From an uncultured Burkholderiales bacterium (lineage in GTDB: Bacteria > Actinomycetota > Acidimicrobiia > IMCC26256 > JAMXLJ01): a stretch of DNA of 64,000 bases. The stretch is from contig CAZJSY010000002.1 of NCBI GenBank assembly GCA_964548555.1, positions 43,568-107,567 of the forward strand. The letters run 5' to 3'. Positions 1-64,000 of this stretch are shown here, in pieces; position 1 is the stretch's first letter, and every line of letters starts with the position of its first letter. The position numbers and the translations under genes were made by a program. Under the pieces are notes generated by a model, which saw nothing but the letters and a program-made list of their open reading frames with translations, did not search any database and had not been told where the DNA came from.

Positions 1-1091
1 TCGTCGGTGTGCGCGGCCGAGAGCGCGATGCGAAGTCGGGAAGTTCCGGGCGCGACCGTGGGCGGTCGGATCGCCGGGACGAGCAGACCGCGGTCGAGCA
101 GTGCGGCCGACGCCTCGAGCGCGGCGGTCTCGTCGCCACAGAGCACGGCGACGATGGGAGACGGATGCCCTGGTCGCACCCGTTCGACGTGAGCGCGCAG
201 TCGTGCGACGAGGCGCTCGCCCTCGGAGGAGCACAGCACGCGCACTGCCGCGAGCGCAGCCGCCGCGTCGGCCGGCGTCGACGCGGTGGTGAAGATGTAC
301 GACCGTGCCCGGTTCACCAGCAGGTCGACGAGCGGTCGCGGACCCGCGACGAACCCCCCGAGTGCACCGAGCGTCTTCGACAGCGTGCCGACACGCAGGA
401 TGTCGACGCCTGGCACGGCGGCACCCGGTTCGGGTCCGAGGACTGCGTGCGCCTCGTCGACGACGAGCAACGCGCCCGTGTCGCGACAGAGAGCGACGAG
501 GTCGCCGAGCGGCGCGACGTCGCCGTCCATCGAGAAGACCGTGTCGGTGACGACGATCCCACGACGATCGCCAAGCCCGGCGAGCAACGTCGCGACGTGA
601 TCGACGTCGCGGTGTCGGTAGATCGCGACATCGGCGCGCGCGAGCCGGCACCCGTCGATGATCGACGCGTGGTTGAGCTCGTCGGAGCACACCAACGTGC
701 CCGGACCCCCGAACGTGGTGAGGACGCCGAGGTTGGTCGCGAAGCCCGTCGGGAACAGGACCGCGGCGGGCATCCCCTTCCATGCCGCGAGCGCGCATTC
801 CAGCTCGCTGTGCACCGGACGGGACCCGACGATCAGCCGGGCCGAGCCGGCGCCGGCACCCCACCGGTCGAGCGCGGTGTGCGCGGCGGCGACGACCTCC
901 GGATGTTGGGTGAGACCCAGATAGTCGTTGGAGGCGAACGACACGACCGGGCGGCCGTCGGGCCCGAGCTTGCCCTCGGGCCCCGCCGCGTCGAAGTCGC
1001 GCGGCTCGCGCATGCGCCCGGACGCGCGCACGGCACCGAGCTCGTGGGCTGCCCACTCCGACCACCTCGTGTGCTCGCCTGCCTCGCTCAT
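1..1091 (-). CDS. bioF: 8-amino-7-oxononanoate synthase (3' end outside window)
   Basis: Hand translation from ATG at 1091: [10 protein letters not shown]...[16 protein letters not shown]. Start overlaps bioA stop (ATGA). Absent from the ORF track because no stop lies in the window. Confidence 0.9.
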
Positions 1092-2383
1092 GACGCAGTC
1101 GTCGAGTGGATCGCGTCGGCGAGCGCGCCCACGATCGTGTGCAACTCCTCCGACGTGACGGTGAGCGGCGGCATCAGCACCACCACGTCGCCGAGCGGAC
1201 GCAGCAGCACGCCCCGTTCCACGGCGGCGCCGCAGACGCGCCGTCCCCATCGCAAACCGTCGCGGGGCGGGGCAAGCTCCACGCCACCCATCAGGCCGCG
1301 CAGGCGGACCTCGCGCACACCGTCGAGGGGTGCGACACGGTCACGCAGGAGACCGTGCAGCTGCGCGGACCGTTCGCGCACGTTGCGCAGCACGTCTCCG
1401 GCCTCGATGAGCTCGAGGTGACGGACCGCCACCGCCGCGGCGAGCGCGTTCCCGCCGTAGGAATGGCCGTGGTACAGCGTCTTCTCGGAGAGGTCGGGAC
1501 CGAGGAACGCGTCGAAGACGCGTTGTGACGCGGCCGTCGCCGACATCGCGAGGTAGCCGCCAGTGATGCCCTTCCCGAGACACAGGAGATCGGGACGAAG
1601 GTCGCACTGCTCCGACGCGAACAGCGTCCCGGTGCGCCCGAACCCGGTGGCGACCTCGTCGCAGACGAGCAACACGTCGTGAGCGCGCAAAGCAGCGGCG
1701 AGATACGCGAAGTCGGCAGGGTCGGCGCACCACATTCCCGCGGCGCCCTGCACCAACGGTTCGATGATCACCGCCGCGAGCTCGGACGCGTGCTGCTCGA
1801 CCAGGCGCGCCGCGCCCCGCGACCATTCGGAGTCGCAATATCCGGGCGCGCGCAACACCGGGAAGCGCAACGGGTCGAACAGATCGGTGCCGAAGCCGCC
1901 GGCGCCTACGGACAGGGCACCGACCGTGTCGCCGTGGTACGCACCGTCGAGGGCGAGGAACTTCGTACGGCCCGGGACGCCGATGTTGGCCCAGTACTGG
2001 AAGGCGATCTTGAGAGCCTGCTCCACTGCCGATGCACCGTCGGACGCGAAGAGGAAGTGGGGCCGGTCGACGGGCACCACACGGGCCAGAGCTTCCGCGA
2101 GCTCCACGACCACGCGGTTGCCGTTGCCGAGCATGGTGGTGTGCGCGCCCCGGTCGATCTGTTCACGCAACGCGTCGTCGAGCTCAGGGACGCGGTGCCC
2201 GAGCGTGGTGACCCACAGCGACGAGATCGCGTCGAGGTACCGGCGGCCGTCGACGTCGACGAGCTCGTGCCCGTCGGTGTGATCGACCACGACGGGCATG
2301 TTGTCCGCGTAGGTCGACATCTGGGTGAATCCGTGCCACACGACGGATGCGTCGCGCAGCACCCAGTCGTCGTGCTGACCCAT
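1088..2383 (-). CDS. bioA: Adenosylmethionine-8-amino-7-oxononanoate aminotransferase
   Basis: VWHGFTQM, DAISSLW, AYHGDT, DEVATGFGRTG, LGKGITGG, HGHSY class-III PLP motifs; start MGQHDD. Confidence 0.93.
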   Translation of the reverse strand: MGQHDDWVLRDASVVWHGFTQMSTYADNMPVVVDHTDGHELVDVDGRRYLDAISSLWVTTLGHRVPELDDALREQIDRGAHTTMLGNGNRVVVELAEALARVVPVDRPHFLFASDGASAVEQALKIAFQYWANIGVPGRTKFLALDGAYHGDTVGALSVGAGGFGTDLFDPLRFPVLRAPGYCDSEWSRGAARLVEQHASELAAVIIEPLVQGAAGMWCADPADFAYLAAALRAHDVLLVCDEVATGFGRTGTLFASEQCDLRPDLLCLGKGITGGYLAMSATAASQRVFDAFLGPDLSEKTLYHGHSYGGNALAAAVAVRHLELIEAGDVLRNVRERSAQLHGLLRDRVAPLDGVREVRLRGLMGGVELAPPRDGLRWGRRVCGAAVERGVLLRPLGDVVVLMPPLTVTSEELHTIVGALADAIHSTTAS

Positions 2384-2468
2384 CGGCGACGAATAGTAGG
2401 GCGAGGTGATTCGGGACCTCGGGGCCGAGCCGGGGAGCCGCTGTGGAGGCTGGAGTACGTTCCCCCGC

Positions 2469-3221
2469 ATGGAACTGCGGGGGGCGGTCGGCCTCGTGAC
2501 CGGCGGCGCGAGCGGCATCGGTCGGGCGACGGTGGCTCGGCTACGCGACGCGGGTGCGCGCGTCGCCGTCCTCGACGTGCAGGAGACGCCCGACGAGGTC
2601 GAGCTCGCGCTGCACTGTGACGTCACCGACGAGTACTCGGTCACGGGTGCGGTCGCCGACGTCGTCGCGCAGCTGGGCCCACCTGATGTCGCGGTACTCG
2701 CAGCCGGCGTCGGCGGGGCGTCACCGTTACTGGAGATGACGTCCGAGGAGTGGGACCGTGTGCAGCGCGTGAATGTCCGTGGCGTGTTCCTGACGCTTCG
2801 CGAGTCCGCTCGGGCCATGGTCGGACACGGGCGCCACGGAGCGATCGTCGCGGTGGGTTCGATCTCCGGGATCGTGAGCGATCGACTCATGAGCCACTAC
2901 GCGGCATCGAAGGCCGCTGTGCACCACCTCGTCCGCGTGGCGGCGGCCGAGCTCGGCGTCCACGGAGTGCGGGTGAACGCGGTGGCCCCCGGAACCACTG
3001 ATACGCCGATGTTCGGCGCAACCGAGCGCCTGCCCGGCTACCGCGAGCGGGTTGCGTCACGCGCCGCGCTGCGCCGGGTCGGCACCGCTGACGAGGTCGC
3101 GCAGGCGATCGTCGCGATCGCGACCCTCGACTGGGTTACCGGTCAGATCGTCGCCGCCGACGGCGGCGTGATGCTGCGCAGTCCCATCGACCCCGCGGAG
3201 TCGCTCCCGGAGGACACGTGA
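2469..3221 (+). CDS. SDR family oxidoreductase
   Basis: TGGASGIG, YAASK, VNAVAPG; TACGTT -10 seven nt before ATG. Confidence 0.9.
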   Translation: MELRGAVGLVTGGASGIGRATVARLRDAGARVAVLDVQETPDEVELALHCDVTDEYSVTGAVADVVAQLGPPDVAVLAAGVGGASPLLEMTSEEWDRVQRVNVRGVFLTLRESARAMVGHGRHGAIVAVGSISGIVSDRLMSHYAASKAAVHHLVRVAAAELGVHGVRVNAVAPGTTDTPMFGATERLPGYRERVASRAALRRVGTADEVAQAIVAIATLDWVTGQIVAADGGVMLRSPIDPAESLPEDT

Positions 3222-3667
3222 CGGCACGGGTGCACCACAGCGCGCTCTGCACGGGCGATCTCGAGGCGTCGCTGCGCTTCTACCGCGACGGCCTCGGTCT
3301 CGACGTGTTGATGGATCACGAGTTCGACGGCGCCTGGAGCACCTTGTTCGGGACGCGCTCCGACCGCCTCCGTTCGGTGTTCCTCGGTGATGCGGCGCGA
3401 CCCGACGGCGGCATCGTGGAGCTCGTCGTCTTCGACAGGGGCGTCGAGCGGGGGCCCGCGGCCGGACCGCCGGCGACGGGCTTCTTCCTCCTCTCGTTGT
3501 ACGTCGATGTCGACGCCACCCTCGACCGGCTGCGCGCGATGGGGCTCGGCGGCGAACCGCGCCGTATCGAAGTCCCGGGGTTGCACGGGCCGGTCGCGAT
3601 GGCGACGGTCCGCGACCCCGACGGCGTGCTGGTCGAGCTGATCGAGTCGTCGGCGGCCGGCTCGTGA
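3218..3667 (+). CDS. VOC/glyoxalase family protein
   Basis: VHHSAL...FYRDGLG...RDPDGVLVELIE. Confidence 0.85.
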   Translation: MTARVHHSALCTGDLEASLRFYRDGLGLDVLMDHEFDGAWSTLFGTRSDRLRSVFLGDAARPDGGIVELVVFDRGVERGPAAGPPATGFFLLSLYVDVDATLDRLRAMGLGGEPRRIEVPGLHGPVAMATVRDPDGVLVELIESSAAGS

Positions 3668-4476
3668 AGGGCGAATACGAGCCGATCGAGCGGTCCGAGC
3701 TCCTGCGCGCCGGCGACCTGAACGTGCTCGAGGTGCTGCGCCAGTTCGCCCGATCCCACCCTCAGGGTGTCGTGCACGAGGCCGATGGCGTCACGATGTT
3801 CGCCGGCTCGCCGGCCTGGCCGGGTCCGTTCGACAACGGCGTGTTGGCGCTCGACCCGCGTATCGACCCTTCCGAGGTGCTCGCACACGCCCGTGACTTC
3901 TTCGGTGGCTTGGGCCGCGCGTACTGCGTGTGGGCCGGAGACCATCTCGATCCCGCGATCGAGGAGGCCGCCCGCGACGCGGGCTTCGCGTCGCTCGGTG
4001 ACGGAACCCCTCAGATGGTTTTACCGCGGCGGCTGCCGGACGCAGTCCCGCCGCCCGGCGTCACGTTGCGAATGGTCGACGACGATCACACACGCCGCGA
4101 CTACATCACCGTGCTGCAACACTCGTTCACCCCTTCGCAAGGCACACCCGCGGACCTGTACGAAGGTGTCTTTCCCGATGTGGAGGCCCTGCACGGGCCG
4201 CACACCCGCGCCGTCGTCGCGTATCTCGACGGCGCGCCCGTGTCGGGCGCGTTCGTGCTCGTGAGCCACGGAGTCGCCGGTGTGCAGTACGTCGGAACCG
4301 TGCAGCGAGCGCGCGGTCGCGGGCTGGGCGAGCTGGTCACGCGGGCAGTCGGCAACGCCGGCTTCGACCTCGGTGCGCGGGTCGCCGCGCTGCAGGCGAG
4401 CGAGATGGGAGAGCCCGTGTACCGGCGCATGGGCTACGAGACCGTCACGTACTACCGCTACTACCTCGCCGGCTAG
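3664..4476 (+). CDS. GNAT family acetyltransferase
   Basis: C-terminal VGT..RARGRGLG...LQAS.MG..VYRRMGY acetyl-CoA motif. Confidence 0.85.
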   Translation: MKGEYEPIERSELLRAGDLNVLEVLRQFARSHPQGVVHEADGVTMFAGSPAWPGPFDNGVLALDPRIDPSEVLAHARDFFGGLGRAYCVWAGDHLDPAIEEAARDAGFASLGDGTPQMVLPRRLPDAVPPPGVTLRMVDDDHTRRDYITVLQHSFTPSQGTPADLYEGVFPDVEALHGPHTRAVVAYLDGAPVSGAFVLVSHGVAGVQYVGTVQRARGRGLGELVTRAVGNAGFDLGARVAALQASEMGEPVYRRMGYETVTYYRYYLAG

Positions 4477-4518
4477 CACCACAGCCCCATCAGTTGGGAG
4501 GCATCACCCAACCATCGT

Positions 4519-4565
4519 CAGTTGGGACACTTGTTCGTTCATACAGCGAAGAAGTGTCCCAACTG
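4519..4565. repeat. 14-bp perfect inverted repeat (REP-like or bidirectional terminator) between convergent genes
   Basis: CAGTTGGGACACTT (4519-4532) / AAGTGTCCCAACTG (4552-4565). Confidence 0.7.
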
Positions 4566-4591
4566 GCCGCGGTGGTTCGGCCGGTTGTGGT

Positions 4592-5356
4592 TCAGCCGGC
4601 GATCGTCGTGCCGCCGTCGACCACCAGCGTCTGGCCGGTCATGTGCGAGGCGTCGTCCGACAGCAGGAACGCGGCCACCGATGCGAGCTGCTCCGGTTGC
4701 GCGACCTTCTGCAGCGGGATACGCCGCTTCGCCTGCTCGATCGCCTCGGGGGTGGAGTGCACACCTCCGGTCATCGGGGTGTCGACACTGCCCGGGCAGA
4801 TGCAGTTCGCGCGGACGCCCCTGGGCCCGTACTGCACGGCGACGAGCCGGGTGAGCGCGTCGACGCCGCCCTTGCTGGCGGTGTAGCCCGACCCGAAGCC
4901 GTGGCCGCGCAGGGCCGCGGTGGACGCGATCGTCACGAGTGCTCCACGGCGTTCGACGAGGTGCGGTAGCGAGTGCTTCATCGCGAGGAACGTGCCGATC
5001 AGGTTGACGCCGAGCACGGCCGTGAACGCGTCGAGACTCACGTCGGCGGCGGGCTGAAAATCGCCGGGATGGAAGATGCCCGCGCTGCTCACGAGACCCG
5101 ACAACGGTCCGGCTTCGCGCACGAGTTCGGCGACGGCGCGCTCGACGTCGGCCTCCCGGCTCACGTCGCCCGCGATCGCGACGCACGGGCCTCCGTCGCG
5201 GGCCGCGTCACGCGCCGTCCCCTCCGCGTGGTCGACGTCGCGGTCGAGCACACCGACGGCGGCTCCTTCCGCCGCGAGCCGCAGCGCGGTCGCGCGGCCG
5301 ATGCCGCTGCCTCCTCCCGTCACCAACACGACGTGGCCTTCGAAGCGCCGCTCCAT
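4592..5356 (-). CDS. SDR family oxidoreductase
   Basis: MERRFEGHVVLVTGGGSGIG, YTASK, ANCICPG. Confidence 0.9.
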   Translation of the reverse strand: MERRFEGHVVLVTGGGSGIGRATALRLAAEGAAVGVLDRDVDHAEGTARDAARDGGPCVAIAGDVSREADVERAVAELVREAGPLSGLVSSAGIFHPGDFQPAADVSLDAFTAVLGVNLIGTFLAMKHSLPHLVERRGALVTIASTAALRGHGFGSGYTASKGGVDALTRLVAVQYGPRGVRANCICPGSVDTPMTGGVHSTPEAIEQAKRRIPLQKVAQPEQLASVAAFLLSDDASHMTGQTLVVDGGTTIAG

Positions 5357-5404
5357 GCGCGGCAGCGTACCGGGTAACGTGACGGCCACGTCAGGAAACG
5401 GGGG

Positions 5405-6217
5405 GTGCAGGTGCCCGACGCCGAGAACACGAGTGCCGCGAACACGAAGGCGGTACACGACATGCACGGCGTCGCCGGTCGGGTCGTGATCGTCACCGGC
5501 GCGGGGCAGGGCGTCGGTCGGGGCATCGCCCACCACCTCGGCAAGGGTGGAGCGAGCGTCGTGGTCGCGGAATGGAGGCCCGACACGATGCAGCGCACCG
5601 TCGACGAGCTCGCCGATCTCGGCGTGCCGGTGCTCGGTGTTCAGTGCGACATCAACCGACAGGAGCAGATCCAGTCGATGGTCGGCGCCGCCGTCGACCG
5701 CTTCGGCAAGGTGGACGGCCTCGTCAACAACGCGCAGACGTTCCGCCCGATGGCACCGATCGCCGACGTCACCGAGGACGACCTCGACGTGTTCTACCGG
5801 TCGGGTGTGAAGGGCTCACTGTGGGCGATGCAGGCTGTCCATCCCCATATGAAGGCACAAGGCTGGGGCCGGATCGTCAACTTCGCGTCTTCGATGGGCA
5901 TCACCGGTGGGCGCGGCTTCGCGGCGTACAACGCGTCCAAGGAGGCGATCCGCGCGCTCACGCGCACCGCGGCACGCGAGTGGGCGCTCGACGGCATCGT
6001 CGTGAACGCGATCGCTCCCGCCGCGGCGACGCACCACGGGCGCGGCGGACAGCAGAGCGAGGGCTACCGCATCTTCATCGAGAACTGTCCGATGCAGCGC
6101 CAAGGTGATCCCGAGCTCGACATCGCCCCGATCGCGCTCTTCCTGTGCAGCGACGCGTGCCGCTACCTCACCGGCCACACGTTCATGGCCGACGGCGGCG
6201 CGTTCATGTGGGCTTAG
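5405..6217 (+). CDS. SDR family oxidoreductase
   Basis: TGAGQGVG, VNNA, YNASK; alternative start 5462. Confidence 0.9.
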   Translation: MQVPDAENTSAANTKAVHDMHGVAGRVVIVTGAGQGVGRGIAHHLGKGGASVVVAEWRPDTMQRTVDELADLGVPVLGVQCDINRQEQIQSMVGAAVDRFGKVDGLVNNAQTFRPMAPIADVTEDDLDVFYRSGVKGSLWAMQAVHPHMKAQGWGRIVNFASSMGITGGRGFAAYNASKEAIRALTRTAAREWALDGIVVNAIAPAAATHHGRGGQQSEGYRIFIENCPMQRQGDPELDIAPIALFLCSDACRYLTGHTFMADGGAFMWA

Positions 6218-6732
6218 TGGAGCCGGTCGCCGGCATCGCGTCGGGCCCGGACGTGCTCGACCGCGACGGGTATCGCTTCGTCACTGCGGTGGAGAGCACG
6301 CCCGACGATTTCGACACGCAGGGTCATCTCAACAATGTCGCCGCCGTGCGTTACTTCCAGGACCTGCGCATCGCATTCGTGATGGCGCGCCTCGCGCCGC
6401 GCTGGACGACCCACTTGCGCGACAACGGTCTCGTGCTCGTGGCCCGTGAGCTCCACGTGCTCTACGAGAGCGAGGGCATGCCGGGCGAGCGCTTCGTCGG
6501 CGGCGTGCGGATCCGTATCCGCCAGGGCAAGGCGGGGATCATGGAGGAGCGACTGGTCGAAGCGTCGACGGGCCGCGCGGTCGCGCGGGCGTGGGTCGTG
6601 CAACTGGTCGTGCAGTCCGGCCGGGTGGTGGAGTACCCGGACTGGTACTGGGACCTTCTGGCGAGGGCTGAAGGCACGCCCCTACGTGAGCTCGACGCCG
6701 GTGCGCGCGCGCCGTGGGGCCCGCCCAGCTGA
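6217..6732 (+). CDS. 4HBT-like acyl-CoA thioesterase
   Basis: DFDTQGHLNNV hotdog motif; GTG overlaps previous stop. Confidence 0.8.
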   Translation: MEPVAGIASGPDVLDRDGYRFVTAVESTPDDFDTQGHLNNVAAVRYFQDLRIAFVMARLAPRWTTHLRDNGLVLVARELHVLYESEGMPGERFVGGVRIRIRQGKAGIMEERLVEASTGRAVARAWVVQLVVQSGRVVEYPDWYWDLLARAEGTPLRELDAGARAPWGPPS

Positions 6733-6759
6733 CGTCCACACAAGGTGGACGCGAACTGC

Positions 6760-7572
6760 TCAGGCCGGCACGTCCAGACGCTCGAGCGTCTCCGTGAGCC
6801 AGTCGACGCTGCGGCGGATCGCCGGCCCGTAACCCTCGTCCTCGATGCGCGGGCCGATGAGCTCGATGTCGAAGCTGCCGGGGTATCCCGCGTCGAGCAC
6901 GTCTCGCAGGATGCGGTCGATCGGTATGTCGCCGTCGCCGGGGACGAGCCGGTTCGGCGTGTTCAACGTGCCCACCGCGTAATCGCTCACCTGCACGAGC
7001 GCGATCGTGTCGACACCGTCGCGGATCGTGTCGCGCAGCCCGCGTTCGGCCCAGCAGGCATTGATCTCCATGCACACATGCGTGCCGAGGCGTCGCGCGA
7101 GGTCGATGTCGTCGGCGAGCGTGTGCACGAATCCGACGTCGACCCGCAGTGGGTTGGTGTGCTCGATGGCAAAGGTGATCCCCCGGGAGCGGGACTCGGC
7201 GAGCAGCGGGCCCATCGCGTCCTGCAGCGCGCCGGCCGCTTCCTCCCACGTGAGCGCGCCGGCCGGTCCCGTCGTGAACACCAGACACTGCGGCCTGAAC
7301 GTGGCCGAGGCGTCGAGCGCGCGTTCGAGCCGTTCCCGCTGACGATCCCACTGCTCGGGGTTCGACAGGTGGAACGGACCGAGGCCGATCAGGTTGGCGA
7401 CGTGGATCCCCGAGTCCACGATGCGTTTCACGCCCTCGTCCCAACCGAAGCGTTCGAGCTTCGCGACCGATACGCCGACGTTGACGATCCCCGACTCGGC
7501 GTAGAAGGCGAGGTCCTGATCGAGCGACCACTGGAAGCTCGAGATTGCGCTGACGGAGATGCGTGGGTGCAC
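6760..7572 (-). CDS. Sugar-phosphate isomerase/epimerase (xylose-isomerase-like TIM barrel)
   Basis: AIEHTN, VQVSD, RLVPGDGDI, GY.G.FDIE. Confidence 0.8.
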   Translation of the reverse strand: MHPRISVSAISSFQWSLDQDLAFYAESGIVNVGVSVAKLERFGWDEGVKRIVDSGIHVANLIGLGPFHLSNPEQWDRQRERLERALDASATFRPQCLVFTTGPAGALTWEEAAGALQDAMGPLLAESRSRGITFAIEHTNPLRVDVGFVHTLADDIDLARRLGTHVCMEINACWAERGLRDTIRDGVDTIALVQVSDYAVGTLNTPNRLVPGDGDIPIDRILRDVLDAGYPGSFDIELIGPRIEDEGYGPAIRRSVDWLTETLERLDVPA

Positions 7573-7583
7573 CGGAACGGACC

Positions 7584-8354
7584 TCAACCGAGCAGGAGAC
7601 CGCGGGCAATGCTGCTGCCTCCGTCGAGCGGGAGGTTCACGCCGGTCACGAACTCCGACTCCCGGCTCGCGAAGTAGACGGCTGCCGCGGCCACGTCGCC
7701 CGCGACACCGAGTCGTGTGAGGTGCATTCCCTCCATCCGGGCGCGCCGTTCGGGCGACATGCCGGCGTCGCGCCGCTCGTTCAGCACGTAGCCGGGGCTG
7801 ATCGTGTTGCAGCGGATCCCCTGCTTCGCGTAGTCGACCGCGATGGATCGTGTGAGCGCGTTGAGACCGCCTTTGCTCGCGATGTACGCCGCAAACCCGG
7901 GGCTTGCACGCTCGGCCTGACGGCTCGAGATGTTGAGGATCGACCCGTGCCCCGTGCCGACCATGTGCGGGATCGCCGCCCGGCACAACCACATCGCCGC
8001 GGTGAGGTTGACGCGCACGATCGCCTCCCAATCGGGCGTGGCGACGTCACCGACCGGACCGTCACGACCGGCGGTGCCCGCGACCGCGTTGTTCACGAGC
8101 ACCGTCAGGCCACCGAACCGCTCGGCAGCGCGCGCGACGAGCGACACACACGCGCCTTCGTCGTTGAGATCCGCGGCGAAGAACTCCGCTTCCCCTCCCG
8201 CGGCGGCGACCGCTTCGACGACGGCTTTGCCGCGAGCGCTGTCACGCCCCGTCACGGCGACGCGGGCCCCCTCGGCCCCGAACCGCCGCGCGATCTCCTT
8301 GCCGATACCCGCGGTCGATCCGGTGACCAGCGCGATCTCCCCGGCCAGGCGCAC
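7584..8354 (-). CDS. SDR family oxidoreductase
   Basis: TGSTAGIG, LVNNA, YIASK. Confidence 0.9.
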   Translation of the reverse strand: MRLAGEIALVTGSTAGIGKEIARRFGAEGARVAVTGRDSARGKAVVEAVAAAGGEAEFFAADLNDEGACVSLVARAAERFGGLTVLVNNAVAGTAGRDGPVGDVATPDWEAIVRVNLTAAMWLCRAAIPHMVGTGHGSILNISSRQAERASPGFAAYIASKGGLNALTRSIAVDYAKQGIRCNTISPGYVLNERRDAGMSPERRARMEGMHLTRLGVAGDVAAAAVYFASRESEFVTGVNLPLDGGSSIARGLLLG

Positions 8355-8445
8355 GGTGCCCCCTGTCAGATCATGTGACGGCTGCGTCAGGCTAGCGGTG
8401 CCGCTCCAGCCCGGGACGGGAGGGGAAACGACGGGCCGTCGCTGC

Positions 8446-9369
8446 TCACCACGCCACCTCGGCGCAGCCCTCGTGGGTGTCGGGCTCCACCTGCAGGGTG
8501 GCGTGTGGGATCTCGTAGTCGTCGCGCAGCACCTCCCGCGCCCGATCGAGCACCGCGTGGCTGTCGACGCCGGCCCCGACCATGAGGTGCGCCGACATCA
8601 CGTGCATCTCGGAGGTGAGCGTCCAGACGTGGACGTCATGTACGTCGACCACACCCGGCAACTGCTCGAGGTGACGGCGCAGCTCGTCGACGTCGACGTG
8701 AGGAGGCGCAGCTTGGAGCAGGATGCGCAGCGCCTGTCCACCGACCCTGATCGCGCGCGGAAGGATGAACAGCGCGACCGTCGCGCCGACGATGGGGTCG
8801 ACAAGCCGCCATCCCGCCGTGACCAGGACGACGGCCGCGATGATCGTGCCGACGGAGCCGAGTGTGTCGGCGACGACTTCCAGGAACGCGCCCTGTACGT
8901 TGAGGCTTTCGCTGGCCCCGTTGCGCAACAACGCGAGCGCGACGACGTTCGCTACGAGGCCGACGCTCGCGACGACGAGCACGGGGACGGCCACGACATG
9001 GGGCGGGTGCGAGAACCGCAACACCGCCTCCACGAACACGTAGCCCGAGACGCCGAGCAGCAGGACCGCGTTCACGAGCGCGGCCAGGATCTCGAGCCGA
9101 TAGTGACCGTAGGTACGAGCCGGGTCGCGAGGAGGGCGGGACGCGACCTGGATCGCGGCGAGCGCGAGGCCGAGGCCCGCGGCATCGGTCAGGACATGGC
9201 CCGCGTCCGACAGCAACGCGAGCGAGTTCGTGAGCACTGCCGTGACGATCTCGACGAGGAAGACGAGGATGCCGAGTCCGAGCGCGATCAGCAGCGGGCG
9301 TCGGTGACGCGCCGCGGCACTCTGCACCGCGCCGTGGCTGTGGCCGGCATGTGAGCCGTCGGGAGTCAA
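8446..9369 (-). CDS. Cation diffusion facilitator (CzcD/ZitB-like)
   Basis: HAGHSH N-terminus, SLALLSDAGHVLTD, TYG..RLE, HDVHVW, HATLQVE; start approximate. Confidence 0.9.
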   Translation of the reverse strand: MTPDGSHAGHSHGAVQSAAARHRRPLLIALGLGILVFLVEIVTAVLTNSLALLSDAGHVLTDAAGLGLALAAIQVASRPPRDPARTYGHYRLEILAALVNAVLLLGVSGYVFVEAVLRFSHPPHVVAVPVLVVASVGLVANVVALALLRNGASESLNVQGAFLEVVADTLGSVGTIIAAVVLVTAGWRLVDPIVGATVALFILPRAIRVGGQALRILLQAAPPHVDVDELRRHLEQLPGVVDVHDVHVWTLTSEMHVMSAHLMVGAGVDSHAVLDRAREVLRDDYEIPHATLQVEPDTHEGCAEVAW

Positions 9370-9421
9370 CGGTTGCTCCGCGTCGCGGTCACGCGATCGA
9401 CTGTACCGGCCCCCGGCGGGC

Positions 9422-10531
9422 CTATCGCCGCTGTGTGCTGGGGACGTGCAGCTCGCCCGGAACGTTCGACCGCCCGCCGCGTGACGCCGTGCGCGTTCGC
9501 GCATCGGGCTGCACAGTCTGAGGACGGCGCAGCCTCCACCCGCTCGCGACGACGAGTCCCAGTCCGAGCCCCAGCGCCGCCATCACGAGCGTGCGCGCGA
9601 CCCCGGCCGGCAGTGTCGACGGGATCTGCGAACGGCTCAGCGTCGTGACGTCGGCGAGTCCGCCGGCGATGAAGAGGAAGACGGCGGAGATGAGCACGAC
9701 CGGCGTGGCGTCGTACGGATCGCGGCGACGGATCAGCGCCAGCGCTCCCAAACCGACGATACAGCCTGCCAACGAGTACAGGCTCGAACCGGTCTTCGAG
9801 ACGGTCGACGCCGTGCTCGCACCCCACAGTCCCGCGATGTGCGCGGCCTCGGCGCCGACGAGCAGCGCGAGCGCGACCGCGAGCGCGATCGGCCAGCGCC
9901 GTGTGCGGGACGCCACGGTGACGGACGCGGCGATGCCCACCGCACCCAGCGTCCAGGGCAACGGTGACGGAGGTGGGATCCAGACGACGTCGCCGGTCGC
10001 GTTCGCCTGCATCGACCCGTATGTCATCGGCACCTGCCATCCGGCGATGACGACGTGACGGTGCGAACTGTCGCTCGTGACCTCGGGCGGTGGTGAAGAG
10101 CCCATCCAATGGGCGCGGTGGTCGTGCCAGGCGACCTTGGATGCCGTGGAGATTTGCCGCCATGTGGGCGCCGCGTTCGGGTCGACGGGGGCCGGCGGCG
10201 CGCCCGTGGGCGTCGTCGCGCGGTTGAGCAGCACGGCAGGCGACCACGTGTTCTCGAAGACGCCGCGTGGCCCCACACGCAGGTACGGCTCGTTCTGGTA
10301 GCCGCGGATCACGACGTCGACCGGCGTGGAATTGGTCAGCTCGAGCTTGCCGCCGAGGTCGACGGCGCGTACGCGGACGCCCGGGATCGGGGGCACGACG
10401 CCCCGCACGGTCGTGCGGTAGTCGGTCGGTTGGAGACCGCTCACCCCGTGCGCCCACGCCGGCGCGGCATTCATCACGAGCGCGGCCGCCGCTACGGCGG
10501 CGAGCACCACGGCGCGCAGGATACGGGCCAC
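9422..10531 (-). CDS. Exported/membrane protein with predicted N-terminal His, putative metal-binding
   Basis: Signal peptide AWA|HG, WHDHRAHW motif, about 5 C-terminal TM segments. Confidence 0.7.
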   Translation of the reverse strand: MARILRAVVLAAVAAAALVMNAAPAWAHGVSGLQPTDYRTTVRGVVPPIPGVRVRAVDLGGKLELTNSTPVDVVIRGYQNEPYLRVGPRGVFENTWSPAVLLNRATTPTGAPPAPVDPNAAPTWRQISTASKVAWHDHRAHWMGSSPPPEVTSDSSHRHVVIAGWQVPMTYGSMQANATGDVVWIPPPSPLPWTLGAVGIAASVTVASRTRRWPIALAVALALLVGAEAAHIAGLWGASTASTVSKTGSSLYSLAGCIVGLGALALIRRRDPYDATPVVLISAVFLFIAGGLADVTTLSRSQIPSTLPAGVARTLVMAALGLGLGLVVASGWRLRRPQTVQPDARTRTASRGGRSNVPGELHVPSTQRR

Positions 10532-10644
10532 GGCCCGATCATCGCGCCCGGGTCGGTCTCCGCCTCGATCGACCGCCCCGTCACCGTGCGTTCGCGCGTC
10601 GCGCCAACCCCGGTGACGTCCGCCCGACCGCGTCGGGGGGCAAG

Positions 10645-11466
10645 ATGCTGCCCGTGCCAGCCAACCTCCGAGCCGGTGCGGCTGCGCTCGCCCTCCTTCT
10701 GGCGGCGGCCGCGCCGGTCGTGCTCGACGACAGCCAGTCCGCGCACGCCGACATCGCGATCCAACCGAACGCGGTCGCGCCCGGCCGCGCGGTGCCGTTC
10801 ACGCTGCAGGTGATGAACGACCGCCCCTCGGACGCGACGACGAGGGTGGAGCTGTCGTTCCCCGACACCCCTGCGATCCCGTGGGTAGACGTCGTTCCGG
10901 TACCGCAGTGGAGCGTGCGGATCGAACGGCGCACGCTCGACCATCCACTGGACACGCCCGACGGCACCGCCAATGTCGCGGTGGCGAAGATCGTGTGGAC
11001 GGGTGGACCGCTCACCGGCGGAGCATTCGAGCGATTCACGGTCAGGCTCGATCCGTTGACCGCCGGAGCTGACCGCGTGGTGTTCAAGGCGCGTCAGGTC
11101 TACAAGTCCGGCACCGTCGTGCGGTGGGAGGACGACCCGAACACGTCGACTCCTCGCCACCCGTCCCCCGTACTCGTCGTGAGCCGCTACGCGGCGAGTC
11201 GCCCCGCCGGCGCGGCCGACCCGGTCGACACGCCGTTCAGCCTGAGCGAGAAGCAGGCGATCGACCAACGCGTCCAGTCGCTCGTGCGGCGTGGTCTCGT
11301 CGCCACCCCCGACGACATCCAGTCGGGCCGGTGGATCGCGCTGGTCGCGTTGCTCGTCGCGGTGGCCGGACTCGTCTTCGGCGTCCTCGCGTTCCTGAAC
11401 ACCCGGCGCCGTCCCGACACGCCCGGAGCTACGACCGCCGACGACGGCTCACCACATGCGACGTGA
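10645..11466 (+). CDS. YcnI/DUF1775-family membrane-anchored protein
   Basis: Signal peptide, VPVPQW, IVWTGG, F..F, FKA.Q.Y..G.VVRW, P.P pattern, C-terminal TM. Confidence 0.8.
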   Translation: MLPVPANLRAGAAALALLLAAAAPVVLDDSQSAHADIAIQPNAVAPGRAVPFTLQVMNDRPSDATTRVELSFPDTPAIPWVDVVPVPQWSVRIERRTLDHPLDTPDGTANVAVAKIVWTGGPLTGGAFERFTVRLDPLTAGADRVVFKARQVYKSGTVVRWEDDPNTSTPRHPSPVLVVSRYAASRPAGAADPVDTPFSLSEKQAIDQRVQSLVRRGLVATPDDIQSGRWIALVALLVAVAGLVFGVLAFLNTRRRPDTPGATTADDGSPHAT

Positions 11467-11508
11467 CGTCCCAACGACAGGTCGGCCGGTCCGTGCGAGC
11501 ATTTCGGA

Positions 11509-12291
11509 GTGAGCGTCGACCCGCTCGAGCCCTTCACGCGTCTCGTGTGCTCTCCGGAGCAGGACCTGCCTCTCGACGAGGCCGCGCTGCTCGTCGCGAC
11601 GTGCGTCCGCCCGGTCGACGTCGACGAAGGACTCGTGCGACTCGACGACCTCGCGAGCGCCTGCCGCGGCCGCGATGCGGCGGGTGTGAGCGCGTACCTG
11701 TTCGTCGAGCTGGGTTTCGCCGGGGACACGGCCGACTACGGCGACCCGCGCAACTCCTTCCTCGACGACGTGATCACGCGCCGCCGCGGTATCCCCATCA
11801 CGTTGAGCGTGCTAATGATGGAGGTCGCGCGGCGGATCGGCGTGCAGGTTCTCGGGGTCGGCATGCCGGGGCACTTCCTCGTGCGTGACGCGCAGCGCCC
11901 GGACGCATTCTTTGACCCGTTCTACCGAGGCGTGCAACTCGACGCCGCCGGAGCCGAGGAGCGGTTCCACGCCGTTCGCGGGGACGAGCGGTTCCGGAGC
12001 GAGTTCCTCGAGCCTGTCGGGCCACGGGCGATCCTCTCGCGGATGCTGGCCAACTTGCAGCAGTCCTTCCTGTCGCGACAGACATCCGCGGTGGTCACCG
12101 TGGCGCGCATGCGTCTCGCGATCCCTGGCCTTCCCGCTACAGAGCGCCATCAGCTCGCGATGCTGTTGGGCTCGCTCGGTCACTACAACGAGGCAGCCGT
12201 ACTGCTCGAGCGCCTCGCGGCCGACCTCGGTGACACCGAAGCCGCACGCGTCCGGCAGCAGATGATCGCGTTCCGCGCCCGTGGCAACTGA
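11509..12291 (+). CDS. SirB1/transglutaminase-like (Transglut_core2) protein
   Basis: FAG...DY.DPRNSFL..V..RRRGIPITLS, GMPGHFL, DPF, RMLANL. Confidence 0.85.
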   Translation: MSVDPLEPFTRLVCSPEQDLPLDEAALLVATCVRPVDVDEGLVRLDDLASACRGRDAAGVSAYLFVELGFAGDTADYGDPRNSFLDDVITRRRGIPITLSVLMMEVARRIGVQVLGVGMPGHFLVRDAQRPDAFFDPFYRGVQLDAAGAEERFHAVRGDERFRSEFLEPVGPRAILSRMLANLQQSFLSRQTSAVVTVARMRLAIPGLPATERHQLAMLLGSLGHYNEAAVLLERLAADLGDTEAARVRQQMIAFRARGN

Positions 12292-12928
12292 CCCCGTACG
12301 AGAGCTTCCGATGTTCCCCCTTGGCACTGTGCTGTTCCCGCACGCGGCCCTGCCGTTGCACGTGTTCGAGCCGCGGTACCGCGCGCTGGTCCAGCAGTGC
12401 ATGTCGGGCGTGCCCGAATTCGGCGTCGTCCTCATCGAGCGTGGTTCGGAGGTCGGTGGTGGCGACACGCGCTTTCACGTCGGGACGCTCACTGAGATCG
12501 TGCAGGCGGCGGAGCTCGCCGACGGGCGCTATGTGCTCGTGACCGCGGGCCGCCACCGCGTCCGGGTCGTCGAATGGCTCGACGACGATCCGTATCCCCG
12601 CGCACTCGTGCAGCGAGCGGTGGACACCTTCGGGGTCGTACCCGACGACGCCGATGCCGCGGGATTGCGCGACGCCCTGCACCGCGAGCTCGTGCGCGTG
12701 CTCGCGCTGCGGGCCGAGCTCGGATCACCGATAGGTCAACTCGGCGATCTGACGCTGGACGCGGATCCGGTTCGAGCGTCGTTCCAAGCCGCGGGCGCGG
12801 CCGCGCTCAACCCGCTCGACGCGCAGCGGCTGCTCGAGCTCGACGATGCCAGGGAGCGTCTCGAGCAACTGCATCGAATCCTCGCCGACGAGGCCGATGT
12901 GCTCCGGCACCGACTCTCGGGCGCCTGA
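12281..12928 (+). CDS. Stand-alone Lon substrate-binding (N) domain protein
   Basis: LPMFPL..VLFP...LPLHVFEPRY, FGVVLI..G.EVGG. Confidence 0.88.
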   Translation: MATDPVRELPMFPLGTVLFPHAALPLHVFEPRYRALVQQCMSGVPEFGVVLIERGSEVGGGDTRFHVGTLTEIVQAAELADGRYVLVTAGRHRVRVVEWLDDDPYPRALVQRAVDTFGVVPDDADAAGLRDALHRELVRVLALRAELGSPIGQLGDLTLDADPVRASFQAAGAAALNPLDAQRLLELDDARERLEQLHRILADEADVLRHRLSGA

Positions 12929-12980
12929 GCGCCGACCGCGCCAAGCGTGAGCGATCGGCGGGCGGGGGTAGCCTGCCCCC

Positions 12981-13340
12981 GTGGATCTCGATGAAGCGCG
13001 TCAACGGTTGGAGTCGGAGAAGTCACGCGTGATCGGGCTGATCTCCGAGGTGAAGGGGGAGCTCGGCCCCGGCAGCGAGGCCGACGAGCTGTCGGAGCTG
13101 TCGAACTACGACCAGCACCCGGCCGACGTCGGGAGCGAGACGTTCGAGCGCGAGAAGGACCTGTCGATCCTCGACTCCCTCGAGTCGGAGCTCTCCGAGC
13201 TCGAAGCCGCGTTGCAACGCATCGACGACGGTACCTACGGGATCGACGAGGTGACCGGTGAACCCATCGCGCCGGAGAGGCTCGAAGCCGTCCCGACCGC
13301 GCGCACCAACATCGACACCGAGCGACGGCGCGAGGCATGA
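12981..13340 (+). CDS. DksA/TraR (YteA-like) family protein lacking Zn cysteines
   Basis: YDQHPAD.GSETFERE, AL.RI.DGTYG...GEPI..ERLEA.P.A. Confidence 0.85.
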   Translation: MDLDEARQRLESEKSRVIGLISEVKGELGPGSEADELSELSNYDQHPADVGSETFEREKDLSILDSLESELSELEAALQRIDDGTYGIDEVTGEPIAPERLEAVPTARTNIDTERRREA

Positions 13341-14191
13341 GCTCGCAGTTCCAGCTCGACCAGCTCGGCACCTGGTCGGAGGAGAAGGAGTTCGCGGTCG
13401 ACGAGGAGCGTGTGCGCGCGTACGTCGCCGCGACCAACGACCCGGTTCCTGCGCACCAGTCAGGCTCGCTTGCCCCACCGGTGTTCGCCATCGTTCCCGT
13501 GTGGGACACGCTGCTCGAGACGGTCGTGCGCGTCGCGTCTCCCGAGCTCGCGTTGCTGGCCGTTCACGGTGAGCAGGACATGCGGTTCCACCGGCCCATC
13601 GTTCCGGGCATGACGCTGCGCTCGCGTGGCGCGCCGCTCGGTGTGCACGTGAAGCCGTCCGGTACCACCGTGGTCTCGCGACTCGAGACGCACGACGATT
13701 CGGGCGATCTCGTGAACGAGCAGTACTGCGTCACGTTCTTCCGCGGGGTCACCGGAGGTGACAGCCGCGGCGAGGAGGCTCCCGACCACCGGCTGCCGGC
13801 TTCCCTTCCCGAGGCGCCGGCGGCGAGCGCCACACAACACTTCGACGACGATCAGACGTTCCGCTACTCGAAGGCGTCGGGCGACCTGATGCCCATCCAC
13901 CTCGATGCAGAGGTGGCGCGTTCCGTCGGACTGCCCGGCATCATCATCCACGGGCTCTGCACGATGGCGTTCACGAGCTGGGCCGCCGTCGAGCATCTCG
14001 CCGCCGGCGACCCGCAGCGCCTTCGCCGTCTCGCGGTCCGCTTCTCGAAGCCGGTCCTGCCGGGCGACGACGTCACGACGCGCTTCTGGAGTATCGGGGC
14101 TCGCGACGGTGTCGAGACCGTCGCGTTCGAGACTGTCAACCCGGCGGGCGACGCGGTGATCAAGGACGGGCTCGTGGAGGTCACCTCCTGA
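13337..14191 (+). CDS. Double-hotdog MaoC-like enoyl-CoA hydratase
   Basis: VHGEQ; YS.ASGD.MPIH.D...GLPGIIIHGLCT. Confidence 0.88.
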   Translation: MSSQFQLDQLGTWSEEKEFAVDEERVRAYVAATNDPVPAHQSGSLAPPVFAIVPVWDTLLETVVRVASPELALLAVHGEQDMRFHRPIVPGMTLRSRGAPLGVHVKPSGTTVVSRLETHDDSGDLVNEQYCVTFFRGVTGGDSRGEEAPDHRLPASLPEAPAASATQHFDDDQTFRYSKASGDLMPIHLDAEVARSVGLPGIIIHGLCTMAFTSWAAVEHLAAGDPQRLRRLAVRFSKPVLPGDDVTTRFWSIGARDGVETVAFETVNPAGDAVIKDGLVEVTS

Positions 14192-14196
14192 ACGTC

Positions 14197-14445
14197 GTGC
14201 TGCGGATGTTCGCCCGGGCGCGTGAGGCCGCCGGCACGGGAGCCGACACCTTCGACGCCGTGACGGTCGGTGATCTCCTCGCCCAGGCCGTCGAGCGCTA
14301 CGGCGCCGCCTTCGGCGAGGTGCTGGCGAGCTCGAGGGTGTGGATCAACGGCGAGGAGCCCGTCGCGGGCGACACGACCGACCTGCGGGACGGCGACGAG
14401 GTCGCCGTGCTGCCGCCCGTGAGCGGCGGCGCCGGGAGCCGGTGA
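14197..14445 (+). CDS. MoaD/ThiS ubiquitin-like sulfur carrier
   Basis: FARARE.AG, L.DGDEVAVLPPVSGG followed by AGSR. Confidence 0.85.
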   Translation: MLRMFARAREAAGTGADTFDAVTVGDLLAQAVERYGAAFGEVLASSRVWINGEEPVAGDTTDLRDGDEVAVLPPVSGGAGSR

Positions 14446-14460
14446 CGGTCGGGACCACCG

Positions 14461-15000
14461 TTGCGCACGGGGTACCCTGAACGGCTCGTGGACCAGCAGC
14501 GCCGCCGAATCGACCGCATTCTCGACCCCGCCTACCTGGGCGACCTCGCCTCGCGCCCCACCGAGGAGCTCCAGAGCATGCACGACGAGTGCGTCGAGGT
14601 GGAGACGGAGGTCTCCTACGTGAGGCGCCTCGCGCAGGCCCGGGTCGACATCCTCGTCGCCGAGCTCGACCGCCGGGCCGCCGGAGGTTCGCTCGGGTCG
14701 CTCATCGATGCGCTGCCGCAAATCCTCGCCGATACGGGCGCCCGTGGTGGCCCCGGCACGGTGCGCATGCCGCAGCAGATGGCGCCGTCCATGGACGTCG
14801 AATGGACGCGGGGTCTCGAGCCGCTCGTCACCGACGCGACGCTCGCGAACCTTCCGACGCTCGGCGACGACGAGGTCCGCGACACGCTCGAGCGGCTGCG
14901 GTCACTCGAGTCCGAGGTTTCGACGACGCGACGCTCGTTGCATCGCGTCATCGACGCGCTCGACCGGGAGCTCGCCTCGCGGCTGCGCGTCGGACCGTAA
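14461..15000 (+). CDS. rsiG: RsiG/AmfC-family c-di-GMP-binding anti-sigma factor
   Basis: ETEVSYVRRLAQARVD matches E-x3-S-x2-R-x3-Q-x3-D; second copy ESEVSTTRRSLHRVID. Confidence 0.8.
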   Translation: MRTGYPERLVDQQRRRIDRILDPAYLGDLASRPTEELQSMHDECVEVETEVSYVRRLAQARVDILVAELDRRAAGGSLGSLIDALPQILADTGARGGPGTVRMPQQMAPSMDVEWTRGLEPLVTDATLANLPTLGDDEVRDTLERLRSLESEVSTTRRSLHRVIDALDRELASRLRVGP

Positions 15001-15009
15001 GCGCCCGAC

Positions 15010-15399
15010 ATGCCGGGACCCGATGTCCTCGAGGCCCGACTTCGTGACCTCGGCAGCTTCATCAGGGACCAGCGCCGTCGCGACCGCCTGTCGCTGCGCA
15101 AGCTGAGCGAGCTCGCCGGCATCTCGAATCCCTACCTCAGCCAGATCGAGCGGGGACTTCGCAAGCCCAGCGCGGAGATTCTGCAGGCCATCGCACGCGC
15201 GCTGCGCATCTCGGCGGAGACCCTCTACGTGCGGGCCGGCATCCTCGACGAGCGCTCCGACACGCCCGATCTGCTCGCCGAGATCCGACGCGATCCCAGC
15301 ATCACCGAGCGTCAGAAGCAGGCGCTGGTGGAGATCTACCGGTCCTTCCAACGCGAGACGGCCGACCAGACGGGGAGCGTTCCGGCCGAGGAGGGATGA
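15010..15399 (+). CDS. XRE-family HTH regulator (Rv0474-like)
   Basis: LG.FIR.QR....SLR.LS..AGISNPYLSQIERGLRKPSA. Confidence 0.88.
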   Translation: MPGPDVLEARLRDLGSFIRDQRRRDRLSLRKLSELAGISNPYLSQIERGLRKPSAEILQAIARALRISAETLYVRAGILDERSDTPDLLAEIRRDPSITERQKQALVEIYRSFQRETADQTGSVPAEEG

Positions 15400-15429
15400 G
15401 ATTCGGCCCTTCTGGCTACGATCCGACGG

Positions 15430-16665
15430 ATGGGGGTTCGCCGTCTCGCGATTCTGAGCGTCCACACCTCGCCGCTCGCCCAGCCCGGTTCGGGTGACGG
15501 CGGCGGTCTCAACGTCTACGTGCGTGCGCTCGCGTCGTCACTCGCCCGCGCCGGCGTGGAGTGCGACGTCTACACCAGGGCACAACGTCGAGGCGCACCC
15601 CGCGTGGTCGATGTCGAGCCGGGGTTCCGTGTTGTGCACCTGCCGGTCGGGCCGCCCGCGCCGGTGTCGAAGGACGACCTGGTCGATCTCGTCGACGACC
15701 TGGCCGACGCGACGCTCGACCACATCACGCACACCGACGCGTCGTACGACTCCCTGCACGCGAACTACTGGATCTCCGGTGCGGTCGGCCATCGCCTGAA
15801 GCACGATCTCGACCTGCCGCTCGCAGTCACGTTCCACACGCTCGCGAAGGTCAAGGCCGAAGCGGGCGTCGACGACGACGCGCCGATCCGTCTCGAGGTC
15901 GAGTCGCAGGTCATCGACTGCAGCGACCTCGTGTGCGCGTCCACCGACGAGGAACGCGCGCAGCTCGTCCAGCTGTACGGCGCGCAGGGCGACCGCGTCG
16001 AGATCGTCCCGCCCGGCGTCGACCATGAGCTCTTCTCGCCGGGCGGCCCGGACGACCGGGCTCGGGCACGCGCCTCGTTGCACGTCGGCGGGAGCCCTGT
16101 GCTGTTGTTCGTGGGCCGTATCCAGCCGCTGAAGGGCGCCGATGTCGCGGTGCGATGCCTCGCGGAGCTCGAGCACCGCGACGCGACGTTGCTCGTCGTC
16201 GGCGGTCCGAGCGGAGGTGGAGGAGACGCGGAGCTGCAGCGTCTCCATGACCTTGCGCGGGAGCTGCGCGTGCACGATCGGGTCCGGTTCGTCGCGCCGC
16301 AACCGCACGAGCGGCTCCAGACGTTCTACCGAGCCGCCGACGCGTGCATCGTGCCTTCGCGTAGCGAATCGTTCGGGCTCGTGGCGCTGGAAGCGGCCGC
16401 GTGCGGAACGCCGGTCGTCGCGGCGGCGGTGGGCGGCTTGAAGTCGCTCGTCGACCACCGGCGGACGGGCTTCCTCGTCGGGTCGCGGGAGCCGGTCGCG
16501 TTCGCGAGAGCGGTCGACGCGCTGCTGCGCGACCCCGATCGCGCGATGCAGATGGGTGTCGACGCGCATGCCGGCTCGCGGCGGTACTCGTGGAGCATCA
16601 CCGCCGGACGGTTGCGCAGGCTCTACGCCGATCTCGCGGCGGGTGAGCTCGTGAAGTGCGCATGA
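15430..16665 (+). CDS. mshA: D-inositol-3-phosphate glycosyltransferase (mycothiol)
   Basis: HTSPL.QPG.GD.GGLNVY, HANYW.SG, VGRIQPLK, SESFGLVALEA; followed by ybjN-like gene. Confidence 0.88.
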   Translation: MGVRRLAILSVHTSPLAQPGSGDGGGLNVYVRALASSLARAGVECDVYTRAQRRGAPRVVDVEPGFRVVHLPVGPPAPVSKDDLVDLVDDLADATLDHITHTDASYDSLHANYWISGAVGHRLKHDLDLPLAVTFHTLAKVKAEAGVDDDAPIRLEVESQVIDCSDLVCASTDEERAQLVQLYGAQGDRVEIVPPGVDHELFSPGGPDDRARARASLHVGGSPVLLFVGRIQPLKGADVAVRCLAELEHRDATLLVVGGPSGGGGDAELQRLHDLARELRVHDRVRFVAPQPHERLQTFYRAADACIVPSRSESFGLVALEAAACGTPVVAAAVGGLKSLVDHRRTGFLVGSREPVAFARAVDALLRDPDRAMQMGVDAHAGSRRYSWSITAGRLRRLYADLAAGELVKCA

Positions 16666-17135
16666 CGACCGACGGGCGCTCCGGCGACGAGCTCCCCGAC
16701 CTCGACGGCGCCCGCTCGCTGATCGCCGCGCACCTCGAAGGGACCGTCGTCAACGAGCCCTGGGTGCAGCATGTCGAGTACGACCCCGAGCTGCAGCGGT
16801 GGTACGTGCGCTTCGGCTGCGACGGACGGGACGCGGCGACGATCTACTTCGATCTTCATCAGCGGACGCTGCAGTACGAGCTGTACTTCATGCCCGACCC
16901 ACCGCGGAACCAGCTCGAGCTGTATCGCTGGTTGCTGCGCCGCAACCACGGCATGTACGGCGCGAGGTTCTCGCTCGGGCCCGACGGCGACGTCTACCTC
17001 GTCGGCCGGGTGCCGCTCGAGCACCTCAGCGAGACCGAGCTCGACCGGATCATCGGCGTGCTCTACGAGCTCGTCGAGCAGTGGTTCCAGCCCGCGATCC
17101 GCATCGGGTTCGCGCGGTCCGAGCCGGCCTTCTGA
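16662..17135 (+). CDS. YbjN-domain protein
   Basis: YFMP.P..N...LYRWLLRRN..MYG..F.L...GDVYL.G; usual mshA neighbour. Confidence 0.8.
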   Translation: MTTDGRSGDELPDLDGARSLIAAHLEGTVVNEPWVQHVEYDPELQRWYVRFGCDGRDAATIYFDLHQRTLQYELYFMPDPPRNQLELYRWLLRRNHGMYGARFSLGPDGDVYLVGRVPLEHLSETELDRIIGVLYELVEQWFQPAIRIGFARSEPAF

Positions 17136-17150
17136 GCTCGCTCGTGCACG

Positions 17151-17180
17151 TGCGTTGCGTTGCGTTACGTTGCGTTGCGT
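17151..17180. repeat. Tandem pentamer array (TGCGT)x6, one copy TACGT
   Basis: tgcgt tgcgt tgcgt tacgt tgcgt tgcgt read directly. Confidence 0.9.
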
Positions 17181-17210
17181 GTGGATGCGTCGCACTGCTA
17201 GGGTGACATC

Positions 17211-17320
17211 CGACGCCGCCGACGGGCGGGGTCATCGGGCCCGAGGTGCAGGAGCGGCCCGCCGTTCGGGGAAGTGCGGCGGGGTGCGATCGTTCCTCGG
17301 GCCCACCTCGTCTTCGTTTC
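17211..17320 (+). ncRNA. Candidate structured small RNA
   Basis: TAGGGT -10 at 17199-17204; nested stems 17237-17246/17295-17304 and 17258-17264/17277-17283; pyrimidine tail. Confidence 0.45.
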
Positions 17321-17399
17321 CTCGCCGGCGCCGGCGCCGGCGCCCGCAGCGCGCCCTGAGTCCGTCGCAGTCGCGCCCGTCGCCGTTAGCCTCCCCGGC

Positions 17400-18209
17400 A
17401 TGACGCGTACCGCGCTCCTCGGCGGCGGACGCATGGGCGAGGCGCTGCTCGGTGGGCTGATCGACGCCGGCTTCGACCCCGACACCCTCGCGGTCGCCGA
17501 CGTCGATCCCGAGCGCCGCCGCGTCCTCGAAGACCGGTTTCCCGGGGTCCGTGTGGTCCCGACGCCCGCGTGGGCGGTCGCCGACGCCGACGTGGTCGTC
17601 GTCGCGGTGAAGCCCGGCGACGTGCCCGGAGTGCTCGCGTCGTCACTGACGAGCCTGCGTGACGACGCCTTGGTCGTGTCGATCGCGGCCGGCGTGACCC
17701 TGAGCGACCTCGAGGCGGCCGTGCCCCGGCACCCCGTGGTGCGGGCCATGCCGAACACGCCGGCGCTCGTCAGGCGGGGCGCGGCCGCCATCGCGGCCGG
17801 TTCCATGGCCACCGACGTCCATCTCGCGACCGCCGAGCGCCTGCTCGGCGCGGTGGGGGTCGTGGTGCGTGTCCCGGAGTCGCTCCTGGATGCGGTGACC
17901 GGCCTGTCCGGGTCGGGCCCGGCCTACGTGTTCCTCTTCGCCGAGGCGTTGATCGAGGCCGGGGTGCTCGTGGGCCTGCCTCGCCATACCGCCACGACGC
18001 TCGCCGTCGAGACCCTCCTCGGCTCCGCCACGCTGCTGGCCGAGGGCTCGGAGTCGGCGGAGGCGTTGCGCGCCGCGGTCACGTCGCCCGGTGGCACGAC
18101 CGCGGCGGGACTGCTCGCCCTCGAACGGCACGGCTTCCGGGCCGCGCTTCTCGACGCGGTGGCGGAGGCGGCGCGCCGTTCCGCCGAGCTCGGCCGGCCG
18201 GCATCCTGA
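17400..18209 (+). CDS. proC: Pyrroline-5-carboxylate reductase
   Basis: GGGRMG, AVKP, RAMPNTP, TGLSGSGPAY, VTSPGGTT. Confidence 0.95.
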   Translation: MTRTALLGGGRMGEALLGGLIDAGFDPDTLAVADVDPERRRVLEDRFPGVRVVPTPAWAVADADVVVVAVKPGDVPGVLASSLTSLRDDALVVSIAAGVTLSDLEAAVPRHPVVRAMPNTPALVRRGAAAIAAGSMATDVHLATAERLLGAVGVVVRVPESLLDAVTGLSGSGPAYVFLFAEALIEAGVLVGLPRHTATTLAVETLLGSATLLAEGSESAEALRAAVTSPGGTTAAGLLALERHGFRAALLDAVAEAARRSAELGRPAS

Positions 18210-18312
18210 CCCCGACGCAACCCCAGGTCACAGCAACAACACCGCACACGCTGGACACCACAGGCATCGAGGCGTACCCTCGTCACGGCGGACGGAGATG
18301 TGGGGTGACCGC

Positions 18313-18507
18313 GTGAGCCAGTCGTTTTCCAAAGCACGCTTCCTGACCGTGCAAGAGGTCGCCGACCTGATGCGCGTGTCCTCGATGACCGTGTACCGCC
18401 TCATCAAGGCGGGTGAGCTGCCCGCAGTACGCGTCGGCCGGTCCTTCCGCGTCCGCGACGAGGACGTCGACCGCTACCTGGGCTCGCGTTACACCGAAGC
18501 CGGTTGA
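18313..18507 (+). CDS. Excisionase/BldC-like HTH_17 DNA-binding protein (Rv0500A-like)
   Basis: FLTVQEVADLMRVSSMTVYRLI..GELPAVRVGRSFRV; alternative start 18298. Confidence 0.88.
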   Translation: MSQSFSKARFLTVQEVADLMRVSSMTVYRLIKAGELPAVRVGRSFRVRDEDVDRYLGSRYTEAG

Positions 18508-18523
18508 CGCTCTCGCGTCACGC

Positions 18524-19348
18524 GTGCCCGAAACACTTCCGGTCGTCTCGTTCCTGAGCGACTACGGCCTCGACGACGAGTTCGTCGGTGTCTGCAAGGG
18601 TGTTCTGCTGTCGCTCGCGCCCCACGTCAGCGTGGTCGACATCACCCACAACATCCCACCGCACGACGTCCGCGCCGGCGCGCTCGCACTGGTGCGCGCT
18701 GTGCAGTATCTGCCCACCGGCGTGGTCCTCGCCGTGGTCGACCCGGGGGTTGGCACGGAACGGCGGACAGTGGCGGTACAGGTCGACGACGGCTACCTGG
18801 TCGGCCCCGACAACGGTCTGCTCGCACCGGCGACCGCGATGCTGGGCGGCGCCCGCCGCGCGGTGTCGTTGACGAGCGACGAGCACCAGCTCGCGGCGCC
18901 CGGGCCGACGTTCGCCGGCCGTGACGTCATGGCACCGGCCGCCGCCTACCTTGCCGCGGGGGTGCCGCTCAGGGACCTCGGCGAGGAGATCGACCCGGCC
19001 GGTCTCGTCCCCGGAATCGTCTCCCTGCCACGCGAGGAAGAGGGCGCACTCGTGGGCGAGGTGTGGTGGGTCGACCGGTTCGGGAACTGTCAGCTCAACA
19101 TCGGTCCCGACGAGCTGGTCGCGCACGGGGCGGCGCCCGGCGGCCCGGTGGAGCTGCGTTTCCGCGACGAGGTCCGCATGGCCCGATGGGTCGGCACCTA
19201 CGCGGAAGCCAGGCCGTCGGAGCTCGTGGTGCTGGTCGATTCCTACGGCTTGGTCTCCGTCGCGCTCGACCGCGCGTCGGCGGCCGAGGCATGCCGTCTC
19301 AAGGCCGGTGCCTCCGTGGCGGTGCGGGCGCCGTCGAGCGCGAACTGA
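18524..19348 (+). CDS. SAM hydroxide adenosyltransferase (DUF62, halogenase superfamily)
   Basis: FLSDYG, DITH, VVDPGVGT.R, GPDNG, TF.GRD, DRFGN. Confidence 0.88.
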   Translation: MPETLPVVSFLSDYGLDDEFVGVCKGVLLSLAPHVSVVDITHNIPPHDVRAGALALVRAVQYLPTGVVLAVVDPGVGTERRTVAVQVDDGYLVGPDNGLLAPATAMLGGARRAVSLTSDEHQLAAPGPTFAGRDVMAPAAAYLAAGVPLRDLGEEIDPAGLVPGIVSLPREEEGALVGEVWWVDRFGNCQLNIGPDELVAHGAAPGGPVELRFRDEVRMARWVGTYAEARPSELVVLVDSYGLVSVALDRASAAEACRLKAGASVAVRAPSSAN

Positions 19349-19394
19349 GCATCCCGAGGACGGGGATGACGCGGTTTGGCGTTACCCTGCGGCC

Positions 19395-19487
19395 ATGCGG
19401 CCCGGGACGACCATCGCCATCATCGCCCTCCTCGTGCTGATCCTCGGCGCCGCGATCCTGCAGTTCGTCTTCAAGGTCGGCGGTTGA
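19395..19487 (+). CDS. 30-aa single-pass membrane microprotein
   Basis: MRPGTTIAIIALLVLILGAAILQFVFKVGG; TACCCT -10 six nt before ATG. Confidence 0.6.
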   Translation: MRPGTTIAIIALLVLILGAAILQFVFKVGG

Positions 19488-19527
19488 CCCGAGGACCGTC
19501 GCTGTGCCTTCCGGCACAGCAGCGGAC

Positions 19528-20157
19528 TTACTGACCGTCGAGCGCGTGCAGCCGGCTGATCGCCCGCACCAATGACGCGGGCGGAGGCGGTGGCGGCGGA
19601 GGCGGCGGGGGCGGAGGTGGCGGCGGTGGCGGCGCCGGCGCGGCCACTGGTACCGGCGCGGACGGCTGGCTGCGTCGCGCCGAAGAAGTCGGGGTTCCGG
19701 TAGTAGCTGCAGGCGTGCTTGGGGCGGGCTGGGAGGCTAGTTGCATGAACTCCTCGGCGACGTACAACGTCCCGTTGGAGCTCACGACGCCCACACCCAC
19801 GTACCGGAACCCCGGATCTGTGAGATTTGCGTAGTGCGGTGGTGAGTTCACCAGCGCTTGATGGATGGCGCACACGCTGCCCCCCATCCCGACGTTCTCC
19901 CCCAGCCGCGACCACGGCTCCGAGATGCCCGAAGGGAGGTTGGAGTGCGAGATCGAGCCCGCCGCAGCCATGTGCGCGGCCCAGCCCTGTGCCTTCGCCG
20001 TCAGGTTGCCGTTGGTCGCGAGGGGTGGCAGCCCCTTGCCGGCGCGAAGCGAGTTGGTCGCCGAGACGAGATCGCAGTCGGCGTGCGCGGGCCCGGCGGG
20101 CAACGCGACCAGCGAGGTCGCGCCGAGCAGCACGGCCACCACGAAACGCCGAATCAC
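19528..20157 (-). CDS. Secreted CAP/SCP-domain protein with polyproline tail
   Basis: Signal peptide, N..RA..GL..L, ISHS, GENV, SPPHYAN, VGVGV; long Pro run. Confidence 0.85.
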   Translation of the reverse strand: MIRRFVVAVLLGATSLVALPAGPAHADCDLVSATNSLRAGKGLPPLATNGNLTAKAQGWAAHMAAAGSISHSNLPSGISEPWSRLGENVGMGGSVCAIHQALVNSPPHYANLTDPGFRYVGVGVVSSNGTLYVAEEFMQLASQPAPSTPAATTGTPTSSARRSQPSAPVPVAAPAPPPPPPPPPPPPPPPPPPASLVRAISRLHALDGQ

Positions 20158-20263
20158 CTCGCCTCCGCCTCCCGTACATCGCCCCTGCCTGACGCTCCAA
20201 CGACCACCCTGCGCCCGATCCCCGGTGCTGGAAGAGCGCCGGGCGTCTCTCGGGCCGTAGTAG

Positions 20264-20291
20264 CTATCGGGCGGTCATCGCCGCGCCTTGA
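20264..20291 (-). promoter_or_regulatory. sigma28/WhiG-like promoter for the CAP gene
   Basis: TCAAG-N15-CCCGATAG on minus strand. Confidence 0.5.
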
Positions 20292-20435
20292 GCGGGAACC
20301 TGCCGCGGAGCGTGATCAGTCTGGTGTTCCCGGCGCGCGGCCTGCCGAACCAGACGAACCCGAAGTTCCGCCGATCGCTACGATCCGGGGCCGACGGGCC
20401 CCGGAAATCGGCGGCCGACGACCCGGGAGCGGCCG

Positions 20436-21911
20436 GTGAACCTTGCGTCGTCCCTGCTCGCAGCGGTCTCCAGTGCACCCGAGCGCGTGGCCCTGCGCGG
20501 TCCTGTGCAGGTCACGTACGGTGAGCTTTCCGACCGCGTCGGCGCCCATGCCGGTGCCCTGCGCGCGGAGGTGGCGCCGGGCGAGAGGGTTGCGATCATC
20601 GCCGGCAACGACGACACGTTCGTCGTGGCGTACCTCGCCGTGCTCGCTGCAGGCGCAGTCGCGGTCCCGCTGAACCCGGCGGCGCCCGTCCCGGAGCTCG
20701 GACGCGAGGTCGCGCTGGTGGAACCGACCCTCGTGCTCTGCAGTCCGGCCGCGGGCCACCGGGAGCTTCCCGGCATCGACCCGTCGCGCGTGCGGATCCT
20801 CGGCGAGCTGCCGTCGCCCGCGTCGGAGGGCGAGGATCTGGCGCCCGTGGAGCGCGACGACCACGATGTCGCCGTACTGCTCTTCACGGCGGGCACGTCC
20901 GGCACGCCCAGGCCCGCGATGCTCACGCACGGGAACCTGCGCTCCAACATCGAGCAGGTGCAGTCGCATCCGTCGACGCGCCGCTCGGGTGACGACGTGG
21001 TGCTCGGCGTGCTGCCGTTCTTCCACATCTACGGGCTCAACGTCGTGATCGGCGTCGGCCTCTCGTCCGGCTCTTCGATCGTGCCGGTCACGCACTTCGA
21101 TCCCGTCGTGACCGCGCGCGTGGTCGCCGAAGAGCGCGTGACGGTGGTGCCGGCCGTTCCTGCGATCTTCCGGAGCTGGATCGACGCATCGCCCGAAGCC
21201 GTCCCCGCCGACGCGTTCGCCTCCGTGAGGCTCGCGGTGTCGGGCGCGGCGCCGTTGCCGGCCGAGGTCGGCGACGGCTTCCGCTCTCGCTTCGGTGTTG
21301 CGGTGCACGACGGGTACGGCCTCACCGAAACGTCGCCCGTCGTGACCACGAGCGCGGTCGACTCCGTCCCGCGGCCGGGCTCGATCGGCGCGCCGCTGCC
21401 GGGTATCGAGGTCCGCCTCGTCGACGTGCAGGGTACCGACGCGCTCGCGGGCGACCCGGGCGAGATCTGGGTCCGAGGTCCCAACGTGTTCGCCGGTTAC
21501 TGGAACGACCCGGCGACCACTGCAGCGGTTCTGGAGTCGGACGGGTGGTTGCGCACCGGCGACGTCGCGGTGGCCGACGACGACGGCTTCCTCCGTCTCG
21601 TCGACCGGATCAAGGACACGATCATCGTGTCGGGCTTCAACGTGTTTCCCGCAGAGGTCGAAGACGCGATCCGCAGCCATCCGGAGGTGGCCGAGGTCGC
21701 GGTCGTCGGCAGCCCCGACGATCGCACCGGCGAGCGCGTGAAGGCCTACGTCGTGCCCGAGGCGGGCGCCATGCCGGGCCTCGTCGACATCCAGACGTGG
21801 TGCCGCGAGCGGCTGGCCCGCTACAAGTGCCCCGTCGAGGTCGAGCTGGTCGCGAGCCTCCCCGTCGGTCTGGCAGGGAAGGTTCTGCGGCGCGGTCTCA
21901 GGAGCCGATGA
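20436..21911 (+). CDS. Long-chain acyl-CoA synthetase
   Basis: FTAGTSG.PR, GYGLTE, GWLRTGD, SGFNV.PAEVE, GKV. Confidence 0.9.
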   Translation: MNLASSLLAAVSSAPERVALRGPVQVTYGELSDRVGAHAGALRAEVAPGERVAIIAGNDDTFVVAYLAVLAAGAVAVPLNPAAPVPELGREVALVEPTLVLCSPAAGHRELPGIDPSRVRILGELPSPASEGEDLAPVERDDHDVAVLLFTAGTSGTPRPAMLTHGNLRSNIEQVQSHPSTRRSGDDVVLGVLPFFHIYGLNVVIGVGLSSGSSIVPVTHFDPVVTARVVAEERVTVVPAVPAIFRSWIDASPEAVPADAFASVRLAVSGAAPLPAEVGDGFRSRFGVAVHDGYGLTETSPVVTTSAVDSVPRPGSIGAPLPGIEVRLVDVQGTDALAGDPGEIWVRGPNVFAGYWNDPATTAAVLESDGWLRTGDVAVADDDGFLRLVDRIKDTIIVSGFNVFPAEVEDAIRSHPEVAEVAVVGSPDDRTGERVKAYVVPEAGAMPGLVDIQTWCRERLARYKCPVEVELVASLPVGLAGKVLRRGLRSR

Positions 21912-22650
21912 CCGGCGCCGGTCCCGACTCGTGCCGGCCGGGATCTCCGGTCGGCGCCGTCGTCAGCCGGCGTTCCTGCGCCCCAGGACGGCTCGCCACG
22001 AGGAACCCGCAATAGATCACCGAGATGCCCGCGGCGAGCGAGAGCGCGAAGGCCTCGTCGTGCCCGACCACGCCTTCCACCAGCCCCCCGGCCGAGAGCA
22101 CCAGCGTCCCCGCGGCGATGAGCGCGTTTGCCGCGGCCATCCGGCGGCTGCCGGTGCGCTCGCGTGCTCGGAGGAAGCGCGTCATCGACCATGCCGCGCC
22201 TGCGAAGACCACGATGGCGCCGGCACCGCTGCCGGCTGCGGCGAGCACACGCGGGAGTACGCCGAACACGTCCTTGCCGACGGGAATGGTGTCGCCGGCG
22301 ACCGGGTGCATGGGCGCCGTGAGCATCACACCCGCGGCGAATCCACTGAAGCCGACGAGGAACCACTGCACCCGCCGGCCGATGGCGGGGGCGGCGAGGA
22401 GAAAGACGGTCCCGAGCGCCAACCAGGGCACGTCGAGGATCGCGCCCATCAAATAGAAGAAGCGGAACGTTCCTCGGTCCCAGCCGGTCGTCGATCCCGA
22501 GGCCAGCGCCACCGAGGCGAGCGCGAACATCGACAGCGCAACGGTCCACGCCAGCTCGTGGGGCTTCCGGCGCTGGGTGTAGCGGACGAGCGTCGCCTGT
22601 GCGAACAGCGACGAGACTGCGGTGGCGAGGAACGCGAGGCCGGCGACCAT
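21898..22650 (-). CDS. Polytopic membrane protein (about 7 TM) divergent from rex
   Basis: Hydrophobic ORF from MVAGLAFLAT; FR.FYL.GAIL.VPWLA.G. Confidence 0.75.
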   Translation of the reverse strand: MVAGLAFLATAVSSLFAQATLVRYTQRRKPHELAWTVALSMFALASVALASGSTTGWDRGTFRFFYLMGAILDVPWLALGTVFLLAAPAIGRRVQWFLVGFSGFAAGVMLTAPMHPVAGDTIPVGKDVFGVLPRVLAAAGSGAGAIVVFAGAAWSMTRFLRARERTGSRRMAAANALIAAGTLVLSAGGLVEGVVGHDEAFALSLAAGISVIYCGFLVASRPGAQERRLTTAPTGDPGRHESGPAPVIGS

Positions 22651-22700
22651 GGCGCGTTCGAGCGTAGGTCGCGCCCGGCCGCTCGAGGCTGCCGGACCGC

Positions 22701-22718
22701 TTGTGACCGAGTGCACAA
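22701..22718. promoter_or_regulatory. Rex operator
   Basis: TTGTGAC-CGAG-TGCACAA versus consensus TTGTGAA-N4-TTCACAA, directly upstream of rex. Confidence 0.8.
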
Positions 22719-22779
22719 GGAGGGCTAGGCTGCTGCCCGGTGGCCCTGTACCGGGGCCGGACCGAGGAGCGCAGCGATC

Positions 22780-23502
22780 GTGCCCGACCGTGCGGACGGT
22801 GATCTTTCGGGCACGCCCCGCCGGATCCCGGAGGCGACGGTCGCCCGTCTGCCGCTCTACTACCGGGCACTGGTCGAGGTCGCCGAACACCGGATCACCA
22901 CCGTCTCGTCGGAACGCCTCGCCGAGCTCGCCGGCGTCAACGCCGCGAAAGTGCGCAAGGACCTGTCGTACCTGGGCTCCTACGGCACCCGGGGAGTCGG
23001 CTATGACGTCGAGTTCCTGCTCCACCAGATCTCGCGCGAGCTCGGCCTCACCCGCGACTGGCCCGTCGCCATCGTCGGCGTGGGAAACCTCGGGCAGGCC
23101 CTTGCCAACTACAAGGGCTTCGGCGCCCGCGGCTTTCGCATCGCCGCCCTCGTCGACGCCGATGCCGACAAGGTCGGTCGCGAGGTCGACGGTCTCACGA
23201 TCGAGTCCATCGAGGCCCTTCCCGAGATCGTGGCGAAACGCCAGATCACCATCGGAATGATCGCGACGCCCGCGCACGTTGCTCAGGACGTGGCCGATCA
23301 GCTCGTCGCAGCCGGGGTGCGCTCCATCCTGAACTTCGCTCCCGCGGTGGTCGCCGTTCCCGATGGCGTCTCCATGCGCAAGGTCGACCTCGCGACCGAG
23401 CTGCAGATCCTGTCCTTCTACCAACTGCGCAAGGGCGGCCCCGTCCGGCGGCGCGACTCGCTCGACGTCGACGACGACCTGCAAGAAGGCATCGTCGGTT
23501 GA
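22780..23502 (+). CDS. rex: Redox-sensing repressor Rex
   Basis: IPEATVARLPLY, RKDLSYLGSYGTRGVGY, GVGNLG, ILNFAP. Confidence 0.96.
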   Translation: MPDRADGDLSGTPRRIPEATVARLPLYYRALVEVAEHRITTVSSERLAELAGVNAAKVRKDLSYLGSYGTRGVGYDVEFLLHQISRELGLTRDWPVAIVGVGNLGQALANYKGFGARGFRIAALVDADADKVGREVDGLTIESIEALPEIVAKRQITIGMIATPAHVAQDVADQLVAAGVRSILNFAPAVVAVPDGVSMRKVDLATELQILSFYQLRKGGPVRRRDSLDVDDDLQEGIVG

Positions 23503-24128
23503 GCGGGGTCGGTCACGGCTATCCGGTGAACTTGCTGGTAGCCGGTCGGCGGTGCGTGGTCGTCGGCGGGGGCCGTATCGCGGCCCGCAAGGTCGAAGGG
23601 CTTCTCGACGCGGGCGCCCGGGTGCATGTCGTGGCGCCCGAGCTCGTGCCCGAGCTCGAAGACCTGCGCGACCGGGCCGCGATCACGGTCGCGCCGCGCG
23701 GGTTCGAGCCGGCCGATCTCGACGGGGCGTGGCTCGCGACGACCGCCACCGGCGATCCCGAAGTCGACCACGCGGTCTACGAAGCCGGGTCGAAGCGTCG
23801 GGTGTGGGTCAACTCCGCCGACGATCCGGCGAATTGCTCCTTCACCCTCATGTCCGTCGTGCGCCGCGGCGACATCGTCGTCACGGTCGGCACCAACGGC
23901 CGCAGCCCCGCCCTCGCGACGTGGTTGCGCGATCACGTGCGTGACGAGATGGGTCCGGAGTACGAGAAACTGTTGGAGGTGCTGTCGGAAGCGCGAGAAG
24001 CGATGCGGACGGCCGGTCGTTCGAGCGAGACCGCCGATTGGCGGAAGGCATTCGATTCCGGCATCCTCGACCTGATCCGCGGTGGCCGGATCCCCGAGGC
24101 GAAGGAGCTGCTCCGGGCGTGTCTGTGA
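23499..24128 (+). CDS. Precorrin-2 dehydrogenase/sirohydrochlorin ferrochelatase (SirC/CysG-N)
   Basis: VVGGG.IA.RK, VNSADDP..C.F, TNGRSP. Confidence 0.88.
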   Translation: MSGVGHGYPVNLLVAGRRCVVVGGGRIAARKVEGLLDAGARVHVVAPELVPELEDLRDRAAITVAPRGFEPADLDGAWLATTATGDPEVDHAVYEAGSKRRVWVNSADDPANCSFTLMSVVRRGDIVVTVGTNGRSPALATWLRDHVRDEMGPEYEKLLEVLSEAREAMRTAGRSSETADWRKAFDSGILDLIRGGRIPEAKELLRACL

Positions 24129-25408
24129 TCGTGGTGGGAATGAACCACCGGACCGCTCCGGTGGAGCTACTGGAGCGTGTTGCGGTACCGGCTGGCGGTC
24201 TCGTCAAGGCCCTGCACGCGCTGCGCGTGCGTGAGCATCTCGCCGAGATCGTGCTGTTGTCGACGTGCAACCGCACCGAGGTCTACGCGCGCACCACGCT
24301 CTTCCACCCCGCTGTCCAAGACGTGCGCGACTTCCTGGCCGCGCACGCGTCGATCGAACCCGACGATCTGGGCGAGCACCTCTACACGTACCACGACGAC
24401 GCCGCGGTGGCGCACCTGTTCGGAGTCGCGGCCGGAGTCGACTCGATGATCGTCGGCGAAGGCGAGATCCTTGGTCAGGTACGCCAGGCGTGGCGCGCGG
24501 CGGAGCACGAGGGCACTGCGGGCCAAGTGCTGTCGCGGATCTTCCGTCACGCGGTGGAGGTGGGGAAGCGGTCGCGTACCGAGACCGAGATCGGCCGGCA
24601 CGCGGTGTCGGTGTCGTCGGCGGCCGTCGCGCTGGCCGCCCAGCGCCTCGGCTCGCTCGAACGACGCCGCGTGCTGGTGCTGGGCGCGGGCGACGTCGGC
24701 GAGGGAATGGCGATCGCGCTCGCCGGTGCCGGAGCCGACGAGATCGTGGTCGCGAACCGCACCGCATCACGTGCCCGCGACCTGGCCCGCCGGGTCGGCG
24801 GTCGTTCGATCGCATTGGGTGAAGTCGCCGACGAGCTCGTGCGTGCCGACGTCCTCCTCACGTCCACGGGCGCGTCCGACATCGTGATCGAGCGGTCCGA
24901 CATCGAGACCGTGATGCAACGTCGCGACGGACGCGCCCTGCTGATCGTCGACGTGGCGATGCCGCGCGATGTGGACCCGGGTGTCAAGCAGGTCTTCGGC
25001 GTGATGCTGCTCGACATGGAGGACATGAAGGCGTTCGCGCTGCACTCGCTCGAACAGCGCCAGCGCGAGGTCGGGCGTGTCCGTTCCATCCTTGCCGACG
25101 AGCTGGACCGCTTCCGCGGCGAACGCAGCGCCCGCGAGGTCGCGCCGTTGGTCACGGCGTTGCGCGGACGGGCCGAGGAGATTCGCCTCGCCGAGCTCGA
25201 ACGCTTCCGCTCGCGACTCGGTGATCTCGACCCTTCGACGCGCCAAGCGGTCGAGGCGCTCACGAGCGGCATCGTCAACAAGCTGTTGCACGACCCCACC
25301 GTGCGCGTGAAGGACGCCGCCGGCACACCCCGCGGCGAGCTCTTCACGGACGCGCTCACCGAGCTGTTCTCTCTGGGCGAGTCTCGGAACGACCGCGACA
25401 CGACGTGA
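24119..25408 (+). CDS. hemA: Glutamyl-tRNA reductase
   Basis: NHRTAP, STCNRTE, DSMIVGE.EILGQV, D.A.PRD. Confidence 0.95.
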   Translation: MSVIVVGMNHRTAPVELLERVAVPAGGLVKALHALRVREHLAEIVLLSTCNRTEVYARTTLFHPAVQDVRDFLAAHASIEPDDLGEHLYTYHDDAAVAHLFGVAAGVDSMIVGEGEILGQVRQAWRAAEHEGTAGQVLSRIFRHAVEVGKRSRTETEIGRHAVSVSSAAVALAAQRLGSLERRRVLVLGAGDVGEGMAIALAGAGADEIVVANRTASRARDLARRVGGRSIALGEVADELVRADVLLTSTGASDIVIERSDIETVMQRRDGRALLIVDVAMPRDVDPGVKQVFGVMLLDMEDMKAFALHSLEQRQREVGRVRSILADELDRFRGERSAREVAPLVTALRGRAEEIRLAELERFRSRLGDLDPSTRQAVEALTSGIVNKLLHDPTVRVKDAAGTPRGELFTDALTELFSLGESRNDRDTT

Positions 25409-26298
25409 GCACCGCGCCGCTGCGCCTCGCCACGCGGGGGAGCGAGCTGGCGCGATGGCAGGCCGAACGTGTCGGCACGCTCATCGGCGCGCCGTACGAG
25501 CTCGTCATCGTCTCCACGACCGGTGACCGTCGGCGTGATGTGCCGATCCACACGCTCGGTGGAACCGCCGCGTTCGTGAAGGAGGTCGAAGAGGCCGTCC
25601 TCGACGGGCGCGCAGACCTCGCCGTGCACTCCGCCAAGGACCTGCCGTCCACGACGATCGACGGTCTCGTGCTCGCGGCGGTGCCCGAACGTGCCGACAG
25701 TCGGGACGCGCTCGTCGGCGCCACGCTGGAGTCGTTACCGACCGGTGCCCGCGTCGGAACGGGATCGGTTCGCCGGCGCGCACAGCTCGGCGCGTTGCGG
25801 CCCGACCTGACGTTCGGAGAGCTGCGCGGCAACATTCCCACTCGTCTCGCGCGGGCGTCCGACTTCGACGCGATCGTGGTCGCGTTTGCGGCACTGTTGC
25901 GCCTTGGCCTCGACGCCCACGTGGCGGAGGTGCTCGACGTGTCGGTGTTGTTGCCTCAAGTCGCGCAAGGAGCGCTGGCGGTGGAGTGTCGTGCCGACGA
26001 CGAATCGACGCGTGCTGTCCTACGGCGCATCGACGACGAGAAGGCGCGACGTACCGTCGAGGCGGAGCGCGCGTTTCTCAACGAGCTCGGTGGAGGATGC
26101 AACCTGCCGTGTGGCGCGCACGCGTCACCTCTTGCCGACGGTGTCATCGAGCTCACCGCGTTGCTGGCGTCGCTCGACGGACGGGTCGTGCTGCGCACCG
26201 AGGGGCGCGGGGCGCATCCGCACGACCTGGGCGTCGCCGTCGCGCAGCGCCTGCTGTTCGACTGCGGCGGCGCCACGCTCCTCGACGATGCGGCGTGA
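25405..26298 (+). CDS. hemC: Hydroxymethylbilane synthase
   Basis: ATRGS.LA, TTGD, VHSAKD, RGNI.TR, GGGC. Confidence 0.95.
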   Translation: MSTAPLRLATRGSELARWQAERVGTLIGAPYELVIVSTTGDRRRDVPIHTLGGTAAFVKEVEEAVLDGRADLAVHSAKDLPSTTIDGLVLAAVPERADSRDALVGATLESLPTGARVGTGSVRRRAQLGALRPDLTFGELRGNIPTRLARASDFDAIVVAFAALLRLGLDAHVAEVLDVSVLLPQVAQGALAVECRADDESTRAVLRRIDDEKARRTVEAERAFLNELGGGCNLPCGAHASPLADGVIELTALLASLDGRVVLRTEGRGAHPHDLGVAVAQRLLFDCGGATLLDDAA

Positions 26299-26302
26299 TG
26301 TC

Positions 26303-27799
26303 GTGACCGTCTTTCTCGTCGGCGCGGGCCCCGGCGACCCGGGGTTGCTCACGGTTCGAGGCGCACACCTTCTGCGCACCGCGGACGTGGTGGTGCACGA
26401 CCGGCTGGCTTCGCGAGCGGTGCTCGACCTCGCGCCGCAGGGCGCGCGTCGCATCAGCGTCGGCAAGGCACCCGGGCAGGTCGAGATGTCGCAGGACGAC
26501 ATCAACGCGTTGCTCGTCGAGGAGGGCCGAACCGGCCGTCGCGTCGTGCGGCTCAAGGGCGGCGATCCGTTCGTGTTCGGCCGGGGAGGCGAAGAGGCCG
26601 AGGCGCTCGCCGCGGCGGGTATCCCCTTCGAGATCGTCCCCGGCATAACGAGCGCGATCGCCGCGCCGGCGTACGCGGGCATTCCGGTGACGCACCGCGG
26701 GGTGAGCACCCACTTCACCGTCGTGACGGGGCACGAGGACCCGGCGAAGGGCCGCACCGACGTCGACTGGGAGACGTTGGCGCGTGCCGGGGGCACATTG
26801 ATCATCCTCATGGGTGTCGGCAACCTTGCGGGGATCACGGAACGACTGATCGCGGGTGGGCTGTCGCCCGACACGCCGGTCGCCGCGATCCGTTACGGAA
26901 CCCGGCCCGACCAGGAGAGCCTCCGCGCAACGCTCGCGACCGTCACCAAGCTCGACGTGCGCGCGCCGTCGGCGCTCGTCGTGGGCGCGGCGGCGGCTCT
27001 GGAGTTGCACTGGTTCGAGAGCCGCCCCCTGTTCGGCCGGCGCGTGGTGGTAACCAGAGCGCGCGAGCAGGCCAGCGAGCTCCGCGACCGGCTGGAACAG
27101 CTCGGTGCCGAGGTGCTCGAGCTGCCGACCATCGCGATCGAGCCCCTCGACGTCGTGCTGCCGCCGCTCCACGACTACGAGTGGCTCGTGCTCACGTCGG
27201 TCAACGGCGTCGCCGCGTTGTTCGATCGAGGGCTCGCATCTGCGGGGCTCGATGCCCGGGCCCTCGGCGGGCTGAAGGTGGCGGCAATCGGCCCGGGTAC
27301 CGCGGCTGCGCTCGCGGCCCGGGGCATCCGGGCCGATCTCGTCCCCGAGCGCTTCGTCGCCGAGGCCCTCGTCGACGCCTTCCCCCGTCGCGCCGAATCG
27401 ACGGCCGAATCGGCGCGACGGTACCCGAAGGTGCTGGTTGCACGGGCCGAGCAGGCTCGTGACGCGCTCCCCGAGGGCCTGCGCACCCGCGGCTATGACG
27501 TCGACGTCCTGCCGCTTTATCGCACGGTCCCGGCCGAGCCCGACCCCGCGCAACTGGCCGCCGTGCAGCGCGGCGACATCGACGCCGTCACCTTCACCTC
27601 CTCGTCGACCGTGGCCAACTTCCACCACCTCGTCGGAAGGTTGCCGGACCCGCAGCCACTGGTCGTCTCGATCGGTCCCGTCACCTCCAACACGGCCCGC
27701 GAGCGCGGTCTTCGGGTCGACGTCGAGGCCTCCGAGCACACCATCGACGGGCTGGTACGAACGCTCGTCGACGCGCTGGTGGCCCGACCCCGCAGGTAG
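26303..27799 (+). CDS. cobA/hemD: Uroporphyrinogen-III C-methyltransferase / uroporphyrinogen-III synthase fusion
   Basis: GAGPGDP, LKGGDPFVFGRGGEE, then VTR..EQ, TS.NG, FTSSST. Confidence 0.93.
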   Translation: MTVFLVGAGPGDPGLLTVRGAHLLRTADVVVHDRLASRAVLDLAPQGARRISVGKAPGQVEMSQDDINALLVEEGRTGRRVVRLKGGDPFVFGRGGEEAEALAAAGIPFEIVPGITSAIAAPAYAGIPVTHRGVSTHFTVVTGHEDPAKGRTDVDWETLARAGGTLIILMGVGNLAGITERLIAGGLSPDTPVAAIRYGTRPDQESLRATLATVTKLDVRAPSALVVGAAAALELHWFESRPLFGRRVVVTRAREQASELRDRLEQLGAEVLELPTIAIEPLDVVLPPLHDYEWLVLTSVNGVAALFDRGLASAGLDARALGGLKVAAIGPGTAAALAARGIRADLVPERFVAEALVDAFPRRAESTAESARRYPKVLVARAEQARDALPEGLRTRGYDVDVLPLYRTVPAEPDPAQLAAVQRGDIDAVTFTSSSTVANFHHLVGRLPDPQPLVVSIGPVTSNTARERGLRVDVEASEHTIDGLVRTLVDALVARPRR

Positions 27800-27812
27800 C
27801 ATCGAAGGTCCC

Positions 27813-28796
27813 ATGGCGTTCCCCGAGCATCGGCCCCGCCGGCTGCGGCGAACTCCGGCGCTACGGCGCCTCGTCGCCGAGACCAGCCTCTCCGTCGACG
27901 ATCTCGTCGCGCCGCTGTTCGTGAAGGACGGCATCACCGAGCCCGAGCCGGTCCCGTCGATGCCCGGCGTCGTGCAGCACACGCAGGAGAGCCTCCGCAA
28001 GGAGGTACGGGCGCTCGCCGACCTCGGGATCCCCGGCATCGTCCTGTTCGGGGTGCCCTCGGTGAAGGACCCGACCGGGTCGCAGGCCGACGCACACGAC
28101 GGCGTGGTCCAGCTCGCGTTGCGCAACCTGCGTGACGAGATCGACGACTCGCTCGTGCTCATCACTGACGACTGCCTCGACGAGTACACCGACCACGGCC
28201 ACTGCGGTCTGCTCGACGACTCGGGCGAGATCGACAACGACGCGACCTTGGAACGGTATGCAGCTATCGCCGTTGCGCAGGCCGAGGCCGGGGCCGACGT
28301 CGTCGCGCCGTCCGGAATGATGGACGGACAGGTCGCCGCGATCCGCGCCGCGCTCGACGAGTCCGGCCACACCGATGTCGCGATCCTGGCCTACAGCGCG
28401 AAGTACGCGTCGGCGCTCTACGGCCCGTTCCGCGACGCGGCCGAGTGCGCGCCGCGCTTCGGCGATCGTCGTGGCTATCAGATGGATCCGGCGAACACCC
28501 GTGAAGCCGTCGCCGAGACCGGGCTCGACATCGACGAAGGCGCCGACATCGTGATGGTCAAGCCCGCGCTCGCGTATCTCGACGTGATCGCCGGACTTCG
28601 CCGTTCGTTCGACGTTCCCGTCGCCGCGTACCACGTCAGCGGTGAGTACTCGATGCTCAAGGCCGCCGCGGCGAACGGATGGATCGACGGTGAAGCGGTC
28701 GCCCGTGAGCACCTGCTCGCGATGAAGCGCGCGGGTGCCGACTTTTTGCTGACGTATCTCGCGCGCGAGTTCGCCGAGTCGCTCCGGTCGTCTTGA
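27813..28796 (+). CDS. hemB: Porphobilinogen synthase
   Basis: CLDEYTDHGHCG, APSGMMDG, YGPFRDAA, MVKPA, VSGEY. Confidence 0.96.
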   Translation: MAFPEHRPRRLRRTPALRRLVAETSLSVDDLVAPLFVKDGITEPEPVPSMPGVVQHTQESLRKEVRALADLGIPGIVLFGVPSVKDPTGSQADAHDGVVQLALRNLRDEIDDSLVLITDDCLDEYTDHGHCGLLDDSGEIDNDATLERYAAIAVAQAEAGADVVAPSGMMDGQVAAIRAALDESGHTDVAILAYSAKYASALYGPFRDAAECAPRFGDRRGYQMDPANTREAVAETGLDIDEGADIVMVKPALAYLDVIAGLRRSFDVPVAAYHVSGEYSMLKAAAANGWIDGEAVAREHLLAMKRAGADFLLTYLAREFAESLRSS

Positions 28797-30067
28797 GCCT
28801 CTACGAGCGGGCACGCGCAGTGATCCCGGGTGGCGTGAGCTCTCCGGTCCGCTCGTTCGGCGCGGTCGGGGGGGAACCGTTCTTCGTCGCAGGAGGAAAC
28901 GGCGCCTATCTCGTCGCCACCGACGGCCGGAGATACCTCGACTACGTGCAGTCCTGGGGCGCGTCGATCCTCGGGCACGCACACCCTCAGGTCATCGAGG
29001 CGGTGCAACGCGCGGCCGAGGCCGGCACCTCCTACGGTGCGCCGACCGAGCGCGAGGTGCTCCTTGCCGAGACGATCTCGGAGCGCGTCCCATCCGTCGA
29101 GAAGGTGCGCTTGGTCTCGTCGGGCACCGAGGCTGCCATGACCGCCATCCGTCTCGCCCGTGGCGCGACCGGTCGCGACAAGATCGTGAAGTTCGCGGGC
29201 TGCTACCACGGTCATGTCGACGCGTTGCTCGTCGCCGCGGGCAGCGGTGTCGCAACGTTCGGCCTTCCCGGTTCGGCCGGTGTCACACCCGGCGCGGTCG
29301 CGGACACGCTCGTCGTGCCCTACAACGACGATGCTGCGCTCGATGCCGTCTTCGCGCAGCACGGTCCCGACATCGCGGCTGTGATCGTCGAACCGGTCGC
29401 CGCCAACATGGGTCTCGTTCCACCGGTCGAGGGATTCCTCCAGCGGCTGCGCCGGCGCTGCGATGCTCACAGTGCGCTGCTCGTGCTCGACGAGGTGATC
29501 ACCGGCTTCCGGGTCGGTCGCGGTGGCGCCCAGGCCTTGTACGGCGTCACGCCCGACCTGTCGATCTTCGGCAAGGTCATCGGTGGCGGCCTCCCGCTCG
29601 CCGCGGTCGGCGGCGCGGCCGCGCTGATGGACGAGCTGGCGCCGATTGGCTCGGTGTACCAAGCGGGCACGCTCTCGGGGAACCCGCTCGCGACCGCGGC
29701 GGGTCTCGCGGTGCTCGGGCTTCTCGACGACGAGCTGTACGCGTCCCTCGCGGACCGGGCTGCATTCCTCGCCGCCGGGCTCACCACCGTGCTCGGAGAG
29801 GCCGGCTTGGCGGTGCAGGTGCCGCGTGTCGCGACGTTGACCGGCTTGTTCTTCTCACCGACGCGGGTGCTCGACTACGAAGGAGCGCAGGGCGCCGACG
29901 TGAAGATGCACGCTGCGTTCTTCCACGCGCTGTTGCGCCGCGACGTCTTCTTCGCCCCGAGCGCATTCGAAGCACTGTTCGTGAGTGCGGCTCACGGCTG
30001 GCCCGAGCTCGAACGGACCGTCGAGCTGGCCGGCGACGCGGCCGCCGAGATCGTCAGCGGGAGTTAG
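28793..30067 (+). CDS. hemL: Glutamate-1-semialdehyde 2,1-aminomutase
   Basis: PGGVSSPVR, SGTEA, GCYHGH, GKVIGGG, YQAGTLSGNP. Confidence 0.96.
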   Translation: MSLYERARAVIPGGVSSPVRSFGAVGGEPFFVAGGNGAYLVATDGRRYLDYVQSWGASILGHAHPQVIEAVQRAAEAGTSYGAPTEREVLLAETISERVPSVEKVRLVSSGTEAAMTAIRLARGATGRDKIVKFAGCYHGHVDALLVAAGSGVATFGLPGSAGVTPGAVADTLVVPYNDDAALDAVFAQHGPDIAAVIVEPVAANMGLVPPVEGFLQRLRRRCDAHSALLVLDEVITGFRVGRGGAQALYGVTPDLSIFGKVIGGGLPLAAVGGAAALMDELAPIGSVYQAGTLSGNPLATAAGLAVLGLLDDELYASLADRAAFLAAGLTTVLGEAGLAVQVPRVATLTGLFFSPTRVLDYEGAQGADVKMHAAFFHALLRRDVFFAPSAFEALFVSAAHGWPELERTVELAGDAAAEIVSGS

Positions 30068-30279
30068 TTGCCGGTCCGCCGGCGGCGGATCCGGTCCATG
30101 AAGAACAACGCGGTTGCGATCGCGAAGACCATGATCGCGAGCGCGACGAACGCGAGACCGCCGCCGCCGTTGTCACCCCCGGCGTCGATGAGCTGTTGCG
30201 CCGACACCGGTCCGGCGAGCGTCAGCACCGCGAGCACCGAGACCGTGACGACATATCCGAGTCGACGGACGTTGATCAT
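30064..30279 (-). CDS. Small 2-helix membrane protein, last gene of Rieske/b operon
   Basis: Two hydrophobic segments and a basic tail; AAGG RBS. Confidence 0.65.
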   Translation of the reverse strand: MINVRRLGYVVTVSVLAVLTLAGPVSAQQLIDAGGDNGGGGLAFVALAIMVFAIATALFFMDRIRRRRTGN

Positions 30280-30291
30280 GCTCGTGCCTTC

Positions 30292-31143
30292 CTACACGTT
30301 CGCCGGTTGCGGTTCGGACGGCGCCGGCGTGCCCTTTGCAGCCCGCTCGGCAGCGGCGGCGGCTTCCTGTTCATCGCGTTCCCGCCAGTGCAGGCAGAGC
30401 AGCGAGAGGGTGAACAGGAGCGTCGAGCAGACGAGGACCACGAACGGCGGCACGCGCAGCGAGCCCAGGTCGCGCTCGAGGATGAGGAAGTTCACCGGCT
30501 GCGTGGGATCACAGGTGGGCGTCGGAGGTGCCGCGCCCTGTGCCTGCTTCACCTTCTGCGCCGGACACACCTGCACGGTCGCGTACTTGGGCTTGTGCGT
30601 GAACTGGAGCTTCCAGAACTGCGGCTTACTGCCCCCGATCTCATGGGTGTCGGACACCACGTATTCGGTCGACAGCTGGTACTTCGCGAACTTCGGTGTC
30701 GCCGGCTTCGGGAGATCGCCCTGCTGTTGCGGGACCACCAGCTCCGAGTCCACGGCGGCCTTGACGTTGGCCGCTTCCGCAGGGTCGACGGCCTTACCGT
30801 TGGCCGGCATCGCGCGCACCGCGGGGATCTTCGACTTGTCCAGGGAGTCGACCTGGTCGATGACCTTCCACGAGGGCACGCGCCCCTTCAACGTGTTGAG
30901 CGGTGACGCGGTGGTGAGCCACATCGCCGAGAGCAGCACCATGAATCCGCTCAACGCGGCGGCCGCCACCAGGAAACCGAGCCGCCCACCCAGGTTGGTT
31001 GCAAGGAGCAGGTAGGCCGACCCGCAGAACAGTCCGATGCCGGCGATGACGACGAGCCAGCCGAGGATCGTGGGATACCAGAGCGTGGGGTGCGGGATCC
31101 CCTCGCTGGCCCCGAGCAGTGTGCCGAGTGGTGTGATCAGCAT
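30292..31143 (-). CDS. Membrane protein of unknown function in Rieske/b operon
   Basis: 3 TM segments plus an external domain; strongly biased codon usage. Confidence 0.75.
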   Translation of the reverse strand: MLITPLGTLLGASEGIPHPTLWYPTILGWLVVIAGIGLFCGSAYLLLATNLGGRLGFLVAAAALSGFMVLLSAMWLTTASPLNTLKGRVPSWKVIDQVDSLDKSKIPAVRAMPANGKAVDPAEAANVKAAVDSELVVPQQQGDLPKPATPKFAKYQLSTEYVVSDTHEIGGSKPQFWKLQFTHKPKYATVQVCPAQKVKQAQGAAPPTPTCDPTQPVNFLILERDLGSLRVPPFVVLVCSTLLFTLSLLCLHWRERDEQEAAAAAERAAKGTPAPSEPQPANV

Positions 31144-31164
31144 GTCGACGTTGACTCCTCCGGC

Positions 31165-32442
31165 CTACAGGCTGCGCTCGTAGGCGACGATCGCGTCGAT
31201 CTGTTCCTTGGTCAGCAGCGTGCCGAAGTGCGGCATGCGGCCCGACGAGATGCCCCGCACGCCGTACTGCTTGTTCGGATCGGCGCCGTTCGCCACCCAG
31301 TCGTACTGCTGGGCGACTCCGGTGTCACCCGGGAACTGGCGAGTCGTGTCGCCGTTGGTGAGGTTCGGACCGAACGCTCCACTGCCTTGCTGTGCCGGCA
31401 ACGGCACGTTGCCCTTCGTCGGGTCGAAGTACGACCACGCCTTGGTGTGGCAGCGCGCGCAGTTGGTCTGGAACAGGAGCTGGCCATACGCGACCTGCGC
31501 GGCGCCCGGCTGCGTCGGGTCGCCTGCCTTCCACGTGTTCACCAGCTGCTGAACCTGGCTCGCGTAGGACTGCGAGTTCTTCACCGCAGCCTGCGCGTTG
31601 AGGATGTCTTCCCGATCGATCTGAACGTTGGTCTGATAGCCCTTGTTGTCGGGGAACTGCGCCGCCAGCATCTGGTCCTTCGTGAGGGTCTGCTGCGCCG
31701 TGGCGAGGTTCTCCTGCGCGGTCGCGACGTTGCCTTTCTTGCCGTTCCCACCGATCGCGGTGTCGATCAGGTCCTGGAGCGCCTTGTCCTCCTCCGCCTT
31801 CGCCTTCGCGGGCGAGAGCTGAATCGTGCCGAGATAGGCCACGAGGTCGTTGATGCTCTGTTCGTTCTTCGGTCCACCGCCGGGGACGCCCCATGCGGGC
31901 ATCGGCGTACCGGGACGGCCGTAGGTGACGATCTGATTCACCTGTGCGGGGGAGAAGCGCGACAGCACGGTGTTGAGCGCCGGCGCGCGCCACGTCACGG
32001 TGAGGGGGAGGGAGCTGCCGCTGTCCGGCGGCTTGATCACGTAGGACGTGGAACCGCCGCTGCCGTCGGTGCCGTGGCAGTTCGCGCAGCGCAACGACTT
32101 GGTCGAGTCGTATGCCTTCATGCTCTCGTTCGCGAAGAGCGTCGCGCCGCGCTTCGCGGCCTGGTTGTCGAACTGGGCGACCATGTCCTTCTCGCGAGTG
32201 GGCTCCCAGAGCCAGTAGACGGGAAGCGCGGCCGCGACGATGACGGAGCACCACAGCGCCCACAGGAGCACGCGCTCGAGCTTGCGGCCCTCGAGCTCCT
32301 CGTCGGTCATGAACGGCCGCAGGTTCTGCGGCTGCTTCGCTTCGGGGTTCCTGCGCACCGACAGCACCCGGTAGCCGACGATGCCGATGATGACGACGAA
32401 GGCCAGGATGTTGATGATGATCAGGCCGGTACGGACGGTCAT
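31165..32442 (-). CDS. Membrane-anchored di-heme cytochrome c
   Basis: CANCH and CARCH; distal Met motifs PMPAW and RMPHF. Confidence 0.9.
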   Translation of the reverse strand: MTVRTGLIIINILAFVVIIGIVGYRVLSVRRNPEAKQPQNLRPFMTDEELEGRKLERVLLWALWCSVIVAAALPVYWLWEPTREKDMVAQFDNQAAKRGATLFANESMKAYDSTKSLRCANCHGTDGSGGSTSYVIKPPDSGSSLPLTVTWRAPALNTVLSRFSPAQVNQIVTYGRPGTPMPAWGVPGGGPKNEQSINDLVAYLGTIQLSPAKAKAEEDKALQDLIDTAIGGNGKKGNVATAQENLATAQQTLTKDQMLAAQFPDNKGYQTNVQIDREDILNAQAAVKNSQSYASQVQQLVNTWKAGDPTQPGAAQVAYGQLLFQTNCARCHTKAWSYFDPTKGNVPLPAQQGSGAFGPNLTNGDTTRQFPGDTGVAQQYDWVANGADPNKQYGVRGISSGRMPHFGTLLTKEQIDAIVAYERSL

Positions 32443-32493
32443 CGCGTTTGCCTACAGGTCTGGGTCACGGACGCTCTCGTGCTCGTGGGCTGA

Positions 32494-33354
32494 CTAACCG
32501 ACACAGGGCGGTCCCTCGGCCCCCTGGCCGGTGGTGTCGGTTCCGATAGGTGGGCCCAGAACGATCAGACCGGTGTCGATCGTGACGTCCTGGCCGCTGA
32601 TGTACACCGCGAAGCGGTCGAGCCCACGCGGCGCCGGCCCACCCTTCTTCTCTCCCACCCGGCTGTACTTCGAGCCGTGGCAGGGGCACTCGAACCACTG
32701 CGATGTATCGCACCACGGCACTCGGCAGCCGAGGTGCACACACTTCTGGTACAGGGCGACGATGCCCTTCTCCATGCCGGCGTACACGGTGGGCGCGTAC
32801 ACGGTCTTCGCCTTGGGGAGGTCGACCTTCGGGTAGGGCACCACGTAGGCGCGCGCCTCGGGGATGTAGAAGGGCTGCTTCTTATCCGTGTTGTAGGACA
32901 GCATGTCGTTGAGCGACGTGCCAGCCGCGACCTTGCCGCCGAAGCCGCCGGAGCTGCTCGGCCAGAGAAAGGCCAGCAGGCTGGCGCCGAACCCTCCGGC
33001 CGCGAGCGCGAGCGATGCGAGGATCCCGCGGTTGAAGAACTGACGGCGGGACAACCCGAGCTCTTCCTCGTCGACGGGCGTGCGTTCGGCCGGTGCGCGA
33101 GCGCCGCGGGCCGCAGGCACCGTCGAACCGGATCCGATGGCCCGGCGTGACTCGTCGGCCCGACGCCGGCCCTCTTCCTCGTCGGCCTGGGCAGCAGCCG
33201 GCGCCTCGTCGGCGATCATCACGTCGCTGCGGTCGCGAGCGCGGGTCTCGTGGCTGAGCGAACCGGTCACGGAGCGCCGACGGCCCGTGGCCACGATCGC
33301 GACGACGGCCGCGGCGAGGATGATCGGGACAGCGATGACGAGGACTACCGACAC
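32494..33354 (-). CDS. Rieske [2Fe-2S] subunit
   Basis: CVHLGC, CPCHGS, GPAPR; Tat motif SRRQFF. Confidence 0.93.
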   Translation of the reverse strand: MSVVLVIAVPIILAAAVVAIVATGRRRSVTGSLSHETRARDRSDVMIADEAPAAAQADEEEGRRRADESRRAIGSGSTVPAARGARAPAERTPVDEEELGLSRRQFFNRGILASLALAAGGFGASLLAFLWPSSSGGFGGKVAAGTSLNDMLSYNTDKKQPFYIPEARAYVVPYPKVDLPKAKTVYAPTVYAGMEKGIVALYQKCVHLGCRVPWCDTSQWFECPCHGSKYSRVGEKKGGPAPRGLDRFAVYISGQDVTIDTGLIVLGPPIGTDTTGQGAEGPPCVG

Positions 33355-33366
33355 GGACGTGTGCTC

Positions 33367-34242
33367 CTAGAGATCGAAGAAGATCCCGTCGTTCCAAGGC
33401 AGGGCGAAGTTGAAGCCCTTGGCCCGGAAGAACGAACCGATGATGACGAGCACCGCCCAGAACATCAGAAAGATCGTGAAGAGCGCGATCGCGAACTTCC
33501 GGTCGTTCGGGTGCTGCGAAGGGTTCTTGTCGACGTACGGAGCGACCATGAGCAGGAAGATGCCCATGCCCGGGATGGTCACGCCCGCGACCATCGGGTG
33601 GAACATGGTGAGCAGCTCCTGCAACCCGAGGAAGTACCAGGGTGCCTTCGAGGGGTTGGGCGTCTGGTTGAAGTCGGCGAGCCCCTGCAACGGTGCGCGC
33701 ACCAGCGCGGAGAAGATGACCAACGCCGCGGTGACCGTGAGGACCGCGGCGAACTCGATCACGAGCAGGTGCGGCCAGGTGTGCACCTTGTCCTGCGCTT
33801 CGGCACGCGTCTGCTGGATCGAACCGGACTTGACGACCGTGAGGAGCCGCTGCGTGTGGCCGCCGGGACCGGTCGACGTGGGTGCAGCTGCGGGACGCGT
33901 GGCCGTCGCGGTTCCGGCGCGAGCGGTTGCACCACCGGCGGCACCCGCCGCGGCCGCTGCGGGCTGCGCCGCGCCGCCGTCGCCGGACAGCGCCGCCTTG
34001 CGCCGCCGTGAGCGCTCCAACAGGTGCGCCGGGACGCCGCCCTTGCTCTCGGTGACCTCTTCGCCGTCTCCGGCCGATGCCGCCGCGGGTGCGGCTTCCT
34101 CGGGGGCGGGCGACTCGGCCGGCGCTTCTGCGGCGGGCGCCTCCTCCGCTGGCGCTTCCGCGTCTTCACCCTTGGCAGGAAGACCGAGTGCCTTGCGTCG
34201 CTCGGCGCTGCGGCGGAGGAGATGTTCGGGGATGTCGGGCAT
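33367..34242 (-). CDS. Cytochrome b C-terminal (subunit IV/PetD-like)
   Basis: WPHLL..E, TPNP.KAPWYF, 3 TM. Confidence 0.88.
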   Translation of the reverse strand: MPDIPEHLLRRSAERRKALGLPAKGEDAEAPAEEAPAAEAPAESPAPEEAAPAAASAGDGEEVTESKGGVPAHLLERSRRRKAALSGDGGAAQPAAAAAGAAGGATARAGTATATRPAAAPTSTGPGGHTQRLLTVVKSGSIQQTRAEAQDKVHTWPHLLVIEFAAVLTVTAALVIFSALVRAPLQGLADFNQTPNPSKAPWYFLGLQELLTMFHPMVAGVTIPGMGIFLLMVAPYVDKNPSQHPNDRKFAIALFTIFLMFWAVLVIIGSFFRAKGFNFALPWNDGIFFDL

Positions 34243-34260
34243 CGCTCGTTCCTCTCCGGC

Positions 34261-35067
34261 CTACAGCGGACCCGAGATCCCGCCGTCCTTGCGGACGCGC
34301 CAGAAATGGACCGCCATGAAGATCACGATGACGAACGGTAAGAGCAAGACGTGCAGTACGTACCATCGCAGCAGCGTGTCGCCGCTGATCTCCTTGGAAC
34401 CGAGGAGGACGTACCGCACCGACGAGCCGAACACGGGTGTGTATCCCATCATGTTCGTGCCGACCGTCACGGCCCACAGCGCCAGCTGGTCCCACGGGAG
34501 CAGGTAACCCGTGAACGACAGCAGCAGCGTGAGGGTCAGCAGGATGACACCGATCACCCAGTTGAACTCGCGCGGCGCCTTGTACGCGCCGTGATAGAAG
34601 ACGCGGCTCATGTGCAGGAACACCGACAGCACCATCAGGTGCGCGGCCCAGCGGTGCATGTTCCGCACGAGCGATCCGAAGTAGACCGCGGTCTCGAGCG
34701 TCTTCACGTCGTTCCACGCCGACGCCGCGGTCGGTCGGTAGAAGAACATCAGGAAAATGCCTGTGACGGTCAGCAGGATGAACAGGAAGAACGACAGACC
34801 GCCGAGGCAGAGGGTGTACGACACCTTTACCGCGTGCCTCTTCACCTTCACTGGGTGAAGGTGGTACAGCACGTTGTTCATGATCACGTACGACCGGTTC
34901 CTGGGGCTGTCGGTGTAGCCCTTCCGGAATACCGAGCCCGGTCGGAAGATCGACGTCATCACCTGCGAGCCCGCGAGCTTGTCTCCCCTCTCGCGCGCAC
35001 GCGAGAGCAGACGCGCGCCGGGGCCTCCGTGCCCGTTGCTGCCGTTGGTGCCGTTGCCGTTGGCCAC
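34261..35067 (-). CDS. Cytochrome b6-like N-terminal subunit
   Basis: CLGG, RNMHRWAAH, LHMSR, GYLLPWDQ, YVLH..HF; only 4 TM. Confidence 0.92.
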   Translation of the reverse strand: MANGNGTNGSNGHGGPGARLLSRARERGDKLAGSQVMTSIFRPGSVFRKGYTDSPRNRSYVIMNNVLYHLHPVKVKRHAVKVSYTLCLGGLSFFLFILLTVTGIFLMFFYRPTAASAWNDVKTLETAVYFGSLVRNMHRWAAHLMVLSVFLHMSRVFYHGAYKAPREFNWVIGVILLTLTLLLSFTGYLLPWDQLALWAVTVGTNMMGYTPVFGSSVRYVLLGSKEISGDTLLRWYVLHVLLLPFVIVIFMAVHFWRVRKDGGISGPL

Positions 35068-35122
35068 GAACGATCTCCTCGTGCTTGTTACGTAGCCGTG
35101 CGATGGTTGGCCGACATGACGC

Positions 35123-35536
35123 TCAGAATCTCACGCCGTAGGCGTAGCCGTGGCGGTTGGTGCGGGTGTGGGGATCGCCGTCGGCGGGGTTGGTTGCGAT
35201 CTTGCCGAGGATGATGACCCCGGTGGGGCAACGGTCGACGCACAGGGCGCAGCGGGTGCAGACGTCTTCGTCGACGATGAACGCGACGTGGTCGCGGGGG
35301 TCTTCGCCGGGGCGTTCGGTGTTGGCGGCGTCGGCGATGGCGTCGACGGAGACCATGTGGATGCATTTCCAGGGGCAGATGTCGACGCAGCCTTCGCACA
35401 GGATGCATTCGGCTTGGTCGATGTGGAGGAACTGCTTGGGTTTGACCGCGCCGGTGAGGTAGGTCGGGTCGACCTCGTGCAGTTCGTAGTCGGTGGCGAA
35501 GTCCGGCATCGGCGGATTCGCATCAGTCCGCGCCAT
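35123..35536 (-). CDS. 2x[4Fe-4S] ferredoxin
   Basis: [12 protein letters not shown] and [12 protein letters not shown]. Confidence 0.9.
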
Positions 35537-35587
35537 ACCTGTACGAGTTTATTCGGTCGTGGCCGCGAAAATTTCCGATCGCGCGGA

Positions 35588-35947
35588 TCAGCGCCGGCGG
35601 GTGCGACGCTCGGGGCGCTCGAGCTGCGCCCGCAAGCGTTCGAGACGGGCGTCCCAGCCGCCGCCCACGTCCGTGATCCACGACACCGCGTCCTCGAGCG
35701 GCTCGACGCGCACGCGGAATCGGACCTCCCGGCCGGATCGCTCGGCCTCCACCAGACCGGCGTCGGCCAGCAGCTGGAGATGCTTCACGACCGCCTGGCG
35801 GCTCACGGGCAACGGCGCCGCGAGCTCCGTTGCCGTCGCGGACTGGCGGCGGGCGAGCTCGTCGAGCAGTGAACGCCGGGTGGGATCCGCGAGCGCGGCG
35901 AAGACGGGCCCTGCGCTCGCGCGCGCGCCGCGTCTCGATCCGGTCAT
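35588..35947 (-). CDS. ArsR/SmtB-family regulator
   Basis: [23 protein letters not shown]. Confidence 0.9.
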
Positions 35948-35959
35948 GTCCGGGCGACT

Positions 35960-36415
35960 TCAGGCAACGGCGGCCGGCCTCCTCGCAGAGGCCTGCCAAC
36001 CGCGCCGCGGGCCCGACGGGGCACGCTGGATGCGCAACACGGGGCCGCCCGGGGATCCGGACACGCTCGGGGACGTCACTCGCTCCTCGACGGTGACCAC
36101 GGTCGCGTCCCTGTCGGGCTCGATGGCGATCGTCACACGGCTGCGAGGATGCGTTGCGCCCGGCCGCGGCGCGCACCGCTGCATCGGCCACCACGAGAAC
36201 ACGATCCGCCGGCCGGCATCGACCTCTTCCACCACGGCCAGGCGCACCTCGCCGTCGTCGGTCACGAACCGGCCGGTGCCGCCGGGTCGCACGGCGAGAC
36301 GGGCCTCGCCACCGAACCAGCTCGACAACAGACCGGGATCCGCGAGCGCGTTCCACACGTCGTCCGGGGTGGCATGGATGACGACGGACCGGTTGACGCA
36401 GGGCGACTCCGACAT
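35960..36415 (-). CDS. SRPBCC/AHA1-domain protein
   Basis: A.PDDVW.AL.DP..L..W, RPGG.G.F, I.FSW. Confidence 0.8.
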
Positions 36416-36444
36416 GGCGACTCCGATCGTCGGGAGGCGTGATC

Positions 36445-36503
36445 GCAACCAGATGGTTGCACATCGGGAGCCGATGCCGCTAATGTGCAACCGAATGGTT
36501 GCA
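36445..36503. promoter_or_regulatory. Twin palindromic operators GCAACC-N4-GGTTGC
   Basis: 36445-36460 GCAACCAGATGGTTGC and 36486-36503 TGCAACCGAATGGTTGCA. Confidence 0.8.
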
Positions 36504-36521
36504 GATAGCTCGGAGGTGACG

Positions 36522-37163
36522 ATGGCGCAGTTGCTCGTGCCCACGGTCATCGAGCAGAGCGCTCGAGGTGAGCGCGCGTTCGACATCTACTCACGGCTGC
36601 TGAAGGAACGCATCGTGTTCCTGGGTACGGAGATCGACGCCGACAGCGCCAATCTCGTCGTCGCGCAGCTGCTACACCTGGAATCGGAGAATCCCGAGCG
36701 CGACATCCAGCTCTACGTCAACAGCCCGGGCGGCGAGATGACGGCGCTGTTCGCGTTGTACGACACGATGTGCCACATCCGACCCGACGTCGCGACCACG
36801 TGTGTAGGTCAAGCCGCGTCCGCGGCCGCTGTGTTGCTCGCGGCAGGTGCGCGCGGCAAGCGTGCCGTGCTCCCGAACGCCCGCGTGCTCATCCATCAGC
36901 CGCACGGAGGCGTACAGGGGCAGTCGACCGACATCGAGATCGCCGCGCGCGAAGTTGCCGCACAACGCGGCGCGATGGTCGATGCCCTCGTGCGGCACAC
37001 GGGGCAGACGCGCGATCGGATCGAGCGCGACATCGACCGCGACTTCATCCTGCGTGGTGGTGACGCGGTGGCGTACGGCATCGTGGACCACGTGCTCGAC
37101 CGGGTCGGCTTCGCCATGGCCGGGGGGCCCCGCACCAACGGATCAGGACCGAACACCGGTTGA
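36522..37163 (+). CDS. clpP: Clp protease proteolytic subunit (stand-alone paralog)
   Basis: [23 protein letters not shown] (Ser), IHQP (His), DRD (Asp); GGAGG RBS. Confidence 0.93.
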
Positions 37164-37196
37164 CCTCTTCCGCGGTGTGCGCCCGACGGATGTTGA

Positions 37197-38183
37197 TCAG
37201 TGCAGGATCGGTCCGGTGTCGACGGCCTCGAATGCCGAACCGGGAACGCTCTTGAGCGCGCCGAGATCGTTGTCGTCCCAGCGTGCGTCGGCCGCGCCGG
37301 TGATGTACCAGTTCGATCCGTTGTCGGCGACGATCATCCCGTAGCGCTTGAGGGCGTCGAGGACGACGCGTGCTTGACCGCGGAACGGCGTGGTGTCGAA
37401 GCTCGCCTTGAGCCGCAAACGAAGCCCCATCGGCGGAAGGCTCGGGTCGGTCGAGGCGGACGCGAAGTGCGTCGCCGGATGGATGAAGCCGCGTTGGGTC
37501 CGCGCGACGGTGAACCGGAGCGCGTGGCGTATGGCGCCGCTTGCCACCTCGTCGTATCGGACGAGTCCGGGCAGGATCGGCAGCCCTGCCGCGTCGGCCG
37601 AGGTCCAATGGTCGGGTCGGAGCCGGTTCGAGCGGAGGTCGAAGACCGCCCCCGAGCCCGCGTCCCAATGGTCCGACCGGGGAAACGCGCGGTACATCTC
37701 GTAGAGCACACAGTGGTCCGTGTCGACCGCGAGGACGTGACGGTCTCCGTCGCTTGCCGCGCCCCCTTCGACCGGCGCCGAGAGCGCAACGGGATACGGC
37801 CCCGGATCGCTCTCGTCGCCGTACGCGGTGAAGTCGACGGGCACCGGCGGCTGCGACGCGACGGTCACGTACGGGATGCCGTAGGCACCTCCGCCGCCGA
37901 AGTCCGGATGGAGATGGCCGCCGGCGCCGATGCTCGCGACGTAAGACGCCGACCCGGCGGCAACCGGCAGCGTCGACACGTCCTGGTTCCACGGGTTGTC
38001 GGCGGGGAGCACGGGACAAGTGCCGAGCGAACCGCTCTGGACCATCGACGCGCCCGCGCCCGGCGGTGCGGGAGACGGTCCCGGCGCAGTGCACGCCGCC
38101 GCGACCACGATCGAGGCGACCAGCGCGAGCAACAGCGGGGTTGTTCCCGCACCGCGGACGGCGTCGCCGCGATCGATGGACAT
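37197..38183 (-). CDS. Secreted lipoprotein of unknown function
   Basis: Lipobox AAA|C; DNPWN, GDRH, WTSADAAGLP, I.HALRF, K.YG.IVADNG. Confidence 0.8.
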   Translation of the reverse strand: MSIDRGDAVRGAGTTPLLLALVASIVVAAACTAPGPSPAPPGAGASMVQSGSLGTCPVLPADNPWNQDVSTLPVAAGSASYVASIGAGGHLHPDFGGGGAYGIPYVTVASQPPVPVDFTAYGDESDPGPYPVALSAPVEGGAASDGDRHVLAVDTDHCVLYEMYRAFPRSDHWDAGSGAVFDLRSNRLRPDHWTSADAAGLPILPGLVRYDEVASGAIRHALRFTVARTQRGFIHPATHFASASTDPSLPPMGLRLRLKASFDTTPFRGQARVVLDALKRYGMIVADNGSNWYITGAADARWDDNDLGALKSVPGSAFEAVDTGPILH

Positions 38184-38223
38184 TGATCACTCCGGTGTCG
38201 CGTCGGTGCCGCGCCCAATCGGG

Positions 38224-38252
38224 TTATCGGCAGGTGAACAGGGCGCGCTTGA
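38224..38252 (-). promoter_or_regulatory. sigma28/WhiG-like promoter
   Basis: TCAAG-N16-GCCGATAA (consensus sigma28 -10), 40 nt upstream of the lipoprotein start. Confidence 0.6.
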
Positions 38253-38302
38253 CCCGGGGGGCGGCGGCCGGGCGATGCCGGGGGCCGCCTACAGTGGTCC
38301 TC

Positions 38303-39199
38303 GTGTTGGCGTCGATCGCGCCGTACCTGGCGTACATCCCGAGCCCGTCGAGGGGCGTCTATTACATCGGACCGATTCCGCTTCACGTCTACGGCCTGAT
38401 GCTCGCCGTCGGCGTCCTCGCCGCCACGCGAATCGCCGAGATCCAGTGGAGGCGCGCCGGCCACGACCCCGCCGACATCGCCCACATTGCGGTCGGCGTC
38501 ATCATCGGCGGGGTCGTCGGCGCCCGGGCCTACCACGTGATGACGGACTACCAGCTCTATACGCACGACTGGGTCAAAGCGCTGAAGATCTGGGACGGCG
38601 GTCTGAGCATCTGGGGCGTCCTCGCCGGCGGGATCATCGCCGTCGTGATCCTCACGAGGCGCCACCACTACGACACGATCGGGATCATGGACGCGCTCGC
38701 GCCGGGCATCGTGCTCGCGCAGGCGATCGGGCGCTGGGGCAACTACTTCAACCAGGAGTTGTTCGGCACGCCGAGCAAGTTGCCCTGGGCGCTCGAGATC
38801 GACCCGGGGAAACGGCCCGCCGGGTACCTGCAGTACGCGACGTTTCACCCCACGTTTCTCTACGAGTCTCTCTATTGCCTTGCGATCTTCGCTTTCCTCA
38901 TGTGGGCGACGCGCCACGTCAGATTCCAGCGCGGCCAGGTGGGGGCGCTGTACATCGCCCTGTACACGTTCGGCCGTTTCTGGTTCGAGAACATGCGTAT
39001 CGATCCCGCCCACCATGTGGGCGGCCTCCGCATCAACGCCTGGGTGACGCTCGGGATCTTCATCGGCGCGGTGGTCTGGTTCGTGCTCGCAGGCCGTGCC
39101 GGGCAACGCGCCGGAACCAGCCACCCCGCCGACGTCGTGAACGCGCCCGCGGATCCCGCGACGGCGGCACCGGAGCCCGAGGGGGTCGGCGCCGACTGA
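38303..39199 (+). CDS. lgt: Prolipoprotein diacylglyceryl transferase
   Basis: GARAYHV, GGLSIWG, QAIGRWGNYFNQELFG, HPTFLYES. Confidence 0.95.
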   Translation: MLASIAPYLAYIPSPSRGVYYIGPIPLHVYGLMLAVGVLAATRIAEIQWRRAGHDPADIAHIAVGVIIGGVVGARAYHVMTDYQLYTHDWVKALKIWDGGLSIWGVLAGGIIAVVILTRRHHYDTIGIMDALAPGIVLAQAIGRWGNYFNQELFGTPSKLPWALEIDPGKRPAGYLQYATFHPTFLYESLYCLAIFAFLMWATRHVRFQRGQVGALYIALYTFGRFWFENMRIDPAHHVGGLRINAWVTLGIFIGAVVWFVLAGRAGQRAGTSHPADVVNAPADPATAAPEPEGVGAD

Positions 39200-39398
39200 C
39201 GCGTGACGCGTGTCACCCTCCAGAGGGACACGCCGGCACTGTCGGCGCGCGCTGCAAGTGCTCGGTCGGTGCACGTGACCAAAGTGCGACGCGCCGGTAC
39301 GGTCACCCCGCACATCAATGCGCGCCTGCACCGCTCTGAAAACCGCGTATCGTCGGGCAGTTCACGTGCACGCTGCCACTACCCCCCAAGGAGGCGAC

Positions 39399-40160
39399 GT
39401 GACCTCGACCGTGCAGCCCTCGACCGCGACCGGTATCGCGGCGCGGGCCGTCGACGCGTACAAGATCTATGGCGACGAAGCCGACGACACCGCCGTCCGC
39501 GCCCTCAACGGCATCAACGTGGAGTTCGGTGAAGGCGCGTTCAGCGCGATCATGGGTCCCTCGGGATCCGGGAAGTCGACGTTGTTGCACTGCCTCGCGG
39601 GTCTCGACTCCGTGACGCGTGGACGGATCTATCTCGGCGACATCGAGATCACGTCGTTGTCCGAGAAGCAGTTGACGCTCGTCCGTCGCGAGCGCATCGG
39701 TTTCGTGTTCCAGGCCTACAACCTCATCCCGACGCTCACCGCGCTCGAGAACATCACGCTGCCGCTCGCGCTCGCAGGGCAGAAGCCCGATCAACAGTGG
39801 CTCGACACGGTGGTCGACACCGTGCGGCTCGGAGACCGGCTCACCCACCGTCCGACGGAGCTCTCCGGTGGGCAGCAACAGCGGGTCGCGGTTGCGCGCG
39901 CGCTCGTGAGCCGGCCGCACGTGATCTTCGCCGACGAGCCGACCGGGAACCTCGATTCCCGCGCGGGTGCGGAGATTCTCACCTTCATGCGCGACGCGGT
40001 CAGTCAGTTCGGCCAGACGATCATCATGGTGACGCACGACCCGGTTGCCGCCGGCTATGCGAACCGCGCGGTGTTCCTCAACGACGGCACGATCGTCGAC
40101 GAGATGAACGCACCCACGCCGGAGGCGATTCTCGACCGTATGAAGAGTCTCGGGGAGTAA
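39399..40160 (+). CDS. ABC transporter ATP-binding protein (LolD/MacB-like)
   Basis: [25 protein letters not shown]; AAGGAGG RBS. Confidence 0.93.
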
Positions 40161-40166
40161 CACGCG

Positions 40167-42707
40167 ATGTGGAAGGTGACGATCAAGGGCGTCCTGGCCC
40201 ACAAGATCCGCTTCCTGCTCACGGGCGTCGCGGTGATGCTCGGCGTCGCGTTCGTGTCCGGCACGTTGGTCCTCACGTCCACGATCGGTCACACGTTCGA
40301 CAATCTCTTCAGCACGATCTACTCGCATACCGACGCAGTCGTTCGCGAGAAGGCGGCCTTCGGTTCCGGATTCCGCACGCAGCGCGGCCGCATCGACGCG
40401 TCGGTGCTGAACGTCGTGAGGTCGGCGCCGGGCGTCGCGAAGGCCGACGGCCAGGTGCAGGGCTTCGCCCAGATCATCGACTCGCACAACAATGCGCTCG
40501 GGAAGGCCGGCCACGGCGCGCCGACACTGGGGTTCGCGTGGATCCCCGACCGTGACCTCAGCACGTTCCACGTCAGCCAGGGCGGCGGTCCCGTGGCACC
40601 CAATGAGATCGTCATCGATGCGACGAGCGCCGACAAGGCCGGTTACAAGATCGGCTCGGACGTCCCGGTCGTGACGAAGGCGGGGCGCAACGTCTACCAC
40701 CTCGTCGGCATCGTGAAGTTCGGGAACGCGAACAGTCTGTTGGGTGCCAGCGTCGTCGCGTTCACCCCCGACACGGCAGCGACGGTGCTCGGAGAGCCCG
40801 GCCGCTTCGACTCGATCGAGGTCAAGGCCGCATCGGGTGTGTCGCAAACGGAGGTCACGCGCAACATCCGCGACGTGCTGCAACGCGACGGCGTGCAGGG
40901 GGCCGAGGTCCTCACGGGCAAGGAGATCACGGCCGAGAGTCAGAGCAACATCAAGCAGGGACTGTCGTTCTTCAGCACGTTCCTGCTGATCTTCGGCGTC
41001 GTCGCCCTCATCGTCGGGTCGTTCATCATCTTCAACACGTTCTCGATCATCGTGGCCCAGCGCACACGTGAGATGGCGCTGTTGCGTGCCATCGGGGCCG
41101 CCCGGCGTCAGGTGTTGACCGCGGTGGTCGTCGAGGCCGTGCTCGTGGGCATCGTCGCGTCCATCGTCGGCTTCGTCGGCGGCATCGGGCTCGCCGCGGC
41201 GTTGAAGGGTCTGCTGAAGGCGCTCGGTATCGACATCCCGGCTGCCAGCCTCGTGATCCCGGTCAGCGCGGCGATCTGGGCGTTCGTGACCGGCGTCGTC
41301 GTCACGACCGTCGCGTCCGTCGCTCCCGCGCTCCGGGCCTCGCGTATCCCACCGGTGGCTGCGATGCGGGACGTGTCGATCGACCGCTCCAGCACGTCGA
41401 TGATCCGCATCCTGTTCGGCGGCGTCGTGACGGCCGCCGGCATCGCGTCACTCCTGGGCGGCCTGTTCGGTCAGCAGATCGCCTTGGTCGGTCTCGGCGC
41501 GGGCGTGATCTTCCTCGGCGTGGCCATCCTCGGACCGGTGATCGCGGCCCCGGTCGCGTCAGTGATCGGTGCGCCGATCCGCGCGCTGCGCGGGGTGACG
41601 GGACAGCTCGCGCGGGAGAACGCGATGCGTAACCCGAAGCGCACGTCGGCCACCGCCGCGGCGCTGATGATCGGTGTCGCGCTTGTCGTGTTCATCACGG
41701 TTTTCGGTGCCTCGATCCGCTCGTCGGTCAATCACGCGATCGACCAGTCGATGAAGGCCGACTACGTCGTCAGCGCGGGCGGCTTCGACCAGGGAACGCT
41801 TCCGATCGCGCTCGAGAACCAGCTCAAGCAGGTTCCCGATGTCACGTCGGTCTCCGGCATCCGCACGGGCGAGATCCAGCAGAACGGCTCGGTCAAGCAG
41901 GTGATGGCCGTCGACCCTCAGCAGGTGAACTCGTTGTTCGACCTCCAGGTCGACAAGGGCTCGATCCAGAGGCTCGGCGCGGGGGGTCTCGCGGTACGTG
42001 ACTCCACGGCGAGCAGCAACGGCTGGAAGATCGGGAGCCAGGTACCCGTCGTCTTCGCGCAGACCGGCAAGAAGACGCTCACGGTGGAGGCGATCTACAA
42101 GCAGACCCAGGTCCCCGCGTACACGATCAGCCTCGACACGTACGCCCAGAACTACCCGGACCAGTTCGACTTCCAGATCTACCTCAAGACGACGAACGGC
42201 ACGAACCCGCAGACCCGCGCCGCACTCGACAAGGTGATGCAGCAGTACCCGGCCGGAAAGCTGCAGGACCGCACCGAGTACAAGCAGGCGCAGGGTGCCC
42301 AGGTGAACCAGTTCCTCAACCTGGTGTACGCCTTGTTGATGTTCGCCATCGTGATCGCGGTCTTCGGCATCGCCAACACGCTCGGGCTCGCGGTCATCGA
42401 GCGCACGCACGAGATCGGCTTGCTGCGGGCCGTGGGCATGACCCGCAGACAGCTGCGTTCGTCGATTCGTTGGGAGTCCGTGATCGTCGCGCTATTCGGC
42501 GCCGTGCTGGGCCTGGTCATCGGTGTGTTCTTCGGTTGGGCGATGGTGACCGCGCTGCGCGATCAGGGGATCGACCAGCTCGCGTTCGCCCCCCTCTCGC
42601 TCGTGCTGATCATCGTGATCGCCGGCCTGTTCGGCGTCTTCGCCGGGATCCTGCCCGCGCGTCGTGCCGCGAAGCTCGATGTGCTGCGGGCGGTCACGAC
42701 CGAGTAG
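40167..42707 (+). CDS. ABC permease, duplicated FtsX/MacB type
   Basis: Two FtsX repeats (QRTREMALLRAIGA; ERTHEIGLLRAVG). Confidence 0.92.
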   Translation: MWKVTIKGVLAHKIRFLLTGVAVMLGVAFVSGTLVLTSTIGHTFDNLFSTIYSHTDAVVREKAAFGSGFRTQRGRIDASVLNVVRSAPGVAKADGQVQGFAQIIDSHNNALGKAGHGAPTLGFAWIPDRDLSTFHVSQGGGPVAPNEIVIDATSADKAGYKIGSDVPVVTKAGRNVYHLVGIVKFGNANSLLGASVVAFTPDTAATVLGEPGRFDSIEVKAASGVSQTEVTRNIRDVLQRDGVQGAEVLTGKEITAESQSNIKQGLSFFSTFLLIFGVVALIVGSFIIFNTFSIIVAQRTREMALLRAIGAARRQVLTAVVVEAVLVGIVASIVGFVGGIGLAAALKGLLKALGIDIPAASLVIPVSAAIWAFVTGVVVTTVASVAPALRASRIPPVAAMRDVSIDRSSTSMIRILFGGVVTAAGIASLLGGLFGQQIALVGLGAGVIFLGVAILGPVIAAPVASVIGAPIRALRGVTGQLARENAMRNPKRTSATAAALMIGVALVVFITVFGASIRSSVNHAIDQSMKADYVVSAGGFDQGTLPIALENQLKQVPDVTSVSGIRTGEIQQNGSVKQVMAVDPQQVNSLFDLQVDKGSIQRLGAGGLAVRDSTASSNGWKIGSQVPVVFAQTGKKTLTVEAIYKQTQVPAYTISLDTYAQNYPDQFDFQIYLKTTNGTNPQTRAALDKVMQQYPAGKLQDRTEYKQAQGAQVNQFLNLVYALLMFAIVIAVFGIANTLGLAVIERTHEIGLLRAVGMTRRQLRSSIRWESVIVALFGAVLGLVIGVFFGWAMVTALRDQGIDQLAFAPLSLVLIIVIAGLFGVFAGILPARRAAKLDVLRAVTTE

Positions 42708-42752
42708 CGCTCACCTCGGGCCGGGGTCACGGGAGTTCGACGACCGGGAGTT

Positions 42753-42772
42753 TCGCAAGTAAAGACTTGCGA
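42753..42772. promoter_or_regulatory. Palindromic operator upstream of the SufR-like gene
   Basis: TCGCAAGT-AAAG-ACTTGCGA perfect 8-bp arms. Confidence 0.7.
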
Positions 42773-42812
42773 TTATGGAGAATTCGCCGGTTCCGCCGGT
42801 AGCATCGAGCAC

Positions 42813-43490
42813 GTGACGAGCCGTCCTGCAAGCCCGCTCGAGACCCTCCCGTCGACCCGTCGGGCCCTCCTCGAACACCTCAAGGAACAGGGCGAGGCTT
42901 CGGCCGAGGACCTGGCCGCGCGTCTCGGCGTCACGCCGAGCGCGGTGCGCCAGCACCTCGGAGCGATGCAGGCGGACGGGCTCGTGCAGCGACGCGAGCT
43001 GCGCCATGGTGCGGGGCGGCCGCGGCACGTGTACCGCACCGGGCCCGCGGCGGAGAACCTGTTCCCGAAGGCGTACCACGACCTCGCCAACGAGCTGCTC
43101 GACCACGCGGCGGCGGAGGATCCGGATCTCGTCGAGCGCCTGTTCGAGCGTCGCCGCCGGCGGCGGACGGACCAGGCGCGCGCCCGCGTGGCCGGCCTGC
43201 CGTTCCCGGACCAGGTCGCCGAGCTCGCCCGCATCCTCGACGAGGACGGATACCTCGCGTCGTGGGAGGCGTTGGCCGACGGGCGCTTCCGCGTCGTCGA
43301 GCACAACTGCGCGATTCTCGACGTCGCCAGACGCTACGGCGACGCGTGCGTGTCGGAGATCGAGTTCCTGCGCCGCACGTTGCCGGATGCGCGGATCGAG
43401 CGCGTCGCGCACATGATGGCCGGACAGCACGTCTGCGCGTACGAGATCACGCCGAAGGCGGCGCGCGCTCGACGGCGCGATGCCGGCTGA
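42813..43490 (+). CDS. SufR-like HTH regulator, probably Fe-S binding
   Basis: AVRQHL, GRP...Y, FP..Y, HNC-x12-C..E, C-terminal Cys. Confidence 0.8.
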   Translation: MTSRPASPLETLPSTRRALLEHLKEQGEASAEDLAARLGVTPSAVRQHLGAMQADGLVQRRELRHGAGRPRHVYRTGPAAENLFPKAYHDLANELLDHAAAEDPDLVERLFERRRRRRTDQARARVAGLPFPDQVAELARILDEDGYLASWEALADGRFRVVEHNCAILDVARRYGDACVSEIEFLRRTLPDARIERVAHMMAGQHVCAYEITPKAARARRRDAG

Positions 43491-43491
43491 G

Positions 43492-43992
43492 TCACTCGAA
43501 CTGCTTGCGGACGCGCTCGTCCTTCTCGCGGATCGTCGTCGCGAGGTCGCGCTGACGTGCCTCCAGCATCTCGCGCAGTGCAGGGTTGGCCGAGGCCAGG
43601 ATCCGGATCGCCAGCAGCGCGGCATTGGTGGCGTTGCCGATCGCGACCGTCGCGACCGGGATGCCCGCCGGCATCTGCACGATCGACAGCAGTGAATCCA
43701 GGCCGTCGAGCTGCTTGAGCGGGACCGGCACGCCGATCACTGGCAGCGATGTCATCGACGCGACCATGCCCGGAAGGTGCGCCGCGCCGCCGGCCCCGGC
43801 GACGATGACGCGCAAGCCGCGGCTCACGGCGCTGTGCGCGTACTCCGCCATGGCGTCGGGTGTGCGGTGCGCGGAGACGATGCGAACTTCGAACGGCACG
43901 ACGAAGTCGTTCAGCACGTCGATCGCGGCCTGCATCACCGAGAGGTCGGAGTCGCTACCCATGATCACGCCGACGAGTGGCGTCGTCATCAC
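43492..43992 (-). CDS. purE: N5-CAIR mutase
   Basis: [33 protein letters not shown]. Confidence 0.96.
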
Positions 43993-44082
43993 CCGACGTT
44001 ACCCCGCACTCCGGCCGAGCCGGGGCGATCGCCGCTCCAAACCGCGGAATGGGCCCATGGAGCGTCGGATAGCGTGCCGTCC

Positions 44083-45057
44083 ATGCGTACTCCGTTGACG
44101 GATCTGCTGGGCATCGAGCACCCCGTCATGCTCGCCGGCATGGGCGGGGTCTCGTACCACCGTCTGGTCGCCGCGGTGTCGAAAGCGGGCGGCTTCGGTT
44201 GTCTCGGCGCGTCCACGATGACGTCCGACCAGTTGGTCGACGAGATCCGCGCCGTACAGCGCACGACCGACAAGCCCTTTGGCGTCGATCTGTTGACGGC
44301 GATCCCGGATCAGCTCGAAGGCAATGTCGACGCGCTGATCCGGGAGTCGGTGCCGGTGCTCGTCGCAGGGCTCGGCATCCCGCGCGACGTGGTGACGGAA
44401 TGTCACTCCCACAACATCGTCGTGGTGAACATGTGCGGCAAGGTTCGTCACGCGATCGCCGCCGTCGAGGCCGGCTGCGACCTCGTGGTCGCGCAGGGCA
44501 CCGAGGCCGGTGGGCACACGGGCACGGTCGCGACCATGCCGCTCGTTCCCCAGATCGTCGATGCAGTCGGCGAGCAGGTGCCGGTCGTGGCGGCCGGCGG
44601 CATCTTCGACGGGCGGGGGCTCGCGGCTGCGCTCGCCCTCGGAGCCGATGGCGTGTGGATCGGTACGAGGTTCATCGCGACGCCCGAGGCGCGATCAGCT
44701 CCCGGTTACAAGGACGCGCTGTTGCGCACCGCCGAGGACGGCACGGTCGTGAGCCGGGCATTCACCGGCAAGACGCTGCGCGCTGTGCGAAACAAGACCA
44801 CCCAGCATTTCGAAGAGCATCCCGAAGAGCTCGCGCCGTTTCCCACGCAATTGGTCAACGCGGTGAGCGGTGGGTGGATGCACCTCGGCGCCGACGAAGG
44901 CACGCCGGATGTGGATCCCGAGCGCGAGTGTTATCCGGCCGGGCAGGGCGTCGGCGCCATCCACGACCTCGTGCCGGCCGCCGAGCTGGTTCAACGCATC
45001 GTTGCCGACGCCGAGGCCGCGCTCGACCGGATCGGTGGCTTCCGGGCAACACGTTAG
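44083..45057 (+). CDS. Nitronate monooxygenase/FabK-like flavin oxidoreductase
   Basis: AGMGG, QGTEAGGH, AAGGI.DGRG, GTRF. Confidence 0.88.
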   Translation: MRTPLTDLLGIEHPVMLAGMGGVSYHRLVAAVSKAGGFGCLGASTMTSDQLVDEIRAVQRTTDKPFGVDLLTAIPDQLEGNVDALIRESVPVLVAGLGIPRDVVTECHSHNIVVVNMCGKVRHAIAAVEAGCDLVVAQGTEAGGHTGTVATMPLVPQIVDAVGEQVPVVAAGGIFDGRGLAAALALGADGVWIGTRFIATPEARSAPGYKDALLRTAEDGTVVSRAFTGKTLRAVRNKTTQHFEEHPEELAPFPTQLVNAVSGGWMHLGADEGTPDVDPERECYPAGQGVGAIHDLVPAAELVQRIVADAEAALDRIGGFRATR

Positions 45058-45067
45058 GAGCGAGCCG

Positions 45068-46423
45068 ATGACGCAGCGGATGGTGGTCATCGGCGGTGAT
45101 GCCGGCGGCATGACCGCGGCCTCGGTGGCGCGACGTCGCCGGCGCGAGGACGAGCTCGAGATCGTCGCGTTCGAGCGCACGCCGCACACCTCGTACTCAG
45201 CGTGCGGGATCCCCTATCTGGTCGGCGGTGTGCTGGATGATCCCGAGGCCCTCATCGCACGTTCCCCGTCGACACATCGCGATCGAGGTGTCGACGTCCG
45301 CACCGGCCACGACGTGATCGGCATCGACCTCGAGCGGCGCAAGCTCACCGTCGTCGCAGAAGGAGCTGAGCGGCGCGAGCCCTTCGACACCCTGGTGATC
45401 GCGACGGGAGCGACGCCCGTGCGGCCGCATCTGCCCGGCATCGAGGCTCGCAACGTATTCGGCTTGCAGACCCTCACCGACGGCCTCGAGATCAGACGGT
45501 TCCTCGACGACGAACGGCCCGACAACGCCGTCGTCGTCGGTGGCGGCTACATCGGTCTCGAAATGGCGGAAGCACTGGTGGATCGCGGTGTGCACGTCGC
45601 GCTCGTGGAAGCAGTCGACCAACCCATGGGAACGCTCGATCCGGACATGGGCGCGCTCGTTGCGGATGCGCTCCGGGCCATCGGGGTGGAGCTCCATCTG
45701 GGCACGCGCGTCGAGGGCTTCGAGTCCGGGCCGGACGGCGCGGTCCGTGCCGTGCGCGCGGGCGACCGCACGCTGCCCGCCGACCTCGTGGTGCTCGGTC
45801 TCGGAGTCAAGCCGGCGAGCAACCTCGCGCGCGACGCGGGCGTCACGATCGGCGGCAGTAGTGGGATCGTCACCGACGCGCAGATGCGTACGTCAGCCGA
45901 CGGCGTGTGGGCGGCGGGCGATTGTGTGGAGGTCCGCCACCGCGTGTCCGGTGAGCCGATGGCGATCGCGCTCGGCACCTACGCCAACCGTCAGGGTCGC
46001 GTCGCCGGCATCACGATGACGGGCGGCATCGCCGAGTTCCCCGGCGTGCTCGGTACGGCGATCGCGAAGATCTGCGCCTACGAGGTGGCGCGCACGGGCC
46101 TGCGGGAGGAGGACGCGCGGCGGGCCGGCTTCGAGCCCGTATCGGGCCGCGTCGAGTCGACGACTCGCGCCGCGTACTTCCCCGGTGCGGCGCCCATCAC
46201 AGTGAAGGCGATCGCCGACCGCGGCACGGGCCGGTTGCTCGGTGGCCAGATCGTGGGCAAGGAGGGCGCAGGCAAGCGCATCGACACGATGGCGGCCGGC
46301 ATCTGGAACGGGATGACAGCCGAGGAGTTCGCGATGCTGGACCTGTCGTACGCGCCGCCGTTCGGACCGTTGTGGGATCCGGTCGCCCTCGCGGCGCGCA
46401 AGGTTGCAGATCTCGTCGACTGA
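45068..46423 (+). CDS. CoA-disulfide reductase/NADH oxidase family flavoprotein
   Basis: GGDAGG, SYSACG redox Cys, GGGYIGLE, AAGD, YAPP. Confidence 0.88.
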   Translation: MTQRMVVIGGDAGGMTAASVARRRRREDELEIVAFERTPHTSYSACGIPYLVGGVLDDPEALIARSPSTHRDRGVDVRTGHDVIGIDLERRKLTVVAEGAERREPFDTLVIATGATPVRPHLPGIEARNVFGLQTLTDGLEIRRFLDDERPDNAVVVGGGYIGLEMAEALVDRGVHVALVEAVDQPMGTLDPDMGALVADALRAIGVELHLGTRVEGFESGPDGAVRAVRAGDRTLPADLVVLGLGVKPASNLARDAGVTIGGSSGIVTDAQMRTSADGVWAAGDCVEVRHRVSGEPMAIALGTYANRQGRVAGITMTGGIAEFPGVLGTAIAKICAYEVARTGLREEDARRAGFEPVSGRVESTTRAAYFPGAAPITVKAIADRGTGRLLGGQIVGKEGAGKRIDTMAAGIWNGMTAEEFAMLDLSYAPPFGPLWDPVALAARKVADLVD

Positions 46424-46448
46424 TCCCCGAGCGGGCCTGCAGGTCTTG

Positions 46449-47429
46449 CTAGCTGCGGGCCGACTCCTCGGCGACGTCGTTCTCGTACATCATCTGCACG
46501 AGCTGCTCGAAGGACACCTTCGGCTTCCATCCCAACACCGAGTGGGCCTTCGAAGCGTCGCCCATGAGCAGATCCACCTCTGCGGGCCGCTCGAAGCGTT
46601 CGTCGTGGCGCACGTACGGCTTCCAGTCGTCGTAGCCGGCGACGCGGAACGCGACTTCGAGGAACTCGCGCACCGTGTGCGTCTCGCCGGTCGCGACGAC
46701 GTAGTCGTCGGGCTCCTCCTGCTGCAGCATGAGCCACATCGCTTCCACGTAGTCGCCGGCGAAACCCCAGTCGCGTGCGGAGTCGATGTTGCCGAGGCTG
46801 ATCTGGTTCTGGCGTCCGAGCTTGATCCGCGCGAGCGAGTTGGTGATCTTGCGGGTGACGAACTCGAGACCACGTCGGGGTGACTCGTGGTTGAAGAGGA
46901 TGCCCGAGCTCGCGTGCAGGCCGTACGCCTCGCGGTAGTTGACCGTGATGTTGTGCCCGAACACCTTGGCAACGCCGTAGGGAGAACGCGGGTGGAACGG
47001 CGTCATCTCGTTCTGCGGTGTCTCCCGAACCTTGCCGAACATCTCCGACGACGACGCCTGGTAGAAGCGGATCGGGTTGTTCTCGCTGCCGCCGACGATC
47101 CGCACCGCCTCGAGCATGCGCAGCACGCCGAGGCCCGTGATCTCCGCCGTGAGGTCGGGTTGTGTGAACGACAGCTGCACGAAGCTCATCGCGCCGAGGT
47201 TGTAGACCTCGTCGGGCTGGACCTGCTCGACCAGCGCGATCAACGACGAGAGGTCACGCAGGTCCCCGTCGACGAGCTCGAGCGCCGGGTTCTCGTTGAG
47301 CACGAGCTCGGCCTTGGGGTTGTTCTGGCCTCGCACCACGCCGAAGACCTGGTAGCCCTTGCCGGTGAGGAACTCCGACAGGTACCGCCCGTCTTGTCCC
47401 GTGATGCCGGTAATGAGCGCCCGCTTCAT
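46449..47429 (-). CDS. gmd: GDP-mannose 4,6-dehydratase
   Basis: [34 protein letters not shown]. Confidence 0.93.
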
Positions 47430-47461
47430 CGCGTTCCTCTCGTTCGCGGGAACTGCACAAA

Positions 47462-47902
47462 CTACTCGCGGCGGCTATCCCACTCGGGGTCGAGCTGGTG
47501 CAGGAATTCGTCGCACCGTCGTTGCTCGTCACGCTCGCCGATCTCGGCTGCCGTCTCGCGCAGTCCGTCGAGCGCGCGAAGGAAGGCGCGGTTGCTCGGG
47601 TGCACGAAGCGGACGTAGCCGTTCCCGCGCCACCCCGCCTGGCGCAGCTGATCCAGGCCGCGGTGATAGCCGACACGAAAATAGGCGTAACGCTCGATCG
47701 GATCGCGGCCGAGTGCACCGAGCTCGACCCATGCCTCCAGGGAGCGGGGCCAGCGCGCGGCCACCGCGGCGAGGGCGTCGCGGCGGCGCTCCTCGGGCTC
47801 CGACCGCGCCTGTCTGAGCGCCTCGAGGGTTTCCGGCGACTCGGGTGGCAGCACGGTGTCGGGCGGTCCGGCAGGAGAGAGCTGAACCGGCAGGTCTGAC
47901 AT
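47462..47902 (-). CDS. DUF3151-like protein
   Basis: [20 protein letters not shown]. Confidence 0.8.
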
Positions 47903-47987
47903 GCGCGACGAATGTAGACCTCGACCGCCCGCACACGGTGCGGCCGGGCACGAAAGCGTGCGAGCGCGCACCGGTACCATCGGTGCA

Positions 47988-48803
47988 ATGTCGGACACGA
48001 CGCAGCTCGACCCGGGCGCGGACGGCGCAGCCGAGCATCGACCTCAGGTCGACGGTGCCGCGGCCGGCGATGCGGCCGCCCCGGCACCGAAGGTGACGAC
48101 ACTGCTGCTCGTACGGCACGCCGTGACGGAGCAGACCGGCCCGATGCTGACGGGGCGCCTTCCCGGTGTCGAGCTCTCCGAGCTTGGCCGGTCACAGGCG
48201 GAGGCCGCGGCCGAGCGGCTGGCCGTGCTGCCCGTTGCGGTGGTCTACGCCAGCCCGATCGAGCGGACGACGCAGACGGCGGAGGCGATAGCGGCGCGTC
48301 ACGGGCTCACGGTTCAGCCGCTGCCCGGTGTGATCGAGGCCGACTACGGCGAGTGGACCGGCGGCAAGCTCGCGGAGCTCGCGAAGACGGAATTGTGGAA
48401 GACGGTGCAACACGCGCCGTCGCGGGCAAGCTTTCCCGGAGGCGAGTCGCTCGCCGGTATGCAGGCCCGCATGGTGGCCGCCCTCGAAGAGGTCGTCGCG
48501 CAGCACGAGGGCAGTCTGATCGTCGTCGTGTCGCACGCCGACCCCATCAAGGCGGCCATCGCGCACTACACAGGAGTGCATCTCGATCTGTTCCAGCGAA
48601 TCATCGTGTCGCCTGCGTCGGTCACGGCAGTTGTTCTGACGCCGCACGGCGCCGCGTTGCTGAAGTGCAACGACACCGGCGATCTCTCCGACGTGGTTCC
48701 GCGACCGCCCGAACGTGACGGCGCGGAAGGTGCCGACGGGGGCGCCGACGGCGCAGCTACGCGACACAATGCCGACGAGGCACGCGAGGCGCGTGATGGG
48801 TGA
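47988..48803 (+). CDS. Histidine phosphatase (MSMEG_4193-like)
   Basis: LVRHA, SP.ER, DYGEW.G, VSH.D.IK. Confidence 0.85.
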   Translation: MSDTTQLDPGADGAAEHRPQVDGAAAGDAAAPAPKVTTLLLVRHAVTEQTGPMLTGRLPGVELSELGRSQAEAAAERLAVLPVAVVYASPIERTTQTAEAIAARHGLTVQPLPGVIEADYGEWTGGKLAELAKTELWKTVQHAPSRASFPGGESLAGMQARMVAALEEVVAQHEGSLIVVVSHADPIKAAIAHYTGVHLDLFQRIIVSPASVTAVVLTPHGAALLKCNDTGDLSDVVPRPPERDGAEGADGGADGAATRHNADEAREARDG

Positions 48804-49305
48804 TCTGATCGAGCTCGACGGGGTCGACGCGCTCGGCGCGGGCGCGATCGGCGCTCCCGGTGCGCGCGCCTTCTACATCCAGGCCGGCAAGGACGGCGCG
48901 CGCCTTACCGTGCTGGTCGAGAAGGAACAGGTGGCCCTGCTCGCAACCGAGGCCGTCGCCTTCCTCGACCGGCTTGCCGAGGACTTTCCGGAAGAAGACG
49001 ACGACGGCGCGGTGACGGGTGAGGACTCGGTCGTGAGCGAACCGGCGGTGCCGCTGTTCCGCGCTCGCATGATCGGCCTCGGTTTCGAGCCCGATCGACA
49101 GCTCGTGCTCCTCGAGCTACGCGAGAGCTCCGACGACGAGGAGGACGACGAGGAAGGCTTCGTCGCGCGCATCTACGCGACGCGCGAGCAGGTTCGCGCG
49201 ATGGCCGCCAGCGGCGCCGCCGCCGTCGCGGCCGGACGGCCGACGTGCCCGTTGTGCGAGCAACCGATCGACCCGGCCGGTCACCAGTGTCCCCGGTGGA
49301 ACTGA
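48796..49305 (+). CDS. DUF3090-family protein
   Basis: GA.G.PG.R.FYIQ, EK.QV, AGRP.CP.C..P.DP.GH.CP. Confidence 0.85.
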   Translation: MGDLIELDGVDALGAGAIGAPGARAFYIQAGKDGARLTVLVEKEQVALLATEAVAFLDRLAEDFPEEDDDGAVTGEDSVVSEPAVPLFRARMIGLGFEPDRQLVLLELRESSDDEEDDEEGFVARIYATREQVRAMAASGAAAVAAGRPTCPLCEQPIDPAGHQCPRWN

Positions 49306-50003
49306 GCGCCGCATACCTCGCCGAGGGCGAGCTGGAGGTGCTCGGTCGCATGCCGTGGTCGTCGAACGGCACGTTCCTCGGCTGTCTGACCCGCGACGGC
49401 GAGCAGATGGTCGTCGTCTACAAGCCCCGCCGCGGTGAGCGTCCACTGTGGGACTTTCCGCACGGCACGTTGTGCGAGCGAGAGGTCGCGTCGTACGTGC
49501 TGTCGGAGGCGCTCGGTTGGTCCATCGTTCCCGACACGGTGCTGCGCGAGGGTCCGCTGGGCGTCGGCAGTGTGCAGCGATTCGTGGAGCACGATCCGGA
49601 GGAGCACTACTTCACGCTGCTCGACACGCACACCGACGTCTTTCGCAAGTTCGCCGTGTTCGACGTGCTGGCCAACAACGCCGACCGCAAGGCGGGCCAT
49701 TGTCTGCGCGCTGAGGACGACGGTCACGTGTGGGGAATCGATCACGGGCTCACGTTCCATCCGGCGGACAAGCTGCGCACCGTCATCTGGGACTTCGCGG
49801 GTGAGGAACTCGACGACTCCGAGCTGGAGCCCGTCAGACGGCTCGCACGCGACGCGGACGGTGTGCTGCGCGACCAGCTGGAGGTACTGCTGTCACCGGT
49901 CGAGATCGATGCACTCGTGGCGCGCGCCGAGCACCTATTGCGCACGAAGCGTTTGCCCGAACCGGAGCCCGGCTACCACTCCGTCCCCTGGCCGTTGGTG
50001 TAA
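49287..50003 (+). CDS. SCO1664-family PI3/4-kinase-like protein
   Basis: SN.TF, VYKP..GERPLWDF, NNADRK.GH, IDHG. Confidence 0.87.
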   Translation: MSPVELSAAYLAEGELEVLGRMPWSSNGTFLGCLTRDGEQMVVVYKPRRGERPLWDFPHGTLCEREVASYVLSEALGWSIVPDTVLREGPLGVGSVQRFVEHDPEEHYFTLLDTHTDVFRKFAVFDVLANNADRKAGHCLRAEDDGHVWGIDHGLTFHPADKLRTVIWDFAGEELDDSELEPVRRLARDADGVLRDQLEVLLSPVEIDALVARAEHLLRTKRLPEPEPGYHSVPWPLV

Positions 50004-50012
50004 CTCCAGCGG

Positions 50013-51668
50013 TCAGACGGTGGCGAGGGCGCCGTCGGTGTAGCGGGCCTTGCAGAGCGAGCGCTGCAGCTTTCCCGAGGACGTCTTCGGCAATGTTCCC
50101 GGCGGCACCAGCACGATGTCGGCGGCTGGGATCCCGACCGCGTCGCGGACACGTTGCGCAACCGCATCGCGCAGCTGAGCGACGTCGCGTTCGCGTGTCT
50201 CGGCGACCACCACGACGGCCTCGCGCCCCGTCCGGCGTTCCGCGCCGAACGCGATGACGTTGCCGGCGCGCACGCCGTGGACCTGTGCGACCGCGCGCTC
50301 CACGTCCTCGGGCAGCACGTTGCGACCGCCGACGATGATGACGTCCTTCATGCGGCCACACACGACGAGCTCGCCGTCCACGAGATACGCGAGGTCGCCG
50401 GTGCGCAGCCAGCCGTCGTGGAACACGGACTCGGTGGCGTCGGGCCGGCCGTAATATCCGCTCATCACCGAGCTGCCCCGTATCTCGAGCTCGCCGAGCG
50501 AGCGTTGGCCGAGCACCTCACTGCTGGCGCCATCGACGATACGCAGCTCGAGACCCGGAACCGCCCGTCCGAGGCGGGCGAGGCGGCGCGAGTGCGGCCC
50601 CTCGGAGCTGACGACCGCCCGTGCGTCGTCGTCGCGCTCGAGCGCGGCACGGTCGACCGTGTCGGTCACCATCCCGGTCATGGGCTCGGGGAACGTACCG
50701 GCGATCGCGAGCTCCGCCATTCCGAACGCGCAGAAGACGGCGCGCGGGTCGAAGCGTTGCGTCGTCGCCGCGGCGCAGAACGAGTCCACCGTCTCCGGGT
50801 CGACGGGCTCGGCACCGTTCAACGCGATCCGCCATCGCGACAGGTCGAGGCCGTCCAGACGGCTCAGCGCGCGCGTCGCGAGCGCGTAGGAGAAGTTCGG
50901 ACCGGCCGTGACAGTCGCGCGGAAATCGGACATCCACTGCAGCCAACGCGCCGGCGAGGCAAGGAAGTCTTGCGGCGCGGCCAGCACCAGATCGGTGCCC
51001 GTCAGCATGGGGATCGTCAGCAACCCGACGAGTCCCATGTCGTGATAGAGCGGCAGCCACGACAGGACGACGTCGTCCTCTGGATCGAGCGATGCCGCCG
51101 TTGCCGCGGCATCCACGTTCGCGAGCAGACGCGAGTCCGGCAGCATCACACCGCGAGGGTCTGCGGTGGACCCGCTCGTGAACTGGAGGATCGCGAGCGG
51201 GTCGGGATCGGGCTTCGGTGTGTCGTATCGCGCCCTTCCATGCGCCAGCTCGTCGAGCATGAGCGTGGGCGGGTCACCCTCGCGGGGATCGAGGAAGGCG
51301 GCCAGCTCGCGGTCGACGATCAACAGGTCGACGTCGGCGTTGCGCATGCGTGTGCGGGTGGCGACGACGAACTCCTCGACGGAGCCGAGGCGAAGGGGCA
51401 GCGGCAGCACGATGACCGTCGCCCCCGCCAACCAGGTCGCCTGGATCGCCGTCACGAGCGCCCTGGTGGTCGGGCCCAGCAGCGCCACGTGGTCGCCGGG
51501 GCCGATGTCGTGGCTCTGGAGGACGCCTGCCATTCGGCGTGCCTCGTCGTGGAGTCGGGCCCAGCTGACCTGGTCCGCGGTGTAGGCGTCGAGCCCCGAC
51601 GGGGCCACGAACGTGATGCCCCGTCGCGAGACGGCGCTGTCTTCCAAACGTGAGAGAAGGGAAGTCAC
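50013..51668 (-). CDS. Fatty acyl-AMP ligase
   Basis: LQFTSGST..P.GV, WLPLYHDMGL, GAEP, FGMAE, KTSSGK. Confidence 0.85.
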   Translation of the reverse strand: MTSLLSRLEDSAVSRRGITFVAPSGLDAYTADQVSWARLHDEARRMAGVLQSHDIGPGDHVALLGPTTRALVTAIQATWLAGATVIVLPLPLRLGSVEEFVVATRTRMRNADVDLLIVDRELAAFLDPREGDPPTLMLDELAHGRARYDTPKPDPDPLAILQFTSGSTADPRGVMLPDSRLLANVDAAATAASLDPEDDVVLSWLPLYHDMGLVGLLTIPMLTGTDLVLAAPQDFLASPARWLQWMSDFRATVTAGPNFSYALATRALSRLDGLDLSRWRIALNGAEPVDPETVDSFCAAATTQRFDPRAVFCAFGMAELAIAGTFPEPMTGMVTDTVDRAALERDDDARAVVSSEGPHSRRLARLGRAVPGLELRIVDGASSEVLGQRSLGELEIRGSSVMSGYYGRPDATESVFHDGWLRTGDLAYLVDGELVVCGRMKDVIIVGGRNVLPEDVERAVAQVHGVRAGNVIAFGAERRTGREAVVVVAETRERDVAQLRDAVAQRVRDAVGIPAADIVLVPPGTLPKTSSGKLQRSLCKARYTDGALATV

Positions 51669-51699
51669 AGGGGATTCGACCCGCCCACCCGGTGCGGCG

Positions 51700-53190
51700 T
51701 TACGTGGCGAGGGCCGATGCGGGGTCGTGGAAGAACCGGGATCTGGCGAGCACGTCGTCGGCGCCGGCGGCCAGAGCTTCCTCGGCCGCGGTCTCGTCGA
51801 CGTGCGGCGCGAAGCCGACGAGCCGAGCCCCGGGAGCAGCTGCACGGATCGCCGCGACGTCACGGACGTGCCGGGCGAGGTCCACCACGACGACGTCGGA
51901 GCCCGCGCACTCGGCGGCCGTTCGCACGAACTCGACCGCCGGGAGCGCCGCTTGCAATCGCGAGCGATCCATCAGGTCGTCGACGAACGCGGTCGTTCGC
52001 ACGGGAGCCGAGCGTAGGCGCCAGAGCAAGCCGGCTCCCACGACGCCGGCAGCCAGCGACGCAACGATCAACGCGAGCTTCGTGACGGCCAGACGCTGGG
52101 GCGTCGTGAATGCGAGGTCCGCGACCACGAGCGGGACGGTGAAGCCCAGACCGGTGAGAACACCGACGACCACGACATGGCTGCGTTGCATCCCTCGTGG
52201 GAGTGGAGCGAGACCGCACGCGACCGCAACGGCCAACACCACCACGACACCGACGGGCTTGCCCACCAAGCGCGCCGTGATGACGCCCCAGCCGATCGGG
52301 GAGCCGAACGTGCGCGCGAACGAGTGGCCGCTCACGTCGACGCCGAGGTTCGCGAGGGCGAACAGTGGCACGACGACGAAGCTGCTCAACGGGTGCAGCG
52401 CCGTCTCGAGGCGTTCCAGCAGCGCACGTCCGCGTACGGGCTCCGCGGGAACGAGCAAGCCGAGCGCGACCGCGCACACCGTCGTGGAGACGCCGGCGTG
52501 GAGCATGCACCACCATGCGGCGACCGCCGGCACGACGAAGACGGCGGGATGCGACGCCTCGACCCGGTTGAGGGCCACCACGGTTCCGAGCGAGACGAGC
52601 GCGCCCGCGATCCAAGCGGGATGGAGCGTGGCGGAGTACGCGAGCGCGAGCACGATGATCGTCGCGATGTCGTCGGCGATCGCCAGTGCGAGCAGGAACA
52701 ACTTCACCGCGGACGAAGCGTGGCCGCCCGCGAGCGCGAGCACACCGAGCACGAGCGCGATGTCGGTCGCCATCGGGACGGCCCAGCCGCGCGCAGCCAC
52801 GCCGCCCGCGACGGCGAGATATGCGAGCGCCGCGCCCGCCATGCCGCCCAGTGCCGCGACGACCGGCAATGCGGCGGCCCGGCGATCGCGCAGCTCGCCC
52901 TGTACGAGCTCGCGTTTGACCTCGAGCCCGACGACGAAGAAGAACAGGGCCATCAACCCGTCGTTGACCCAGTGGCGCAGGTCTTCCGCGCGGCCGAGGC
53001 CGCCGCTCCCGATGGCGAGGCGGTGCCCCCACAGGTCGCCGTAGCTGGACGACCACGGGCAATTGGCCCACACGAGGGCGGCGACCGCCGCGGCAAGCAG
53101 CGCGACACCACCGGCCGCTTCGGTGCGGAGGAACTCGACGATGGGGCTGAGAAGTCGCGATCGGTGCACGGCCGCCTTCCGACGTGACAC
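51700..53190 (-). CDS. nhaA: NhaA Na+/H+ antiporter with C-terminal receiver-like extension
   Basis: WVNDGLM..FF..VGLE.KRE, ATDIA, LAIADD, FALAN, GK..G, GFT. Confidence 0.85.
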   Translation of the reverse strand: MSRRKAAVHRSRLLSPIVEFLRTEAAGGVALLAAAVAALVWANCPWSSSYGDLWGHRLAIGSGGLGRAEDLRHWVNDGLMALFFFVVGLEVKRELVQGELRDRRAAALPVVAALGGMAGAALAYLAVAGGVAARGWAVPMATDIALVLGVLALAGGHASSAVKLFLLALAIADDIATIIVLALAYSATLHPAWIAGALVSLGTVVALNRVEASHPAVFVVPAVAAWWCMLHAGVSTTVCAVALGLLVPAEPVRGRALLERLETALHPLSSFVVVPLFALANLGVDVSGHSFARTFGSPIGWGVITARLVGKPVGVVVVLAVAVACGLAPLPRGMQRSHVVVVGVLTGLGFTVPLVVADLAFTTPQRLAVTKLALIVASLAAGVVGAGLLWRLRSAPVRTTAFVDDLMDRSRLQAALPAVEFVRTAAECAGSDVVVVDLARHVRDVAAIRAAAPGARLVGFAPHVDETAAEEALAAGADDVLARSRFFHDPASALAT

Positions 53191-53272
53191 GTGTGCCGAC
53201 CAGACTTCCCGGCTCTCCCTTATCGCAATGTAGTCGCCGCCTCGACCTCGACCGCGGGGACGGCGTCAGGTC

Positions 53273-54391
53273 TCAGGCCTCGACGAGCCCTGGTTCCCTC
53301 ACCGCGAACTCGGGCCAGCGTTGCCGGGACTTCTTCGCGAGCTTGTGCATCAGCGCGATCGCGTCGGGGTCCTCGTCGCCGGGCTTCACCTCGATCCAGC
53401 CGTCACGAAGCATGTTCTCCATGAGCTCGCGACCGATGTCGGTACGGACGATGGTCAGCGTCCAGTCGTTGAACTTGCCGATGCCGCCCGTCGAGATGTC
53501 GGCGTGTTCGGCAGCGAAGTCGGGGCAGAGCTTGCAGCCCTCGCGCGTCCACTGGTGGCACTCCTTCAGCGGCACCTCGTGGTAATCGCCGTTGTGCATC
53601 CAGATCTGCAGGCGGCCCTTGATGTTCATCTTCTTGATGTCCGCCCGCTTGAGGCCGTACTTCGCGTCGAGCAGCTCGTCGAAGATCGCGTCGTCGAACG
53701 TCTTGGAGCACAGCAACCCGATGTTGAGGGACAGGCGTCGCGCGACCTTGCCGGCCTTGCGCTGCTTCATGACCGGAGGAACCGACGACTGGCAGCTCAT
53801 CCCGACGAGCGCGATGCGTTCGGCCCCCTGCTCGACGGCGTCCGCGTACGCGAGCGTGTTGGCCGAGTAGGTGTAGCGGCTTCCCGCCGATGCAATGATC
53901 TCTTCCTTGGTGCGCGCCACACCGGGGATCGCCTTCCAGGTGGAGCCGTCACCTTCGAGATAGCTCACGAGCGCGGCGTCGATCACGTCGTGCTGGAGCG
54001 CATACAGCAGGATCGCCGAGACGAGCCCCCCGTCCTGACCGACCTCGTGGAGCAGCGGGTCGGCCGCCTTGGCGAGGCAGATGTCCTTGAAGATGCCCGA
54101 CAGTTCGTCGGCGCGGCGTGTCCGTCCGAACATGAACTGGTCGATCTCGGGCTCCCATGCCCGGAACCGGGGGCAGGCGCGGGTGCAGGACGTGCAGCCG
54201 CGCTCACCGTGGCTGCAGTCACCGGGGCCGCCGAAGTCCTCGAGTTGGAAGGGCTTGTAGACGCCGTCCGTGTCCTTGTAGCCGAGCACGTCGTGGGGAC
54301 ACGCGATGACGCAGCCCGCGCACCCCGTACACAGGCCGCTCGTGACGACCTCGTCGTACAGGTGCTTCCAGTGAAGTTTCTCGGGCGGCAT
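53273..54391 (-). CDS. Coenzyme F420 hydrogenase/dehydrogenase beta-subunit (FrhB/FdhB) family protein
   Basis: CTGCAGC...CP, C..CTRACP, QDGG.VS, GSRY, VG..CQ, GLLC, C..CPDF....ADIS.G. Confidence 0.87.
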   Translation of the reverse strand: MPPEKLHWKHLYDEVVTSGLCTGCAGCVIACPHDVLGYKDTDGVYKPFQLEDFGGPGDCSHGERGCTSCTRACPRFRAWEPEIDQFMFGRTRRADELSGIFKDICLAKAADPLLHEVGQDGGLVSAILLYALQHDVIDAALVSYLEGDGSTWKAIPGVARTKEEIIASAGSRYTYSANTLAYADAVEQGAERIALVGMSCQSSVPPVMKQRKAGKVARRLSLNIGLLCSKTFDDAIFDELLDAKYGLKRADIKKMNIKGRLQIWMHNGDYHEVPLKECHQWTREGCKLCPDFAAEHADISTGGIGKFNDWTLTIVRTDIGRELMENMLRDGWIEVKPGDEDPDAIALMHKLAKKSRQRWPEFAVREPGLVEA

Positions 54392-54550
54392 GGCATCTCC
54401 CCGGGACGAGAGTCCTGCAGTCTGGCACGGCCGTACGGCAGGCGGCGAAGGGTGCGGACACCGCACGCGTCGCCGCGGGAAGCTGCGCGGAGGGTGAACC
54501 GGCGGGGTGCGCGGAGCCGTGGGCCCTTCGCGCTGTGCTTACATTCGGGC

Positions 54551-54901
54551 GTGAGCTCGCAGGGTTGGGGCCCCCCGCCGTCTCCAGGCGGTCCGGTGTA
54601 CGGGCCACCACCCATGTACCCGCCGCCGTACGGATACGCCTCCCCACCGACCGACGGCATGGCGATCGGCGCGCTCGTGAGCGCCATCCTGTCGTTCGTC
54701 GTCTGTCCCGTGGTGCCCGCGGTTGTCGCGCTCGTGCTCGCGCAACATGCCCGCAACCACATCGACGACTCCATGGGGCGCCTCGGCGGGACGGGTCTCG
54801 TCACCGGGGCGCGGATCATCGCGTGGATCCACCTCGGTCTCGTGATGGCGGTGCTCCTGGGCCTCACCGTCGCCGGGTTCGTGGTCGCCGCCCGGGGCTG
54901 A
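54551..54901 (+). CDS. DUF4190-domain membrane protein
   Basis: Pro-rich N-terminus, TDGMAI.ALV..I, G.G....AR. Confidence 0.8.
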   Translation: MSSQGWGPPPSPGGPVYGPPPMYPPPYGYASPPTDGMAIGALVSAILSFVVCPVVPAVVALVLAQHARNHIDDSMGRLGGTGLVTGARIIAWIHLGLVMAVLLGLTVAGFVVAARG

Positions 54902-54968
54902 CCCGATATCGGGATCCGCTGAAGGCGGGGCGGCAACTACGCTTCGTGGCGCTCGAGAGGGGCCTCCG

Positions 54969-55832
54969 TTGGCGAAGATCAGCGACATCCTGCGCAGGGG
55001 TACGAGCTACTCCTTCGAATTCTTCCCGCCCCGCACGCCCGAGGCGGAGGCCACCCTCGAACGCGCACTGCGCGATCTCGAGCCGCTCCACCCGTCGTAC
55101 GTGTCCGTGACCTACGGCGCAGGCGGCTCCACGCGTGAGCGGACCCACGGGCTCGTCGTGCAGATCCTTCGGGAGACGTCGATCACCCCGATGGCCCACC
55201 TCACGTGTGTCGGCCACACCCGCGAGGAGCTCCACGAGATCGTGGTCCGCTATCGCGATGCGGGGATCGAGAACGTGCTCGCGCTCGGAGGCGATCCGCC
55301 CAAGGACAGCGACCTTCCGCCGGGCGAGCTCCACTATGCGGTCGAGCTCGTTCGCCTGGTACGCCAGGTCGGCGACTTCTCGGTCGGTGTCGCCGCTCAT
55401 CCGGAGCCGCATCCGCGTTCACCGAGCAAGGAAGAGGACCGGCTCCACACGGCCGAGAAGCTCGCCGAGGCCGACTTCGCGATCACGCAGTTCTTCTTCG
55501 AAGCGGAGCACTACTTCGATCTCGTCGAAGGGTTGCGCAGGCACGGTGTCGACAAGCCGGTGATCGCGGGCATCATGCCGGTGACCAGTCTGTCGGGGAT
55601 CAAGCGGATGGCGGAGCTGCAGGGATCGGAGTTCCCCGCCTGGCTCGCGGACCGTCTCTACGCCGTCGGCGACGACCCCGAGGCGGTGCGGGCGGCGGGC
55701 GTCGAAGAAGCGACGAAGCTCTGTCGCGCACTGCTCGAGGGCGGCGCGCCGGGCTTGCACTTCTACACGCTCAACCGGTCCACCGCGACCCTGGAGATCT
55801 ACGCCAGCCTCGGACTGACGTCCGCACGCTGA
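54969..55832 (+). CDS. metF: 5,10-methylenetetrahydrofolate reductase
   Basis: SFEFFPP, SVTYGAGG, AHLTC, GDPP, ITQFFF, HFYTLN. Confidence 0.95.
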   Translation: MAKISDILRRGTSYSFEFFPPRTPEAEATLERALRDLEPLHPSYVSVTYGAGGSTRERTHGLVVQILRETSITPMAHLTCVGHTREELHEIVVRYRDAGIENVLALGGDPPKDSDLPPGELHYAVELVRLVRQVGDFSVGVAAHPEPHPRSPSKEEDRLHTAEKLAEADFAITQFFFEAEHYFDLVEGLRRHGVDKPVIAGIMPVTSLSGIKRMAELQGSEFPAWLADRLYAVGDDPEAVRAAGVEEATKLCRALLEGGAPGLHFYTLNRSTATLEIYASLGLTSAR

Positions 55833-55840
55833 GATCCGCC

Positions 55841-58636
55841 GTGCCGCCCGTGCTCTGCCCCGTCGTGATCGGACGGGATGCCGAGCTCGCGGCGATCCGG
55901 GACGCGCTCGCTGCTGCCGCGCGGGGCGACGGTCGGACGGTCGTGCTGATGGGCGAACCGGGCGTGGGGAAGTCGCGCATGACGCGTGAGCTGTCGGCGG
56001 CGGCAGCGCGGTACGGGATGCGCATCGTGTCCGGTCGGGCGGTGCCCTCGTCGACCGCCACGCCGTACCGCCCGTTGTCGGAGGCCGTCGTGCAGCTCTG
56101 CCGCGACGCCGGTGACGAGGCTCGGACGGAGCTGTCCGCGTGGCTTCCCGTATCGGCCGGGTCGTCCGGAACCGGGACGATCAACAACGACGCGGGCGCG
56201 TCACCGATCCTGCGCGCTGAGTCGCTGTTGACGCTCGTGCACCGTCACGCGCCCGACGGCGTCGCGGTCGTGCTCGAGGACCTGCACTGGGCCGACCCCG
56301 ACACGGTTGCCGTCGTCGAATACCTCGCCGACAACCTCGACGGCCGCCGCGTGGTCTGCGTGTGGACGCTGCGGACGACGCCGCGCTCGCCCGCGCTCGA
56401 CGCGACGCGACGTCTGCGAGGACGGCCGGCCGTCGTGCATCTCGCGCTCGATCGGCTGTCGGACGACGACGTGGAGGAGATGGTTCGGGCCTGCTCTGTC
56501 GACGGCCATGCCGATGCCGAGTTGATCGCGAAGGTCCGCGGCACGGCCGAAGGCATCCCTCTGCTCGTCGAGGAGGTGCTCGCGTCACCCGGCGTGCCCT
56601 CGTCGTTTGCGGACACGGTTCGCGAGCGGTTGCATGCGCTCGACGGCCATTCGCGTTCGGTCGTGGAGGCCGCGGCCGTGCTCGGGCGGCATTTCGACTG
56701 GGAGCTGCTGCCCGCGGTCACCGCACAACCTCCGGAGATCGTCTCCGAGGCCTTGACGCGTGCGGTCGACTCCCTCCTGATGAGCGCGGACGAAGCGGGC
56801 TTTCGCTTCCGGCACGCGCTCACCCGTGATGCCGTCCTCGACACCATGCTGCCTCCCCGCCATCGGGCGGTGGCAGCCGCGGCGCTCGACGCCGTCGTTG
56901 CCGAGCACCCGCATCTGACGGGCGGACCGCGCGAGACGGTCATCGACCTCGCGGCGCGGTGCGGTGACCGACAGCTCGCCGGGTCTCTCTTGCGCGACGC
57001 CGGCCGCGACGCGCTGGAAGTCGGCGCGCTCGCCACCGCGGCCGCCGCGTTGCGGCGTGCGATCGACCTGATGATCGGCGAACCGGGCCAGACAGAGGTG
57101 GAGCTCCTGCTGGTCGAGGCGTTGGCGCTGGCCGGACGGGTCGACGAAGCCGTGGCCCAAGCAGGCCGGCTCATCACGCGGCTCGGCAACGACGCATCGG
57201 ACGACACGATCCGCATCGAGGCCCACCTGCGACTCGCGCAGGCGGCCGTGGCCGCGTCGCGATGGCAGTTGGCCCGCTACCAGCTCGACGAGGCCCGCAG
57301 GCTCATCGACGGCAACGGGTCACCCGCGGTGCGGGCACGTCTGAACGTGCTCGACGCGGATGTCGCGTTCGGCGCCGACGACGTCGATCGCGCGCGGTCG
57401 CTCGCCGAGACGGTGCTCGCGCTCGAACGTGTCCCACCGGACGTGTGCTGCCACGCGCTCGAGATCATCGGTCGCTCGCACCGCTTCGACGATCTGCCCG
57501 CGGCCCGGGCGACGTTCGAACGCGCGTTGGTGACGGCGGAGACTGCACACCTCCCGTTGTGGCGGATGCGCGCGCTGCACGAGCTCGGCACGATCGACCT
57601 GCTGCACCACGCCGGCGTCGATCGTCTGCTGGAAGCGCGCCGCGCCGCCCAGGACATGGGTGCGATGAGCAGCGTGGCCATTGTCGACCTGCAGCTCTCC
57701 GCCAGCTTCACGTGCCGGTGGGAGCTCAACGCTTGCGACACGCATGCTCGTTCGGCCATCGAGCTCGCGGATCGGTTCGGGCTCGTCCAAGTCCGCGCCA
57801 AGGCGTCGGCGATGCTGGCGGGCAGCGCCAGCATGCGCGCCGACCTCGACGGAACCGAGCACTGGATGGCGCTCGCGGCGGCCGCCGCGCCGGAGGACCG
57901 CATGCTCGAGGGGTTCGGGTGGGTCAGCCGCGGCCTCGCGATCCTCGTGGCCGGGGACGCGCAACGCGCGCTCGAGCCGTATCTGCGCGGCGCAGCGATC
58001 CTGTCCAAGCTGCCGCACGCCGAACCCGCGGCGCCCCGAGCCATCTTCCCCGTCTTGCTCGCCGCGGTCGGCGATCGGCGCGCGGCGCGCGCAATCGACG
58101 AAGCCCGAAGGCTCGGCGTGGCCGCATTTCGTCTCAACGATGCGTTGATCGCGCACGCAGAGGCGATGCTCGCAGGCCGAGCCGGGAACGCCAGACGGGC
58201 CGACGAGCTGCTCAACAGCACCGCGCCCGACATCGTCAACGGTGAGGGTTGGGCCGACCTCGCTCGCTTTCTAGCCGCCCCGTCGGCCGCCGCGGGTGGA
58301 TGGGGTGATCCGACGCGCTGGTTGCTCGACGCGCGCCGCGGGTTCGAGAGCCGTGGGCTCGATGAGCTCGCGGACCGGTGCGCGCAGCTGCTCGGTGACG
58401 CACGTTCCAACCCCTGGGCCGGCGCCGGCATCACGGCTCGCGAAGCCGACGTCTTGCAGCGCGTGATCGAGGGGCTGTCGAACAAAGAGATCGCCGCGCG
58501 GCTCGGGCTGTCGCCGCGGACCGTCGAGAAACATGTCGAGAGCCTGTTGCGCAAGACGGACGCGCGGTCGCGTACGGAGCTCGCCTCCATGATGGGCGCC
58601 CGGGCCCGTTCGGCACACCCGAGCGCGAACACGTAG
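55841..58636 (+). CDS. LAL-type regulator (AAA ATPase + TPR + LuxR HTH)
   Basis: GEPGVGKSR, LEDLHWAD, FRHAL, T.RE..V...GLSNKEIA.RL.LS.RTVE.H. Confidence 0.88.
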   Translation: MPPVLCPVVIGRDAELAAIRDALAAAARGDGRTVVLMGEPGVGKSRMTRELSAAAARYGMRIVSGRAVPSSTATPYRPLSEAVVQLCRDAGDEARTELSAWLPVSAGSSGTGTINNDAGASPILRAESLLTLVHRHAPDGVAVVLEDLHWADPDTVAVVEYLADNLDGRRVVCVWTLRTTPRSPALDATRRLRGRPAVVHLALDRLSDDDVEEMVRACSVDGHADAELIAKVRGTAEGIPLLVEEVLASPGVPSSFADTVRERLHALDGHSRSVVEAAAVLGRHFDWELLPAVTAQPPEIVSEALTRAVDSLLMSADEAGFRFRHALTRDAVLDTMLPPRHRAVAAAALDAVVAEHPHLTGGPRETVIDLAARCGDRQLAGSLLRDAGRDALEVGALATAAAALRRAIDLMIGEPGQTEVELLLVEALALAGRVDEAVAQAGRLITRLGNDASDDTIRIEAHLRLAQAAVAASRWQLARYQLDEARRLIDGNGSPAVRARLNVLDADVAFGADDVDRARSLAETVLALERVPPDVCCHALEIIGRSHRFDDLPAARATFERALVTAETAHLPLWRMRALHELGTIDLLHHAGVDRLLEARRAAQDMGAMSSVAIVDLQLSASFTCRWELNACDTHARSAIELADRFGLVQVRAKASAMLAGSASMRADLDGTEHWMALAAAAAPEDRMLEGFGWVSRGLAILVAGDAQRALEPYLRGAAILSKLPHAEPAAPRAIFPVLLAAVGDRRAARAIDEARRLGVAAFRLNDALIAHAEAMLAGRAGNARRADELLNSTAPDIVNGEGWADLARFLAAPSAAAGGWGDPTRWLLDARRGFESRGLDELADRCAQLLGDARSNPWAGAGITAREADVLQRVIEGLSNKEIAARLGLSPRTVEKHVESLLRKTDARSRTELASMMGARARSAHPSANT

Positions 58637-58728
58637 AGCCACGACGCCGGTTACGTGATCTCCCCGATGTGCGCGCGGGTGCGGGCGGGCGACGCTGAGG
58701 CGGTCCGCTATCGAGGAGGAAGGCACCG

Positions 58729-59250
58729 ATGACCATACAGACCGCCGACGCCACAGCGTCGAAGAACATCGAGGCGCCGGACGACCGCCGCACCACGGAT
58801 CACGGCGTCCTCGACGTGGTGAACCTGCCGGGCGTCACCATCATCCGTGGTCTCCTGGAGCCCGGATGGAAATGGTCGACCGACGTGAAGCCGGACGTGG
58901 GGACCGAGTCGTGTCAGGTGGCACACCGGGGCATCGTCGTGTCGGGTCGCTTCCACGTGCGCATGGATGACGGACGGGAGCTCGATCTCGGCCCGGGCGA
59001 CGCTCATGTGGTAGCGCCCGGCCACGACGCGTGGGTCGTCGGCGACGAGCCGTGCGTGCTGCTCGACTTCGCCGCGACCGGCGCCGCCGCGAGCGGCCAC
59101 GTTGCGCGGTGCCCATGCGGTGTCGAGTTCCGGGTCGCGACCACGGACCAGCTCGATCACCTGGTGAGCGCGGTGCGCGAGCACGCGGCCGGATCGCACG
59201 GCCACGAGCTCACGGCCGACGAGGTGCTCGCGGAGGTGCAGGAGTCGTGA
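58729..59250 (+). CDS. Cupin protein with C-terminal DUF1059-like Cys/His domain
   Basis: PGW.WS, CQ..H.G, PGHDAWVVG; CPCG...H...HGH. Confidence 0.78.
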   Translation: MTIQTADATASKNIEAPDDRRTTDHGVLDVVNLPGVTIIRGLLEPGWKWSTDVKPDVGTESCQVAHRGIVVSGRFHVRMDDGRELDLGPGDAHVVAPGHDAWVVGDEPCVLLDFAATGAAASGHVARCPCGVEFRVATTDQLDHLVSAVREHAAGSHGHELTADEVLAEVQES

Positions 59251-59279
59251 CCGCGTCGGGCCCCGATGGGCCCAAGCGC

Positions 59280-59311
59280 GATCAGGGCCGCGACGATGCG
59301 CGGCCCTGATC
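59280..59311. terminator. Hairpin between cupin gene and tRNA 3' end
   Basis: GATCAGGGCCGCG-N6-CGCGGCCCTGATC, 13-bp perfect stem. Confidence 0.7.
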
Positions 59312-59313
59312 GG

Positions 59314-59401
59314 TGGCGGAGGGAGTGGGATTTGAACCCACGGTGCCCGGAGGCACAATGGTTTTCGAGACCATCCGATTCGGCCGCTCTCGCATCCCTC
59401 C
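59314..59401 (-). tRNA. tRNA-Ser(CGA)
   Basis: GGAGGGA...ATGGT-CT-CGA-AA-ACCAT, long variable arm, GGTTCAAATCC, encoded CCA; 88 nt. Confidence 0.96.
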
Positions 59402-59453
59402 GGGGGAGATTCTAGGGGACGCCTCTTCGTGCCCCGGAGGCCGGGGTCAAGGA

Positions 59454-59939
59454 TCAGAAGGACGACGCGGTGCGTCGTGCGGCGAAGAAACCGCTGAGCA
59501 AGCTCCCCGCCTCCTCGCCGCGCACGCCGTCGACCACGACGAGCTCGTGGTTGAGTCGCGGGTCGGCGCCGAGGTTGTAGAGGCTCCCGAACGCGCCCGC
59601 CTTCGGGTCGGCCGCTCCGAATACCACGGCATCCAAGCGCGCCGAGAGCGCAGCGCCGGCGCACATCGGACAGGGCTCGAGGCTGACAACGAGCGCGCAG
59701 CCCTCGAGCCGCCAGGTGCCCAGCCGCTCCGCCGCATCGCGTAACGCCAGGATCTCGGCGTGCGCGGTCGGGTCACGGCGCAGCTCGCGCTCGTTGTGGC
59801 GGCGCGCGAGCACCTCGCCGTCGTCGAGACGCACGACCGCCGCGCCGACCGGCACGTCGTCGTGGACCGGCGCGGCGCGCGCCTCGTCGAGGGCGACCAC
59901 CATCCAGAGGTTCAGGTCTTCGGGATCCACAACGGGCAT
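59454..59939 (-). CDS. tadA: tRNA adenosine deaminase
   Basis: DVPVGA, DPTAHAE, LEPCPMC, D.KAGA. Confidence 0.93.
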   Translation of the reverse strand: MPVVDPEDLNLWMVVALDEARAAPVHDDVPVGAAVVRLDDGEVLARRHNERELRRDPTAHAEILALRDAAERLGTWRLEGCALVVSLEPCPMCAGAALSARLDAVVFGAADPKAGAFGSLYNLGADPRLNHELVVVDGVRGEEAGSLLSGFFAARRTASSF

Positions 59940-59943
59940 CTTG

Positions 59944-61059
59944 CTAGGTCAGCATCGACAGGCCCCGACGGCCTTTCGCGGCGGTCTCGAACGCGAGCGT
60001 GTCGTACGCCTCGAACAGTCCGTACGAAACCTGGCCGTCGCACTCGAAACGCATGTGGTGTTGGTCGAGACCGCAGATGCGCGTGCGCACGTGAGGATCG
60101 TTCGCGTCGTAGGTCTCGCCGGTGACGACCCCGTCCCCGACGTACATGCCGTGCCAGATGTCGCCGTCGGGAGTGCCGCCGTTCGGGCCGCCGTACATGC
60201 CGCAGCGCAGGAACGCGATCTGGTTGCCGAGTCGCTCGAAGGTCATGGTCTTGACCTCGCCCGACGGGAATTCCATGTCCACCTCGCCGCCGAGGAGCAG
60301 ACTCGTGTCGTCTTCGAAGCGAAGTCGGTGCGTGCGGCGGCGCAACGTGGAGCTTCCGGGACGCGGATCACCGAGGTTGCGCATCAAATGGTCCCCCCAC
60401 GCGCTCCACTCCGGGAACTGCACGAACGCGCCCGACAGGACGTGTTGCCATCCGGACCACCGCCCCCGACCACCGACGCCGTCGCGCGTCCCCCAGTGGT
60501 GGTCACGGGTGCCGTTGAAGTGCACACGTGTGAGGTCGAAGCGCGTGTCGCCGGCCCGGACCCAGCCTTCCTCCACACCGAAGCCGTCGTAACCGGCCAC
60601 GCCACCGAACGGCTTACCACCGGCGATCATGCCCGCGCCGAGGTTGCGGAACACGGCGCGCTTCGTGTCGAACCAGCGGATGTCGTAGCTGATGCCGTAG
60701 TCGTTCTCGTCGAGGACGAGACGCCACTCCCGGAACGGTTCGACCACCTCGTACGCGATCGGTCCGATCCGCATGTCCATGCGGTTGTCGCCGAGCAGCC
60801 GGTGTGCGCGCACGGTCGTGTGCCGTCCCGCGTGGTTCACGATCGCGAATGCCTCGGCGGTCCCGAGGTTCGGATAGAACGCGAGGCCGCACACGACCAG
60901 CAGCTCGCCGGCGTCGTCTTGCGCGGTGAACCAGATGCGTTCGTACGCCTGCGCGTCCGTGGTCCACATCACACGCACGGGGTGCGGATAGTTGTGGACC
61001 AGGTACTCGTCGATGCCCGACATCGGGGAGTGCTCGGGGCTCGCGTCGAACACGGTCAC
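59944..61059 (-). CDS. Conserved hypothetical protein (Rv3169-like)
   Basis: DEY..H..P.P...YER.WF, YPNLG..EAF, VVEP, RDH.WG.R. Confidence 0.7.
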   Translation of the reverse strand: MTVFDASPEHSPMSGIDEYLVHNYPHPVRVMWTTDAQAYERIWFTAQDDAGELLVVCGLAFYPNLGTAEAFAIVNHAGRHTTVRAHRLLGDNRMDMRIGPIAYEVVEPFREWRLVLDENDYGISYDIRWFDTKRAVFRNLGAGMIAGGKPFGGVAGYDGFGVEEGWVRAGDTRFDLTRVHFNGTRDHHWGTRDGVGGRGRWSGWQHVLSGAFVQFPEWSAWGDHLMRNLGDPRPGSSTLRRRTHRLRFEDDTSLLLGGEVDMEFPSGEVKTMTFERLGNQIAFLRCGMYGGPNGGTPDGDIWHGMYVGDGVVTGETYDANDPHVRTRICGLDQHHMRFECDGQVSYGLFEAYDTLAFETAAKGRRGLSMLT

Positions 61060-62108
61060 GGGCTCCTCTCGAATCGTTCGATCTTGTGGTCGACCCAGCG
61101 AAGGACGGCGTTGTCGTCACCCACACCGCCGGGATAGTCGACCCCCGCCGACCGCGCGATGCGGGCCTGACGGTCGTTGACCGCGGTGGAGCGCACCAAC
61201 GCGAAGATCTCGTGCCACTCGAGATCGAGGACCGCTCGACCGAGCTCCTGCTCGTACAGACGCACTGCGTCGGCCCGGTCGAGGAAGCCCGGTACCACGC
61301 CGCCCGCGTATCGCGCGGTGAGCTCGTCGAGGGCGAGATACCAGGCGAGGTCCATCTCGGCCGGCCCGATGCTCGCGAGCTCCCAGTCGAGGAGCGCGAC
61401 GAGCGCGCCGTCGTCGTCGTACATCGTGTTGCCGAGGCGTGCGTCTCCCCAACAGAGTGACCCGTCGGGTTCCGACGAGGGCATGTTGTGCCGGCACCAT
61501 CGGGCCTGTTCCGCGAGGCGACGCGCGGGCGAGCCGTCGGCGGCCCAGTCGATGTACGACGCCCACCAGCCCAGCTCGGCCGCGAGCTTGTCGGTACGGT
61601 CGCCACCTCGCACGAGCGTGGCCAAGCCCGCGCCGCGCCAGTCGATCCGGTGCACCGTCGCGAGTGCCGTCAGGAACTGCTCCTGCACCGAGCGCTGCCG
61701 TTCGACCGGCGCGTCGACAACCCACGGATCACGCGACGGCGCCGCGCCGACCGCGCGCCCGGCGACGAATGTCATGACGAGAAACGGGGCACCGAGCCAA
61801 CGCTCGTCGCGCTCGACCGCGATGGGGCGCGGGACGGGCACTCCGCACCGGGCCAGCGCGTGGAGCACGCTCGCCTCGGTCCGCAGGGTGTCGTCGGGGA
61901 ACGACGGGGTCAAAGGGGGCACGCGCACGACGACCTCGTCGGTGCGGTCGGGCCAGTCGACGCGCGCGAGCAGTGTCTCGTTGGACCACCCCGTCGACGG
62001 TCGTCGGAGCCGCACCGTGCGTACGGCCGGCCCTTGCGGATGCAGGGCCGAGGTCCACGACGCGAGCCCGCTGGCGAGCGATGCGTCGTCCCGGTGCGCG
62101 ATTGCCAT
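61056..62108 (-). CDS. APH-family phosphotransferase (Rv3168/ACAD10-N-like)
   Basis: G.SNET, LG.PF.VM..V.G, CWGDARLGN, LLDWE. Confidence 0.85.
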   Translation of the reverse strand: MAIAHRDDASLASGLASWTSALHPQGPAVRTVRLRRPSTGWSNETLLARVDWPDRTDEVVVRVPPLTPSFPDDTLRTEASVLHALARCGVPVPRPIAVERDERWLGAPFLVMTFVAGRAVGAAPSRDPWVVDAPVERQRSVQEQFLTALATVHRIDWRGAGLATLVRGGDRTDKLAAELGWWASYIDWAADGSPARRLAEQARWCRHNMPSSEPDGSLCWGDARLGNTMYDDDGALVALLDWELASIGPAEMDLAWYLALDELTARYAGGVVPGFLDRADAVRLYEQELGRAVLDLEWHEIFALVRSTAVNDRQARIARSAGVDYPGGVGDDNAVLRWVDHKIERFERSP

Positions 62109-62121
62109 GGCGGACCGGATG

Positions 62122-62145
62122 TTACAAACTCTGGTGGATGTGTAA
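62122..62145. promoter_or_regulatory. Candidate TetR operator in divergent promoter
   Basis: TTACA-N14-TGTAA in an AT-rich patch. Confidence 0.5.
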
Positions 62146-62166
62146 AGCGGAGCCGGGCCTGGCCTG

Positions 62167-62763
62167 ATGGGAGCGACACCGGTCTCGAAGACGCGGACGC
62201 CGCCGCCCACGACGGCCGAGCGCATCCTCGATGCAACGCTCGTGACGCTCGCACGGCGCGGGGCCAGCCGGCTCAGCATGTCCGAGGTCAGCGCGGCAGC
62301 CTCGATCTCGCGCCCGACGCTCTACCGGTACTACCCGACGAAGGACGACCTGCTGTTCGCGCTGGCACGCCACGAGCAGCGTCGCTTCGACGAAGCCCTC
62401 ATGGCCGCGCTGGCCACGCAGACGACCGCGGGCGGCCGGCTCGACGCCGCGATCCGTCATCTCGTCTCGTTCCTCGATGCGTACCCCGGTCCCCAACTCG
62501 TGAATGCCGAGCCGGCGTTCGTGCTCGAGCGTCTTCGCGAATCGATGCCCGTGCAGACCGAATCGTTGGAGCGTCTGCTAGGAGACGCATTGTGCTCGAT
62601 ACCGGCCGTCCGCCGCGGCGACGCGACGGCGCGCGACGTCGCGGCGGTCATCGTGCGGCTCGCGATGTCGCATTTCCTGTTGCCCAACGGGAGTCCCGAC
62701 GCCTTGCTGCGCACGCTGCGCGCACTCGTCGGCGGACCGGAGGCTCGTGATGACCGCACTTGA
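62167..62763 (+). CDS. TetR-family regulator
   Basis: RILDA, SM.EV...A.ISRPTLYRYY.TKDDL. Confidence 0.9.
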   Translation: MGATPVSKTRTPPPTTAERILDATLVTLARRGASRLSMSEVSAAASISRPTLYRYYPTKDDLLFALARHEQRRFDEALMAALATQTTAGGRLDAAIRHLVSFLDAYPGPQLVNAEPAFVLERLRESMPVQTESLERLLGDALCSIPAVRRGDATARDVAAVIVRLAMSHFLLPNGSPDALLRTLRALVGGPEARDDRT

Positions 62764-63940
62764 TCTCGACGTCGACCCGGAGAACGCCGGTCTGTTCACG
62801 CGGGACGACTACTACGACGTCCTCGCGCGGCTACGACGCGATGCTCCCGTGCACCGGTACGCGCCCAACTCCTGGGCACTCGCCCGTTACGCCGATGTGC
62901 GAGAGGTGAGCCGCGATCCCGATCGGTTCTGCTCCGGGCGCGGTGTGCTGATGCACGATCCGTTGCGCAGCGGGGGCAGGATCGACGGTTCGATCCTGCG
63001 CATCGACCCTCCGCAGCACGGCACGTGGAGGCGGGCGGTCAGCCGGCGCTTCACACCGCTCGCGATCGCGCAGCTCGAGCAACGGGTGCGCAATCTCGCG
63101 CGCGAGGTGCTCGATGCGATACCGCGCGCCGCGCAAAACGACGCGGAGTTCGACTTCGTCGACCAGGTCAGCTCGCCGTTCCCGGTGCTCGTCATCGCGG
63201 AACTGCTCGGTATCGGCGACAAGCACCGGGCCGACTTCCGGCGATGGTCGGACGCGATGATCGAGTCGCCCGACAACCCGGGCGCGAACCTCGACGACAT
63301 CGCCGAGCTCTGGCGCTTCCTCGGACGGCACGTCCGTGAACGGGCCCAGCAGCCGCGCGACGACATCGTCTCGGTGCTCGTGACCGCGGTGATCGACGGC
63401 GCGCCCATGAGCATCCAGGACGCAGTCGGCTACTGCCTCGCGTTGCTCGTCGCCGGGAACGAGACGACACGCCACCTTCTTTCGGGAAGCGCACTCACGC
63501 TCTTCCAGCATCCCGACCAGCGACGCTTGCTCGCCGACGAGCCGGCACGGCTATCCGCGGCGGTCGAAGAGTGCCTGCGGTGGGTGACACCGATCCAGGC
63601 CTTCGGCCGCACGGCCACGCGCGACACCGAGATAGGCGGGCAGGCGATCGCCGAAGGCGACTGGGTGGTCATGTTGCACGCGTCCGCGAACCGTGACGAG
63701 ACCGTGTTCGGTACGAACGCCGATCGTTTCGACGTCACGCGGCCGGTGGACGTGTCGCACCTCGCGTTCGGATTCGGTGAGCACCTCTGCCTCGGGGCTG
63801 CGCTCGCACGGCTCGAGACGCGCGTGATGCTCGAGGAGCTGCTCGCCCGCCACCGGGACTACGAGATCGTCGGCGAGCCCACGTGGACCCGTTCGACGAT
63901 CGTGCGCGGAATGTCCTCGCTGCCCGCGCGGTTCGCGTGA
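62750..63940 (+). CDS. Cytochrome P450
   Basis: DPP.H, AGNETT, EE.LRW, SANRD, FGFGEHLCLG. Confidence 0.95.
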   Translation: MTALDLDVDPENAGLFTRDDYYDVLARLRRDAPVHRYAPNSWALARYADVREVSRDPDRFCSGRGVLMHDPLRSGGRIDGSILRIDPPQHGTWRRAVSRRFTPLAIAQLEQRVRNLAREVLDAIPRAAQNDAEFDFVDQVSSPFPVLVIAELLGIGDKHRADFRRWSDAMIESPDNPGANLDDIAELWRFLGRHVRERAQQPRDDIVSVLVTAVIDGAPMSIQDAVGYCLALLVAGNETTRHLLSGSALTLFQHPDQRRLLADEPARLSAAVEECLRWVTPIQAFGRTATRDTEIGGQAIAEGDWVVMLHASANRDETVFGTNADRFDVTRPVDVSHLAFGFGEHLCLGAALARLETRVMLEELLARHRDYEIVGEPTWTRSTIVRGMSSLPARFA

Positions 63941-64000
63941 CGCCCACGAGCAAGTCGATGCGCACGAGCATCGCCGAACTGCTCCACGCTCGGGCGTCCG
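63937..64000 (+). CDS. Probable next gene (5' fragment), possibly an acyl-CoA ligase
   Basis: GTG overlapping the P450 stop; VTPTSKSMRTSIAELLHARAS. Confidence 0.35.
   Translation, partial: MTPTSKSMRTSIAELLHARAS

Follow-up and report, generated by a model that had tools for sequence, protein, structure and literature searches.

A candidate small structured RNA gene between ybjN and proC recurs across the Acidimicrobiia

The intergenic region between ybjN and proC in an uncultured member of the Acidimicrobiia most probably houses an independent gene for a structured small RNA (sRNA) of about 105 nt, one that is class-wide in its distribution and lies outside Rfam. The Acidimicrobiia are abundant, mostly uncultured Actinomycetota of soil and water and, to our knowledge, no regulatory RNAs have been described in them. 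The whole stretch of DNA that we analyzed, 64,000 nt in length, is referred to here as the window. A first-pass annotation of its sequence had proposed an independent RNA of ≈105–110 nt with a promoter of its own, and the comparative evidence, which consists of a promoter motif at 39 of 47 loci together with conservation and covariation, supports that proposal. On re-reading positions 16500–17700, we found the coordinates of all of the features that it named to be correct throughout. The layout of the locus is as follows.

15430–16665, + strand: MshA-like GT4 glycosyltransferase, upstream neighbor
16656–17135, + strand: YbjN-family protein, upstream neighbor
17151–17190, + strand: TGCGT/TTGCGT array, with the tandem at 17151–17180 and an extra exact TGCGT at 17186–17190
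17175–17204, + strand: predicted promoter, −35 TTGCGT at 17175–80, 18-nt spacer, −10 TAGGGT at 17199–204
17212–17233, + strand: 5′-terminal hairpin P0, with a GACG tetraloop at 17221–24
17237–17304, + strand: main hairpin of 68 nt, composed of P1, a purine-rich internal loop, P2, P3, and the apical loop
17237–46/17295–304, + strand: outer stem of 10 bp, in which GGGCCCGAGG pairs with CCTCGGGCCC
17258–64/17277–83, + strand: inner stem of 7 bp, in which CCCGCCG pairs with CGGCGGG
17265–76, + strand: apical loop TTCGGGGAAGTG, also given as UUCGGGGAAGUG
17305–17322, + strand: pyrimidine- and T-rich 3′ tail ACCTCGTCTTCGTTTCCT, with 7 T in 18 nt
17323–17344, no strand assigned: (CGCCGG)3.7 repeat identified by TRF, outside the conserved element
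17387–18209, + strand: proC, with a −10-like TAGCCT at 17387–92, then 7 nt, then the ATG at 17400

Besides the three genes in this layout, the flanking ORFs of the window include one for an HTH_17 protein; the proC orthologs carry Pfam P5CR_dimer/F420_oxidored. The MshA-like GT4 and YbjN genes are the synteny partners kept most often beside the RNA. The MshA (mycothiol) label itself is not secure, because the MshA-like glycosyltransferases of all 151 class genomes score below the curated TIGR03449 cut-off of 462.5 bits, the best of them reaching 445.5. Elsewhere in the window, an ORF on the − strand (19528–20157) encodes a secreted-looking protein with a C-terminal run of 21 prolines, and the GGC-rich repeats that TRF reports at 19580–19644 match the end of this ORF.

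The hairpin is conserved as a discrete unit. A DNA search of 40 relatives returned separate matches to exactly positions 17238–17304 of the window at 76–86% identity, including in relatives that do not have ybjN next to proC, and BLAST located the hairpin in 22 of 29 loci from relatives. Scanning a single genome from each species with a sequence pattern yielded at least 120 matches. About two thirds of the matches listed represent the true motif, nearly all of them in Acidimicrobiia, Acidimicrobiales, or unclassified Actinomycetota MAG records, and the remaining matches listed are coding-sequence coincidences, often at Walker-A codons. Two “Bifidobacterium” MAG contigs also carry the motif; their GC content is 68–71%, and they are probably mis-binned. 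Using R1, a covariance model built from the hairpin, we found exactly one copy in each of 62 of the 151 genomes of the class Acidimicrobiia and in 24 of the 36 genomes of the same order, that of the window included. No copy was detected in the searched genomes of four families: f91 (0 of 35, with genomes of about 1 Mb), f26 (0 of 17), f25 (0 of 8), and f10 (0 of 4). Across a phylum sample, 13 of 151 genomes gave a match, one copy each, and 7 of these 13 fall outside the class; one of the seven (L187, in G054) lacks the GGGGAAG loop and, being probably a false positive, was left out. The element is likewise single-copy in its own genome, which eliminates a repeat or mobile element as its identity.

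Folding and covariation both point to a conserved RNA structure. The + strand of a 141-nt segment folds with an energy of −86.8 kcal/mol, compared with −75.5 ± 4.15 kcal/mol for shuffled sequences (z = −2.72, with 0 of 200 shuffles as good), whereas the − strand reaches a z of only −1.41. P1 comprises 10 bp plus G·U/C-G, and P3 comprises 7–8 bp. The main alignment, A1, holds 81 instances that were collected with a pattern fixing 22 bases, so that the invariance of those 22 columns is by construction; six pattern matches in coding sequence (L040, L053, L063, L081, L139, and L151) were left out. A second alignment, A2, contains 15 reverse-strand self-hits, which make it unusable, and it was not used. 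From A1, RNAalifold predicts P1 and the apical stem P3; P3 and the basal part of P1 covary strongly. In the 81 aligned sequences, pairing is kept in 96.9% of cells, and nine pairs show double changes. Cells with double changes number 121, whereas the shuffles have 34 ± 5; not one of 500 shuffles comes up to the alignment on any measure, and slid controls of the same structure are 33–52% paired. Conservation and covariation in relatives, on which the original proposal hinged, are therefore both found.

The same architecture persists at greater divergence. All 49 model hits fold as one three-helix hairpin with a purine-rich internal loop, and P1 covaries among them too (for example, CCCAAGG/CCUUGGG and CCGAGAU/AUCUCGG). 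The loop core GGGGAAG is present in every one of the 49, and the G-rich loop highlighted in the first-pass annotation accordingly stays in the model. For P0, RNAalifold on 35 sequences predicts seven pairs, each of which (7 of 7) shows compensatory double changes, around a tetraloop of the GACG/GNRA type. Another suggestion, that AGGAGCGG could pair alternatively with TCGTTCCT, holds in part: 6 of 8 positions pair, but the two segments are not fully complementary.

The substitution pattern also identifies the transcribed strand. G·U cells outnumber A·C cells by 199 to 18 in A1, and by 55 to 17 without the two conserved wobble pairs, an excess that marks the + strand, carrying GGGGAAGU, as the RNA strand. 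In the alignment of relatives, the near-invariant blocks CCCGAGGUGCAGG, CCGUUCGGGGAAGUGCGG, and GUUCCUCGGGCC alternate with variable, length-polymorphic segments. The constant parts are the apical loop, a G·U/U·U-containing stretch above P1, and the purine-rich internal loop, and the helices between them change in sequence and length with their pairing kept. Constant loops held by varying but paired helices suggest an RNA whose loops something recognizes.

The promoter assignment is a motif match only: TTGNNN-N16–19-TANNNT occurs within 90 nt upstream of the hairpin at 39 of 47 loci, whereas the opposite strand has it at none of the 47. The −10 element ends 31–37 nt before the hairpin where P0 is present and 6–12 nt before it in the lineages from which P0 is missing. 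A generic E. coli-type promoter scan reported no promoter in the window. Transcription would proceed rightward from the housekeeping-type promoter (−35 TTGCGT, −10 TAGGGT), with a predicted start site near 17211, and the transcript would fold into the 5′ tetraloop hairpin P0 followed by the 68-nt three-helix hairpin. The GC-rich basal stem and the pyrimidine tail would then probably terminate transcription, placing the 3′ end at about 17305–17322 and giving an RNA of about 105 nt in which the main hairpin probably doubles as the terminator stem.

Features of the 3′ end vary with base composition. A GC-rich basal stem of 10–12 bp is found in all members, and the tail in the window, which corresponds to a conserved CGCGUC/U-rich tail in relatives, is weak. 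Clear T-rich tails directly follow P1 in lower-GC members (L188, from the unpublished genome G127, as well as L189, L190, L191, and L193). High-GC members have a weak U-tract, the 15 nt that follow the hairpin containing 3.4 T on average versus 2.5 in the control. A terminator scan detected no terminator in the window.

A second distinctive feature of the locus is the repeat array that leads into the promoter. TRF describes 17151–17180 as a repeat of period 5 with 6.0 copies and 92% matches, and its units read TGCGT three times, TACGT once, and TGCGT twice, the last TTGCGT (17175–17180) serving as the −35 element 18 nt before the −10. The six TGCGT pentamers originally reported for this interval are therefore five exact copies and one TACGT variant, and a sixth exact copy lies outside it at 17186–17190. 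TGCGT occurs 69 times in the 64 kb of the window, compared with six copies here within 40 nt. In the same place, the three other genomes of the genus have three to four TTGCGT-like hexamers at 10-bp spacing, the last of which is again the −35; in the window, this 10-bp phase is retained by every second unit of the 5-bp tandem. Phased TTGCGT copies are kept only in the four genomes of the genus, and the loci of other families have a single CTTGCG(T/C) −35, with the array not seen there. Contigs from sequencing runs X1 and X5, which belong to two studies and one of which may be the source sample, carry the array without insertions or deletions. We interpret the array, from its sequence and phasing, as copies of the −35 hexamer repeated every 10 bp on one helix face, a feature specific to the genus. 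A protein regulator that binds the TGCGT repeats, as the first-pass annotation envisaged, is possible.

The RNA is almost always located downstream of, and co-directional with, the MshA-like and ybjN genes, and for this reason it could arise from, or serve, the 3′ end of their operon, whether as a terminator, a stabilizing hairpin, or a 3′-UTR-derived sRNA, with no promoter of its own. By hand tally, about 48 of 62 carriers have the RNA downstream of a co-directional MshA-like gene, at a distance of at most some 2 kb; in most loci the ORF that precedes the RNA encodes YbjN or GT4, and the basal stem and tail do resemble a terminator. We nevertheless consider such an origin unlikely, given that the promoter motif at 39 of 47 loci (0 of 47 controls) falls between ybjN and the hairpin and that terminators need no invariant apical or internal loops. 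Most of the remaining carriers argue in the same direction. RNA and promoter together are inverted relative to the MshA-like gene in one of them (G158; in G172 the two are co-directional), mshA-ybjN is 37 kb distant in another (G020), and ten have no strong MshA-like gene at all; the last two lie at contig ends. The idea that the RNA is tied to mycothiol MshA was rejected as well, because the MshA-like gene also occurs in the RNA-less families f25 and f26.

The gene on the other side offers a different possibility, in which the hairpin is a cis-acting leader, either an attenuator or a terminator-embedded riboswitch, governing the gene that follows it (proC in the window). The hairpin could indeed act as a conditional terminator. 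proC follows the RNA on the same strand in 17 loci, and in most genomes of the order, and an M23 peptidase gene does so in 4; in G020 the RNA still adjoins proC. Yet the downstream genes differ between lineages, and in L184–L186, L188–L190, and L108 they lie on the opposite strand, where they encode CLP1-like P-loop and Vgb-lyase-like proteins, ABC ATPases, an ANTAR regulator, and GT4. Other genes also part the RNA from proC in L029 (by 1.2 kb) and L035 (by 0.7 kb). Moreover, a TA(G/C)CCT-like hexamer precedes the proC start codon by 5–9 nt in 17 of 18 loci (window positions 17387–17402 and relatives), which indicates a leaderless-type proC with its own promoter and bears out the earlier view that proC can do without a leader from this region. 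Terminator-embedded riboswitches of the thiS/HMP-PP class are known always to precede the same kind of gene. Like the present RNA, they consist of one long hairpin with conserved internal loops and a terminator-like basal stem; unlike it, they have a constant gene class on their 3′ side, rather than varied downstream genes and a leaderless proC. A leader function is, in our assessment, distinctly improbable.

The remaining explanations dispense with a noncoding RNA altogether. The conserved unit might operate as DNA, as a protein-binding palindrome or a recombination site that works in either orientation, and this would account both for its occurrence in the two orientations relative to the GT4 gene and for its mirror likeness to the mraW motif, which is seen on the opposite strand only (see below). 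However, a DNA element of this kind is hard to reconcile with the large excess of G·U over A·C on one strand, with helices that change length while keeping their pairing, and with a promoter that is always on the same strand as the RNA, and we regard it as very improbable. Least credible of all is a protein-coding origin, be it a small ORF or the N-terminal extension of ProC from a GTG at 17274. Although the proC frame in the window extends without a stop as far back as 17202, it closes after P1, past the hairpin, in 16 of 17 relatives and never covers the loop there, so that the conserved protein anticipated as an alternative in the first-pass annotation does not materialize. The spacers of 18–25 and 16–23 nt do not keep to multiples of three (their sum modulo 3 splits 38/25/18). 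In G002, of the same genus, proC starts about 20 nt past the hairpin and the (CGCCGG)n is absent; neither this stretch nor the 17274 extension is therefore conserved even within the genus.

We compared the candidate with known RNAs. A search of Rfam 15 with the window and 40 related loci found no family at threshold and no match on the RNA strand, in agreement with the initial impression that the RNA belongs to no named family. The literature that we consulted on the mraW motif and RNA, on proC, mshA, and ybjN motifs, and on Acidimicrobiia RNA motifs contains no description of the present RNA. A divergent signal recognition particle (SRP) RNA is excluded as well, as RF00169 has no match in the region and SRP RNA is located elsewhere in 5 of 5 genomes, including that of the window. 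The SRP RNA of the window’s genome, G000 (RF00169, 82.3 bits), maps to contig C2:109463–109562, about 1.9 kb past the end of the window.

The 6C RNA (RF01066) is a widespread actinobacterial sRNA with two C-rich loops and serves as a model for loop-mediated pairing in Actinomycetota. It shares with the present RNA a small size, conservation, Hfq independence, an actinobacterial distribution, and conserved residues in hairpin loops, but it has two C-rich loops in place of one G-rich loop, and RF01066 has no match in the region. We also considered 6C as a pairing partner. The single match in the genome scores 40.1 bits against a threshold of 47 bits and lies in coding-looking sequence, so no convincing 6C is present there.

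The one family with any resemblance is the mraW motif (RF01746), and the resemblance is to its mirror image. On the strand opposite to the RNA, RF01746 scores 16.3 bits (E = 8.2) in the window and 27.8 bits in L042, in relation to a gathering score of 50 bits, and it matched none of 20 further loci. Conversely, of 33 true mraW loci, 10 are matched by R1 on their opposite strand; the best E-value is 0.0017, though E-values from this model are rough. The two RNAs are alike in being actinobacterial, single-copy, long imperfect hairpins, and the reverse complement shares three blocks in order, GCCCGAG, CG-UU-GGGGAAGU-CG, and UCGGGC. They differ in several respects. The mraW motif is located in the mraZ-rsmH spacer, just after mraZ, and the present RNA between ybjN and proC; mraZ in the genome of the window is on another contig, C366. 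A promoter motif is found at 39 of 47 loci of the present RNA but on neither side of the mraW motif (0 of 32 in each orientation), and the mraW loop is C-rich (ACUUCCCC), unlike the G-rich loop on the supported strand here. In another order, 94 of 121 genomes carry the mraW motif, and no genome in the phylum sample has both it and the present RNA. Annotation of the mraW motif on the wrong strand does not explain the relationship, because its own G·U excess of 79 versus 18 favors the annotated strand, and the lack of a promoter motif in either orientation argues further against it. From the sequence comparison, the mirror-image likeness appears to be real but weak.

The passages on the mraW motif in two Corynebacterium glutamicum papers merely list it (PMC4046766, PMC3890552). 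According to one of them, the mapped mraW transcription start site is at position 2,266,932 and the Rfam mraW motif spans 2,267,021–2,266,916, so that the start site is near the 3′ end of the motif and most of the motif would lie upstream of the mapped 5′ UTR (PMC3890552). Within the Acidimicrobiia, we observed a long hairpin in the mraZ-rsmH spacers of five genomes (L277–L281, in G020, G014, G024, G343, and G022), with a conserved core GCCCC(U)ACUCCGCCCGCUU(U/C)C. RF01746 has no matches in same-class genomes, this hairpin included; the hairpin perhaps represents a divergent form of the mraW motif. One of these spacers, L279 in G024, also contains a tandem array of about 12 GGCGACAC octamers downstream of mraZ.

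As to function, we favor action in trans for the predicted sRNA. Its invariant G-rich apical loop and its purine-rich internal loop point to either a C/U-rich RNA or a protein as the partner. Base pairing of the exposed G-rich loop with such an RNA is put forward tentatively, at less than even odds, and a protein-binding role is only slightly less likely. The predicted sRNA may also be the sponge or protein decoy that the first-pass annotation envisaged. Among the genomic complements of the loop, we found no convincing target. The loop complement ACTTCCCCGA occurs 23 times versus 5 for a control, and the occurrences inspected are coding; many of the pattern matches are Walker-A codons (GSGKS), and others fall in a 41-bp palindromic repeat. 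A scan for 10-mers with wobble pairing gave 8267 matches and no useful enrichment. Pairing with the mraZ-rsmH spacer of the same genome was rejected, as in each of 5 genomes the duplex energies for the apical region do not improve on background (background fraction at least as good, 0.13–0.89).

The 41-bp palindromic repeat has the form cAGTTGGGACAcTTtCCCG-N7–8-CGGGAAAGTGTCCCAACTg and is found at 4522–4562 of the window and in 49 other places in G000, where the regular expression TTGGGAC-N20–45-GTCCCAA likewise retrieves 50 copies. In many of these the left flank is rich in C and the right flank in G. The repeat resembles a REP/MITE-like element, is weakly matched by RF01746, and in some of its arms contains a 10-mer of the sRNA loop.

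The mirror likeness lends itself to a more speculative proposal, which we hold to be decidedly unlikely: the sRNA and the mraW motif would be mirror-image descendants of one ancestral hairpin, generated by inverted duplication from the leader of the dcw operon, and the sRNA would be a past or present trans-encoded antisense partner of the motif through loop–loop pairing. In a variant of this idea, one factor would read both loops. If true, such an origin would give an orphan Rfam cis-motif its first partner in trans and would tie an sRNA of class-wide distribution to the control of mraZ-rsmH and of cell division.

Our preferred reading is that of an independent sRNA gene. Its single-copy, class-wide occurrence, strong covariation, invariant loops, predicted promoter of its own, and lack of an Rfam match make the RNA a good candidate for a new RNA family. 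The predicted sRNA would offer a concrete object for the study of Hfq-independent RNA regulation in high-GC bacteria, and its mirror likeness to the orphan mraW motif may give an unusual lead on how such RNAs originate.
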